Origin: Epithemia pelagica | Taxonomy: Eukaryota > Protista > Bacillariophyta | DNA: 64,000 nucleotides | Direction: 5' to 3' | NCBI GenBank assembly: GCA_946965045.2 | Contig: OX337238.1 | Location: 558,001-622,000, forward strand | Shown here: piece after piece, positions 1 to 64,000 of the stretch | How the letters are laid out: each line of letters begins with the position of its first letter | Numbering within the stretch: position 1 is the first letter of the stretch | Notes under the pieces: model-generated | Told to the model about the DNA's origin: nothing | The model's database searches: none | The model's input: only the letters and a program-made list of their open reading frames with translations | Made by a program: the position numbers and the translations under genes

Positions 1-1474
1 CGGTGTTGTTATGCTCTACCGATCTTCCGTTGAGAGTTGAGAAAGGTTGGGTCCAAAGAAATCCGTTCGACACAGTCATTCACAAAACGTGGAGCCTTGT
101 TGGAGCACGCGGAAGTCTTATTGCCAAATTTTGGTCCACCGGCGCGTTGCTAGAAAATTTCATCTTGCTCACATTCTTCCGCACACCAACCTACCTTGTT
201 AGAGACTGATCGGATCGGAATGCCTTTTTGTCTCTGGTTTCATGACATGACAGTCAATGACTATGTTGTTAAAGGAGAAGCCGAATGCTCAAGATCGAGA
301 TGACGATCTTCCCGTATTGCAAGAGCAGAACAAGAGAACGATGCGGTGCGGCTCGCCGTGTTAGCATCGACGCCCAACTCGCATTCTCATTCTACCAAGC
401 CACACACCACAACCTTCTTGGTCCAACGCCGGCCGAGCACCGTGTTTCTAAGTACCAAAAATGTGATCCTACTGGAGGCATGTCTTCCTAGATATTAGCG
501 ACCACCTTCATCCGTTGAACCTACTTTTCAGTATTGCCCTAATCGGATTAAGAGAACGGACTCGTGCTTTTTACGCTGAAGGATATTGCACAGCAGAAGA
601 GACGAAGTCTCCTCACAAAAAAATCCACGATGGCTGCAATCCGCAATGCTCCATGACCTGTGCACCTCCATGCCTTATCATCCACTTTTGACAGCCGACG
701 CATGTGGGCTGACAACCAGACGTTCTCATGAACGAAACCAACGAATAGCGGCAGCAGGAACATGAGCATGAGCGAGATGAGGGAAGCTGTAAAGTTTAGT
801 CCTTCCATCTCAGCAATGGGCCCTGTATGCACTCCGATGTAGAATCGGGTGACCTAACATTGCAGAGAAACTGAAAGCAGTGTGTCGACTGAGGACGACA
901 TGCAACGGTGGATCTCCTTAGGAGCCAAAAGGATCCGAAACGGTGGGATGAACTGACAAATGATGAAGCGCAACCAAAAACGAATCCGCAATCGAGATCA
1001 GTGAATATTTGCATGTCAATATCTGATCACCCTATTGCTGTGCCTTCGTCGAATCGATCGGGGCAAGCATGGGTGTGGAAGGAGAAAACCTTCCATATAT
1101 TCTCAACACTGCTATACTGGAGGGCCTGGAATTTCGCTTGATCTCTCACTGGTCAATAGGCATTTTCATTAGGCGTCAATGTGCTGTTATCAATGTCTGG
1201 AAGGCATTCAATATCTCTACTGTCTAAAGGTGCGTTAGAAAAGGAGAACTTGAGGCATTCGCGGACGAAGCGGAGTGCATTGTAATAATACAATCCACAC
1301 AGAAAGACTATGGCAGTTGAAAAGGAACAGTTTCTGTTAGATTCTACAATCAGACGTCACTGGTCTATGTCTATCGAGCAAGAAACTGTACACGGTCCAA
1401 GTCATGTTTTGGCCAACGCGAGTAAAAAAGAGTGGATGCGTGTGCATGCTCATGGTTGGTGGATCGTTGTTCAT

Positions 1475-2407
1475 TTAGAAAATCCATGCTTGTTCATTTT
1501 CCGCCTTGAGCTTGTTCCACTCTTGTAAATCGGATTTGGAAGCCCACATGCGTAGCGTATCCTTCAGTCGTTCTTGATCCACGACATTGTATCCCTTGAG
1601 CCGCAACATGCATCGATCCAACTCTTGTTCGGTGAGTTTGAAATCTTGATTCGTATCGGACCGAATAATAGCGGCAAACACATCTTGCAACTGCTGCGCG
1701 TCCAAAATTTTCTGTCAATATCACAAACGATTCGGAACAAGACGCCAGATATGGGTTACAAACATGAGAATATGTGAATGGCGACTCTTGGCAATATCAC
1801 GAATCGCATCGATGGAACATACCTTCATTTGTTTCTGAATTTCTCCATTTTCTTGAACCAACTTCTTCATATCCTCCACGTTGGTACCACTTTCTTGGCA
1901 AATTTTGTAGAACTGATGGTCCAATTCCTTCAATTCCCCAACCTCTACAGCGAGTCGGTCGTTTTCCTTGGTAAAACGACTATTTTGTACCGTCAAACGA
2001 TTGACTTGATGTCTCGTTTGATTAATGACAAAGACCATGTTGGGAAGTTTATTGAGCATTTTGCGTTGGTAAATGACATAGGGTCCTGTAATCAAGGGAA
2101 TGACAAAGGCAATAATGGCAATCGCGCTGCCTTCCAAGGCCATGGACGCAATGGCCATGGCCATGGCGGCACAGGCCACCGCAATGACAATCCTGCTCCA
2201 ACGCCGCTGGCTCTTGGACATGGCTTTTCCTTCTTCGACAGACATATCGGGTACTTCCGATGCTGTGGCAATGGCTTGGACCGTACTGTTGGACATGGCA
2301 GATTGTGGAGCTCCTCCAGTGGTTCCTCCTTCTTCCTCCAGGAGAGGATCTCCATGGCTTGCGGCACCCTCTTCAACGTCCATAGTGGTAGACTCTCCTG
2401 CGGGCAT
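1475..2407 (-). CDS. 2-TM + coiled-coil + EF-hand-like loop protein (uncharacterised family), copy A
   Basis: Exons 2407-1823 and 1711-1475 (GT at 1822, CAG acceptor at 1712-1714) join in frame as QKQMK|KILDAQQLQDVF, giving 273 aa. Two hydrophobic helices, then heptads, then SDTNQDFKLTEQELD. Paralog at 37320-38342 has its intron at the same position. Confidence 0.8.
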
Positions 2408-2779
2408 TCCCAGATTGTATCGACGGTATCGAAGCGCAATCTTGTCCCTGTTGGAAATGAAGATACGCAAGAATCAAAACGACAATGGCAACGACAGAGA
2501 TGTGGAGAAGCAATGTATATTGATATTTGATATGGCCATTGGTGTACTACAAAGATCCATGTTTGAAAACAGGATCATACTGTGATGACCGGCCAACGCG
2601 CAATTCAATCTTGTGTCTTGTGGGGGTGGTTCGTCTCGACCCCCCCTCTTTTGCGTGGAAGTGCGCCCCATGCCCCCCATCCACTATCCTCCTTCCCTAT
2701 CGGGATCTGTGGTAAGTTCTATAGAAGGCCTTCTTAATCCCTCCATTTTGATCCTATAGGGAGTAGAAAGACGAACAGA

Positions 2780-2801
2780 TTCCGGATTCCGGAATCCGGA
2801 A
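2780..2801. promoter_or_regulatory. Perfect 22-bp palindrome in divergent promoter (contains TTCnnGAA, HSE-like)
   Basis: ttccggattccggaatccggaa equals its own reverse complement. It lies between the starts at 2407 (-) and 2901 (+). A regulatory role is inference. Confidence 0.35.
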
Positions 2802-2900
2802 GCTGAGAAGAAGTCTAAAATGAAGATACCTTTTACGTCGTGGCTTCTTACAGGAACATTTTGTTCAAACGCCACCGTCTATAAAAGGAGAGTATCGATC

Positions 2901-3812
2901 ATGGGCAATCAAACATCTACTGCTACAGAAAAGCACAGACAGAATGCTGCCCGACACTTTAACCAAGGTGACTTTGCTCAAGCAATCAAGAGCGCACAAA
3001 ACGCCGAAACTATCTTGCTACAAACTGATCCAGAATCGCTCGAGCTAGCGAAAACATGGAATTTATTCGTTGCCATTTACTGGCGCCAAGGGGACTTGGA
3101 CCAAGCTTTGGCTTACTCGAAGAGGTCCATGGCATTGCTTCAAGAACAGGATCCAGACTGTTCTCTCATGGGCGAGACCTTACAGAATATGGGTTGTATT
3201 TTTGCAGAGCGGCATCAGAACCAAGAGGCGAGGGTCTTGTTGGAAAGTGCTCTGAAAATAAAGCAAGCAACAGAGCCTGACTCTCTACGTGTGGCAACGA
3301 CTCACCACAACATTTTTCTTGTCTTGGCGCATTTGTCTCCTCAAGAGTATAAGGAAGAAATGCTGGACCATATGCGTAATGCCATTAAAATAAAGCGAGC
3401 CAAGGCTCCAAACTCGGAATCACTCGCCCAGAGCTATCTCACGTTTGGAAGTTACTGTTCATCTCACATTTTTCTCCAATTGGCTCAAAAAGCCAGAGAC
3501 ATTGCCGAGAGGCTGAGTCCACCACGTAAGTCACTCAACGTTCTTGTGTATCACGCCTTGGGCCTCGCATACAACCGAGAAAATAGCGACAAACGAGATT
3601 TAAACAAGGCCATTGACTTTCTCAAAAAAGCACAGTCATTGGAACTTTCCTTATCACCCACGTCCTTGACATGTGCGGAAATCCACACTCATTTGGCGGA
3701 AGTCCTTGAGGAAACCGGAAGACTGGAAGAAGCTCGCGCCGCACGTACGACGTCATTGAGTATACAAATGCAAAAGGCACCTTCTCGACTTGATGTTGCC
3801 AAGAAAAGCTGA
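2901..3812 (+). CDS. Tetratricopeptide-repeat protein (kinesin-light-chain-like TPR array), possible N-myristoylation
   Basis: Repeated units such as SLELAKTWNLFVAIY...ALAY, SLMGETLQNMGCIF, SLRVATTHHNI and SLTCAEIHTHLAEVL. ATG at 2901 with TATAAAA ~20 bp upstream. N-terminus MGNQTS fits MGxxxS. Confidence 0.8.
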   Translation: MGNQTSTATEKHRQNAARHFNQGDFAQAIKSAQNAETILLQTDPESLELAKTWNLFVAIYWRQGDLDQALAYSKRSMALLQEQDPDCSLMGETLQNMGCIFAERHQNQEARVLLESALKIKQATEPDSLRVATTHHNIFLVLAHLSPQEYKEEMLDHMRNAIKIKRAKAPNSESLAQSYLTFGSYCSSHIFLQLAQKARDIAERLSPPRKSLNVLVYHALGLAYNRENSDKRDLNKAIDFLKKAQSLELSLSPTSLTCAEIHTHLAEVLEETGRLEEARAARTTSLSIQMQKAPSRLDVAKKS

Positions 3813-3824
3813 GTTCAGTAATAC

Positions 3825-4150
3825 GATTGGCCAAATCGCTCTCAGTTTCTGCAATCTTAGCCACCACCATAGAACAGGTAGTCGTGATAGGAGGCACTAC
3901 ACAAAAATTCAATAGGAGTAAATGTTTGATACATATAAAGCCAAAGCCACACCGGCCATCATCATTTCCGAGGAACATAGGTCTGGATTGGCCAAATGGC
4001 TCTCAGTTTCTGCAATGGCGCTTTAGCTTAGCCACCACCATAGAACAGGTAGTCGTGATAGGAGGCACTACACAAAAATCCAATAGGAGTGATATATATA
4101 AAGCCAAAGCCACACCGGCCATCACCATTTCAGAGGAAAATAGGTCTGGA
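3825..4150. repeat. Tandem duplication, two ~161-bp units
   Basis: Units start gattggccaaat at 3825 and 3986 and share cttagccaccaccatagaacaggtagtcgtgataggaggcactacacaaaaat...aaagccaaagccacaccggccatca...ataggtctgga, with small indels. Confidence 0.9.
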
Positions 4151-4536
4151 GTGAATCCGAGCTGTTGACAGAAGAGCACTCCTACTACAATAGAAAAAGG
4201 AGTAGAAACGACCGACACAAGCTGGGTTTCTTCTGCAGAATGGAAGATATTTTAGAGTAGTAGTATTAGGCGCTGTCCATGGATTTCTCAATGACGACAA
4301 CGACGACGACAAGAGACGAAACAAGAACGCCTCTAAAGAACCAACAAACGAAAACAATACGAGACAATACAGAGAAAAGAGTTACGGTTCTTGTGTGCCA
4401 GGAAGAAACGGAAGCTTGAGACCGACAGTGTAGTTGTCGTCCTATCTGGTGCGTCTTGTGAGAAAATAATATGGTGTTATGATTGTGTCCGTGTGTGCGT
4501 GAATGTATCGGTTGTTTTGCTTCCATTCTTCCTGGT

Positions 4537-6717
4537 TCATTCGTCGTCGTCGTCGTCATCATCGTCGTCCGCCTCGTCTTTTTCATTTGTTTCCGTAGTA
4601 GCGGTGGCGACTGGTGGCGTAGGAGTGACAGTCGCCGATTTGGGTCGTCTTCGACGGACCGTGACTTCTTCCCACACATCCTCGTCGTCCGTGGTAGCTG
4701 GTTTGTCACTGGCCGTGGCCGCTGCTAGATCGGCTGCCGCTTGTTTGGCCAATTCTTCTTCCTGCAGTTCCAAGGCCAAGAGAGCATCATTCTTGGTCGC
4801 TTGGGAACTCTCCGGAGCCGGCACCTCGGTGGTCGAGGCGTTGGAACTGCTGGCCGTGTCCTTTTTTGGTTGCTTGGATTTTTTGGATTTCTTCTTCTTG
4901 GTACTGGTAGCCCCGTTGGTCGTTGGTTTGGCAGCTGCTTCAACGGATGGCTCTGTAGGTTTGTCAGTCTTGCTCTCGGTGGCCGCTGTCGTTTTCGTTT
5001 CTTCTTCTTCTTCTTGTTTGTGATGGCTCGTTTCAGTATTCGATGCGCCATTGTCCGTGTTGGATGATGATTTCGTTGGCTCTTCACCATTTTTCTCCTT
5101 GACAACAACTTTGTCTTTGGATGTGTCCGCCGTTTCGGATGGAGCCTCTGCTGCTGGTGCACTCGGTTCGTCCACTTGCTTCTGGACGGCATCTGCTTGA
5201 ATATTTTCCTTCTCGTCCAGCAGCTTCGGTTTCTCGTCTTCCTTGGTGTCACTAGCCTTTTTCGCAGTGCTGGCCTTTTTCTTGTTCTTTTTCTTGCCCG
5301 ATACAGCCAATGGTGGAGGGCTTTCGTTGTTCGAGGTGGAACTACTGGTCGACGGTTTGTCGTCCGTTTCGGGCGTATTGCCCACCACTCCCACGCGAGT
5401 CGAAGAATCGGCTCGTTTTCGAACCGTTTGCCATTCTCCTTCCGCGACCTCGTCGTCTCCGTCCCAATACAAGATAGATGCCGGTGGTTCTGCAGCGGCC
5501 GCTGGTGCGGGTGCTTGTTCCTTGGCTTGGACCGGTGTCGTTTCCGCCGATGATTTTTTGTTGGTCTGAGTGTTGGTGTTGTTGTTGGAGGGCGTTTTCT
5601 TGGACGATGCGCGACGCGGTCCCTTCTTTTTCTTGGTGTTGTTGGTGTTGCTAGAAGTATTGGTGCCAAGGGCATCCTCTCCCAGTTCCCTCAAGACCTT
5701 TTCGTCTTGGTCGTTGGAAGGTGCCTTGGAACTGTGTGGTTGCGAGGAGGAAGCCAATGCTTGCTGTGATTGTTGTTGTTTCGATGAGTTGGACGTGGAT
5801 GATTTGGACGAATTCTTTGTGTGGCTGGACGCTTTTTTGGTGCTGTTTCCAGACTGCAACGGTCCTCCTTGTGAGGTTTGTTGTTTGGTTTTGTGCTTGT
5901 GGCGAGGACCACGTCCGCCTCCTTTGACCTTGCTCGTACTAGTACCAGTCGCTTGCGGACCGGCCAACAATTGGTAGAGATAATAAATGGCCCACGCAAT
6001 CATAATGACCAAGACCGTCCAGGAGACGACTGGAACTCCATCCTTTTTCAATTCTTCCAAAAAGGGCGTTTCCTTGATGCCCCGCCGATGCGATTGCTGC
6101 TTGTTGCCGCCATCTTCGGTTCGTGACGATGATTTCATGCTTTGGGCCGAGGATCGTTTCATTTTCAAGGACTTTTGCTGTTGTTGTTCCTTGGCATGTT
6201 CTTGTGCCACAGCCTGCGCCAATTCGGGATCTTCGTACAAGGCTTTTAAAAAGCTTTCTTGATCCATTTGGGCCAATTCTTCCAACGTCACCTTGCGCGG
6301 TGGCAATCCCGAAGACCCTCGTGCTCGTGTTTTGAAGGGTTGATGTCGCGGTCGGCGGGATTGTTGTTGTTGTTGCTGTTGCGCCGCTCGTTCTTCCTCG
6401 GTAATGGTTCGAGCAGACGATCCCTTGGGAAGGGGAGGAGGATGGACCAGATTGGCACCGGCACCACCGGGAGGAGCCATGTATTCCAACGTACTACTAC
6501 TACTACTCCCCGCTTCCGTCCCCGAAGAGCGGCCTCGTGCCCCGCCCGGATCGGGATGGGAGGACGAGGAAGAGTGCCAGTGCTGCTGCTGGTGCTGTTG
6601 TTGTTGGGGTGGCTGTTGTTCCGCCAAGGTATCCCACACCGAAGAGTACAAATTACCCAAGGGTTGTTGCTGCTCTTGCTGGGACTCGGCTTGTTGCTGG
6701 TTGGTCAATCGAGTCAT
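4537..6717 (-). CDS. Single-pass membrane protein with long Lys/Ser/Glu-rich disordered tail (726 aa)
   Basis: Uninterrupted ORF from ATG 6717. One TM helix (VVSWTVLVIMIAWAIYYLYQLL), poly-Lys patches, acidic C-terminus. Confidence 0.8.
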   Translation of the reverse strand: MTRLTNQQQAESQQEQQQPLGNLYSSVWDTLAEQQPPQQQQHQQQHWHSSSSSHPDPGGARGRSSGTEAGSSSSSTLEYMAPPGGAGANLVHPPPLPKGSSARTITEEERAAQQQQQQQSRRPRHQPFKTRARGSSGLPPRKVTLEELAQMDQESFLKALYEDPELAQAVAQEHAKEQQQQKSLKMKRSSAQSMKSSSRTEDGGNKQQSHRRGIKETPFLEELKKDGVPVVSWTVLVIMIAWAIYYLYQLLAGPQATGTSTSKVKGGGRGPRHKHKTKQQTSQGGPLQSGNSTKKASSHTKNSSKSSTSNSSKQQQSQQALASSSQPHSSKAPSNDQDEKVLRELGEDALGTNTSSNTNNTKKKKGPRRASSKKTPSNNNTNTQTNKKSSAETTPVQAKEQAPAPAAAAEPPASILYWDGDDEVAEGEWQTVRKRADSSTRVGVVGNTPETDDKPSTSSSTSNNESPPPLAVSGKKKNKKKASTAKKASDTKEDEKPKLLDEKENIQADAVQKQVDEPSAPAAEAPSETADTSKDKVVVKEKNGEEPTKSSSNTDNGASNTETSHHKQEEEEETKTTAATESKTDKPTEPSVEAAAKPTTNGATSTKKKKSKKSKQPKKDTASSSNASTTEVPAPESSQATKNDALLALELQEEELAKQAAADLAAATASDKPATTDDEDVWEEVTVRRRRPKSATVTPTPPVATATTETNEKDEADDDDDDDDDE

Positions 6718-7943
6718 GGTGCTAAAATGCTCTTTTGTTGTGACAGTTGTGTTCCAGTTTCTTTAGGGCGAGAGTCTGGTAGGATCAAGAGTGAGCTTGT
6801 TGATGTTGTTGTTGGAGTGGTGCCACCAATTCTCAAACGCAGGGGAACGAGTCACGCCAGCGGGACAGCAAACTCAAGACGAGAGTAGCAGCAGTAAAGC
6901 GACGATTTTCTCTCGTGTGCCACAAAAGGCGAAGCAATCTCCAGCAACTACTTGAAACACAATGAACGGGACTGATGTTTCAAACCCAAACAAACAAACA
7001 AACAAACGAGATGCAAGACCAGCAGAAGTGTGAGTATCAAATCTCTCAGGAGTGGGTGTCACGGTCATTTTTTGCCAGCTGGAAGAGAGACCAGAGACGA
7101 ATGAATCGCGTCACATCAATCTTGTGTATTCGCAGGAGTCTGTTGCGACCGTCACCCTTGCCATGTACACCAACAACAACAACATCCAACAAAAGTCTCA
7201 CACGTTGCGGGACTGTCATTTTCACACCACAACAAAAAAGGGCCTGATCCCTCCTGGCCATTGGAAGAAGGAAGGTTGACACTCCAGGAACATGCTCTCT
7301 CCACACACCATCGTTGGCCCATGTTTGGGATGCATCATTCTCGGCCGGCTCTTGTCTTACCTCCTCAATCTATAGTTGGTGTATCCTTTATGGACTGTCG
7401 TTTGGGATTGGAACAACACACACACACACAAGCACCAAGGATCTTTCCTTCGCTTCCTGTGGTGCTGCGAAGGTGCAGATGGTGATGATATTGTGGGGTG
7501 TGATCGTGTGGACACAAGCGAAGCGGTGAGCTAATCCCGATGTACATATCATGTTGATAGTCGTACAATTTGTGAAATACGAAAGGTCTCTATCTACTCT
7601 TCTGTAGAAGCGGCCGGCGACTCATGGCTTCGCACCTCTCAGCGGATGGAATGGAATACCTTTTCGGCATGTTCCGATATTACCGCTCAGAATGGTAATA
7701 CCTCTCACGAAAACATGTCACTCTCCATCATTCTGAACAGTCGTATCAAGCACCTCATTCAATCTTGAGCGATCAGAAGTATTTCCATGTGGAACTCCTC
7801 GGAACATGCGACCAACCTGAAACTCAGCGTGATGGGCATGGCGCATGGCGCCCCGGCGTGAACGGAAAGCGCCCTGTGCCCTTCTTTTGAGCATGCCGTC
7901 ATTTTTTCAAAAAATGCCCGTCAGAGTCTGACGCCAAACCACC

Positions 7944-9815
7944 ATGATGATGATGGATCATCAGAAGCAGGATCTTTTGCATCAACGAGTTCATCATCAT
8001 CCAACACCGACAACGACAACAAAAACGACGACAAAAACGGGTGACTCTTTGGGTCACCGCCGAACGAATAGCCATGGTTCCAAAACATCGACAATGATTC
8101 ATCATCCACGACAAGCCAAACCATCGTCGCCATCCTCTCAATTGCCAGCGGCGGCGAATCCTTCCCCCATGAACAACAACAAGGCCATGTCTGCGCCCCT
8201 CTTGTCCAAAAAGAAATCGTTCAAACGCCAAAGATATCGTCCCGTCATTGTGATTTTGGCCACAGCTCCCTTTGTGTGTGTCCTCTTGGCCATGTGGAAA
8301 ACAGCGACGCTGTCCACCATTCCCACCCATCATTCGACGCCTCCCCTCCCGGGTGCAAGCATGGGCGAAGGCAGTGATACAGCCGGCGACGATGTCTTTT
8401 CGGTGCTGTGGGGAAATCATCTCAATTATTATACGTCTCAACAACACGTTCCTCGGAGAATCCAAGAAACCTGTGACATGGTGGATCCCGGCTTTGTCTG
8501 TGCCCCCTGGTTGAACCAATCGCAACGAATCATTGTATTCAATACACCCATGGGCCGCTTTCAAACCTGGTCTCTCTTTTATCAAGGACAGGGCTATTTG
8601 GGTGGAGAAGCCTATTGGGCGGCCGGTTTGGCCGCGCTCTTGGAGTCCCTAGACTTTACCATTGTGCGATGGACCAATACGAATAATAACAACAACAACA
8701 ATGACTTTGAGCACAATATTCAATGGGGAAGTGACGCAGCCTTGGAACCTCATGTCTATCGCATTATTTCCGACAATGACGGAGAATATACCAAGGAGGC
8801 CTTGTACAATCCCCACGTCATGTGCAAAGTCCGACAAATGCAATGGTGGTTCAAAGACGATCCACCCCAGGAACATTGCATCTTGTCGCCCTTTCAACAT
8901 CCCACCCAACAAGCCGAACCAGAGCCGGAACAACAGCAACAACAACCGAGTCGGCGCAAATTTCAAGGCATTTTTTTGCCCTTTTTGATTCATTCCCAAG
9001 TCCTTCCGTTACCGGCACGACGAATCCCACGAACCAGCTCCACCACCCAGTCTCGCCAATCACCCGTACCACTACAACAGCAACAACAACCCAACAACCA
9101 ATCCACGACGTCCTCCGTGCCTCGATACAACAAAAATGTCTTTTTGTTGAGCAAACGATGTGACTTTAACGGCAACATTATTCGGGAACTCTCGCTGTTG
9201 GGGTTGCGAATTCATGCCACGTGCTTTATTCGCGACAAGGATTCCAAAACCTTGTCGCCCGACTTGTATCGTCTCATTTACAATCATGGCAAACTCACGC
9301 CCTGGCAATTTCGAAAATTGATGCATCAAATGGACATTGTCATTGGCTTTGGCAAACCAAAGGCATCGCCAACACCCTTTGAAGCCGTGGCCAATGGAGC
9401 CGTCTTTCTCAATCCCCTGTTTCCGGGCAAACACAACAAGAGTCAAAACGAAGGATTGCGAGCCTTGGTAGGAGAACCACATGTCTACCATTATCATTTA
9501 TCGCACCAACCCAATGAAACTGTGCACAATCTGTTACAGGCTGTCCATGCCGCCTTGGAACATCCACCACCGAGACCCGGTCAAGGATACATTCCACCGC
9601 ACTACAGTGTGTGTACCTTGCGAAAATATGTCTGCCAGGTGCTGATTGAAGACAATACACCCTGTGAACGCGGTCAAGTCTGTTTGGCCAGGGGGAGTCA
9701 AGATGCCGGCCTCAACAAGGCCAAGTACAAGGACGATTTGGCCGTCTTGTTATCCAAGCAACAACAAGAAGCACAAACGAATGCTGCTGCAGCAGCAGCA
9801 GCAGCCACACAATAA
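7944..9815 (+). CDS. Glycosyltransferase family 18 (GnT-V/MGAT5-like), type II membrane protein
   Basis: TM anchor PVIVILATAPFVCVLLAMW. GGEAYW...L..L.F resembles GnT-V GGELVQW. IGFGKPKASPTPFEAVANGAVFLNP and SQ...LVGEPHVY resemble GnT-V VGLGFPYEGPAPLEAIANGCAFLNP and SQHPY..IGRPHVW (recalled). Confidence 0.8.
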   Translation: MMMMDHQKQDLLHQRVHHHPTPTTTTKTTTKTGDSLGHRRTNSHGSKTSTMIHHPRQAKPSSPSSQLPAAANPSPMNNNKAMSAPLLSKKKSFKRQRYRPVIVILATAPFVCVLLAMWKTATLSTIPTHHSTPPLPGASMGEGSDTAGDDVFSVLWGNHLNYYTSQQHVPRRIQETCDMVDPGFVCAPWLNQSQRIIVFNTPMGRFQTWSLFYQGQGYLGGEAYWAAGLAALLESLDFTIVRWTNTNNNNNNNDFEHNIQWGSDAALEPHVYRIISDNDGEYTKEALYNPHVMCKVRQMQWWFKDDPPQEHCILSPFQHPTQQAEPEPEQQQQQPSRRKFQGIFLPFLIHSQVLPLPARRIPRTSSTTQSRQSPVPLQQQQQPNNQSTTSSVPRYNKNVFLLSKRCDFNGNIIRELSLLGLRIHATCFIRDKDSKTLSPDLYRLIYNHGKLTPWQFRKLMHQMDIVIGFGKPKASPTPFEAVANGAVFLNPLFPGKHNKSQNEGLRALVGEPHVYHYHLSHQPNETVHNLLQAVHAALEHPPPRPGQGYIPPHYSVCTLRKYVCQVLIEDNTPCERGQVCLARGSQDAGLNKAKYKDDLAVLLSKQQQEAQTNAAAAAAAATQ

Positions 9816-10139
9816 GTAATACTGCTGGAAGGAAACGAAAATCACGGATACCAAAACAAACGAAGCGCACGTACTAATTTGCGTCGCGTGTGACGACAGG
9901 AAGCGTAATGGATCGGCAACACAATCGCTCGGAGCTACAAGGTTCCCCTTTGCGTAGACCATGTCACCAACCAGCAGGAGTAGAATTTCTGATAAGAACT
10001 GTCCTTCGAGAAAGCTTCCTCGACAGAGATCAGGGAAGCTTGGACATTGATCTCGGGGAAACCTACTTTCGGTGAGAAGCCTTATGGTTGAAGATGAAGA
10101 TTGCATGTGGATTACTTTGAAGTTAAGAACCTCTGCACT

Positions 10140-13100
10140 TTACTCTTCAACATTTTCCATTGGTCTCGTCGACGGATCCATTGGTCTCGACTTATCCATT
10201 GGTCTCGACTTATCCATTGGTCTCGACACGGGAGAGAGAGTTTTGGACGGTGCCTCGGTATCGTCGAGCTTGGCCTTGCTCGCTAGTTTCTTCCCTAGAT
10301 TCCCGGTATCTGTTACGATTTCTTTCCCCGCACCCACAAACTCTTCTCCAACATCCATGACTTCTTCACCGACGCCCATTCCGACACCCAACACACCACG
10401 TCGTACTTCGCCCCGGTAGATCTTCTTTTCCTCCTCTCGCCGTTCTTCCTCCTCTTCCGCTTCAATCACCGCGTCCGTTCGCCGTTCATCATGAAACACG
10501 CGGTATTTTGTGAGCCACGGCATGATGGCAACCACCAACAATTGACGCCACGCAACACCGGCGTTGGTCATGAAACGGTCGCCATGCCGCAGCTTCATGA
10601 GATACATTTGAGAGAGTCTTTCAATGTAGGGGTGACGATGAGCGTCGTGAACTAAAAGGTCTTTGATGAAGTGAGTTGGAACATAATCAAACGCATAGCC
10701 TGTCAACGAAGCAATCATTGTGAGCAACGTAGTCCATGGTATCCCAGCATTTGTTAATGTGTCGCGTACCGAAAAGTTGAACATCCTGCAGTATGTCAAG
10801 GTCGGTATAGAAATCGAGAGTAAGATGCATGGCGGTGTGTCAAACGAGAGAAGGGTGCTTGAACTTACCTCGGACAAAAACTTAACATCGATGCGGCCTG
10901 TCCAAAACAAAGCGGCAAACAAGAACTGTGTCACTCGTGCCAACAAAACGGAACCTGCAATACCAATGAACCAACATTCCAGCGCAAGCGAGGATATATT
11001 CGCAGCAAATGGCCGAGTTCTGTAATATGACCGGTATTGAATCATGCGACATGTCATGGTCAAAAGCATCTTCAAGCCTACTGTGATGGAAAGACCAATA
11101 CACCACGCAAGGAAGAGCATCGCTCCTCTCTTCAAACAGAGCGAAAGAGAGGCCTGTAAGGTATCGTCTACAACCCATCCGGCATGGTCCAGCTCGTTCG
11201 TGATCTTACCGAGGTTACGGGCCAGAAAAACAGAAAAATGACTCCACCGACAACGATGTAGAACAACCCTGCACTACCTGCCATTCCATAAACTGCGTTT
11301 CCAATATTCATGTACGTCTGTGGCAACAACAATATATGTGAGATTGGTCATTTTTCGTTTGGAAGTGGGTCGAGCAATTGTCTGCGTACCAGGTCAACCG
11401 CCGTTCGATACGCTTCAAAGTAGGGCGACCCCAACGACGGCAATGCCTTGCAACGGTACTTGAGAATAGTCGACACCGAACTGCAGTTTTCAAAAAGGAA
11501 TGGATAAGAATACAAAGGGATCACTGGGTGACGTCCACGGTCTTCGAAAAACAAGGAAACGTACCTTGGAATGTATAAAAGAGCAATCATGGACATGATG
11601 ACAATAGCCACAACGGCAGCCGGAAAGAACGATTTTCGAACCATTTCACCGGTCGGGAAAATGTTCATTATGGAATCAGGATAGTCGTCTTCAGCTAAGG
11701 AGTTTCGGTAATCATCAGCCTCTTGGGCCAGACGCTCCGCTATCAGAAAGAAGAAAACGGAGAGAAAAAGCCCGGTGATTAGTTGGGAGATCTGAATGAC
11801 GACGAGCCTTGTATTCAACCAAAGCCCTTCTTCGCGGAATAAACTTCCATCAATGAGTCGCCAGAACGTCCAGAGAATCCCTCCCATGTCTACAAACTTT
11901 TCCCCGTAGAGAATGTAATTCCTTGATGTTTGATCCCTTGTTCCCGATAGTTCTTTCTTGCGCGCATTCGAAAGTTTGGCGTTTCGACTCAGTGAGACAT
12001 CCTCCAGCTGATGAAGTTTCAGGGCGTTGGCAACCATGCTGGTAACCTTGCGCCGGGCGGCACGATGCATACGAGATTCCGCGTTCCATGACGACGGTGC
12101 CGCCGTCATACGGAGAGGCTGATGCAATTCGCCAGGATGTTTGTCCTTTGACAAACAAGAAATGATTGCTTGAAATGCAAAAAAGAGAGTGAGAACCATA
12201 CCCAAAGCGAATGCGAATTCTTCTGCCATGGTAGTTGAGAATTTCTGGCCGCTTCGTTCAACTAACCCGTACGGCACACTGCAGTTGTTTTCAAGCACAA
12301 AAGATGAGCATGAGAGATGCAAGCATGGGTTTCCAAGACAACACTAACCAGGACTCACACAGCGTATGTCAACGCAACTCCAACAGCGAAAAGTTGACCT
12401 TTCGGAGTCCGATTGGAAGGGTCATTTCCGAGACTCAAGGGAATCATGAAGAGCAACCCAATACAAGCCAGACATATTCCGAGTGCAGCCCTATTGAGTC
12501 CCATCAAAATACAGAGGAAGTGTGAGTCTCACTCAAAAAAGTAGCACAACGGGCACAATCCGACGATGAAGCAGTACCATGATAGAATTGTTTCGGCCAC
12601 TTGGCACCAAAAGTCGTCGCGAACACAAGTTTTATCCACATCAATAAATTCGTAAATATATCTCCCACTGAAAAGAGTTGGGAACAAAAAGAATGAGAGG
12701 GACCAACCGAGATACCCCGGTAGCAACAGACCCTGTTTTACTTACTACACAACGATGCTGTATGGCGAAAGGCAAACCGAAGGAATTGTTAGACCACACA
12801 CCGGCTCCGCGTAGAAGAACAGCACTCGCACTCTCAAGGACGTACTTTAGAATGAAAAACAATATCGTCAAGGAGACGGACGTCAGTGAAAGTTGAGTGT
12901 CCACCACAAAGTCTAACGCAGATAACTTTGTATTAAAGTCGGGTTTGTCCTGTTTCCGTTTACCCCTCGAAAACCTGGACCCATTCTTTTGGAAAAACCC
13001 ATGCCTTGTCGTCGTCGTCTTTGGATCATTTGGAATGGGTTCCAGTGCCTCTTCTTCATCAATAGGCTGCAACGAGTGTGCCATGCGTTCCGCATCCTTG

Positions 13101-15028
13101 TTGCTGTTATTATTGTCGTCGTCCTTGTCGTCCTTCGTGGTCGTGGCGACCAATTGGGTGGTGTGACAGGGCACACGTTCCCGAAAGACATCGTAAAAAA
13201 AGGTGGACGGCAGATTCTCATTGGTTGGATCCCAGCAGTCGTTTAAATCGTACGAAATGGCCTGAATGAGGGCCTCGAGGTCCAAACACCCCGACGGCGA
13301 CTGTGCCGCCGCCACCATTTCTTGGACCAATTCCCGATTGACGGCTCGCTCAATTTCACCATGGGATACCAGCAAGAGTTGGACCAAGGATTCGTCCACC
13401 ACGGGTGCCTGGACGGTAAAAGACTTTAACAGTGCGGTTCGCGCCATTTCGACAATTTGTCGTGACGAGTATTGGTCCGAATCTTGTTGGTAATTGGGAA
13501 TGTGAAGTTTGCGTCGACCAAATTCCAAGAGACGAGACACGATCAAGAATCGGTTCTTGGGTTTTGGTTCTGGCGCGGGAACATTGTCCTGGGCCTCTTG
13601 TGCCAATCGGGCCAAGGTCGGTGTCATGATGGTGGTCAACACCTGCACCAGGTCGAGAAATTGTGGTACCGTTTCCCGTTCGGGATAGGGAGCCGAGTCG
13701 GACCGGTCCGAACCTGGTTTCCGATGATTGGTTTCTTGTGGTTCCTCCTCGACAGGACCTGATGGTTGTGGAGAAGGGCCATTGGGCTCGGTGGATCCAT
13801 TTTGTTGTTGCAGAGCATTCCAATCATTCTCGTCGTCGTCTGGATCATGGACCGATACTGCAGTACGTTCTGGGTCCATTTCTTCCTCGTCGTCGGCGAC
13901 CGTCTCGACTTGAGGAAAGCCAGTTGCTCGACCCGTCCAGGTTTCCGGTTCGCCTTCACTGGGTTCTGCAAATTGCTGTTGCTGTTGTTGTTCATTAGTT
14001 GTGGATGCGGTTCGGACAGTCTCCAGGGTGGTGGATACGGTAGTTGGGGCCACGACCTGAAGTTCGTGCCGTGCCTGGGACCGTGTCTGGGACGCGGCGG
14101 CACCCACGAACGAGAGTGGAGTGGTACTGAGAATGCTGCGGCTGTGTCGAACCACCTGTTCCTGAAGTTCCTGCGTAATGGCATCTTGCAACAAACGTAA
14201 ACTCCCATCGTCAATGGATCCAAGTTGATTGGCGGCATGCAAGGTACTCAATTGACCCATTAACTTGTTCAATGGCACAGTGTTGTGGTTGTTGTTGTTG
14301 TTGTTGTTGTTGTTGTCATCATGGTCGTCGTCGTTGGCGGTCGACAAGGTGGATGCCGTCAGGGGTATCGACAAAGTGGGACTGGTGGAAGGAGCCCCTT
14401 GGATCCGGTCCCACTCGTCGTGGGACAACGAGTTGGTAGTCACCTGCAAACTCGTTGTAGCATCGTGGTGACGTTCGATCTGGTTTTGTTCCTGGTTGTC
14501 GGTCATGGACTCGTGCGAGTAAGAGGCATGTCCATGCGCGGCATCTGTCGTAGTACTACCACCATGCTCGGTTGCTGCTGCCGCATTCGAGGGGTCGACT
14601 GCAGCGAACGATGGTGGATTGCGAAAGGGGGCTTTTTGAATCCCCTGCACTGCCAGGCTCCACCACTGATCCAATTGATGGTAGGTGCCCTTGGCGGTGG
14701 CGGTGGCAATGGGAAAATATCGTTCGGCGGCACTCGTGGGGCTCTGTGGTTGGCTCGAGTGACGACTGGTTGTCGTTGTCGTGGTCTGGGAGACACCGGG
14801 TTGCTCCGGTACCCCATCGCCTCCTCCCAACGCTTGCACCACTTGGACGGCTTGGTCATGGGAAATGTCCAAGGAATAGCGACTTTTCAAGAGCGACTTG
14901 ACATCTTGCGACGATATCGTGGCATTGGATCGGGTTTCCTTGGACGTTTGATGCAAGGCAATGATATATTCCAATTCCTTGACATCGGCCGCTGCTCCCA
15001 CGGGTTGCGAAAAGCGACACCCAAACAT
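10140..15028 (-). CDS. Calmodulin-like(degenerate)-STRA6/RBP-receptor-like multi-pass membrane protein, copy 1 (~1388 aa)
   Basis: Hand-built exons: 15028-12846, 12757-12746, 12667-12578, 12490-12359, 12278-11565, 11480-11390, 11317-11210, 11129-10869, 10785-10770, 10699-10140. All introns are GT-AG and the total is 4167 nt, in frame. About 9 hydrophobic segments. C-terminal GRID..D....[16 protein letters not shown]...[18 protein letters not shown]. Confidence 0.75.
10156..10227. repeat. 18-nt coding minisatellite (SRPMDK x3-4) at C-terminus of copy 1
   Basis: tccattggtctcga units start at 10156, 10177, 10195 and 10213. Absent from copy 2. Confidence 0.85.
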
Positions 15029-15598
15029 GACACGGACGACAACGACGACGTGCCGATCCAATCCCTGCCTCGTTGGTGTCGACACCCAACACTCACACAC
15101 ACGCCGATTCGGGGGTCGTCCTCAGTGCAGGGTTGGGCCAACCACCTCGAGTAGTAGATACTCCAAGCTATGCACGCCACCGCCACTTTCAATGTTGCTG
15201 CTCGATAGACAGTCCAACCAACGAATGCGTGGATTTCATTTAGTTGTCCTCTCCAAGCTTTCAAAAGAGGGCAAGCTCACACTCTCCTCTGTCGAACCGG
15301 TGGACAAAAATCTCCAATAAATGAGAGACGGTTCCAGGATATTTTTGGGGCCGTTGAACATCAACCACAACGGATGAGATTCTCCCCCTTTTTAAGTCGC
15401 ACATGAGTCGTTTCCGATTACTCCTTCCCGCTAGGGATTGTTGTAGATCGGGAGCTAGAGGTGCGGGACTGATTGAGGTGCGGGACGGAGGTGCGAAAGA
15501 TAGGCGGGGTGGTATCCCCCATAGAGTGGGGGGAGAAGATATCATTCTTTGTTGATGCCGATTGCGCAAAAACCACAAAAAGGTATCACTCTGGCTGG

Positions 15599-17290
15599 AT
15601 GATTGGAACCATGTATGCCATACCGTTCCCGTCGACGATGAATTCTCGTGCCTTGTCTCGTGCCGGCACTGTCACGAATCGAAGAGGTCCTTTCTCCGTG
15701 GTGGTGGCGGTTCGTTCCCTAATGATAATGATGATGATGATGATGGTGGTCTGTCATGCCAACCAGCAGGCCCCCACCAACAACAACAAGAAGGAGCCGC
15801 AAGCAACCACAACGCCCACCCTGGATGCTCCTCGTTATCATCGTCGGCGATTCCCTCGATTTCATGTGTTGGGACCCGTCATTACCATGACACTCAAAGA
15901 TCCCTCTGCTTCCAACACGAACAATAACAACCAACAAGCCATGTCGTCCCCATCCGTGTCAACGGCGACAACGATTCCAGACAAGAAGAAGAAGAACAAA
16001 CATCATCAACAACAACAAGTATCTCCGCATCGATCGGGGTATTATCCTCCCGCCACCATTCCCACCACGTCCTCCTCCTCCGTTCGGGTGTCGGATTCGG
16101 CTCCGTCCTTGGTCATTCTCAAAACCTTGATATCCTCCATTCGTCCCAAAGCCACCTGGAGTCTGGAATGGGTCCCAACCAAGCAGCAGCAACAAGAGGA
16201 TGCGTTTCCTGCGAATACAAGCACGACCAACTCCCAGGACGCATCCCAATCATCCTCATCAACAACCAAGGGAGGAACCGCTGCCACTCCTTCCAAATCA
16301 TCACAACCGCCCAAGCAGCCAGCAGAACCACAACCACAACCAAAAGAACGTTCTCGAACCTGGATGCCCACCCTGGAACAGGTTTACGCCAATCTTACCT
16401 ACGAGTATCCCTCCCTCCCCTATTTTGCCCCCACGGACGTTCAAACTACGTGTCACTTTCGGACCCGGGTGGGCGACCTGTGGTTCCAACCCCGTTGGAA
16501 TCTGGCGACACACGAAACGGAATGGGATGTGTCGGTGTCACGAGGGACGTCATTTGTTCTCACGCGATTGGGGGGTCGTCGTCGTCCGTGGAGCGAGTCG
16601 GTGGACGGGACGGGACACGATTCTTTCGACCACGAGGCATCCTCCGTGCCCTTGCCCTGGATCCCTCGACTGTCTCTCAAATCCTTGGTGGGATCCTTTA
16701 CCGTGGCCCTCCCCGACAACAAGGCCCTTCATTCCATTCGATTCCGTCCCCAAATTGACTTTACCTCGTCCTACGCCGATGTATCCTGTCAAGTCCATGC
16801 CTCGTGTGGACCCCACCCACGGGACGACAACGACAATGACGACCACCATTGTCCACCGACCCAAGCCATTTTGAATTTGGACTACACCAATCCCACCTTG
16901 ACCGTCGTTCATCCCCTCAATGCATGGAACACGGTATCGCCTTCGATTGCCATTTATACCGCTCGCATCACCTATCAATGGCATGTCAAATTGACCCCCG
17001 ATGGTTCCTCCTCCCTTACCACCAAAATTGATCCCCTGGATGCCATTACCATGACCTGGACCGATCCCTGTCAATTGGGAGGAGGATCGTGGGTGGCCGA
17101 TGTGCGATTGCCCATTGGTGGTTCGTTGGCCGCCTGGCAATCACCGGCGGCTGGACCACACGGGTCGTCGTCGTCGTCGTCCTGGGACGCATGGCCCACT
17201 GCCGACAGTGGTGGTGGGGGAGGTCGCGTGAGTGCGCTGGCCACGGCCTTGACGGCCGATATTCGAATTCGACGACAATTCAAGTTTTAG
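15599..17290 (+). CDS. Signal-peptide protein with beta-strand-rich C-terminal domain (candidate beta-barrel)
   Basis: Hydrophobic VVVAVRSLMIMMMMMMVVCHA segment, a disordered linker, then alternating strands (LWFQPRWNL, EWDVSVSRG, ITYQWHVKL, ITMTWTDP, WVADVRLP) ending in DIRIRRQFKF. Start could be 15599, 15611 or 15638. Confidence 0.7.
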   Translation: MIGTMYAIPFPSTMNSRALSRAGTVTNRRGPFSVVVAVRSLMIMMMMMMVVCHANQQAPTNNNKKEPQATTTPTLDAPRYHRRRFPRFHVLGPVITMTLKDPSASNTNNNNQQAMSSPSVSTATTIPDKKKKNKHHQQQQVSPHRSGYYPPATIPTTSSSSVRVSDSAPSLVILKTLISSIRPKATWSLEWVPTKQQQQEDAFPANTSTTNSQDASQSSSSTTKGGTAATPSKSSQPPKQPAEPQPQPKERSRTWMPTLEQVYANLTYEYPSLPYFAPTDVQTTCHFRTRVGDLWFQPRWNLATHETEWDVSVSRGTSFVLTRLGGRRRPWSESVDGTGHDSFDHEASSVPLPWIPRLSLKSLVGSFTVALPDNKALHSIRFRPQIDFTSSYADVSCQVHASCGPHPRDDNDNDDHHCPPTQAILNLDYTNPTLTVVHPLNAWNTVSPSIAIYTARITYQWHVKLTPDGSSSLTTKIDPLDAITMTWTDPCQLGGGSWVADVRLPIGGSLAAWQSPAAGPHGSSSSSSWDAWPTADSGGGGGRVSALATALTADIRIRRQFKF

Positions 17291-17793
17291 CACACGCATC
17301 TCTCCAAACTTCACCTACTACATACTACAACGCCCTGTATGCTGGAAAAGTGCAGAAACTTTTGTCTTACAATAATGAGCGAGGAGAGCTATTACAACGA
17401 TATATCCCATTCTAGAATGATATAACAACCACAGACGGCAAGGCAACGGGGGATGTCATTGTCGAGAGTGGGGTTGTTCCGTATACTACTCGTATCCCGT
17501 TCCACTCCAAGCAATAGGATTTAATTGCAAGATATTCCGGTGATGAGGCTCTGTCATGGCCAAAGGTTGTTTTCATCACTACTTTCAGGGGTGTACAATA
17601 CACTTTACTTTAACCAAGATACGAGCAGTGGAATACGTCTCACTCTTTTCTAAAGTCGAAGCAATACGTCATATTATAGAATCTCGACGAAATGGAGAAG
17701 CTCGGTCATACCAACGTGACGTAGAAATGTTTGTCGAAACAAAGAGAGCGATACATGCGAGACTGTCGAGGTCAATCTCGGACAACCAAGGAT

Positions 17794-20700
17794 TCACTTT
17801 TGTGTTGTTCCAGGAGCATTGTGGGAAGCCTCTGTGACCTCGTTTTCATCTTCTATATGGTCGCTGTGCTCATGGATTGGGAATGTTCCCAGAGACCGAA
17901 CCGCTTCCGTGGTCATTTGGGCGCCATTCTTGACCATTTTTCCCATTTCGTCCGCAATGTCGGTACCGGCACCGTAGAGTTCTTCTCCCACCTCCACAAC
18001 TTCTTGCGCCACTTCGTGGCCCACTTCTGTGACTCCGCCTTGCATCTGTTTGACACCTCGATATGGGTCCTGTTCATCCTCTTCTCGTTCCACCTCGAAT
18101 TCGGCTTCGAATTCGGCCGCGACGCGACGTTCGTCCAGAAAGACACGGTATTTGGTCAGCCACGGCATGATGGCCAGAATGAGCAATTGTCTCCACGCCG
18201 TGCATGCGTTGTTGACAAATTTGTCACCGTGTCGCAGCTGCATCAAGTACATTTGGGTGAGCTGTTCAATGTACGGATGACGATGAGCCTCATGCACCAG
18301 CAAGTCCTTGAAAAAGTGGTCCGGAACCAAATCAAACCCGTACCCAAAGAGAACCACATCTCGCGATAAGTACGGGACATCAATCCGTCCCACCCAAAAC
18401 AGCGCCGCGGCCAGAAATTGGGTCACACGAGCAATCAGGACGGACCCGGCGAGACCAATGTACCATACTTCGCTGGCCAGTCCGGATACTCGGGCAGCAG
18501 CAGGTTTGATTCTATAGTAGGCCCGATACTGGGCCTTGCGGCAAGCACCGGTCACAAGCATCTTGATTCCGATGGTGATACTCAATCCGATACCCCATGC
18601 GGTGATCAAAAGGGCGATATCCTGGTGACACACAGTGTGAGAACAAGATCAAGACAAGACGTGTCAAACCAATCTTTTGTCAATCGTACCTGTGTGTAGG
18701 GCCACACAAACAAGAAAATGATTAGGCCCACGACAAAATAGACCAGGAGTGCGCTTCCCAACAATCCATAGATTGCATTGGCTGTGTTCATGTAGGTCTG
18801 TGTATATTATGTGAGCGGATGAATTGTGACCACAACAACACAAACACTTTTTAGTACCGTACCATATCAACGCCCTTGCGGAATCGTTGAAAGTAGGGCG
18901 AACCCAAGGATGGCAACAGTTTCCCTCGGTATTTCAAGACAGTTGCCATCGAACTGATTAGAGAATAAACGATGAGGCAATGGCATCAAGTGAATAACAA
19001 GGCTAAACATGACTTGGAGGGCCCCAGCAGGTTCACAACGTACCTTGGAACGTAGACTATAATGAGAAATACCTTGACGACCAATGCCACAAAGGTTGCT
19101 GGGATGAACGCAGTTTCAATCATCTCTCCCGTTGGGAAAATGTCCATCACCCAATCAGGAAGGTCGACATCGGATTCCAAGTCTTCTCGAAAGTCATCCG
19201 CAATCTGAGCAAGCCTGACAGTCGCTACGAAAAACAGAGCAAACCCAACGGCGCTCATTCCAACCTGCGTCACCTGGATAACCCACAGCCTGGTGCTAAT
19301 CCACAGCCCTTCCTCGTAGAACAGGCTTCCATCGCAAGCCTTCCAAAACGTCCAGATAATTCCACCAACTTCCTCTTTGGTTTCACCATGAGTGACAAAG
19401 TTTCGAGACGTCTCGTCACGGGTATGTGCCAAGGCCATTTTCGTGGATAAGGTGAGATTCTGTTCGGTATGGACGGCAGATCCCAACTCGTCCGATTTAT
19501 GAAGTCGCAATGCATTTGTGACAATCTTGTTAATTTTGAATTGGGCAGCTCGATAAACTCGGGTTTCCGCATCCCAGGATGTGGACGTGGTCAAGAACTG
19601 TAGAAACTTGGGCAGTTTGTGCGGATGGTCTCGGTCGACAAACAACATGACAGTACCTTGAAGCAAAAACATGAACGCCAGAGCACAGCCCACGGCAAGC
19701 GTCAGATTCTGCAGCACACCATAAAACTGATAGTCCAAGTCCGATTTCACGTCCGAACTTCTGACGACATCATCCAGATTTCTCTGTACCCAGTTCACGA
19801 TACAATATGGAACGCTACAACCACAAGACAAGTTGAGTCGTTTGGTGCATCATTGCGGGCTTTGCAACGTAAGTGGCACTTACAGAGTATTGATCATGGT
19901 AAAGGTGAACGCAAAGCCTTGTCTTCGTGCGGATTGGTCGGCGGGATTGTTTCCAACACTAATCGGTAGGATATGAAACATGCCCACTGCAATGAGCAAA
20001 CAGGCAATGATCAACCTGTTCACAGTATATAATATGGTAAGAGGTCCATATACAAAACGCCATGGGAGAGACCATGGAGGCTGGCAACCACGTACCACGA
20101 ATACACAGTTTCCGAAATCATGCACCAGTACGTAGACGATGCCGAACACTGTCGGTCAAAGACCTGGGACTTGATGAAAATACCGGCGCTATCCAACAAA
20201 GTCAGGTTGTGAGTCGGAACGTCAGATATCACAATGCCGGGGGGAAGATGAGATGTACTTACTACACAGTGGCGCTGGTCGTTTGGAAAGAACAATGAAA
20301 AAGAAGAACCAAAACGTTCAAAAAGAGCAGCACACACAGTTGAGGTCCAAACTGATATAAACATCCAAAATGCAATAACATCATCGACACACTCTGTCGT
20401 CGTCGTCATCTTACATGAGAATATAGGAAACCCAAATGAGAGTGTACACAATCAGCGAGATGGAGAGATCAATGACCATATCAATCCCTAAAAAGGCTGT
20501 GGAAAACTCCAGTTTGTCGTGTCTGCAGGAATAGTAAATGGGAAATAAGCATCGGCAAACTCTACTCCACAGGGATGGCTTGTCCGTTTCGGGTTCCTCC
20601 GGTTCGGCTTGCGGCGTCGTAGGATCGCCCTCGTCCCGACTTGGTTCTCCCGGAGCTTCCACCTGTTGTGGCTGGTCGGCACGTTCTTCTGGTACATTTG

Positions 20701-22450
20701 CATGATTCTCCCGCGGGACTTTCTCAACACCTTCCTTGTTGTTGTTTGGTGCGTCGTTGTCATCTTCCTTTTGGAGCTTGGTCTTGATACTGGGAAGAGG
20801 AACCCCAAAGACATCGTAAAAAAAGGTGGTGGGTGTATCGGTACAGGTGGGATCCCACGCGGAGAGATCGGACGAAATGGCCCGGAGGAGGGAGGTTTCA
20901 TCAAACCGTCCCGAGGGTGATTGGGCCACCTGGACCATTTCGCGAACCAGTGTCAGGTCATTGGCCCGTTCAATCTCTCCATTCACCAACAAGAACAATT
21001 GCACCAAGGTTTCATCCAAGACGGGAGCTTCCTCTCCCGGAATGGTTTTCAAGAGCGCTTGTCGACCCATGTCCAATACCTCGTGGGCCGAAAACGACGG
21101 TAGGTCGTCGTCCTGGTCCAGATGGAGTTTGCGTCGACCATAGGCCACAAATCGGTTCTGGAGTTTACCCCACAAACCAGGCTCCTCCTCGTCCTCCTCT
21201 TTGGGCAGTGTGGATTCGGGTTGCTGCTCCGCCTCGTCGGCTTCGTCGGTTCCAATTTCTGGTGACGTCGTCGTCGTGGTTTTGGTGGTATTCGTCCTCG
21301 TCTCGTATGCCAGACGGGCAAATTTGGGGATCAACATGGTGGAAAGAATTTGCACGAGATCCAAATACTCGGGAAGAAGCTCGGAATCCTCTCGATGCCT
21401 AGTAGGTTCGTCGTCGGGTGGTGGGTCCACTTCCTCCTCCTCCTTGTCGTCGTTGTTGGTTGGGGGAGACGACTCAAAGAATACCGATGGTTGAACGTGT
21501 GGCAGTTCGTCTCGGTGGCTATCATCGGTTTGCGTGGATTGCGTCCAGGTAAAATCGGGGACCACATCCGAGACTTCGACTACGGATGATTTTGCATGGG
21601 ACGACTCGACAAAGGTAATTTCCATGGTTTCCGTTGTCGTCGGTTCACTCTTTTGAGTATGGTTCCTTGTGCGAGGAGGAGATGCGTCGTCATCGTTAGC
21701 CGCCGCCGCCAAGTGTTGGGCCGATTGGGTCTTTTCCACAACTCGTGCGCGTAACTCGGCCGCCACATCCTTGGTCAGCGTTGCCATGTGATGATCCTGA
21801 CTGTGGGTCTTGCCGCCAGGAGGATGACGGTTCAGGGCATGAAGTCGCCGCAATCGTTTCATGGTACTGGACATGGCATGAGACGTGGCCGTCGACAGTC
21901 GATCCAGTTTGGTCGTTGTTGTTGTGGTGGGATGAGTGGCGTTTGCGGCTGTGAAGGATTCGCCTTGCAGTATTTCATTCGAGTGAGAGGGTCGTGATGG
22001 TGATGGTGCTTCCATCAAGGAGGTTCCTTGCTCGCGTGACATTTCTCGTGACAATAATTCGGAGCCTTCTCCTCCTCCTGTCGATTCCCGAGAAGGAGTG
22101 TGATGATGATGAAAGACGGACTGAATGCCATCGACAGCCTGGTGCATCAAATGGCTCAGTTTCTTGGAATGACTGCACGATTTGGACCGTGCATCGTCGT
22201 CGTCATCATCCAAAGGGTAAATCCGATCCATGGATGTGTCTCCCCCACCCAAACGTCGCACCAACTCAATGGCCTGCTCATGAGAAATGGTGAGGGAATG
22301 ACGACTCTGGAGCAAGGCCACAATATCCATGGAAGATACCGTCGCGTTGGCACGAGTTTCCTCCGACGTTTGTTGCAAGGCAATCACATATTCCAGTTCC
22401 TTCACGTCCGCGCCTGCGCCCACCGATCGCTCAAAGCGAAGACCCGACAT
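17794..22450 (-). CDS. Calmodulin-like(degenerate)-STRA6/RBP-receptor-like multi-pass membrane protein, copy 2 (~1356 aa)
   Basis: Exons: 22450-20415, 20274-20263, 20188-20096, 20015-19884, 19814-19044, 18953-18863, 18797-18690, 18621-17794; total 4071 nt, in frame. Exons of 12, 132, 91 and 108 nt match copy 1 in length and phase. Confidence 0.78.
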
Positions 22451-23764
22451 GATGGACAATGATGAGAATGACACTGTGCTGCTGCTACTGGTGGTGGACT
22501 CTGATGGTGTCGACAAGTTTCTCTTCAGAGACCCAAGACTTTCGATTACTGTCTACCTGGATATCGCGCACCTCTGTTGTCGAACATTCCCATACAACCG
22601 AAACCCTCCGATTGCGGGGGTACCTCCCGTCTGTTCTCTATACGGCTATTACCAAATTTTCGAAGAAAATCTAAAAACTATCTCAGTCAAATTTCTTCCG
22701 ATTTTGCAAAAAATATAACGTCCAAACCAACTGTAATAACTGGATTCGATGTAGCCGCTTGCGCACCTGCATGGGAACTTTGAGCAAAGAAATCTACGAG
22801 TCGGATTAGTACTCTGTAGTCTATACTGCCTCAGCAGCGAGTACTCTTCATGGTGCAGTGGCTCAAGCTTCACGGAACAATGGCAAATCGCACACCCCAA
22901 CCATGAAATACACACACATGCTTGATGCTTGGCAATGCACCTACCAACGAAAGTTCCTGGCACTTTGTCTATGGCTAAGATGAAGGCATAGTCCACATTC
23001 TCCTAATATCTTTCTACTCTTTTTAGTTAAGGCTTCCTAGGCTTCTCCATAGCAGGATGAAGCTGTCCTTCGTTTGACTTCGTCGTCCGAACTTCATTGC
23101 AGTGGTTGATTGTCATGTTCTCATCCTTCCTTTGATGCATGCCGCGTTGACTTGTGATCTAGGAGGATTCTTTTGGCCACAAAGTTGTCACTGTGGTCGG
23201 TCATCCGGCTGGATTGTTCTCTTTTGGTTTTTGGTGTGGCCATTGTGGTCTTTCATGGTGTTGCTCTAGAAAAGTGAGACGATTCACGCCACCAAAAACC
23301 AATACGATTGGGGCGTGACCGTGACCGACGTGACAGGCGCGTCGATTTGGAACGATTGAAGTCAGGCTGGCGCTTTGACACGGCTGGCGCTTTGGGAAAA
23401 AATACTACAGACAATTTTTTCCTTTCGGATGACGGACGAAAAAAGGTACCCCCCCAATCACACCCAAATCAGACCCCATCCCCCCAAACGACGATCGTGG
23501 CGCCCCACTCGATTCGTGACGAATCGGATGACAACTTCTCATTTCCCCCCACCAGAGAAAGGGCTTGCCCCTTTTGCAAGTTTTTCGGTAAAACTCGCAA
23601 GAAAACCGTCACTTAACGTCTTTTTGGTGCGACCGCGTGCTAGGTACGCCCGCACGCGTGATGAGGGAGATGAGCGCAACATGATGGCAACAGTGACGAT
23701 GCCAACCAAAGCTTTGGCCTTGTTTTGATTCATCTTCTACCCAACACACTTTCCAATTCTCATC

Positions 23765-24262
23765 ATGCAGACTTCCTTGGGTTCCCTTTTGTCTCGAACG
23801 ACCCGTTCGATTTCTGTTTCATGCCTGAACCACGGTGAAAGAGTGCATCGACTAATGACGAGTTGCCATGGTCCCCGACTCCTCCTATGGAACAGTACTA
23901 CTTCTCGGACAAGACTCCACGACACGCATGTGGCTTTCCGAACGCGTGGGACGACGGTCCACCAAGGAGGAGGTGGTAACAACTCTCGGTTGGTGGAGGC
24001 ATTATCCGGTCAATGTCGGTTCTCTTCCAAACCACCAACGACTACGACCTCACGCAAGGGTCGCGATTATTTGTTGGATAATAACAATCATCGACGACGC
24101 AAGGAAGTGGTCCAGCCCGGTGGGTTGATGGTGACCATGGTCGTTCTGGTCTGCAGTGTCGTGTCGGCCGTGGCCATGGCCTATTGCGAACCACCTTGCG
24201 AACCATCACCCCCGAACCAACGTCGTACTGCCAGTGAGAGGAACGGAGATGAGGCACCCTAA
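23765..24262 (+). CDS. Hypothetical small protein with mitochondrial-presequence-like N-terminus and one TM
   Basis: Arg/Ser-rich, acid-poor N-terminus and LMVTMVVLVCSVVSAVAMAYCE. No recognisable domain. The frame stays open after the TAA until 24703. Confidence 0.3.
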   Translation: MQTSLGSLLSRTTRSISVSCLNHGERVHRLMTSCHGPRLLLWNSTTSRTRLHDTHVAFRTRGTTVHQGGGGNNSRLVEALSGQCRFSSKPPTTTTSRKGRDYLLDNNNHRRRKEVVQPGGLMVTMVVLVCSVVSAVAMAYCEPPCEPSPPNQRRTASERNGDEAP

Positions 24263-24825
24263 ACCGCCATGGCAATGTTGCCGGATCGAACCAGGAGAGA
24301 CGCGCCACCACTACGGTTGTGTTCCTCTCTTTCTGTTTGGTCGGTACAATTCTCAATTTCGGGGGTCTGTTCTTGGCAATCGATTCTGGATTCACCTTTT
24401 GTGTTCGAGGGAAGAATGGCAGACGGCACGTTGAGGGCGTTTGCGTTTGCTCTGTTTCGATGGTTGCAGATTGCAGTATGTCTCTCACCCTCTCGACCAA
24501 CCCAATCTCTATCACGGCGCTTCAACCGTGGGTGTTGTTTGAAAGGTCCATTCTTTGAGGTCTCAAGGATGATTCGGGAAATGACTGTACTCGAACAGTA
24601 TATCATAACAAAACAAATGCTACCTACTAAGTACAGGAGTCTGAGAATCATGGAACGTTTCTATCTTGTTATGAATCAAGCTGAGGCTCTAGGTGCCTTT
24701 TAGGAGTGAGCCAAAAAAGCTCAAACCTCCAAGCATTGTTTGTCGAATAAGGAACCAACCAGAAAGGCCACACACTGGGCAATCTACTGGAGAGATTTGC
24801 TGGGATCCACGCACACGAGGTCAAG

Positions 24826-25839
24826 TCACAAGGACTGTTTCAAAGGGGACGAATGACCCGAACCGTCGACACTGCCATTCCCCGCTCGTTCGGCGAGTTG
24901 ATGTTCCAATTGACGAATGGGTTTGCCCCATCGATGGTATCCCGTATGACGCGCCAATTTGCGGTAGTGCTCCAGCAATTCCCGTTCCAACGAATGATAG
25001 TGCGCCAGTTGCTGCAACTGACCCTTGAGGGCTTCCTTTTCTTTCCAAGATTCCTTGAGAAGCTCGTCCTTGGTTTTGAGTTTGAGCTTGATGGTATCTT
25101 TGGTCAAGGCCAATTTGGAAAGGCCCAGTTTCAGCGAAGCGGTTTCATCTTCCAACTGTCTTTGCTGTTGAGAGGACTCGTGGAGCTGCTCTTGCAGCTT
25201 TTTGGTTTCGCTCAAAGCTTGCGCCAATTCCGTCCGCTTCTTTTTCAAGTTTCCCAAGGTTTTGCTACGCTGAGAGACTGCCGCTTCTTCTGCTTTTTGC
25301 AGGCGAACGAGTTCCCGTCGTGCCTCGTGCAATGTCGTTTCCAATGTTTCGATCCTCGCCGCCGCATCATCCTCATCGTCATCATTGCAGTGATACGAGT
25401 GGTCCCGATTCAAACTGGTTTCCTCCGCACCATACTCTCCAGACGAGGAGGAGGACAAGGGTTCAACAGATGTGGTAATAATCCAGGTTGGCGTGGCGGT
25501 AGTAGACGCCATGGAAGCCGGAGAGGAGCGAGAGGAGAGTTCGGTATCATCAGAAGACGGTGACAATTCCACAATGGGTTTGGTATCGCCACACGCCGGA
25601 CCATTCATGGTCTCCTCCACAATGGGTGCAAAGGCACCACCGCCGACTCTTTTGGTGGTTGTGGTTGTTGTTTCCGAATCCACCAGTTTGGTAGCTCCGT
25701 TGGGTGCGGCACCTGCGTCACGGGAATGAGCTTCCTTCTCGGAATCCACGGTGGAATTGGGTTCGTCGCTGTGGTTGTGGTAGGTCGCTTTCCTCCTCGA
25801 CCACTCCTCCTGCTTCGCAATGAGAATGCTTTGCGACAT
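24826..25839 (-). CDS. Coiled-coil protein, unknown function
   Basis: Disordered N-terminal half, then ~110 aa of heptads (IETLETTLHEARRELVRLQ...). Probable ATG at 25839. Confidence 0.65.
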   Translation of the reverse strand: MSQSILIAKQEEWSRRKATYHNHSDEPNSTVDSEKEAHSRDAGAAPNGATKLVDSETTTTTTKRVGGGAFAPIVEETMNGPACGDTKPIVELSPSSDDTELSSRSSPASMASTTATPTWIITTSVEPLSSSSSGEYGAEETSLNRDHSYHCNDDDEDDAAARIETLETTLHEARRELVRLQKAEEAAVSQRSKTLGNLKKKRTELAQALSETKKLQEQLHESSQQQRQLEDETASLKLGLSKLALTKDTIKLKLKTKDELLKESWKEKEALKGQLQQLAHYHSLERELLEHYRKLARHTGYHRWGKPIRQLEHQLAERAGNGSVDGSGHSSPLKQSL

Positions 25840-27033
25840 TTCAACAATCACACGCTTCCTTTGGTTGATGTACCACCAAACGGCAATCTCTGTCCAGGAC
25901 CACAAGGAGCAACCTGCAAGCAAAGGAAAGCAGTAGGGTGTCAGGAAACAATGCGTCTAGCTAGTACAGTTGAGCAACGAGGAAGGAAGGACGCATTGGG
26001 AATCCATCGTCCTTTCTGCACACATGTCACTACAACCCAACCAACCAGTGCCGTGGACGAATCACTTCCAGCCGAGCCATGTGTGTGTGGTTCGAGTCCT
26101 GTCCCCGTTCTTCTTCCCACCGGATTGGCACTCCCACATTCATGGCGTGACAACCAACAAGACACGACAGACATACCTTCTTCGAGTATAAAGTTAGTGT
26201 GGAAGCCAAAATAATGGAGACTCTATCAAACGGAAGGAACTGCAATGGAACAGGTATACAAAAGGTTGCTCCTCGTGTGCGTTTTGTGACATGTTTGTCT
26301 CGACGACTCCCTTCCTGGTGTCTGCTTCTCGACAAAACTCATCCACACACAACCCATTCGGATCTTTCTCGTAAAAGACCCATCTGATGGTGTCGTTTCG
26401 TGAAACTTTTGTGATGGACTATCAGAGAAAGTGTACACATCCGCTTCCTTCCATCGCCGGCTGGCGCGGGACCAACGCCCGCGGGAACAAGAAGAGAAGG
26501 GAAAGAGGAGGCGCCGGCGTTCAGTCATTCCATCATAGGAAAATGCTGGCTGGCGCGAGACCTGGCATCCTGCGCGGCGCCGGCACTCGCTTCCGAGTTC
26601 TCAGAGACCATGGAGGACCATGGCACAATGGCGCACCCACCGCAATGGACAAGTAAGATCTGTACCTGCACAGCATGACCATGACAAGTCTGCTTCCCTT
26701 CGATCCCTTCCAGAGAGTAATGCAGTGAAAGGGATTCGATTGTGCAGCCTTTTCCTGAGGAAGATTTCCGGGCACCTCTTTGGTTTCCAAAGACTGTTGT
26801 TGTTGCTCCTCGAGCCAAACGTGGCGACTGGGACCAATCCACTCGCGACTGTCCGGAATGTCTGTCGACCTTTGCGATGAAATGGGCACCAACTCGAGAG
26901 GGAGACTTGTGGCATTGTGCAAACGTGCGCAGACACAAGCTCGTTGTGCGCACGTTTCCCTACCAATGTTGGTCGACTGGAAAACGGGACACCACAAACC
27001 CCAAATTCGTAAAAGATTTACACGCTTGATACC

Positions 27034-29109
27034 ATGACCGACTACCAAACCATGATGACGAGGACGACGACGACAAGCAACGATCCACACCTGTCGTCGT
27101 CCATTGCTGGTTGCTTTTTTCTCACCCAATCCCGTCTCTCAACCCATCTTTCCCTCCTCACCCGCCATCCCCACGACTATGGACAAGCACTCGACGCCAT
27201 TTTGGGCCACTCGACCAGTGACAGCGGTGGCGACATGGTCTCCACCTTGAGTTCTGCCACCAAGGCGCGTGTCGTGGCGGCCTTGCAAATGACGGGTCAC
27301 CACCAATTGGTGGATCGATTCCTCCCACACTGTACCGTGGTGGAACTGGCCAAGGCGGCTCAAATCTTGGATCGTCCGCGTCTTATTCACCAGCTCGAGC
27401 GCCGGATTGCCGCCATTGAACAAGCTCATCCGCATTTACAAGAACAACATGAAGAAGAAGAACGACAACAAGACCACTCCAAAGCCAAACGTCGTGCCAC
27501 TGCCAGACATTCAAAGAGACGTGGACACCATGGTCGAGGTAGAAAAGGAGCCATGGAACTAGACGACAATGACAAGATGGATTGTTCTCCAACGGTCAAA
27601 CGTCGCAAGCGCCGCATTCACGTCTACCGCAAAGAGCTCAAGCATCAAAAATCGTTACTGAACGAACTCTGTAGCTGTCCGAATGATGCACCAGAACAAC
27701 TCGACCCCAAAGCCGTCCAGGCGGTTCACGAACTTGTGGCATCGGCGTCTCTTTCCGGGGCCTTTGCGCGCAAGGTTCGACGCGTGGTCCAGCAGGTACC
27801 GTCGGACGTGTTGGAGTTTGTCCTCTTGTCGGGAGCGGTCGACTACTGGAAACGGTTGGCGGATGTGATTCATTTCCGACCCACTGACTTTGCGGTGCCG
27901 TTTTTCCTGTCGGCCATTCATGGCAGTCCCCTGCCCGAAGGATCCTTTTTCCACGGCATGCAACAATTGGCTCACGTTCCGGATGATACTCTCGTGGAAC
28001 ACTTTACCAATCTTGCTGCGTCGTATCCGCAGCAATTGTTTCGGGCCTTTAACTTTTTGCGGACCGAACCGCGCTTGCTGCGAAACCCCGAAATTGCTCG
28101 TCTCTTGGCGCACAAGATTCCCGTGACGACGGCCCTTTGGTATCTGGAAGAATTGGCCCAATCGTCGTCCAAACTCGTGCCCTCCATTCTCGGTCAGCGC
28201 TTACAGGAGGAGACGGATTGGATGGACGACCAGAGCTCCAAAGTGACCAACTCGTTTGGCAAGCTGTTGGAACGCATTTGGACCTTTCGGACCCTGGGTT
28301 TCTCCTCGGTTGCCCAACAACTCTTGCCCGCCGCCGAGAAGCGGTTGCAGGCCTTGCGAGACACGTGGGCCAGTGAATGGGAGGAGGAGGAGGAGGGATT
28401 GACCGTCATTTTGGGGGACAAGTCCCATTCCATGGACAGTGCCATTCGAGCCGCCACCATCCTGGCGGCCATGATCTCCACCTGTTTCCGCGGTGAATTG
28501 TCCTTTTTTGATCATATGTACCGAACGTCTCCTCATGCCAGGCCCACGACGGTCCAACAAGTGTTGGATATTTGCCGGCAAATTCGTGCTTCGGGGGGAA
28601 CCTCTTTGGCGGCCGCCTTGTGGCCCTACTGCAAGGCCAAGCGCCAGATGGACCGGATTATTCTAGTCACGGATGAAGAAGAAAATACCGACTACAATGG
28701 ATATTCCTTTGCCAAGTTGCTTGGCGAATACAAGAATGAGGTGTTTGCGGATGTGGAGTTGGTGATTGTTTGCATCGACAAGGGCGATGCAATGTTCCGC
28801 CAGAGCCTGGAACGGTACAAGATTGACTGCCGACGAATCGAAATTGATGGTTCGAGACCGGATCTTTCCAAGTTTGATTCCCTGTTGCGCCAGATTGCCT
28901 TGCTCTCCTGCAAAAAGACGACAAGAGCGAAACTGGATGCTCCACCAACAGACTCGGATTCGGTTCCGCCATCGATTGTCCACGTGCCGGGCCAATCCTC
29001 GGTGGATTCTGTTAGCATGGTGGATCACCCGAATCACTCCGTGGAAACGGCTAGTATGGCGGATAGCTTTGTGGTGTTGGACAATGACGAGACGATGAAT
29101 TGCTGGTAG
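27034..29109 (+). CDS. TROVE/Ro60-like helical domain + C-terminal vWA (MIDAS) protein
   Basis: vWA MIDAS LGDKSHSM (DxSxS), GGTS and IILVTDEEEN in Ro60-like order, preceded by ~350 aa of helical sequence and a basic NLS-like KRRKRR. Confidence 0.65.
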   Translation: MTDYQTMMTRTTTTSNDPHLSSSIAGCFFLTQSRLSTHLSLLTRHPHDYGQALDAILGHSTSDSGGDMVSTLSSATKARVVAALQMTGHHQLVDRFLPHCTVVELAKAAQILDRPRLIHQLERRIAAIEQAHPHLQEQHEEEERQQDHSKAKRRATARHSKRRGHHGRGRKGAMELDDNDKMDCSPTVKRRKRRIHVYRKELKHQKSLLNELCSCPNDAPEQLDPKAVQAVHELVASASLSGAFARKVRRVVQQVPSDVLEFVLLSGAVDYWKRLADVIHFRPTDFAVPFFLSAIHGSPLPEGSFFHGMQQLAHVPDDTLVEHFTNLAASYPQQLFRAFNFLRTEPRLLRNPEIARLLAHKIPVTTALWYLEELAQSSSKLVPSILGQRLQEETDWMDDQSSKVTNSFGKLLERIWTFRTLGFSSVAQQLLPAAEKRLQALRDTWASEWEEEEEGLTVILGDKSHSMDSAIRAATILAAMISTCFRGELSFFDHMYRTSPHARPTTVQQVLDICRQIRASGGTSLAAALWPYCKAKRQMDRIILVTDEEENTDYNGYSFAKLLGEYKNEVFADVELVIVCIDKGDAMFRQSLERYKIDCRRIEIDGSRPDLSKFDSLLRQIALLSCKKTTRAKLDAPPTDSDSVPPSIVHVPGQSSVDSVSMVDHPNHSVETASMADSFVVLDNDETMNCW

Positions 29110-29507
29110 ACTTGTAATGGTAGAGAGAATTTCGGACTAGGATCCAAGAAAGCTTCGTATAAGCAGAGGGGGAATATGATATCAATGGTGGGAACCTATT
29201 AGAGTCTATTATTCAGAAACCACCGGACCAAAGATGCCGTGCGAGAAACACACAGTTAAAGAGTGGTGTATCGTGTCTTTTTGTTTCCATGGACGGTTTG
29301 TCGTGTAGTATAGTAGAGTATTGAGAATGTTGAATGGCACAGCATCATCTTGGGGTGGTGGTGGAGGAAATCATGTTCAAGTCCGAAAATTTGACAGCAG
29401 CGTGGGAGAGCGAGAGATAATTAAAAAACATTGGGCGGCACATTGTACTACGGTAGTGGGATTCCAAGTAACAACAAGCCCCAATCGTACAACAAACACT
29501 GGTCGGT

Positions 29508-31196
29508 TTACTTTTTTCGAGTCACCACGGCGTGTGTCAATCGCACCAATGCATTTCGTGATTCCGATTCTGGAAGACGTAACAAGGCATCGACCGCTCG
29601 CTAAAGGACAGCAAAATGAATGTAAGATTTTGGACGGTCGACAAGACACATACAATCATCAGCTGCCACTGTTTGTCTTACCTGTGCATGAAACCGAGCC
29701 AATGCTTTGGCCTTGTCCATGGCCACCTCACTCTTATACAGAGCTTCCAGAGCCGTTTGCTTGTCGCCCTTGTTCTTGAATCTTCGCATGACCAAGGGAC
29801 GAAGATGCGGGAATTCTTGGGCGGCATACAGTATGGGGGCCGTACTCAGACCCAAGTCCATGTCGGCCAGTGCGGGCTTGCCCAGAACGGACGCTGCCGC
29901 TGTGAAATCCAAAATGTCATCTTGGATTTGGTAGGCCAATCCCAAATGAAAGCCAAACTCTTCACATGCCGTAGCCACTGTCGATCCGTAGGCATGTCCC
30001 CCCAAGAGCGCCGTGGACCGACAGGCATAGCAAATGAGGGACGCAGTCTTGTAGTAGGACTTGCGCAAGTAGGTTTCCATTTCCAACAAGGATTCGGGTG
30101 GGCTTTTCAATTGCATGATTTCTCCCGCAACCAAGGACTCCAATGCCGTCGCCATGATCTGCACGACGGCCGTGTTCTCCAATCGAGCCAACAAAACAGA
30201 GGCTCTCGCCAGCAAATAGTCACCGGCAAGAACTGCAACCTTGTTGGAATAAAGTTTATGCACCGCTTCACCACCACGACGCGTGTCAGCCTCATCCAAC
30301 ACATCGTCATGGATCAATGATGCGACATGGATCATTTCTACAATTTGTCCCAGTTGCGCCTGTCGTCGCCACACGTCGGAGCCCATGTGATTATCAGGAG
30401 TCACAATTCCCCCTTCCACTTCCACCGATGAGGCTCCACTCCACTGCCATCCCGATACACCACCAGGCTTCTCAAAGACATCTTCGTGGTGCGCCTTACC
30501 ATTGACATCGCCGTTCATGCCATTCAGATCAACCGTATCCGTGTGAAATCCATTCCCAATGGACTCTGGTGTGGCTGCCGCCACAGCTTTGCCCATTAAC
30601 TGGACAATTGTGGGACGGAACCGTTTTCCATGTCGCTTTTCGAAAAAGTGTTTGGCCGCCATGGACAGAATTGGCTGATCGGACGAGACCAACTCTTTGA
30701 TCGAGTCGGAAAATGGTTGGAGCTCTTTTTCTACCATCTTAAATGGATCTGGAAGTTTCCCAATTTTCTTGGACCCTCCCAGATCCTCGTAATCCTCAAG
30801 TTGGAGGCCCTCCAAAGGATCCTCCTCGGCTCCAGTCTTTAGAATGGAACCATCTCGCATACTATTCCCACTGGTGGATGCCGGAATGACACCTCCCTCT
30901 TGCTCCGTCAGCATCTGAAACAATTCGTAACTGGGAGTGAGTTTCATTGTGGTTTCCGAGTGACTCAAGGCTTCCGCCTCTTCGGAAACGACTACAGGGT
31001 TGGGTCGCGATTTTTTCGTCATCTCCATGGTGGCGGTAGACATGGCATGTTGTGTCGCCTTCTCGGAGGATACCGAACCACCTGCTCTGTGTGGAAGGCT
31101 CGAGGGTGAAAACGACCATACCGAGGCACTGGACAAGACCATCAACACGAGGGCATTGCCCAAGATGTTTTGTGTGTTTTTGTTTATTACTTGCAT
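29508..31196 (-). CDS. SPS: Plastid-targeted long-chain trans-prenyl diphosphate synthase (solanesyl-PP synthase)
   Basis: Exons 31196-29682 and 29600-29508 (535 aa). FARM ASLIHDDVLD with small upstream residues (long-chain type), RRG, KTA and SARM QIQDDILD. Signal peptide ending SVWS-FSP (ASAFAP-like). Confidence 0.9.
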
Positions 31197-32696
31197 GGTT
31201 TCTGTGAACGAAAAGGAGCGGGGGGAAAGCAAAAAGTCGAGATTTAGCAACAACTCCAAAAATGAGAATAGACATCAACCAACACTCCAGCAATAGAGTC
31301 AACAACCACCAGCAAACTACCCGTTGCAACGGCGAAATGCGTCATTGTATCCTCCTAACACAAGAGCTCGACGACGACACACCTTCAATTCAAATGCAGG
31401 CTTTGCAAGTTGTATTTTCCTTAGTTCAATCTCGATCTCAGCTACAATGGCAAAGTCCCCAGTCAATTTGGTTCAATGCGACAAAGCAAAAGCTCTTTCC
31501 AGCAATTATCCTCACTTCGCTGTCGTTCGATGGATGGAGGTGACGGCAACCGAGATTCATTCACTTATCCTAGCTCAAACCAACAAACAACGCCACCGCA
31601 AGAGGATGAGTTGAGAAATAGACCACCTACGTGTTTGGAACCCATCACCACGTCCTCTGTGCTGTTCGATGTCTGAATTCTTCATATGACGTCATGTTCT
31701 ACTCTTTGGACCATATACGTAAATCATTAGGGATAAGGATTTTTCAAGCGCGACTGATCACCGTGACGAACCCCCAACCAACGCGGCACCAACACAGCGC
31801 CGCAGATGATCCCCAAAAAACCCCGAACGAAAAAGACACGCGGAGAACGATGACCAACCATTCGTGATGTAGACAACTGCCACAAAGAATACGAACCCAC
31901 ATTGTCATTGCTCTCAGTGTCGCGTCGTTTGTATCTGTTTTTGGTCGGAACTGTTTAGGGCGAACGATTGCGTCAGGGAACCAGATGATTGGGAATCACA
32001 AATCACAAGAGGTAAGAGGTGTCTGTGTCGACTTTTGGATTTGCCAGATGGATGATGCTTGAGTTGAGCTATGGTCCAACCTGAGACCTGCTGATGGAAA
32101 CACACTCTGGCATCATATGCCATTGACAGCTGCTGGACCAGAACGTGGTTGATCAATGGATTGATCTCATTGGGATAACAAGACACCCGAAGAGCGGATC
32201 GAGAATGACTATGGCAACTCGTCTGCACCTCTTGGCTTGAGTTCTCAAGAAAATCTCAATGCGAGAGCACAATTCTTCATCTTTCATGTCAACCATGACA
32301 CAACCACAAAACTGCACCAAAGAACAAATCGGTTCGAGCTGGTTATCTCAAGTTAAGGGCCAAAGGTGGGATTTGTGACTGGGTCAAAGAATAGGGTGTT
32401 CCTACCGAATCGATGAAGATGACTACCTAGAATCTCTCGAGGAGCTTGCACATGTCATTGTCATGAACACCTATTCGATTGGGTCGCTCTGGTGCAATGT
32501 CAAAGAGTCCTTTGAGCGGTGCACTTCTCCTGCGACGCTCAAAAAGGCTCTTCATTGTTAGAAGGAAGGAAACATGACTCCTATCATTGCAGGACAGAAG
32601 GCTACAAAAGTGAGGAAAAGAAACATTCTTTTCATGGTGTGTTCGTCTATCTATTAATGTATGGACAAGTGCAGCAACGTCCCAGAAGCTAAGGAG

Positions 32697-34583
32697 CTAG
32701 GAAGAAAACATTCCAGTCCGAATCATGTGTTGAAAGATCATGGAGGCTGCAATAACCTGTCCAATCGCAAACTTGATATCTTCCAGTCCAATCATGCGCA
32801 GCTCCGAGTACAAGAAGTAGGACTTGGACATGCGCCACTTGTAGCCACGAGGAAGGGTCGTTTGTTTTCCCAGGTCCAGAATCGCATTCCAAAGGAACGA
32901 AAAGGCATTGACAAATGGCATGAGAAAACTGAAAATGACCTCAATGAACAAAAAGGGCATGGGAGCCAAGGCATCGTAGGGGCCAAACTTGTTGAGCACC
33001 TCGTCGCAGGCTTGGACATTTTCTCCCGGACCTTGGGTTCGGAAAAAGCAGGGCCAGAGTGGAAAGGTCCAATACTTGACAATTTGGACGGGGTTCCATG
33101 GCATTTTGGGAGTGCAGCCAATCAGGCGTGCCACGGAGAGCATAAACGCCAGGTAATCCACCACAAGGGCATTTTCGGCCGAAAGATGAAAGCACTCGTC
33201 TTCGCAACCACCGTCCTGTTTGGCAATTTCGGCATAGTTGCGGGGGAGTTCCACGGCACCAATACGGAGTTGGGCAATATACCGAGCGAGCATTTCCGAA
33301 CATTGGGGAATCCCTCCGGAATGAGGACGTGCGTATCCGAGAAAGGCGACATGTTCTCCCATGGACGGAGGGAAGCAATGCTTGAACCAAGTTCGAGGGC
33401 TTCGAGAAATGTGACCACTGGGCGTATTCAACCAACTCAAGTCCACGCCATAACCGGTACAGGCCACAATCACATCGACGTCAATGTCAATTTCGTCCGG
33501 ATCTTTGGTAAAGTCATTGCCGAAATAGCTGGGTTCGTGAAAGGTGATTTTGCTTCCCTCACACGAGATTCGTGGTGCTACAGCAATGTCAATCTCGCCC
33601 CGTACGGCGGCAACAGCCATGATCATGGACTTGGTGGGAACCGTGGCCGTGTCGCTGGATGACTTGTCGGGAATGTAACTGGTGACATCCAGATCATACA
33701 AGACCCGCTGGGCGGAATGGTCGCCATGCTTGTTTTTGACGTCGTCGAGCAGCATGTGGAGGCAGGTGGACCAGACTCCAAGGGGCAAATTGCGCACAAT
33801 GCGGGAGGTTGCCATGGTTTCCAAAATATTGTTGGGCAACAAATCATCTTCTTGATGGGCCAAATGCTCCAGTTCATCACAATTGGAGTCGTAGATCATG
33901 TCACGGTTAAAACGGGGTGCCATGCTGGGATAATGTCGACCCCACACGGTCACAGATGAGGCGACCTTGCCGGCACTGTGTGCAACATCGGAAGCACTTT
34001 CGCCAGTCCCAACCACCAATACTTTTTTGCCCTTGACTTGCTGACCAGAATGGTAATCGGATGAGTGAAGAATCTCTCCCTTGAAACCATCAAAGATTGG
34101 TGGAAGAACTGGCTTTTGATTCGCCCCTGTAGCAACAATAAGATAATCAAATATTTGCATGACCCCGTCCTTTTTGTTATTGTTTGCATTCGCAGATGTC
34201 AAGACAACTTCCCATTTCTTGTCATTGTTCAAGTTGGCGTCCTTGACAACCGTACCAAGTTTGATGTGAGGATGCAATTGAAAGTGTTGTGCATAGTCGG
34301 AAAGGTACTCGTAGTATTCCGCCTTTGACCAGTATTTGATGGTCTTGTCTTTGGGGGGAAAGTCGGAAAAGGCCATGAACATGTTGGATGTTGTCAAATA
34401 CAGGTTTTCAAAAGTCACACTGGAGTTGGGCGAAAAGACACCGCCAATTTCATTCCGTGCGTCCACAGCGACAGCTTCCAGGCCTGCTTCACGCATTTCT
34501 TTGAGAGCACAGAGGCCAGATGGACCGGCACCGACAATAAGGACGCGAGAGGATGTGGTGGAAGAACAAGAAGAGGAAGACAT
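32697..34583 (-). CDS. Flavin-containing monooxygenase (class B FMO) with C-terminal hydrophobic anchor
   Basis: FAD GAGPSG, FMO fingerprint FKGEILHSSDY (FxGxxxHxxxY), NADPH GTGESASD, ATG motifs (VATGAN, ACTGY). Confidence 0.9.
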   Translation of the reverse strand: MSSSSCSSTTSSRVLIVGAGPSGLCALKEMREAGLEAVAVDARNEIGGVFSPNSSVTFENLYLTTSNMFMAFSDFPPKDKTIKYWSKAEYYEYLSDYAQHFQLHPHIKLGTVVKDANLNNDKKWEVVLTSANANNNKKDGVMQIFDYLIVATGANQKPVLPPIFDGFKGEILHSSDYHSGQQVKGKKVLVVGTGESASDVAHSAGKVASSVTVWGRHYPSMAPRFNRDMIYDSNCDELEHLAHQEDDLLPNNILETMATSRIVRNLPLGVWSTCLHMLLDDVKNKHGDHSAQRVLYDLDVTSYIPDKSSSDTATVPTKSMIMAVAAVRGEIDIAVAPRISCEGSKITFHEPSYFGNDFTKDPDEIDIDVDVIVACTGYGVDLSWLNTPSGHISRSPRTWFKHCFPPSMGEHVAFLGYARPHSGGIPQCSEMLARYIAQLRIGAVELPRNYAEIAKQDGGCEDECFHLSAENALVVDYLAFMLSVARLIGCTPKMPWNPVQIVKYWTFPLWPCFFRTQGPGENVQACDEVLNKFGPYDALAPMPFLFIEVIFSFLMPFVNAFSFLWNAILDLGKQTTLPRGYKWRMSKSYFLYSELRMIGLEDIKFAIGQVIAASMIFQHMIRTGMFSS

Positions 34584-34702
34584 GATGGAAGGATGTGTCG
34601 TAGGTTCTGATGTGTTGGTTTGAGAAGAAGAGGTTTTGGTTTTCTTGATTTTGTGAGACAGGATGGTTCATCCATATATCGATATGGAAAAGACAAAATG
34701 AA

Positions 34703-35334
34703 TAGAGGTGGCTCCAGCAACAGCTCATCTCTGCTGGAGCTAGGTAAGCGCTGGAGACGTCTCTGCTGGAGCTAGGTAAGCGCCCCAGCTGGAGAAAAGA
34801 CTACCTGTGCTACCGGGATGAAAATACTTAGCTAGAAGCTAGTGAATCTATCTTATGGTGAGAACACATGTTCCCAATTCTCACGTAAAAAATGTAAATC
34901 TGTAACGGTGGAAGGGTCCAGTGATGCTTGTTTCGCAGATATGATCAGTCCTGCAATACTGAATGCCCGTTCAGAAGAGGCAGCAGTCGCAGGCAATGCA
35001 AGATATTTTCTTGCTAGGCGCCAAATGTTGGGAAATTCACTTACTTTCATCCGGAGTGCCATCCATATCAAGCTCTTCCACCTTTGATGAGTCATCATTA
35101 TCATTGTAATCAGACATTGTGGAAGGCAGTGTGGAGCAAATGAATGACACAGGGTCAGCAATGACCAGTGCGGAGCAAATGAATGACATGCAACAGGCAA
35201 CAGGCAACAGTCACAGAGAACGGCGACCAATGTAGCGCACTTTTCCAGCAACAGAAAATCTCTGCTGGAGTTTCTCCAGCGCTGGAGATCCAGCGCTGGA
35301 GATGCGCGTCCGCTCACCGCTGGAGCCACCTCTA
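34703..35334 (-). mobile_element. Non-autonomous hAT DNA transposon (632 bp, internally deleted)
   Basis: Perfect 16-bp TIRs tagaggtggctccagc (34703-34718) and gctggagccacctcta (35319-35334). Identical 8-bp TSD aaaatgaa (34695-34702 and 35335-35342). Subterminal CTGGAG arrays. Retains the hAT C-terminal dimerisation motif FPNIWRLARKYLALPATAASSERAFSIAG...LHFLREN (stop at 34853). Confidence 0.95.
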
Positions 35335-35717
35335 AAAATGAAGGGCGAGAAAAAGTTGTGTCTTGGCAAGACCTGTGTGTTCGGTCTGTTCTGCACACCG
35401 CAACCGCATGCCATAATCGAGTCAGGTTTCCCCCAGCTCCCCCAATCGAATAATGCGACTGCGAGCCGCTCGGCAAAGAGTAAGGTTAGGTAGATAGAGT
35501 ACAACATAGGAGTAACATATTATGGCAATTGGCAATGGCATGCAATACACATACTCCTAGATAGTGGCAATATCGGCCTACCTCATCATCAACTGCGAGA
35601 TTGAGATTACGTATCTACTCCTACCTAGATATCGTGTTTTAACTCTAACAACTAACGATCTACGAGCAATAACAACGTACAAGTTTTGATGCAGTTCATC
35701 GTTCTCCTTTCCATTTC

Positions 35718-36653
35718 CTACTTTTGTTTCGAAGCTCGTCGCCTCCACGGTTTAAAACCTTTCGAATGGTCCGATCCATTTTCTAACGCCGGATGTTCCT
35801 GTTGCTGTTCAATATACGGTGTCGAGCTGGAATTGTTGTTGGACTGGAGCACTTGTCGTTCCACGGTTCCGTCCGCTTTGCGAACAATACGTTCGGTGAC
35901 TGTTTCTTCTTGTCCATTCACGATTCGTCGCGTTGTTTGGGTCGTCACGGATTCACCACCCCCCATTCCACCAAACGAAGTCGTGGAGGAACTGCTAAAG
36001 ACGGAATAGTTGGATCCCGGGTGAGAATGGTTGGAAGATGATCGCATGTTGTTCATATCATCGTTGATGGAACTGCGCATCGAATCAAACATGTCATCGA
36101 AACGAGAAAAAATACTATTGGAACCACCACCGCCAAACATGCTACCCCCTGGTCGTCCAAATGGATCGGCAAAAAACGGATCATTCATGAATGGATGCAT
36201 GGCATTTTGATGGTGTTGTTGGTGTGCAAAGTGTGGTCCACTCGCTCCAAAGTTTGCCGAGGGACCACCAAATTCTTCTCGAAACACATGTCGAAAAACC
36301 TCAAAAGGATCATGAAAATGAAAGTGTTGTTGGAAATGAGAATCAAAGTGCGAATTTGGATGATGTTGCTGCTGTTGAAAGTTGTTGTTGTGGAACTTGG
36401 TGCCCTGGTTTGCAGACGCATGACTCCCAGCCATGGATTGCTGGTCAAATTCGGCACGTTTTCGTTCATCGGATAAGAGTTCATAGGCATTGGAGATTTT
36501 GGCAAATAACAAGTTGGCCGTGGCCTTGTCTTCGGGTGCGACCCGATCGGGGTGGTGCTGAAGCGCCGCCTTGCGGTAAGCACTCCGGATTTGAGAAGCC
36601 GAAGCGTCTCGGCTAACTCCCAACAAATCGTACGGGTCGTCCTGAACATCCAT
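35718..36653 (-). CDS. DnaJ/Hsp40, DNAJB6-like (J domain, G/F-rich region, S/T-rich C-terminal domain)
   Basis: DPYDLLGV...AYRKAALQHHPD...AYELLSD; FHFHDPFEVFRHVF; ESVTTQTTRRIVNGQEETVTERIV. Confidence 0.9.
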   Translation of the reverse strand: MDVQDDPYDLLGVSRDASASQIRSAYRKAALQHHPDRVAPEDKATANLLFAKISNAYELLSDERKRAEFDQQSMAGSHASANQGTKFHNNNFQQQQHHPNSHFDSHFQQHFHFHDPFEVFRHVFREEFGGPSANFGASGPHFAHQQHHQNAMHPFMNDPFFADPFGRPGGSMFGGGGSNSIFSRFDDMFDSMRSSINDDMNNMRSSSNHSHPGSNYSVFSSSSTTSFGGMGGGESVTTQTTRRIVNGQEETVTERIVRKADGTVERQVLQSNNNSSSTPYIEQQQEHPALENGSDHSKGFKPWRRRASKQK

Positions 36654-37319
36654 TTTTCGTTTTCCTGTTGTTCGTTTCTGTTTCGGTGATTTAACGACCG
36701 ATGTTCAGAGATCGCTGCAAGGGAAACTCGCTGGATGAAAGACGCCGATTCAACAAACTACGCAGACGTGATTCGTTCGTCGGAAGGGTTTTGAATCTTC
36801 TCACACTTGTCCACTCCAATGATGATGCAGTTTCCAATGCAAACTTGTTTGGCAATCTCGACAATCGCTTGACCGATTTGGACCTTCTGTATTAGTAACT
36901 CAAGATGGCCTTCGGGTTGCTAGAACACAGCCACGCAGTTGTGTTTGCGAAGCAGAATGGTGATCGACATGTTGTTTCGCGATGACTGACGAAAGCAGAC
37001 GAAGATCGCCCATCGCAGTCCCAGTCCCGCGACAAAAAAGGTGCGCAAGAGGGAGGGCCCGCGCACTACAATAAACCAAGTGCGGTGGTGAACCCATCGC
37101 GCGCGCTGAGCTATGATCAAACGGACGATGGCACGAAGGTTCGCACATCATCTCCCCAATCGCGTTCATGTTCGCGGTGGTGTGTCTCTGCAACACACAA
37201 AGACATTGAATCCATGATCCTCACTGACACAGAAGGGACGTGAAAGGACCACCATCCCCATCATCAAGTGTCGGATTTCTGAGTTTGTTCCAGCAAGTTC
37301 ATTCTTTTCCCGATAGACA

Positions 37320-38342
37320 ATGGCACTTGGTCCAAGTTATAATGCTGTAGCAGCGATTCCCCTGACGACGTCGACGGCAAGCCATTCGGCGGCTGCCGCG
37401 GCCTTGGCCAGTTCGCTGGCATCGAAAGCGAGCAGTGGCAGTGGCTTCTCACCCTCACAACGACAACAACAACAACAACACGACAATGATGCGCAGGAAT
37501 CGTTGACCAAGACTCCACAGCGGTATCTCTGGTGGAACATTGGCACGACCTGCGCCGCCATTGCTTGCATTGTCTCGGCGGCCGTCGCCATGTATGTGGA
37601 ACAAACCGTGATGGTCTATGTGGCCTTTTGCTTTCCCATTTTTACGGGTTCTCTGCTGTTGCTTCAAAAAATCCGTCTTGGAGGAATTTCGCCCCTGTGG
37701 ATGCTTCGAAACACCATGAATCAAGTCCAGGGAGATGTCCAACGATTGCACAATGTTCAACACGTGTTTTCCAAGGAAATCTCTCGACTCGAGGCAGAAC
37801 AGGAGGACCTTCAAGATGTCGAACAACAGTTGGAAGACACGGTCAAACAAAGAGGAGGTGACATGCGTGAAATGAAACGACTGGTTCGCGAACATGGTCG
37901 CATCCAAAGACAAATGAAGGTTTGTTTCAATGTTCTTGATCAACTCTCTACGTTCATACATGATGAAGCACGTGAATGTTGGTACTCACACCCATTGAAT
38001 GCTTTACTTCCGGTGTACTGAATGTGTTAGCGTCTGACAGCCGCGAAAGAACTACAGCAGCTCATGAGCGTCATGCTCAATTCCGATCGAAACAAGGATT
38101 TTGTCTTTACCGAAAAGGAGATTGATCAACTATTTATACGACTTCGAGCGTTTAATGTCGTGGATCGCGATCGTCTGCGAACCGTCTTTCAAATGGCCTC
38201 GACCAAAAGCTTTCATCGTTTGTACAAGTCGGCGGTGCAAGAGTTTGCCGCCGCGCCACCACCACCCAAGACGACATTTCTCGGGGATTGCCAGGGGGAC
38301 GAGGCCTTGGGGTCGGCCTTTGACTACATGCCTTGGGAATAG
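37320..38342 (+). CDS. 2-TM + coiled-coil + EF-hand-like loop protein, copy B
   Basis: Exons 37320-37919 and 38031-38342 (303 aa), junction QRQMK|RLTAAKELQQL. SDRNKDFVFTEKEID aligns with copy A SDTNQDFKLTEQELD. Confidence 0.8.
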
Positions 38343-38451
38343 TGTGCTATCAAACATCATGAGCGACTGTACGTTGGGAACATTCTGCAATCGACATGAA
38401 CAAGGCAACCGAGTCCCAACTGTTTTGTTATTTTAGAGCAAACTTTCATTT

Positions 38452-39721
38452 TTATCTTTGGATTGGCAACAGACTGGCCATGGTCATGTGACCGTGGGTA
38501 AAAAAGTTGGTGTTGACGTATCCATCGCAGAAATAGTGACCCAATGGGACACCCGACAAAATGACAAGCGCTGTCCTGGCTGGCTTGGGAAGCATATTGG
38601 CAATCTTGGAAACAATACCCCAATGTCCAATCGAATATTCCAACGATATCAGTATGGCCTGCCATACAAAAAACAAAGAAGTGGTTCCACTTTGCAATTT
38701 TCGTTCGGGGATGACCACAGGCAAGATCCATTCATGGAACAAACCGCTTGCGAAAAACGAACCCAGAACAGCCAACTCTTTGGGTCCTCCCAACTTTCGC
38801 ACAGGCTTATAGACACCGTTCTTGAGGCATGTATGAATGAGAGAGTTCCAACGCCGCCCCCAGAATTCCGATGGTGACGCGGATTCAAACATTGGGTTGT
38901 CCATTAGCATTACGCAATGTCGTCGGGTGATCAAAGTTGTGGCAAACGCCAGGCCTTCCCCAAAGGTTGCAAGATATAACTGAAACAGGACTGCATACAA
39001 GAACGTTGCCTTCCAGCGATGCGGATTGATAATTTCCTCAGGGTTGTACAAATTCGACGGGGTACCACCTCCCAAGGGAGGGAAGAACGGTGACAATGTG
39101 AACAATGACTGGAACATGCCTGTCAAGACAAGGAAACCCAGAAATTTTGTCAAATGCCCAAACACTTTGCTCCATGATGCTTTGAGAAACTTTTGGCTTT
39201 TCTTATCGTAGACCAGATACCTATCAAGACGTCAAGAGGCTAAGAAAAATGGTATCACTTGATAACGTGCTCAACCGCATTCGTACTTACATTGGTGATC
39301 CGAAATATAGAGCAAAGCTACTTGCAGACTTTTTGGCGTAGTCAGGAGTGAAACCAAATACTGCTTCCGTTGTACGGAAAATGGATGTATTGGGAGTAAT
39401 GACACAAATACAAAACATGAATATCTTGTGCTCAATTCCAAAATAGTTTACCATGACTTGTGGTGCGAAGATCCAAAAGGGAAGAAACAGACCAAATCCT
39501 GTTACATAGGCCAAGGTTGTTGAGGGATTCCGAACTGCAGTGTAGTACAAAAGAAAGGAGGAAAGAGCGGCAAAAATGGAATTGGCCACAATCAAACACA
39601 CCAATTCAAGCCAGACGGGTATGCTGAAGAGATAAAAGCCATAATCGTTCCCCTGAAAAGAGAATTGCAGGATGGGGTCGCGATCGTCCTCTGTCCATGT
39701 GTGTGGGTAGGTTAAATCCAT
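38452..39721 (-). CDS. MBOAT acyltransferase (wax synthase / long-chain-alcohol O-acyltransferase-like)
   Basis: Exons 39721-39291 and 39220-38452 (399 aa). Multi-TM; SPSEFWGRRWNSLIH; catalytic His in SGLFHEW. Confidence 0.85.
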
Positions 39722-41099
39722 ATCACTATTATTCTGGTACCCTCAATGGCCCTCTGATGGAGGTTCACAGCACTTTTGACTTCACCCGTAATCTTTACTT
39801 CCATCATGGTCAAATCTCGTGGTCGAAAAGTACGTCAATAAAAGCGACTGATTGGCTGACAGATGCGGGTTTCGGAACGCTCGAGCGTCTTCGGGCCGCA
39901 ATCTTTTGGGCAAAGGAACAAGGAACATGATCGAGAAACCAAACAAACGCGCCATGACAAGTGAAGACATGATGCATAATACAGACAGAAATACAATAGC
40001 GAGTGAAAAATCTGGAGCATCTGACGATCTGCGGGATATGCGACCAGTTCCGAAAGGGTATATACGCGATGATTGAAATCGCTCCCAGGCAGTCTTTTGG
40101 ACGAAGCACGAGGGACAGCCAGATTTCCATTAAGTAAGAATGCGACAAAGCCAACAAGACGATTGCGAAGTATGGCAGCCTCTGCAGAACGGAACAATCT
40201 TTGGTTGTTGCTCTGAATCGACACTGCACTTACAACGCCGATTGACGCTACAAAATTCCATCGCGACATCATGCTCAGGCAGGGATGTGGGAAGCCATTG
40301 TGAGAGTTCAACTTCGATGTTCAACATGCCAATCATCAAATTTTCTCATTTGTTTCGGAAGCTGTGGCAAAGGTTATACAAGACCGGTCCTTCGAAACAA
40401 AAATTCGAAGCCAATACTCACATTTCAAAATTCGAGGTTGTTTCCAAAAGTCCAAAGGTCATTACCAAATGATGGTCCCATTTTTACGGAGTCTAAACTC
40501 TGTGTTCCATTAGAAACCTCGTTGACAACAAGGGCAACTCACTCCAGCCTCGTGGTTTCTTCGAATTCATCAAGCTGATCTATGCTTCAGATCTTTCGAC
40601 GGTCGCATCTATCGTTATATTAAAACGCGTACAGGTCGCGTAAAGTGGCGATGACCCGTGACTCGATTTCGACGGGACTTGCGATCGCCCAAACACACGG
40701 CAACGCGTACAAGTACTCGTGAAGACGCATCACACACGAAGTGCAACAACAACAACTACAATACAATACACACAACACACACCAAAATTGCTCAAGCAAG
40801 TATTCGCGGAAATCAGAACTCCACACAACCACTAATACACAATACACGGACTGCTTTCCAATCAACGCACCAGTGACCACCACTGCTGAAGTGGCCCTCT
40901 ACCAGCAGGAGACGCTGCAAATCCTTCTCAAGCTCGTTGCAAAAGTCTTGAGACCCGTGGAAAACTTCGTCATCACCTGAGAAACCTCGTCAAAAGTACC
41001 CGCTTAGATGTCAACGTTTTCCAAGTCGTGCTGTTCCTTGTTCTTGATCGATTGTCATTCAAACCAACTGCAGGAAATGCATTACATATGATAGAAAGC

Positions 41100-42594
41100 A
41101 TGTCGATAGACGACAATCTAATTCAATGCATAGGAGAAGACACTGTGTTGTGGTCGCCCTCCACCAACTCTTTTGCCAAAACTTCAGAACTGCTGACAAA
41201 CAAAGTGGTACGAAGGACTGTTCGTTTTAGTGTTGGTTTCATTGGAAGTGAACTCACGGACACGAAAATCGTTGCTGTTCAGGTTCTTCTTTATTTCAGC
41301 TCTCACTGGTGTGGTCGTAAGTGGTCCTCTGTTCATCCACAGTAAAAAATCGCACGACTGCGCCTCACTGATGTCTTGTCTTCTGGTCGTTCTTACCAAT
41401 AGCATGTAAGACCTTCACTCCAATGCTCTGTGAGCTGTACAGCTGCTTGAAATTGCGTAATAGCGAAGACTTTGAGATAGTATTTTGCTCGATGGATGCG
41501 TTCGAATGCGAATACACACATTATTGTAAGACAATGCCATGGTGGTGTTTGTCTTTCCAGTCTCCGGTAGCTTCGCGACTGACAACCTTCTATAAAGCCG
41601 ACGGCATTCCAAGTCTCGTTGTTATTGATCGCAATGGTCAACTAATAACACGAGACGCGGTAAGCCAAGTTGCGTGTGATCCCTCCGGTGCCAATTTTCC
41701 CTGGAGGCCAAGGGCAATGGTGGACCTGTTACCCGATTACTACTTAAACTCTGCTTGTGGCTCGCGGTCACCCATGCGGGAATTGGACCATAAGTATCTT
41801 CTCATCTTTGCTGCAGGGCAATGGTGTCCGCCCTGTCGGTGTTTTGCGCAAACGCTTTCAAAGGCATACCTCAATCTGAAGAGACATCGTCAGGATTTCG
41901 AGGTGAGCAATGACTATTCGTACATCACGTCATCATTTACAACTTTCGCTGACAACCTGGTCCACTGCTTTGCGCTGTACAGATACTGTTTTTGAGTTCA
42001 GACAAGGACGAAAAGGCATTCATAGACTTTTTTAGTCAGATGCCGTTTGGTGCAATACCTTTCCAAGCACGAGAGGCCAAAGCTGCTATTGCAAACAAGT
42101 TTTGTATACAGCGGATTCCACAGTTGCTTGTGTTTGGACCTAGACCACAATGCGGTGGTGATCGCCCCCTCATCAATGCTGATGTACGTGGTATCTTCGA
42201 ATCAGGAGATTACATGAAGGAATTTCCATATCAACCACAGAAATATGGAGACCTCAATCGCACAACCCATGACATCAACAAATCAAAAAGTATAGTTGTC
42301 TTTAGTGAGTTCTGTGACGATTGTGAGCAAGAGGATCTGCAAGAAACCCTGAAATGCGCCTCGGCTTCATACCAAGGATCAGAAGACGTGAAGTTCTTCT
42401 GGGTTGTCCAGCCGACCGAGTTTACCCAAACTCTACGCGCTGCTTTGAAACTGCCATCAAGGCAAGAAAAGGCGCTTATGGTGCTTTTGGATCTTCATGA
42501 CGATGGTGCATACTACGTCAGTCCCTCTGAGGACGTATCAATTCAGTCCGTACTGGACTTTGTACATCATCCAGGAATTCGCATGCAGGTATAG
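41100..42594 (+). CDS. Nucleoredoxin/tryparedoxin-like protein (two WCxPC thioredoxin domains plus a C-terminal non-catalytic Trx-like domain)
   Basis: Exons 41100-41207, 41283-41316, 41403-41902 and 41983-42594 (417 aa). LYFSSHWCG|PCKTFTP (active site split by an intron), GIPSLVVID, FAAGQWCPPCR, IPQLLVF. Confidence 0.88.
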
Positions 42595-42802
42595 CATGTC
42601 CCATCTCCCATCTGTAAAGTAGTGTTAACTATGTCAAGTATACTGTTTTTCTTTGTTGACAAATTAGTGACACTAATCTGACCAAAGGCCATGAAGAAAG
42701 AATACAAACATGAATATATAAGTCTTTTATTAAGGCACTTATCACTTACTCCTAGCCCCTAACGCATTACAGTTCACAATCTCGTACTCAAGCTCCTTGC
42801 TC

Positions 42803-44621
42803 TTACTCATTCGAATTTGCTGCTTCATCCTTGCGCTTGATGGTTTCCAACATGGCCGCGAATGCGGCTTCCTCGTACATTCGAACGGCATCCTTCTCTT
42901 CGGCGTCGCAACCAGCAGGAGGTTCCATGTTCATCCAAACTTCACCGAGCTTTTGCACGGCTTCAGTCCTGTACCTACGAATTTCCTTATCCACAGAGTC
43001 ATCATGGAAGATCATCATGCATGTTTCGTGAAGAGTGGCGGTAATATCAACTACGTTGGTTGTCCACAAGATACGCAAAGTGATCTCGACTGCAGCCTTT
43101 TGCATTTCCTCCTGAAGCTTCTGCTTTTCTTCGTCCGATTTGGCTGCTTCGATCTTCTCTTGGTATTGTTTGGCAAGTTTGATCATGTCCATTCCTGCTC
43201 TCAAATGGTCCATTTGGTTCTTATTCTGGGCTTTCCTTTGTTCAATGCGTGCGTGTTGAGCTTCGGCCCAATCCGCCATGGCAGGAAGGCCATACCCATT
43301 TTCCAAAGAGCCAATTTGCTTGGTCGCAATCAAGTTGTACACCTTACCACAAGTCGTGACCATTGGATACCCAAAACTTGCAGTGCTCAAGTCTTGCGCC
43401 TCGGCGGTCCATTTAGCCACAAATTCAGAAGGATCTTCATTTCCTGCCTTTCGAAGATTGACATATCCCTCAACACGGTCGATCAATTTGACAGCCAATC
43501 GAACAACACGACGCTTTTGGAGTTCTCTGGCAGTCTTGGGAGACACATCTGGAGAGTCACCAACCGAGGCCGACGTAGCGTTGGCAAGAGGACCAGTAAT
43601 GTCCTTGAATTTGTCAGATCCAAACAAGAAAGCGAACAAGATGACAGGATCGATCTTGGGAGCCTCATCCGGATCCTGGTTGTTCTTGAGACCATCACGA
43701 CCCTCCTTGTTGTACTTGGCACGCTTCGCCTCGTCACTGAGCACTTGATACGCTTCTCCAATCACCTTAAACTTCTCAGCCGCCTCATCGTTGCCAGGAT
43801 TCTTGTCTGGGTGGAATTCACGAGCAAGTTTGTAGTAATTGCGCTTGATGGTACCCTGGTCAGCAGTCGCTTCAACACCAAGCGTTTCATAGTAAAACAT
43901 GTCCACCACTTCGGTTTTGCCACCCTCATCTTTTTTCTCATCCAACTTGGCCTCGACTTCGCCAAGAAGGTCGCTATTGTCCTCCGGAAGACCCTCAATC
44001 TTTTTGGCTTCTTCCTCCATATTTGTTTTGATCCATTTTCCTTCGTATTCATTCCACCATTTGCCACGACGAGGAGCCACCACCTGCTGAGGAACGGCCA
44101 CAACACCACGGACCATTTGAACGACACCACTCACTGCACCTCCAACGATCAAGGCCGCGGCCCCCAAGGCACCACCGACGGCTCCAGCGGTCAACCCAAA
44201 CACTCTGCAAATACGATCATTTCAGGTGAAAGCAAGTAAGAAACTTCCTCTTAAGTTCCACATAAACACTCTAAGCCATCAGAAAACAACATCTGGACCT
44301 ACCCTCCCAAAAGACCGGCATGCTTTGCCCCAACGGCGAAACCCATGACTCTGTTTCACAAGTACGAAAGAAACAAGAGCATTGTAAGAACAGTGTCATT
44401 GCTATCAAACTCAGGCGACTTAGAGGAAGCCTTCCGTTTCCAGTTACGTACGGCAAGAGCACGGCCACTCCAGCTCCACCAACAGCCCCCGATACAATGT
44501 TCGACATTCCAGATCCAACCCCTTCGCGAAGATTCTTGGGGCGGGTCGTATTCAAGATACCCTCCAGCTTTTCAGCTGCCTGCTTGCGCTCGGCTTCCAG
44601 TTCAGCTTCCGATTTACCCAT
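42803..44621 (-). CDS. Type III J-protein with DnaJ-X domain (Caj1/Djp1/ATJ10-like)
   Basis: Exons 44621-44452, 44350-44303 and 44204-42803 (539 aa). Gly-rich hydrophobic N-terminus; YYETLGV...HPDKNP...AYQVLSD; X domain [13 protein letters not shown]...W..N..DI..TL. Confidence 0.88.
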
Positions 44622-45036
44622 TCTTGATTGCTTTTTGATTCACTTGTTTTCGTGTAAACGTAATTGCTTTCTGTATGTTGTTCTTTTCGCTGTTGCTTAG
44701 ATTATGACCCCAAGCCCCAAGTCGAGGCAAAAGATACGTCGTGGAAACAAGTCGACGAAGAAAGAAAATTGACGCGAGAATGAATTTTCGTCGGTTCGCA
44801 TAATCCCGGGACTGGGTTTTCGTCGCGGATATTGCGTCTTCCAAAGGGTGACTCAAAGACGTAGGTAGATGGGTCGTGCATTCTTAGTTGGGACGATCAT
44901 AACCTATTTGCAAAGCCGTAATGCCCTCTAGGGAAAACCGAAACGAAGACAGCCGTCGGAGAAGCTATGTCTTTGAGAAGCAAGACGAATAAGTTCAAAT
45001 TACTTACTCCAAGTATAGCGTGAAGCGGCTCTTCCA

Positions 45037-47058
45037 TCATAATCGAAAGCCAATAGTTGGCTTTAGGTTTCGAATGGCAACGCCAAGGGTACCGACATAA
45101 GTTGTGATCACCTCATATCGATCAACAATCTCTTTGGGTATTCCTCGTTGTTTCGGTGGTGGGGAAGTGTCTTGGAAAGACGAAGATGCGTCGATATGGT
45201 TCTGTGGTTCTTGCACGTTTCGGTGAGAGACCGCGATGGTGGCTAGTGGATCGTTTTGAACCTCATAGGATGGAAGACAAAGTTGGAGCTGAATTAGTTG
45301 AGACCACAACAATTCTGACCGTAAAAACCAATTATCCTGGACCGGAATCAAGCTCATGAGCTGCTCCATGCGTTCCTGGACAACCTGAAACTGGCGAAGA
45401 AAACATCCCAATGATATATGCGCTGCCCACACTGGAGCCATGATGAGTTGATTTTCGAAAGGAGATTCCTTGAAATCATTACCCCTGAGAAAGTCATCTA
45501 GAATCACACCGATAGCGTCAAATACTTCTCGATATTCGCTTCGAGCTGCGGAAGAAAAGCTTTGTAACATTCCATCGGGTTTTTGCTGGTTCGAGACAAT
45601 CGATAGACTTGCCACATGTTTCAACACGTCCAATATAACTTCGCCGATGTATAACGCCGCTGCAGCCGGAGCATGTTCCACATCTGCATCTTCGTACTGT
45701 TGTTCTTGCTGCTGCAACTGTAAATGCGAAATTGCTTTGGGAAGATACTGATCAACCATGTCTCGGATCGTCGCCGTTGATGGTAGTCTAGGCGGTGACG
45801 TGAAACGTTGCAAGGGGCCTTGTGAGGGTATTGGAATCGACTGAAGTATGCGCTGCACCGTAAACGTCTGATGGAATACATTCTCTGTACCATGTTGTGC
45901 TATCTCCACATCCATGCAACTCTCCGCTACTATGGCTCTGATAGCCTCGCGGTATAGTTTGTGATGAGGGTGGCCAACAGACGCGACGCGATCGATTGAA
46001 GCCGCATGTAATGCCAAGTCAGTAAACTCTACCGAGGTCTTGGGAATTGGATATCGTCCCATGTGAATTTCTTTTTGTAAATGATCCAAAGTCTGCTGGA
46101 TAAATGGACCGAAATTCCTCTCTCTCTCGTTCAAGAGTATTTCTTCGTCAGAGACACGGGGATTCTCGAAGGAGAGACTGGCGATTGGTAGAGGCAACTC
46201 AATAGAAGATCCTCCCTTAGCACCATCGGCATCATTCTCTCTCTCTGAAAGAAAAGTATCAGCAGCCTTTGGGAGAATATCATTAGGAATGACGTTCCCG
46301 ATAACCTGAGTTGACGACTCTTCCATTTGCTCCAAATTAGTTTTGTTATCAAGGGGTGGCAACTTGAGTTTGAGCAGGGGTATCAGTACTGGATCAATCA
46401 CCGTGACGGTTGGTCTTGACTCCGACAAATGCTGATACTGACAATATGGGTCGGAACACACGCCATTCAGTTCAAAAGGACAAAGAGGGATATTGGGATC
46501 GAAACCACTTCGTTGTACGGTCTCTTCCTGAATGTTCGAATCTGTTTCAATTGCGTGAGATGGTGAAACCATTATATGTAGATCAAGGCAGGTTCTTTTC
46601 ATTGACTGTAGGCGAAGCCATGCTTGCTTTCCTGAAAGCTTGGCATCCATGTCTAGGGGCAAGAACTCATGGGTGGAGGCTTCCAAAAGCGCCTTTATGT
46701 CGCTTTTGTACGTGTCGGAGGAAAATGTCCGAGTACTGTTGGCATCCATGGCAGAGAGGGGGTACTCCAACACTGTTTGTGAGAGTCGCTCTCGGCTCTT
46801 GGATAACGTGCGACGCAGGTCGTCCTTCAATTTTTGCTGCCGCTGCCTCGTCGTCCTAAGGTTTTCAATCCTCTCTTGCATTGACACGATTTTGTTGGAC
46901 AGTTCCATTTCTTGCTGCACCGCATCCTGGAGCTGCCCTTGTACGTGTCGTTTTCGTTTCCCAATGGAGACAGCACATTCTTTCAACACGTCCACCTTTT
47001 CTTCCACCAGAATACGATGTTCATCTGTAGAGGAAAATTCATGGTTGTCATTGCTCAT
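45037..47058 (-). CDS. zf-C3H1 (ZFC3H1/Red1-type) zinc-finger protein with N-terminal coiled coil
   Basis: DPNIPLCPFELNGVCSDPYCQYQH matches the ZFC3H1/Red1 finger pattern (recalled). The 3' end may be spliced. Confidence 0.7.
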   Translation of the reverse strand: MSNDNHEFSSTDEHRILVEEKVDVLKECAVSIGKRKRHVQGQLQDAVQQEMELSNKIVSMQERIENLRTTRQRQQKLKDDLRRTLSKSRERLSQTVLEYPLSAMDANSTRTFSSDTYKSDIKALLEASTHEFLPLDMDAKLSGKQAWLRLQSMKRTCLDLHIMVSPSHAIETDSNIQEETVQRSGFDPNIPLCPFELNGVCSDPYCQYQHLSESRPTVTVIDPVLIPLLKLKLPPLDNKTNLEQMEESSTQVIGNVIPNDILPKAADTFLSERENDADGAKGGSSIELPLPIASLSFENPRVSDEEILLNERERNFGPFIQQTLDHLQKEIHMGRYPIPKTSVEFTDLALHAASIDRVASVGHPHHKLYREAIRAIVAESCMDVEIAQHGTENVFHQTFTVQRILQSIPIPSQGPLQRFTSPPRLPSTATIRDMVDQYLPKAISHLQLQQQEQQYEDADVEHAPAAAALYIGEVILDVLKHVASLSIVSNQQKPDGMLQSFSSAARSEYREVFDAIGVILDDFLRGNDFKESPFENQLIMAPVWAAHISLGCFLRQFQVVQERMEQLMSLIPVQDNWFLRSELLWSQLIQLQLCLPSYEVQNDPLATIAVSHRNVQEPQNHIDASSSFQDTSPPPKQRGIPKEIVDRYEVITTYVGTLGVAIRNLKPTIGFRL

Positions 47059-47333
47059 GTTCTTCTCATGTTTGGCTGATGACTTGACATTCTTTTAGGA
47101 GTAGGAGTACTTTGTATTGGATGATCATTGTGTCGGGTGGATGTGGATGGTGGATGGATGAAGTTTGGTCAACCATTCATGTCACGAATATTTTCCGCGT
47201 CCACATCTTTTTCTGTTCGCCCCGGACCCGGAGGAGAAAAAGCCATGCGCGTACAGAAGATGCGTACTCTATCGAGCGATCGTTGGTTTTACGTAGAAAT
47301 CCATGCATCCTACCCCCAAGCATGGGGTGAGTC

Positions 47334-47349
47334 CAATCACGCGTGATTG
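47334..47349. promoter_or_regulatory. Perfect 16-bp palindrome with ACGCGT core in divergent promoter
   Basis: caatcacgcgtgattg is self-complementary. Function is inference. Confidence 0.3.
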
Positions 47350-47482
47350 AATGCACTTCGTGCATTCGTCTACTCACCCCCACGGCTCGACCTGGTCTCT
47401 CTCGACTCTGATACAAAATTCATGCAACGCACCCTCATTCATCACGGTGGTGGAGGTGCAGTGGTCCAGAACATCTTCTTTA

Positions 47483-48482
47483 ATGTCGTCTTCCTCCCAC
47501 AAACGGCACCGCCTCACTCAGAAGGAAGTAAGTGAGCTATTTGACGCTCGCAGTGTTTCCGAAAGGTCGACGGCGTCTGTTAACAACCAAGATGAAAGCA
47601 TCGCCAAAAACCAAACCACCACCCCATCCACCAGCAACAACAATCCTTCGTTTCTGCCTCGTTTCGCTTCGTTTCCCACGGTCGATCCGCAAGCCTATGA
47701 AACCCCTATGGCGCAGAAGGATCCATTGGCCCATCCAAGTCGAACCTCCGAGGAATCCGAACCATCAACCTTTCTGAGCCTTGAAGCAGCTAGTTCCATG
47801 TCCACCATTCCATCGGATGCCTCATCTACTCGCTTCATGCGACGTCCTTCCCCCGACACCTTCTTCCAAGCCTTTCCCATTGCGGCTCTTACTGCTGGTG
47901 TTGCTCCCAATGAATTGCCGAACGATGAATAGCAAACAAAGCTGTTTGTATTTCCCGCAGACGGCGCTTCATGATTTGGTTCGAGACCACGGATCTCAAT
48001 CTGCCATGGAATTCTTTCTCCGAGCCATGACACTCAAGGATGATCATACTAGTGCCATCACGTCCTCATCGTCCTGGACCAAAACACAGATACGACAGCA
48101 TTTGTGAGATTATGGATTGTCACGTTATACTGTTTTGCGTCCCATTCGCGCCTTGTCGGCCGGTCAACATGTTCGACTGTGGTTGGCCCACAAATCGGCC
48201 GTGTCCGCCAACAATTGGCAAAACAACAAAGCCGCATGGGGATTGTCGTTGTTAGTCTTGGACGAAATTTCGGAAAATATGGACGTCGAAACGCGAGATA
48301 GTTTGATTCAACTCATTAATAAGCCTCAGTCGGAAGGTGGCACACGCCATGACCCTGAATGTGGCTGGGGAGGTGCTGTAATTGCCGTGTCTCATGATCC
48401 TGGCTTTTGTCGCGAATATCAGCCAACTCTGATATGGAGTCTTGACAGACAGGGTTTACGAGTTGAATATCCCAATGTGTAA
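47483..48482 (+). pseudogene. Truncated ABC-F-type ATPase C-terminal half with in-frame stop
   Basis: Q-loop LYFPQTALHDL; QIRQHL*DYGL (TGA at 48105-48107); signature ALSAGQ; Walker B LLVLDE; D-loop NMD; H-loop VSHD. No Walker A upstream, where a Ser/Pro-rich ORF (47483-47932) lies in another frame. Confidence 0.7.
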
Positions 48483-48603
48483 GAATTAAAATACCATCAT
48501 GATTTTATCTATGTAGTTGACGCTTTCTGCAGTTGACGACAAAAGCTCTGAACAGTTTCATGCAGCTCCTCATGACGACGTGGAATTCTTCGTATCGTTA
48601 GTT

Positions 48604-49194
48604 TTAATTGGGGTTTGAGAGTTTCAAAAGGTCAGTCTCGGACAGCATGACTTCCCGAGTACGGAAACGATCCTTGGTATACCGCGTGTCCCAAGCATTG
48701 TCTGTTTCGGGGAACCAATGATACAAATGGCACTCTGACGTACTAGAGTCAGGACAGCAGTGACAACAGGAGCAGTATGGAAGGAGCATGTGGCTTTCCT
48801 CGGCATTGTTCGTACAAGGACGAACCACAAAGCGATTCATTCGAGGAAATTTTTGATTGTTGCAAAATGGCTCTAGCTGAACATTGTCGGCCCATTCATT
48901 GCCACCGTGGAGAATAAGTGTCTCTAATTGGGTTGCATTCTGCAATGACAGCAACTTTCCTTTGAATGCGTTGTGGTAGAGTACAACAGTCTTAAGCTGC
49001 GGTGTACTTGGACGAAGATTAAATGGCAGTGGGCCCGCAATCGAGTGAAGGCCGCCCATGGGACTAATTGGTAGTTGAAAGAGGAGTGGCCGGAGGGTTT
49101 CGGTTGTGTCGAAAAAGGGATGCTTGAGGTATTTCGACAGGGTCATCTGGTTTGGCGTTTTTACTTTGTTGAAGGCTTGAATGAAGAGTGCCAT
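48604..49194 (-). CDS. Short leucine-rich-repeat protein or fragment
   Basis: IAGPLPFNL..STPQLKTVVLYHNAFKGKLLSLQNATQLETLILH resembles plant-type LRR units. Only ~2 repeats are visible. Confidence 0.45.
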   Translation of the reverse strand: MALFIQAFNKVKTPNQMTLSKYLKHPFFDTTETLRPLLFQLPISPMGGLHSIAGPLPFNLRPSTPQLKTVVLYHNAFKGKLLSLQNATQLETLILHGGNEWADNVQLEPFCNNQKFPRMNRFVVRPCTNNAEESHMLLPYCSCCHCCPDSSTSECHLYHWFPETDNAWDTRYTKDRFRTREVMLSETDLLKLSNPN

Positions 49195-49420
49195 GGTCGA
49201 GAGAAGGGTGGTTCTGGCAAGATTCCGCCCTCATGGAAGCATCGTGGGTAGTATCATTGTCGTTGGTGTGGCTGGGGTTGGAGGTGCGGGTAGCCATGAT
49301 GGATGTTATCGTCGTCACTAGTTTGCCTCCGTGGTGGCTCTGTGGAGGTGAAATGCAGTTTGTATCAGAGTCGAGAAATTGGCGATTTGGGGCCCTCGAG
49401 CCGTGGGGGTGACTAAGGGA

Positions 49421-50399
49421 ATGCACTTAAAAAGTGCGACTGACCAAGTCGCCCCATGCTTGGGGGTACCATGCATCCGAGGCGACTGGGGTTCTCCCCC
49501 ACGACTTCTGTCGCCTCTCAAAACAATAAACGAGCGGACGGGTGAGTGTTGATCGTCGCAAACAAACTGGGGACGGCAAGTTACCATACGCGAATACAAT
49601 CGATATTCCAGCGAATCAATTAGATTTCAAGAGGGATCTTGTTTTTCTTGTTCTTGTTTTCAGGTGTGAGAGTTGACATGGTGGCAGCGCGAACAGAAAT
49701 CTTTCATGAGATTCGGGTGGGCATTGATGTGGTCTCGGGTGTGCATGGGGAAACGAATCGACAAATGAACGCTCATTTCCTGGGTCTTGTTCATCGTTTT
49801 ACTCCGGCATGGTCTCTCTCCAAGACGACTGCTCTTCGAAACTTGATGATTGAAGAGATTTGCAAAATCATCGAGTCGAACAGTGGCCGGTTCATTCATT
49901 TCAAATCGGGTCTGGAGCTCACAAACAAGGCCAGCCGGCAAAAGGTTCGAAGGGCACTCAACGATGCCAAAGATCGTCTCAATGGAAAAGTAACCAAGAT
50001 GACTCCAGCGCTAGCACCAGAGAGTCGTCGCCCAACGAAAAACATGAAACACGAAAACAAAACCAAGACAGATACGCAAGCAACAAACACCACAGTTCAT
50101 CAATCGGTCATTGTTGTAAGTACTGATGATACCATCTCCAGACTCCCTCAATCTTGTCATATCATACATGAACCCAAATCTCATCCTGACTAACACATTG
50201 ATCCATTCTGCGTACACAACAGCTAGAACCACCGTCTCGGGAAACGTCGGACCGCACCTTGATCTTGACCAGTGAGGATTGGCCAAAGTGGGCAAACATT
50301 GCCCCATTCTCTTTTCTTCCGTCTCCTGAAATTTCGGATCACTCCTTATTCTTGACCAATGAAGACTTGAAGATTTTGAAAAGCTGCCAAGCCGTTTGA
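49421..50399 (+). CDS. DUF6824-domain protein (diatom-expanded putative DNA-binding family), divergent
   Basis: Proposed exons 49421-49541, 49664-50115 and 50223-50399 (249 aa; GTGAGT and GTAAGT donors, gactaac branch point). DVVSG..G....N..F..LV...I..I...GRF....E....RQKVRRALND fits DUF6824. Exon 1 is less certain. Confidence 0.65.
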
Positions 50400-50969
50400 C
50401 ACAAGGCAAACGACGACCACTATTGTTTTCCATCCATTCCATCTCTACTCTAAATCTGAGTATATGTCAGATCTTCTCAATCTCACGTGAACCTTGTACT
50501 ACCCATTACCTCAATAAACTATGCTTATCCTTCCTTCGTATTAGAGTCGTTGCACCATTCCAAAGAGTTCAACTGTGGTTTTTGTTGAACTAGGTAGGCA
50601 AGCAGTTGCAACAAATGCTCCCCATTCAATCTCGTTTAACGTATCGGCACATATTCTCAATAACGTCAGCTCTTCGAAATGGCTCCTCAACCTCAAGTGT
50701 AGCTGGATGATGTTACATGTCTCTGAATAATGATTGTTCTCAAAAACTCCATCCATTTTGTGTCCTATTGATACGCAAAAAAATATAAACAGTGATAAGG
50801 CAGTGTGCTCTAGCGTATCCCAATTGATGTGTGGGTGCGTGTACGTCTATCAGTAGAGTATACACACCGCAGTTTCCTACTGTGCGTCTTCCCCATGCTT
50901 TGCTTGTCTTCTAACGTCTTAGATATCAACGGTGTAACAAAAAAGCCATTGGGCAAGATGTTCTCTTCT

Positions 50970-52376
50970 TTACCCCTTTCGAGCCCACCATCCTGATGTA
51001 TCCCATCCTTTTTTCTTGTGATAGGTACTCAAATGCTCATAGGCTGCCTTTGCATCCGCTTCCGTGTACTTTCCTCCATTCTTTTCCGCTCGCATGACGC
51101 GCCGCTGCTGCTCCGATAGCAAGGCTTGGGATTCGCCATGAGAATTCTTGCGTTGTCGTTTCGTCGACTTTTTCGTATCATCCTCGTCTTCCTCGTCATC
51201 GTTCGAATCAAATTCACCTTGCTCCCTTTTCAAAGATTCGGCAGCCTCCAACAACGCGTTGTATCTACTTTCGGGCAGATTGTAAGCAGCCTCTAATCGC
51301 CCTTCACCTACCACAAGAAGGGACCGCACCGAGACAATGACGGATTCAATGTCGTTGACTGGATTCCATCCATCTTTCGTCAGCAACTCCATACAAATAG
51401 CTCCATTCATTACAAACCCTGTTTGCCTCTTGAACCGTGGTTGAACAACTCGAACAAACGGAGGTTCAAAGGGATATTGCTCCGGAAAGGACATTTCCAA
51501 TTCAATCGAATCAATACCCAAGACAAGCATATCCTTTGCCAAATGAGAATCATCATCAAATTGAAATAATTTGATGGTCCACTTGTCCATGGAATCTTCG
51601 GAAGATGGCTTCAACGAAAAGCCCGTCTCTTCCGTATCCTTATTCATTATGCGATACAAGTCTTGCGCCAGTCTCCGCTTGCTTCCTGATGTTTCTTTTT
51701 CTGCCCGTAAGCTCATATTGACAGCTTCACGGGTAGGTTCCTTCCATTGCGGTTTCTTTGCAGGCTCCGCAGTCGCGGCCGCTGGTGGATGGGCTGGAAC
51801 GACTTCCAGGTCTTGGTCTTCACTTTCTTTTGCTCCACTCCACGAAGGTGGTTGTTGCTGAGGATCCACATCTTCTTCGATTTTAGCCGGTTTGCTACTG
51901 GTATTTGTTGTATTGGTAAAGGAAGACAGTGCGGTTGGATTGTCCACCTGCAAAAAGCCCCCAAATGCGGCATCATCTTCATCTTCGTACTCATATTCAT
52001 ATTCATCATCGTCGTCTTCCTCTTCTTCCACGTCATCATCCTCTTCGTCGTCTTCACATACATGTCGCTCATCCTCCTCATCTTCGTCGTCTTGAACGGC
52101 CGCAGCAGCCGAAGCCGCAGCAGGCATGGAGGAAGCGGCGTGAGTTGGTTCCATGAAAAATACAGGCTCCACCGCAGGAATACGAGTGGGACCAGCTGTA
52201 TCATCGGCACTGATTAATGCATGCCTCTGATGGTGTGGTCCTTCATCGTTGGATGATGTGGTTGTGGCCTCCTCGAAACGTAGTCTTGTTTCAGAATTGC
52301 TACTGCTGCTGTGGCCATTGTCGTTGTTGTGAGTGTCCGCAGAGGAGGAAACAGTGCGCACCACATCCATGTCCAT
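50970..52376 (-). CDS. UBE2Q: Ubiquitin-conjugating enzyme E2 Q-like with acidic N-terminal extension
   Basis: KRRLAQDL...IELEMSFPEQYPFEPPFVRVVQPR...GAICMELLTKDGWNPVNDIESVI; catalytic Cys present; ATG at 52376. Confidence 0.88.
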   Translation of the reverse strand: MDMDVVRTVSSSADTHNNDNGHSSSSNSETRLRFEEATTTSSNDEGPHHQRHALISADDTAGPTRIPAVEPVFFMEPTHAASSMPAAASAAAAVQDDEDEEDERHVCEDDEEDDDVEEEEDDDDEYEYEYEDEDDAAFGGFLQVDNPTALSSFTNTTNTSSKPAKIEEDVDPQQQPPSWSGAKESEDQDLEVVPAHPPAAATAEPAKKPQWKEPTREAVNMSLRAEKETSGSKRRLAQDLYRIMNKDTEETGFSLKPSSEDSMDKWTIKLFQFDDDSHLAKDMLVLGIDSIELEMSFPEQYPFEPPFVRVVQPRFKRQTGFVMNGAICMELLTKDGWNPVNDIESVIVSVRSLLVVGEGRLEAAYNLPESRYNALLEAAESLKREQGEFDSNDDEEDEDDTKKSTKRQRKNSHGESQALLSEQQRRVMRAEKNGGKYTEADAKAAYEHLSTYHKKKGWDTSGWWARKG

Positions 52377-53431
52377 CTTGACTCTATTTTTACACAATCA
52401 ATATGAATTATAACACTGTCGATGGAGACACGAACGTAAGAAATAGAAACAGGAAAGCGCAGCCGTCCAAGGAGAAACACCCAGATTTTACACCACGATG
52501 CTTCTCTTCGATGATGTTGTTATGGGGTTGGTCGTTGACCAGACGTCGCTTTGCTCGCGCCCACAGTGAATATCCGTGGTTCTGTGGTGTGTGGTGTGTC
52601 TCCCAGCACACAACAACACACGCAATCACCCAAGCGCAGAACAAAAAGACCATGATGAAAAAGAAAGCACCTCTTGTAAGGTAGAACCGCGGGGGCGTGC
52701 CACTCTCGTTTTCGAATGGTGTTTATGACGGACTCTAAAACAGAGAGTACAATACCGCATCGAAGGTGTCACGTGTGTTCTTCGTTACGTGACACATACA
52801 CGCTCAAGAAAATCCAATCAGACACTCCCTTCTGAACACGCGCCGAGCAAATAGAGACAGCAGTTAAACAGGAGATATTTTTGCGGATGAGGAGTATGAA
52901 ACGAAAAAGTTACATAGACGATGAGGACATTCTAATCCCAAGAGCTCACGGGACTGGGGCACGCGCGCCCGATCAAAATCCTCTTGGCCCAATGCGGATC
53001 ATACCCCCGTTGACATTTTTAGTTGCTCCTCCGCGTTCTCGTTTTCTCGGCACTTCTGGGCAGATTGTTCCGATTGCCATTTCGGGTGGTTCGGGGTAGC
53101 TGAAGCTACTCATGGCATCACTGTGACTCTTGATCCATCGACAATGGTCTTGCACTAGGGGAACGACCACAATGAATTTCCAACAGCACTGGGATTGCTT
53201 AAAGCATTCTGAATTCTGAAGTTCCAAGTCTCCCATTGGCGTTAGAGTGACGAGGCTAGAGAGCTACTTGTACTGGAGCTACCTAGAGGTAGTCAAATCC
53301 TAACATCATGGAGGAGTAGATAATAGGGCTCTCCCTCTAGATTTTGTAGCGCTTTGGGCTGTGTGAAACTACGACTAAAGGGCAGCATTGAACTTATCCA
53401 AGCGCTCAGGCGTTCAAGGCATAACGGGGGC

Positions 53432-53512
53432 GAATACACGTCGATCTGGGAGGCACCCATTTTCTGGTTGCAGAATACACGTCATTCTGGGGGGCACCCA
53501 TTTTCTGGTAGC
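53432..53512. repeat. Imperfect 41-bp tandem duplication upstream of hypothetical gene
   Basis: gaatacacgtcgatctgggaggcacccattttctggttgca followed by gaatacacgtcattctggggggcacccattttctggtagca. Confidence 0.8.
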
Positions 53513-53685
53513 AAGATAACTGTCGCGCGTTGACCGGTAACGGATGCAGCGGAACGCATCATCATCATCAAAGAGAACCAACCCAGAGAAACAATAGATG
53601 TGGACGGAGAGGGGGAGAGAGAGAGGAAGGCGGATTCATACATTGCTTCCTCTTTCTCTATCATTGCAGTCACGGTGGGCGTAGA

Positions 53686-54594
53686 ATGTCAAGGATGCAT
53701 CTCCAATCTCAGCCAGACGAAGAGGACGACGAGGATAGCGACGTTCAAAAGAAGCTAATGGCTCTCCCATCCGTGCCATTGGAACCAGACAACCAGACAC
53801 TAAATGAAAAATTGAACGATGCATCGGAATCATTGGAACCTTTACAACAATCCAATCCGTCCCCCTTGTCGACAGTGGTTTCGGATAAAAAGCGCTGCAC
53901 TGAAAGTCGTCATGAATCTCAATTGTCAGAGGACGGCGATTTCGAAGTCTCCAACTCTACTAGTTCGTCTTCGCAATTGGCTCTTGCAAAACGCAGACGA
54001 GGAGACGATGGTTGTATTGAGAACGGAGAAAGAGGTGGTATACTTGATTTGATTGCTCCCAATAGCGACGGCGGAGAGACAAAGCACACGAGCAGCACAG
54101 AAACCGACTTGCAATCCAAACCTCTGGACAAACACAGTAATGGCTTCCGAAATGGACTCGTTCATGCACAAAGTGCTGAGCCATCACATCCGAATGAATC
54201 CTACGAAAGCTTACTGAAAGAAGAAATCAAAACTCATTTGGATGCAGCATGGGCAACGTATCGGAAATTTGCGGAACTAGTAACATTGGATGATGGGGAG
54301 AGTGACTTTGACACAGACGACGACGACGACTCTGAAAATGACACCAAACTTAAAAGCATTGGTCCAACCAATGGATCTGGAAAAATCATTGCGATGGCCA
54401 ATGGCAATGCTGAAAAGGCAACGGCGACAAGTAGCTTGTCTGCACCAGCGAAACCTCGTCCCCAGCCCGTCGAGGATGAAACGCATCCGCAACCCGCTGA
54501 AGAACCAATCATTGCTGTAGAACCACCACCACCACCAATAGAGCAACCGACAGGTCAATCTACAACAGAAACAAAGCAAAATGATGATGGATGA
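53686..54594 (+). CDS. Hypothetical acidic low-complexity protein
   Basis: Long open frame (53530-54594), ATG at 53686, poly-D and poly-P tracts. No domain recognised. An upstream exon is possible (acceptor-like site at 53669). Confidence 0.5.
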   Translation: MSRMHLQSQPDEEDDEDSDVQKKLMALPSVPLEPDNQTLNEKLNDASESLEPLQQSNPSPLSTVVSDKKRCTESRHESQLSEDGDFEVSNSTSSSSQLALAKRRRGDDGCIENGERGGILDLIAPNSDGGETKHTSSTETDLQSKPLDKHSNGFRNGLVHAQSAEPSHPNESYESLLKEEIKTHLDAAWATYRKFAELVTLDDGESDFDTDDDDDSENDTKLKSIGPTNGSGKIIAMANGNAEKATATSSLSAPAKPRPQPVEDETHPQPAEEPIIAVEPPPPPIEQPTGQSTTETKQNDDG

Positions 54595-55113
54595 AGCACA
54601 GTGAAATAGCCGTCGTGCACGGCGCTCACCCATTTCAAAAACAGGCAGTTGGGTCCATCCCCGACTCCAAAGTACTGAGGGAGAGGACTTCAGTGCTGGA
54701 CATGTCTATGTGGTGCGATGGCGATATTTTCGTTGTCTCTGCTCTAAAGATAGTTTGCAAGTGGATGGGACGTTGTTTCGGCTAATGTATGCTACGACCT
54801 TTCCTCTGCACGAAGCACAGAACGATGCAGTTCGAAAAGCACAAAACGTTATACGGGGAAGTAACATACACTCTGTCGAAGTAGATGCATCAGATGAAAG
54901 CTAATCTTCCTAAATTGCCTGATTCTGATTGGCATCCATTGTCGGAATGACAAAGAGAACTAGTGTCAATCACTTCTAAGAAACTTTTTTCTTTATCCAA
55001 TAGTCACAGTCGTCGCTAGGAATTCGGACGGCAGAATCACACTGCTCCACCACATGTAAGAAAGAGTATACAAGGAAGAACAAATCGCGCATGGTTCATA
55101 GGTAATCAGGCTC

Positions 55114-56971
55114 TCATGAGAACATGACCAATGTTTTAATTGCTTTCGCCAGTCTTCGTCGGTTGTCCTCGTCAGGATCTTCAATGAATCCTTGATCAAT
55201 ACAATACGGCACTTGTCCCAAATCCAAAGCATCGGGATGGAGAATCGCCCCAATACAACCACCCACAAAAATACAAAAGGGAGCTTGCACACTCCACACA
55301 ATGGCCAAGGTGAAGGCAACACTAAACACCATCGCATCGGCGGCATCAACAATCGCGGATTCCCACAAGATGACACAGGCGGCACCGACTAAACCAATGG
55401 CGGTAGCATTGACACCCGTCAGAATGACCTTGAAGGTTTTGTTGTGGCGCAAACGGGCCCAAAAGGGCACCATTGCAAAAATCAAGATAACACCAGGACC
55501 GAACAAACCACAGTACGCAACCAAGGCTCCGCCAACACCCTTGTAGACAGCTCCAAGATACGCCGAAAAGTTGAACAAAGGACCGGGCATTGACTGAGCA
55601 AGACCAAGTCCCTGTAGGAACTGGTCCTTAGTCATCCAGGCCGGAACGACTTCATCTTGAAGCATGGGCAATACAACCTGTCCTCCACCAAAGATGATCG
55701 AACCAATACGGTACATGATCTCAAAGATCTCCAGATAAACGTTCGTAACCTCGGCGACGTCGACCAAGATAATCACAAGGACCAACACACCAGCCCATAC
55801 AAGAAAGATCAGTGCTCCAACCCACAACGGAATTCCAATTTCTGAAATTCAGTGATCGAATCAGATAAACAAGGACCGAGATGCAATAAGTCCACATAGA
55901 ACGAAAACTTTCTCGATCTTGACAAACAAAAGTTGTAACTTACGTTTAAACGTCGTGTCATCTTCAGCATCCCAACCTTTGGATGGACTTTTGTAATTCG
56001 TAAAAGGATTTTCTCTTTTTGAATCACAAAAAGTGATGAACCCTCCCAATACCAAAAGCGTCGGAAACACCCACTGCGACGACGATGGACTAATGTTCTC
56101 ATCATTGTTGATCAAAATGGCCGTCAAACAAGAGGACAATGCCAGACAAATTTGCAAGCTGTCAAGTTTGATAGCAAAGCCGTAAAATGCCTTGAACACC
56201 AAAGAAATGGCAGCGGGTGGCAATCCAGCCAAGTACCAGGGTGGATTGTCCGGGTCAACGAATTCGTCGATCAAAATACCAGCACAGGTCAAGACAATAA
56301 GTCCAGGTAAATTCCACAGAAAGAAAGCGAGTAATCCTCCCAATGGTCCAGCTCGACTGGTGGCAGTGGAAATGACTAACTGCGTAGACGTTGGACCGGG
56401 CAAGCCTTGGCCAATCGCAAAGAGTTCAGTAAATTGTTCTTCATCGAGCCAGTCTCGTTGGTCGACCAAATGATCTTTCAAGATGGCAATATGAGCTTGA
56501 GGACCTCCAAATGCAACCTGAAGTCAAAAGGGCGAAAGGAGGATCAAGTGAGATAATGATGTGAAACAAACCAAAAACTCCTCGCACCTAAGTCGTGTGT
56601 GACAAGGCGTCATATCATGCAGAAAATCCGACGTTTTACCGACGTACAAAACCAAGAGGCCAAAATGTGGTAAACACTTCCCACATGCGCTCGCTCCATG
56701 GAGCATCGGCAGAAACTTTCATCTGGATCTTTTTCTTTTTGTCGTTTGCTTGATCATCCTCTCCTGCATCGTCCACGTTCGGTTCGACGGCTTCATCTTC
56801 CGGCAATCCCTCTTCGTTGGCCTCTGGCTTCACTGGCGCCGTTCCTTCGTCGTTGCCATGAGCACCATTACCATTCTCTTCAGCTAGAGGCTCCGATTCC
56901 TCAAGCGGCTCTTCTTGTTTGGTCTCTTCTTCCGGCATTGTCGTCCGTCCTTTCAGATGCTGTTCTGCCAT
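55114..56971 (-). CDS. chrA: Long-chain chromate ion transporter (CHR family)
   Basis: Exons 56971(or 56938)-56648, 56517-55944 and 55841-55114 (~541 aa). Two homologous halves: AFGGP...QGLPGP and IFGGGQVVLP...QSMPGPLFN. Confidence 0.9.
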
Positions 56972-57535
56972 CAGATATGCGGAACTTGGCAAATCATCGA
57001 GTTCGCTTCTCCTTTGTCAGTGTCACACCCTCACACTTCCCTCCTCAATGATGGTACACTATAATGAGACTTGAACTGTAGAAGACCCGGATGGGACAAC
57101 GCATAACGAAGATTCGCGGTAGGAATCTCACTAAATGATGCAATAGGCAATAGAAAAACGTACCCTTCCCAATCAAGAAGCGGACAGGGAAAGACATCAG
57201 GACATCTTCGCACCATACTCCAATGACATGTCCAATGTCTGAACACCTGTCTTCGAAGTACCGGATTGGTCTATTTGAATTTTGAATTTCAAAGGGCTGA
57301 ATCAGTCGCTGAAAAGTATGTGATCGCAGATAAGCGATGTTTTGGAGACTGCTGAACGCAGGGCGGCCATGTCGGGCCAAGATAAAGCGCTGACAAGCAC
57401 ATTTTTGCGAATATAGAGCATCGCTTCTTTGTTGGTGGGAGTAATTCGTTAATCGTCAAATCCATTCTTCACTTTCTTTGCCAACCACCATCAATTGGAA
57501 GACAAGACGGAAGAACAAAGAACTGTGGATTGACG

Positions 57536-59011
57536 ATGGTCCTCCAAACAAACCTGGCGAACGCCAGTTTCAACTCAACAGACGCCAGTGAAATAGATCG
57601 TGATCCATATGAAGCGCAAAGCGAAGTGTTTGCTAGATTACGACGAATTGAAAAGCAACATGCAAGTGACAAAGCTGCATGGAAACTCAAAATGGAGAGT
57701 GCACTTGCTAACGCACGGCAAGTATCTGGAGAGAAAGACAAGATCATGCATCAATATGAGAAGCTAAAAGAACAACATGACAAAACACTCAAAGCTCATC
57801 TACAGGAGAAAAAGCGATTGGAAACTAATAGCCAAGAATCAGAAAGAGAATTTAAAAAGTCAATGGCACAGGCGCAGAGGGAGCTCAAGCTTAAAATATC
57901 TGAATTGACCGCTGAGATTACGAACTTACAGGCCAGTGCGAGGGAACAAAATATCTTTCATCAGGGCGAAATCGCTGATCTAACTACAGGTTTCAGGGCA
58001 GAGAAGGAAGAGATGAAGCAGAAGATCTCTACACAGCATATCCAAATTGAACTGCTGAAAGATGGCAATCAAAAAGCCCTTGAACTTTGTGAGCAACTGT
58101 CGATCGAACAGAAAAGGTATTCCACCGAACAGCACAAGTCACAAACGACTCATCAGTCGAACTCCCTCGAAATAGCCTTCCTACGGGATGAAATTGAATC
58201 CTTGAGGGCAAAGGAAAAAGAATATATCACAACAAGTCAAGCAGATATTGAGTCATTGAAAGAAAAACTCGATGCATCGACCAAACGAGAAGAGGCTGTT
58301 GTTTTGTCCCTAGTCGAACTTCAAAATAAACTCCGTGACCATGCCAAGTTGATTGAAAGCCAAGACGAAGAACTCGATGCGTGGGCATCAACGGCGCAAA
58401 AGTTAGAAGAATGCCTCACTGGCGTTGTAGAGCTCGAGTCCAGGTCAACTGAGTCACTTCCCGAGCACGTCGCGTGTATGGTGGTATCATTGAAGAGGTA
58501 TATTGGTGATTCGTCCAATATGTCTTCGTCTTGTGTGCAACTACGAGATGAAGTAGCCGCATGGAAATGCCAATTCGAAGAGCTCGAGAAAACCCATGCG
58601 GAGCTGAAGAAAGTAAGTGGCAAAGATAAAAAGCTAATTCAACGTCTGGAAGCCAAGACAAAAGAACAGGAGTCTTCCCTGCAGACGAAAGAACAAGAGG
58701 TGGTGGAATGGGAAGCGAACTATTCAAAAATCGAGCAATGCGTCGAAGATCTCATGAAGTTAGAAAATGAAACGTCCCAAGGTTTCCAGGACCGCATCAA
58801 TTCCTTGACAATCGAAAACACGAAGCTTAAAACAACAGTGGAGACTTTGGACAGGAAATGCAGGGACCTGCTATCCGAAAACGCTGGACTTCGCGTTGTC
58901 GACGATCTCGGGCTGGAGGCGGCATTTAGCGCTCATCTTCCACCAAAACGAGCAAATACTCCTACAACGGAGGATGACGATTCGTTGGCAACTTCGCCAA
59001 ACAACAAGTAA
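57536..59011 (+). CDS. Coiled-coil protein (~490 aa), related to the neighbouring 1627-aa protein
   Basis: Continuous heptads. N-terminal motif ARLRRIEKQHASDKAAWKLKMESALANAR is shared with the convergent neighbour. Confidence 0.8.
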   Translation: MVLQTNLANASFNSTDASEIDRDPYEAQSEVFARLRRIEKQHASDKAAWKLKMESALANARQVSGEKDKIMHQYEKLKEQHDKTLKAHLQEKKRLETNSQESEREFKKSMAQAQRELKLKISELTAEITNLQASAREQNIFHQGEIADLTTGFRAEKEEMKQKISTQHIQIELLKDGNQKALELCEQLSIEQKRYSTEQHKSQTTHQSNSLEIAFLRDEIESLRAKEKEYITTSQADIESLKEKLDASTKREEAVVLSLVELQNKLRDHAKLIESQDEELDAWASTAQKLEECLTGVVELESRSTESLPEHVACMVVSLKRYIGDSSNMSSSCVQLRDEVAAWKCQFEELEKTHAELKKVSGKDKKLIQRLEAKTKEQESSLQTKEQEVVEWEANYSKIEQCVEDLMKLENETSQGFQDRINSLTIENTKLKTTVETLDRKCRDLLSENAGLRVVDDLGLEAAFSAHLPPKRANTPTTEDDDSLATSPNNK

Positions 59012-59112
59012 ATATTGATGCACACCAATTCCTAGCATTGAAAAATAGTTCGAGTTTACATGTATTCTTACATTTTGCATATACAACAACTCCCCCGTTA
59101 AGTTTTCCATAA

Positions 59113-62100
59113 TCATTTATGATAGATGATGCCACTTTGTCGCGTCCCAGAGATGTTGGCTTCCGGGTATCCCGTGAGTTTGTGGTACATTCGCCAAACA
59201 GTCTTTTGGTTTTCTTGTCGAACTTTCATTATTTCCTCCGCCGACTTGCGACGTGCCGTTGCCAGAGCAGCTTCCAACTCAGCAGAACTTGCTTCGCGTG
59301 CCGACTGCAAAATGTCCAAAGTTACTTCCATAATTTCTGTGCGTTCTCGTTCAAGCATCTGACATCGACTGTATAGTTGATCAACGACCATTGTTAGGTC
59401 CCCCGTTGATGGGTTTTTGACTGATAGAGGAGGCGACGTAATTGGCAGAGGTGGATTTTCATCTAGGTCATCGTCTTCATCGCATCGTGCCGGGGATGTG
59501 AGCTCCAATCTGACAGGAACGTCAATGTGACAAGGAGGTTGAGACGCAACTGGTGTTTCACTGTTATCAATCATCTCTGAGATAGTTTCCAGCATTTCCA
59601 TCACTGACGTCTCTCGTTCGGTATCATTCTGATCCTGTATTAACGCGGTGAGGTTTTGTGCGAGCGCTAGCGCTTCGTCGAGCATTGGAGATGATCCAGC
59701 GGCGTCCACAGGAGCCACGGAATGATGATTTCCAAAATCGAAAACTTTGGCAGTTCCATTGGTTTCCAAAGCAGCTTCCATGCGTTCCTCTGCTTCTCGT
59801 AATGTATCTTCAAGTCCAGTTTTCTCTGCCTGTAGTCTCATCAGCTCTTCTCCATAAGAATCCGCTTGATCGTTCAAAGTCACAATTTCTTGTTCGGCTT
59901 TTTCTCTCATCTTCCTCTCAAACGCAAGTTGCTCCGCGTGATCCTCCAGCGACAAAACGATTTGTTCTGCTTTTCTCCGTTCCTCTTTTTCTACATCCAA
60001 CTGCTCCGTCTTCAGAACCAGCATTTTCTCTGCGTCCTCCTTGAGAGTCCTCTCTCGTGCCAATAGGTCCTTGACAGTCAGCAGTTCGGCCATGCATGTT
60101 GCCAAAGCTGGCAAAGGCTCGTTACTGTCACCGGCTAAACCTCTATCAAGCACCTTCGCAAGCATCTCTTCCAATGACCTCATATGGTTCCGAAGACTAT
60201 CATCAGGACCAAGGAGCATATTCGTTCGTTCCACAAGGCTTAGTATGCCGCTGCGACATTCAATCAAGTTTTCTGTTTCCAGTGTTATCTCCGCTAATGT
60301 GTCATGGATATTCGCATGAATCTTGTCAACGCTTTCCACTAGTCCCTGGACATTGGACTCGTTCAATGTACTTCCACCTTTTCCAGTTGCTTCTCGGACG
60401 ACCGCCAGGTCATTTCTTAACTCAAGAACAGCACAAGAGATTTCCTTTTGATGCTTTTCTAGACCTGATGCAATGCGTTCTTGGGCAACAAGCGCACCTT
60501 GTCGATCTGCAGCTAACATCTCGTGAAGTTCTGCATTCTCTTGTTCGAGACGACCGATTTCAGTCTGCCAGTGGCATGTTTTGTTTTCATGCAACGAATT
60601 GACTTGCTCCAAACTTGAGGCCAACATATTCGACTTATCAGATAGGGCGATCGATTCGGTCTGAGCGTCTTCAAGGCTCTTAACAAGAACGGCCAGGTCT
60701 TTATTGTGCTTCTCGGTCATCTCACCTACTTCATGCGTATGTTTCGTCTCGAGATCTAGAATTGTCTTAGCATGTTCATGCTCCACGTCTTGACATTCCT
60801 TTTCAGAGTCGCTCAGTCTTCTGAGAAGCTCCGTAACTTTCTGGGAATGAGTTTTCCTTGCCTCCGTCAATTCTTGAGCAGCAATTCGAGCACGAGCCTC
60901 TGCCTCTGTTTCCTTTTGTCTGAGATTGTTGATTTGTTCCTCTAATGACTCAAATTTGTTATTCCAGTCTTCTTCGCAACGCTGCAAACCCAACACAAGT
61001 TGTGCGCGTTCAATTTCCAGTTCTCTGATTCGAGATTTGAGTTCCGCGTTCTTGTCACTTTCAATTCTCTCTGTAAGCCTACTCGCCTTTCCATAGCGAA
61101 TCTCCAGTTCACCAACTTTGGCATCACTTGATTCGAGTTTATCGATCAGATCCTGTTCTTTTTGTTCCCATAATCTTTCTGATTCTGCCAATTTGTGCTT
61201 GGCATTCTCCATGTCTGATTTATGTGTTGACTGAAGTCGAGATATCTGTTCCTCATACTCGTTGGTCGATTTTGAAATGTTTCTTGCTTTGAGAGTTTCC
61301 AGCTCATTTTCAAACTCTTTCAACTTATTCTTCAACTGCTGGCTCTCAATTTCGCTCCCTGCGGTAGTCTTGGCAAGTTCTGATGCTTCCAGAGCCGCCT
61401 TCAAGTGCTGAATCTTGTCTCGAAGAGAATCAATAACACCTTTCGAAATTTGACTGGTGTGGTCCTCCAGAAGTTTGCTGTGTTTTTCTTTCAAGACTGC
61501 GACTTCCTTTGAGTGCTTCTTCTGCGTTTCGACAAGTTTGTCCGACATGCGGACAGCATCCGCTTGGGCCTCTTCTGCATCCTTCTTCAATTGTGGCACT
61601 TGGTCTGCAATGGCACTGAGCTGCAAAACTTGACTTTGCGCTTCCACAAATTGTTTTGCCATTTCTTCTTCTTTCTGGGAGTGTTGTTCCCTAGCCTCAG
61701 CCAGGATTTCGGAAAGCCGCGACGAATTAGCGAGTGCTGCTTCATGTTCCAGTTCCAACTCGGATATACGTTCGCGGGATTCTCTGTCTTGTTCCTTGGA
61801 CTCTTTCAGTTGAATTTGTGTTTGAGCAAGTTGCTCCTGGACCTGCCGGACTTGCGCCCTTAGCTGATTCGACTGAGTCTTATGTTGTTGCTCTTGCTCC
61901 TGCGTAGCGTTTTGTGCCCACTCTTCTTGCTGATACATGTGTTCTTCGGCCAATTTTGAAAGCTCGGTGCTCCATTGATGCTGCCATTCTTTCTTTTCCT
62001 TGGCATGCATTTTGAGAGTCTCGTCCAACTGTTTTTGGATTTGCTCATGTTCAGCAGCCACGTTTCGGGCGCTCGCCAAGGCGCATTCCAGTTGCAACTT

Positions 62101-63996
62101 CCATGTGGCCTTATCGTTGGCATGCTGTAATTCTGCATGACGCAATCGTGCCTGTAACTCCTTCCGCTGTTCCAATGTTTCGCGATACACAGCTTCTACA
62201 TCTGCAATTGGTTCATCCAAGGCTCTCAACTCTTCTTGATACATCTTCCTCATTTCTTTGGCCCCCTTCCTCTTGGCCTCCTTAACCTTGGCACGCGATG
62301 ATTCGAGTTCACGTTGAAGATGACTATATTCTCCCTGCAATTCATTCAAAAGGGAGAGCGCCTCGTCGCGTTCCTTCCTGGTCTGGTCAAGTCTACCTTT
62401 TAGTTTGTTCGAACCGTCGTGTCCGCCATCCTGATTATCTTTCTCCATGAGGAGCTGGTCTCGTTCCTCCGTTAACCGTCGAGAGTCATCCTTTAGCGCT
62501 GCGAGTTGTCTTTGCCAGGACTGTAAATCCGCCGAATAGCGACTTTCAATAACATCCAGCCGACGCAGCCACTCTCGCTTCTCTTGCGAGAATTCGTGCT
62601 GTGTTTGTTCCAAACGCTGCTGAAGTATAGAGGCTTGGATTGGATTGGACTGGTTCGCCTCATTCGTTGATTCCGCATAATACGTAGGCAGGTCGTTGGG
62701 GGCAGAAGAGGACGAGCCATTGTCTGTCGACGCATGGGTCGTTACGGTAATACTTTCTCCTCCCGTGGTTGTTCCACCTCCACCACTCATGTTGTTGTAC
62801 GAGTCACGTTGGTTCTGCGAATGAGAATGTCGTTGTTCCACCGATGCGCGTTGTTCCAGAAGCTGTAATCGCTCGGACAGATTTTCACGAAGCTCTGCTT
62901 TATAATGCTGTGATTTAGCCTTTGCCTTTTGAAGGTCTCGCTTCAACTGTGATGTTTCCTGTTCTCGCCGGTGCTCAATGTCTTCCATCATAGACAACCA
63001 ACGCTTGCTCTCCTCCGGATTCGTGCAGTGCATTCCATTGGTGGCACATGGTATAGTGGAGGGTGATTGAAGCAAATATTCATAGGCTTTGGAATTGCTA
63101 TCCATGGCTGCTCGTAACATGAGGAGCGATGCGCTCAAACACGCTTCATTTTCTTCTCGTGCAGGAGAAAAAACAGGAACAGACAAGCCTGGAGGTTGTT
63201 GCTTCGATTGGTCGGGTGTTTCAGAGCGCTCTCGTTCAGAAGAGGCTGAAGTGGTGGATGTCTGTGTACGAACCAACTGAGGAACTTGGTCATCAATCGT
63301 ACCATATGTTTCCATGGCTGCTCTCGACGGTGATTCTCCCAAATGGTTCATGTTTCCTGGAGGAGGTGGCGGTGGTGGTGGAGGTGGTGATTGTTCGTGC
63401 AATTTCTTGGAAGATGAAATCGATGACATGTGCACAGCAGATTGGCGAAGTTGCTCCATCATTGGACTAGAACGTGAAGTTGTTGTTGGCGTGTTGTTGA
63501 TACTGTGGTTATTGTTCCCCTGACCGGACCTCATCTTCATCTTGGATGAGGAAGAAGAAGGAGAGGCACGTTGTCGTCGTCTCTGGTCTTTGCTCGCCCA
63601 AGCGGACGTCGTTCCGGGGGATGTGCGCCATGGTTTGGACGAGGACCGTGCTTTGGCAGAAGACGAAGAGGACGAGGAAGATGAGGGAGACCGCTTTTTG
63701 CTGGAACTTGTTCGATTGGAAGCAGCCGGAGTCTTTGGTAAAGTGGAAGGACCGCTATTGGAAGCACGGTGCGATGTTTCGCCGCTGCCAAAGGATCTTG
63801 ACGCCCGTTCTCTTCGTTTGGCCATGGCGGTGGATGAAACACCGGGTGGCGATTGTCGTTGTTGTTGAAAGCCTGAGGAATCCTCTGCACTCTGCCGTCG
63901 ATCACCCAAAGCCCCTGCTGGTGAAGGAGACTGGCGTTGCATTCCCAAATTTTTGGTGGGAGGAGATGGAGTACCAAAGGCAGTGATGTTGGCCAT
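59113..63996 (-). CDS. Giant coiled-coil protein (1627 aa) with disordered Ser-rich N-terminus
   Basis: 4.9-kb ORF with ~1200 aa of heptad repeats. ATG at 63996 is at the window edge, so the 5' end may extend further. Confidence 0.85.
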   Translation of the reverse strand: MANITAFGTPSPPTKNLGMQRQSPSPAGALGDRRQSAEDSSGFQQQRQSPPGVSSTAMAKRRERASRSFGSGETSHRASNSGPSTLPKTPAASNRTSSSKKRSPSSSSSSSSSAKARSSSKPWRTSPGTTSAWASKDQRRRQRASPSSSSSKMKMRSGQGNNNHSINNTPTTTSRSSPMMEQLRQSAVHMSSISSSKKLHEQSPPPPPPPPPPGNMNHLGESPSRAAMETYGTIDDQVPQLVRTQTSTTSASSERERSETPDQSKQQPPGLSVPVFSPAREENEACLSASLLMLRAAMDSNSKAYEYLLQSPSTIPCATNGMHCTNPEESKRWLSMMEDIEHRREQETSQLKRDLQKAKAKSQHYKAELRENLSERLQLLEQRASVEQRHSHSQNQRDSYNNMSGGGGTTTGGESITVTTHASTDNGSSSSAPNDLPTYYAESTNEANQSNPIQASILQQRLEQTQHEFSQEKREWLRRLDVIESRYSADLQSWQRQLAALKDDSRRLTEERDQLLMEKDNQDGGHDGSNKLKGRLDQTRKERDEALSLLNELQGEYSHLQRELESSRAKVKEAKRKGAKEMRKMYQEELRALDEPIADVEAVYRETLEQRKELQARLRHAELQHANDKATWKLQLECALASARNVAAEHEQIQKQLDETLKMHAKEKKEWQHQWSTELSKLAEEHMYQQEEWAQNATQEQEQQHKTQSNQLRAQVRQVQEQLAQTQIQLKESKEQDRESRERISELELEHEAALANSSRLSEILAEAREQHSQKEEEMAKQFVEAQSQVLQLSAIADQVPQLKKDAEEAQADAVRMSDKLVETQKKHSKEVAVLKEKHSKLLEDHTSQISKGVIDSLRDKIQHLKAALEASELAKTTAGSEIESQQLKNKLKEFENELETLKARNISKSTNEYEEQISRLQSTHKSDMENAKHKLAESERLWEQKEQDLIDKLESSDAKVGELEIRYGKASRLTERIESDKNAELKSRIRELEIERAQLVLGLQRCEEDWNNKFESLEEQINNLRQKETEAEARARIAAQELTEARKTHSQKVTELLRRLSDSEKECQDVEHEHAKTILDLETKHTHEVGEMTEKHNKDLAVLVKSLEDAQTESIALSDKSNMLASSLEQVNSLHENKTCHWQTEIGRLEQENAELHEMLAADRQGALVAQERIASGLEKHQKEISCAVLELRNDLAVVREATGKGGSTLNESNVQGLVESVDKIHANIHDTLAEITLETENLIECRSGILSLVERTNMLLGPDDSLRNHMRSLEEMLAKVLDRGLAGDSNEPLPALATCMAELLTVKDLLARERTLKEDAEKMLVLKTEQLDVEKEERRKAEQIVLSLEDHAEQLAFERKMREKAEQEIVTLNDQADSYGEELMRLQAEKTGLEDTLREAEERMEAALETNGTAKVFDFGNHHSVAPVDAAGSSPMLDEALALAQNLTALIQDQNDTERETSVMEMLETISEMIDNSETPVASQPPCHIDVPVRLELTSPARCDEDDDLDENPPLPITSPPLSVKNPSTGDLTMVVDQLYSRCQMLERERTEIMEVTLDILQSAREASSAELEAALATARRKSAEEIMKVRQENQKTVWRMYHKLTGYPEANISGTRQSGIIYHK

Positions 63997-64000
63997 GGTT

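Follow-up and report, generated by a model that had tools for sequence, protein, structure and literature searches.

Two neighbouring genes on the minus strand of the 64,000-nucleotide stretch of Epithemia pelagica DNA analysed here (the window), which we call A and B, raise the question of whether a STRA6-like membrane protein can exist outside animals with a calmodulin partner built into its own chain. STRA6, the receptor through which retinol (vitamin A) is taken up, has been described as animal-specific (PMC5977736) and as unlike all other transporters, channels and receptors in sequence (PMC7154012), and the role of the calmodulin tightly bound to it has been called enigmatic (PMC5954442). 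Based on the analyses below, we consider it reasonably probable that the product of each gene is a single polypeptide belonging to a family found across the diatoms, in which a STRA6-like membrane domain is joined to a calmodulin-like N-terminal module that would replace free calmodulin.

Our analysis established the structure of both genes. Gene A (15028..10140, minus strand) has 10 exons and encodes 1388 aa, and gene B (22450..17794, minus strand) has 8 exons and encodes 1356 aa; both proteins match the family HMM from end to end, with 1225.7 and 1260 bits, respectively. The exons of gene A lie, on the minus strand, at 15028..12846, 12757..12746, 12667..12578, 12490..12359, 12278..11565, 11480..11390, 11317..11210, 11129..10869, 10785..10770 and 10699..10140, the last including the stop codon. 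Those of gene B, on the same strand, lie at 22450..20415, 20274..20263, 20188..20096, 20015..19884, 19814..19044, 18953..18863, 18797..18690 and 18621..17794, again with the stop codon in the last. All 16 introns are of the GT..AG type and 65-140 nt long, and both reading frames are open once spliced; the two spliced paralogs announced in a preliminary description of the locus were recovered at their coordinates. Each of the nine introns of gene A corresponds to a joint in spliced RNA-like contigs (run X4), and the model of gene B was built from homology to gene A and canonical splice sites only. A 12-nt microexon of gene A (12757..12746, minus strand) completes the end of TM1 (…ILN-IVVY…), and exactly these 12 letters were found in an X4 contig; its counterpart in gene B (20263..20274, minus strand) has AG and GT flanks. 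The joint that runs from 12846 through this microexon to 12667 connects the N-terminal ORF with the membrane exons, and the contigs of gene A splice both together, as expected if they belong to one transcript. The joints of the 16-nt microexon (10785..10770, minus strand) were likewise found in X4 contigs. A joint at 12170/12359, with non-canonical ends and 10 letters between (depth 24.8, side 20), hinted at a minor isoform, but we discounted it as probably an artefact of the assembly.

Both genes belong to a family of 2670 representatives (50% identity) at E<=1e-3, 991 of which are found at E<=1e-30, and the fusion of the two modules is established throughout it. Wherever the source names an organism, it is a diatom, and both centric and pennate species are represented. 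Long members always possess both modules, and both parts are present in complete MMETSP transcripts. The only fetched proteins with a complete membrane region and no N-terminal module are those whose membrane region starts near residue 1, and they are therefore probably truncated. Where the sources label the family at all, the labels are "hypothetical", "uncharacterized" or automatic, and AlphaFold DB lists one member as an EF-hand domain-containing protein.

The N-terminal module of gene A (13175..15028, minus strand; aa 1-618) was aligned with 72 family N-modules. On the minus strand it comprises an EF1 block (14980..14876), an EF2 exit helix with the motif FLDLVQ (13660..13619) and an EF3/EF4 lobe that ends at 13175, and its EF2 loop holds a low-complexity insert of ~380 aa. 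The corresponding module of gene B (20798..22450, minus strand; aa 1-551) has its EF1 block at 22402..22298 and the motif YLDLVQ at 21367..21326. Four N-terminal blocks (KELEY..., LDLVQ, GE.ERA and SPSG..D), which had been noticed in the two paralogs and compared with calmodulin helices, are conserved across 73 family members. A model of a compact relative (P0011:1-262, pLDDT 80.5) contains two EF-hand lobes. Calmodulin, centrin and troponin C account for almost the whole of the best 50 Foldseek matches of this model, with alignments over whole chains, and about 45 of the best 50 VIA-align matches are EF-hand proteins, which align over the C-lobe (148-232, Z 4-6), the N-lobe (4-93, Z 4.0-4.3) or both lobes (34-234); the scores are modest throughout (Z 4-6, Foldseek E 0.09-0.85) and belong to a relative of the window's proteins. 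At the level of sequence profiles, no Pfam EF-hand family scored above threshold in the 73 members (EF-hand_7 in P0011 reached 17.5 bits vs a cut-off of 30). EF-hand_7 was the most recurrent weak match (4/73 members, best E 0.0044), and the N-module profile reached calmodulin among PDB sequences only at E 0.51. By the model and its matches in both structure searches, the conserved blocks fold as paired EF-hands.

The loss of Ca2+ ligands, suspected from the two paralogs, extends to the whole family. Canonical ligand sets (D-x-[DNS]-x-[DNSG]-...-[ED]) were found in none of the 73 members for loops 1-3 and in a single member for loop 4. Position 3 of loop 1 is an Arg in 57 of these members, including A and B; loop 1 of gene B reads ETRANATVSSMD. 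Centric members remain acidic at positions 3, 5, 9 and 12 of loop 2, which reads GEDEDDCLDLCE in P0011. The module thus resembles calmodulin, troponin C and centrin in having two EF-hand pairs arranged in two lobes, but differs from them in lacking canonical ligands in loops 1-3, in being fused to a membrane protein and, in pennate diatoms, in having its second loop interrupted by a long disordered insert of 100-400 aa.

The membrane region of gene A (10899..12886, minus strand) has eight TM helices (aa 715-1133) predicted from hydropathy and loop charge, and a ninth hydrophobic helix (10997..10899, minus strand; aa 1155-1187). This last helix is long, holds an invariant Arg and is read as re-entrant or intramembrane. 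Nine hydrophobic segments were counted in each of the two proteins, in agreement with the nine or so reported earlier, and the helix count in the model of a relative agrees with hydropathy (DSSP). Net charge is negative in the odd loops, which hold Cys residues and NxS/T sites, and positive in the even loops, in the C-tail and in the N-flank of gene A. Since four plus four TM helices are followed by a ninth helix that is net positive on both flanks, the N-terminus would be cytosolic. We therefore predict a topology of eight TM helices and a re-entrant helix, with both termini in the cytosol. In sequence order, a first set of four TM helices would be followed by a large, basic loop in the cytosol, a second set of four, the long re-entrant helix with its invariant Arg, and conserved cytosolic helices. 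For STRA6 itself, Kawaguchi et al. reportedly placed the N-terminus on the extracellular side in 2008.

The cytosolic C-terminal helices are formed from invariant columns in gene A (10500..10898, minus strand), where GRID lies at 10898..10887, AHRHPYIE at 10643..10620 and the W..MP helix at 10553..10500. In gene B (18145..18390, minus strand) the same elements lie at 18390..18379, 18288..18265 and 18198..18145. The C-terminal motifs said to be shared by both paralogs are indeed present in each, AWRQLL-x4-MPWLTKYR among them, and occupy columns that are invariant or nearly so in an alignment of 15 family members. In the model of a relative, these helices have a pLDDT of 87-91. The W..MP helix (10553..10500 in gene A) is a candidate counterpart of CaMBP2, the calmodulin-binding helix of STRA6. 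The zebrafish CaMBP2 peptide has W-x8-[MN]P spacing (PMC7154012), and W-x8-[MN]P-x-L spacing is common to it and the C-terminal helix of the family. This much of the STRA6 resemblance proposed in the preliminary description stood. The likeness of the C-terminal motif is real, but alignment of the CaMBP2 peptide with family proteins and with the family HMM was not significant. Its local alignment score was reached by 1854 of 2000 shuffles for gene A and 1800 of 2000 for gene B. The best local alignment fell on the W..P helix in three of six family proteins, A and B not among them, and was no better than shuffles.

In a full-length model of the relative P0014 (made from a 15-sequence alignment, pTM 0.67, and standing in for the window's proteins), VIA-align matched EF-hand structures to 271..994 and 273..998, with 87-88 residues aligned. 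These ranges span the EF3/4 lobe and the C-terminal W..P helix, both modelled with pLDDT 83-91; the isolated lobe alone aligns 65-72 residues. The built-in module may occupy the place that free calmodulin has on STRA6, and it would hold the C-terminal helices in a permanent clamp, with no canonical Ca2+ switching. A different reading accepts a STRA6-like membrane domain but denies the EF-hand module the role of calmodulin substitute at the C-terminal helices; these would be bound by free calmodulin or by nothing. Acting elsewhere, the module might, for example, sense Ca2+ or another ion in a non-canonical way, mediate dimerisation or partner binding, or work by means of its disordered insert. 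The acidic positions kept in loop 2 of centric members and the inserts of pennate members, which suggest additional roles, are in its favour. However, the fusion is kept throughout the family, both ends of the protein are predicted to be cytosolic, and the EF-hand structures extend their alignment from the EF3/4 lobe onto the W..P helix, in parts of the full-length model that have high confidence. We therefore regard action elsewhere as rather unlikely, and favour a module that would replace calmodulin in cis.

Does the membrane domain itself resemble STRA6? Structure comparison points in this direction. When the P0014 model was compared by VIA-align, which does not rely on Foldseek, with 48,161 PDB chains, the top match was 5sy1_B of the STRA6-calmodulin complex, with an rmsd of 5.3 A and a Z of 13.3, a value to be read with the aligner's own caveat that unrelated helical proteins can give Z about 13-14. 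This alignment comprises 361 residues and covers the whole domain (421-973 of the model vs 63-574 of the chain). The runner-up (Z 8.9, 111 residues) lies 4.4 Z units below STRA6 and has one third of its aligned residues. Language-model (ESM) features gave a similar picture in two independent queries. With P0003:650-1260, 19 PF14752 clusters came out on top (score 0.93, 211-213 of 256 features shared), and gene B exon 8 (17797..18621) lies close to PF14752 clusters in feature space (score 0.90, 202 of 256 features shared), among them one made up mainly of diatoms, 52% of whose members carry PF14752. The ten best family-bearing matches of both queries were all PF14752.

Sequence profiles gave no such link. 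The match to RBP_receptor (PF14752) that might have been expected from the preliminary description did not appear. With hmmscan, the window's ORF pieces and five full-length relatives gave no PF14752 and nothing else of relevance at E<=1, and neither the 62 membrane regions nor a set of 10 C-terminal fragments matched PF14752 at E<=10; in all, the scans covered 62 membrane regions and 23 further sequences, with E up to 10. Family profiles built from full-length proteins and from the 62 membrane sequences did not reach 5SY1 among PDB sequences at E<=10, and the N-module profile gave no STRA6 either. When the membrane profile was run against a word-indexed protein collection, no match had a precomputed PF14752 annotation. 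Foldseek searches of the full-length model against PDB and Swiss-Prot models, and an Atlas shape search, returned low-TM, meaningless matches and no STRA6. The suggested structural comparison with STRA6-calmodulin came out divided, with STRA6 missed by Foldseek and its fold recovered as the top match by VIA-align. Since sequence profiles, Foldseek and motif significance provide no link, homology to STRA6 rests on one structural aligner and on language-model features. Of the three findings named in the preliminary description as refuting it, none was obtained: the membrane region has a structural match to STRA6, the N-terminal blocks fold as paired EF-hands in the model, and the RNA-like contigs of gene A connect the N-terminal ORF with the membrane exons.

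The likeness extends to the arrangement of parts. In zebrafish STRA6 (5SY1, PF14752), as in the diatom family, a cytosolic loop precedes four TM helices, after which come a long helix that has a conserved Arg and then cytosolic helices; both are associated with a calmodulin-type module. In STRA6 this partner is free calmodulin, whereas the diatom proteins carry the module in cis, with no canonical Ca2+ ligands. The predicted diatom topology of eight TM helices and a re-entrant helix with a cytosolic N-terminus also differs from that of STRA6, which has nine TM helices and an intramembrane helix per protomer (PMC7154012). That the membrane domain instead represents a diatom-specific family unrelated to STRA6, its structural and language-model resemblance due to likeness in the number and packing of long helices and not to descent or mechanism, and joined to an EF-hand module as an ordinary regulatory domain, appears quite improbable: such a reading would account for the lack of a Pfam or PDB sequence-profile link at any threshold tried, the miss by Foldseek, the aligner's caveat that the best Z of a helical model can be as high as about 14, the non-significant CaMBP2-like motif and a TM count unlike that of STRA6, but against it STRA6 leads all 48,161 chains by 4.4 Z with threefold the aligned residues over the whole domain, two independent ESM queries have PF14752 in their ten best family-bearing matches (202-213 of 256 features), and the order of elements is as in STRA6.

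A STRA6-like membrane domain with its own calmodulin-like module could, by analogy with the passage of retinol through STRA6, provide a small lipophilic molecule with a passage that links the membrane to the outside or to an organelle lumen. We know of no retinol-binding-protein partner in diatoms. More tentatively, we raise the possibility that the diatom proteins are genuine homologs of animal STRA6, of ancient origin, whose calmodulin partner became fused in cis and independent of Ca2+. In that case, the partnership between STRA6 and calmodulin would be older than animals or would have passed between lineages, and STRA6-type proteins would be a general means by which eukaryotes move small lipophilic molecules across membranes, and not a vertebrate vitamin-A speciality. 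The family would place the STRA6 fold in an evolutionary context outside animals. It would also offer a natural single-chain STRA6-calmodulin complex, usable in structural and mechanistic work, and a lead to a transport or sensing system for lipophilic molecules in major marine primary producers.

A parallel for this arrangement is found in the CDPKs of plants and apicomplexans, in which a kinase and a calmodulin-like domain are combined in cis. In both cases a protein that is elsewhere served by free calmodulin has its own calmodulin-like domain, a likeness that we offer as an analogy and not as a claim of homology. The EF-hands of CDPKs bind Ca2+ and follow the catalytic domain, whereas the diatom module has degenerate loops and precedes the membrane domain. 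In the VIA-align comparison, the calmodulin-like domain of a CDPK (3khe_B) aligns over both lobes of the N-terminal module, with 124 residues.

The region holds two long minus-strand genes with a plus-strand ORF between them. Exon models derived from reading frames and splice signals place gene A at 15028 to 10140 (minus strand; 10 exons, 1388 aa) and its paralog, gene B, at 22450 to 17794 (minus strand; 8 exons, 1356 aa), both with open coding sequences. All 16 introns, 65-140 nt in length, are bounded by GT..AG, and the two proteins share 45% identity overall and 50% across the membrane region. Reads from four public sequencing runs matching this DNA were placed on 10100-15300 (5,201 letters), which covers gene A only. 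Three of the runs gave contiguous genomic contigs, and the fourth, X4, gave spliced contigs in which 9/9 introns of gene A were seen as joints. These contigs also contain two minus-strand microexons, one at 12757..12746, whose 12 letters lie between joint sides 12846 and 12667, and one of 16 nt at 10785..10770, whose letters were found between 10868 and 10700. The path from 12846 through the first microexon to 12667, with 91 letters on its shorter side, ties the long N-terminal ORF of gene A to the membrane exons. A preliminary description of this DNA had proposed that the N-terminal ORF and the TM exons form one transcript; for gene A, this joint argues against separate transcripts and bears the proposal out. 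In a low-depth X4 contig, 10 letters (12278..12269) separate the joined sides 12359 and 12170, at a depth of 24.8 compared with 59 in the main form. The non-canonical skip implied here, of 98 nt within exon 5 of gene A, probably reflects either a rare isoform or an assembly artefact.

Database gene callers predicted just the first exons of A and B (P0001 and P0009). Both halves occur together in full-length relatives from Epithemia (two genes on one contig), Entomoneis, Amphiprora, Fistulifera and Seminavis, and in complete MMETSP transcripts from Ditylum, Corethron, Detonula and Dactyliosolen. A 15-member profile run against 1.84 billion proteins recovered 2670 representatives at E<=1e-3 and 991 at E<=1e-30, and the spliced A and B proteins match the family HMM end to end (1225.7 and 1260 bits). 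Among the proteins fetched, a complete membrane region lacked the N-terminal module only where that region begins near residue 1; these are probably truncated calls. In the membrane region, A is closest to the Epithemia protein P0003 (68%) and B to P0015 (66%), so the A/B duplication predates the divergence of these two diatoms. The Epithemia orthologs P0003 and P0015 share a contig, their locus tags (ACA910_003808 and ACA910_003805) being three apart, and the neighboring arrangement seems to be conserved.

The membrane half is likely a remote homolog of STRA6. The profile match to Pfam RBP_receptor (PF14752) anticipated in the preliminary description did not materialize: Pfam searches gave no PF14752 match for window pieces or five full-length relatives, nor at E<=10 among 62 membrane regions and ten short fragments, and family profiles searched against PDB sequences did not reach STRA6 at E<=10. 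For structural comparison we used a model of the 1053-aa relative P0014 (pTM 0.67, membrane helices mostly at pLDDT 70-90). Foldseek searches of this model against PDB and Swiss-Prot models, plus an Atlas shape search, returned low-TM noise only and no STRA6. The predicted resemblance to STRA6 was recovered by VIA-align, a structural aligner independent of Foldseek, which compared the P0014 model with 48,161 representative chains. Its top match was 5sy1_B, STRA6 complexed with calmodulin, at Z 13.3 (for helical models, Z of about 14 can be reached by chance), with 361 residues aligned between model 421-973 and chain 63-574. This match spans the entire domain and is well separated from the remaining ones: the runner-up aligns 111 residues at Z 8.9, and by rank 50 Z has fallen to 7.0. 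Language-model features point the same way. The closest neighbors of P0003:650-1260 are 19 PF14752 clusters (0.93; 211-213 of 256 features shared), and PF14752 clusters are also nearest to the window's own exon at 17797-18621 (0.90; 202/256), whose matches include a diatom-dominated cluster with PF14752 on 52% of its members. Two uncharacterized proteins outside the family, A0A7D9EE42 and A0A815AHX9 from AlphaFold DB clusters, match the membrane domain with Foldseek probabilities of 1.00 and 0.96 at weak E values of 0.028 and 0.015. Judging by accession series, we take them to be perhaps of animal origin, one possibly from a cnidarian and one from a rotifer, and they could be bridges to STRA6; the diatom-dominated PF14752 cluster is another candidate bridge.

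The N-terminal half was examined by aligning 73 modules and modeling the compact module of another relative, P0011 (residues 1-262; pLDDT 80.5, pTM 0.70). The top 50 Foldseek matches in PDB were nearly all calmodulin, centrin or troponin C, covering whole chains at E values of only 0.09-0.85, and EF-hand proteins made up about 45/50 of the top VIA-align matches, aligning with the C-lobe at 148-232 (Z 4-6, rmsd about 3 A), the N-lobe at 4-93 or both lobes at 34-234. These calmodulin-family matches to the model uphold the earlier reading of the N-terminal blocks as paired EF-hands. EF-hand_7 was the most recurrent Pfam match of the modules, at sub-threshold level; an N-module profile found calmodulin among PDB sequences at E 0.51, and one family member is named EF-hand domain-containing protein in AlphaFold DB. 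Loss of the Ca2+ ligands, likewise proposed from the sequence, extends across the family: with the modeled beta residue assigned to loop position 8, a canonical ligand set was present in 0/73 members in loops 1-3 and in 1/73 in loop 4. Loop 1 retains the shape of an EF-hand, with [DN] at position 5, [GA] at 6, [IV] at 8 and D at 12, and its position 3 is Arg in 57/73 members. A low-complexity insert interrupts loop 2 in pennate diatoms, including A and B; in A its length is about 380 aa.

Loop net charges (family averages, K+R minus D+E) alternate along the membrane domain: L1 -1.4, with about two conserved Cys; L2 +1.0; L3 -1.5; L4 +4.4; L5 -8.9, with Cys and NxS/T sites and, in centric members, long Cys-rich inserts; L6 +2.6; L8 +4.5; and the C-tail +3.2. 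Because both of its flanks, L8 and the C-tail, are positive, the ninth hydrophobic helix is best read as re-entrant. This helix carries an Arg that is invariant in the family alignment; likewise, in STRA6 a conserved Arg of the intramembrane helix, R511, forms a pair with D539 (PMC5954442). The N-terminal flank of gene A contains 8 K/R vs 4 D/E, and the N-terminus is predicted to be cytosolic since four helices precede the big cytosolic loop. STRA6 has nine TM helices and one intramembrane helix per protomer (PMC7154012). Based on charge and hydropathy, the family seems to lack one N-terminal helix of STRA6, so that the N-terminal module and the C-terminal helices would share one side of the membrane. 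The outward-facing TM5-TM6 loop (gene A aa 987-1023) holds a Cys-rich insert of 100-200 aa with NxS/T sites in centric members such as P0011 and P0021, and measures about 33 aa in pennate members. Its place in the helix order matches that of the RBP-binding loop of STRA6, so it may be a ligand- or partner-binding site.

With regard to the C-terminal helix, the STRA6-like W-to-P spacing is real: W-x8-[MN]P-x-L is common to the family and the zebrafish CaMBP2 peptide, the STRA6 calmodulin-binding helix whose sequence is printed in PMC7154012. Aligned locally, the peptide scores best at exactly this helix in 3/6 family proteins and elsewhere in A and B, and shuffled peptides score equally; by itself, the sequence resemblance is at chance level. 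EF-hand structures can be aligned with 271..994 and 273..998 of the full-length P0014 model (87-88 residues), a range that includes both the EF3/4 lobe and the W..P helix; 65-72 residues align to the lobe alone. Few parts of the model have higher confidence than this lobe and helix (pLDDT 83-91). Both points, although indirect, favor lobe-helix contact, and we give about even chances to the N-terminal module docking in cis on the C-terminal helices. With moderate confidence, we predict that the protein would most likely provide a calmodulin-clamped, Ca2+-independent passage for a small lipophilic molecule.

Among known systems, calmodulin-bound STRA6 comes closest, sharing with the family the fold (by one aligner), the language-model feature neighborhood and the order of elements. 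The differences are that family proteins give no match to the Pfam PF14752 profile, have another predicted number of TM helices and another side for the N-terminus, and include the calmodulin-like partner in the same chain, where it lacks Ca2+ ligands. STRA6 has been termed animal-specific (PMC5977736), and our literature search turned up no publication about STRA6-like diatom proteins. PF14752 seems to be assigned to diatom proteins in some database entries, so the idea of a diatom STRA6 may already be latent in automatic annotation.

Two plus-strand ORFs accompany the paralogs. The one between them, on the opposite strand (15473-17290, 605 aa), is low-complexity and putative, and had no match in a Pfam search; the other, upstream of gene A (7944-9815, 623 aa), matches Glyco_transf_18 (PF15024) over residues 421-503 (E 1e-12, 47.9 bits). 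Just upstream of the gene A ATG, at 15037, runs X3 and X4 share an insertion of 12 letters, GACAACGACGAT. X3 also has many substitutions across 10421-12884, and others occur in X2 and X4; the insertion and these substitutions look like strain or allele differences.
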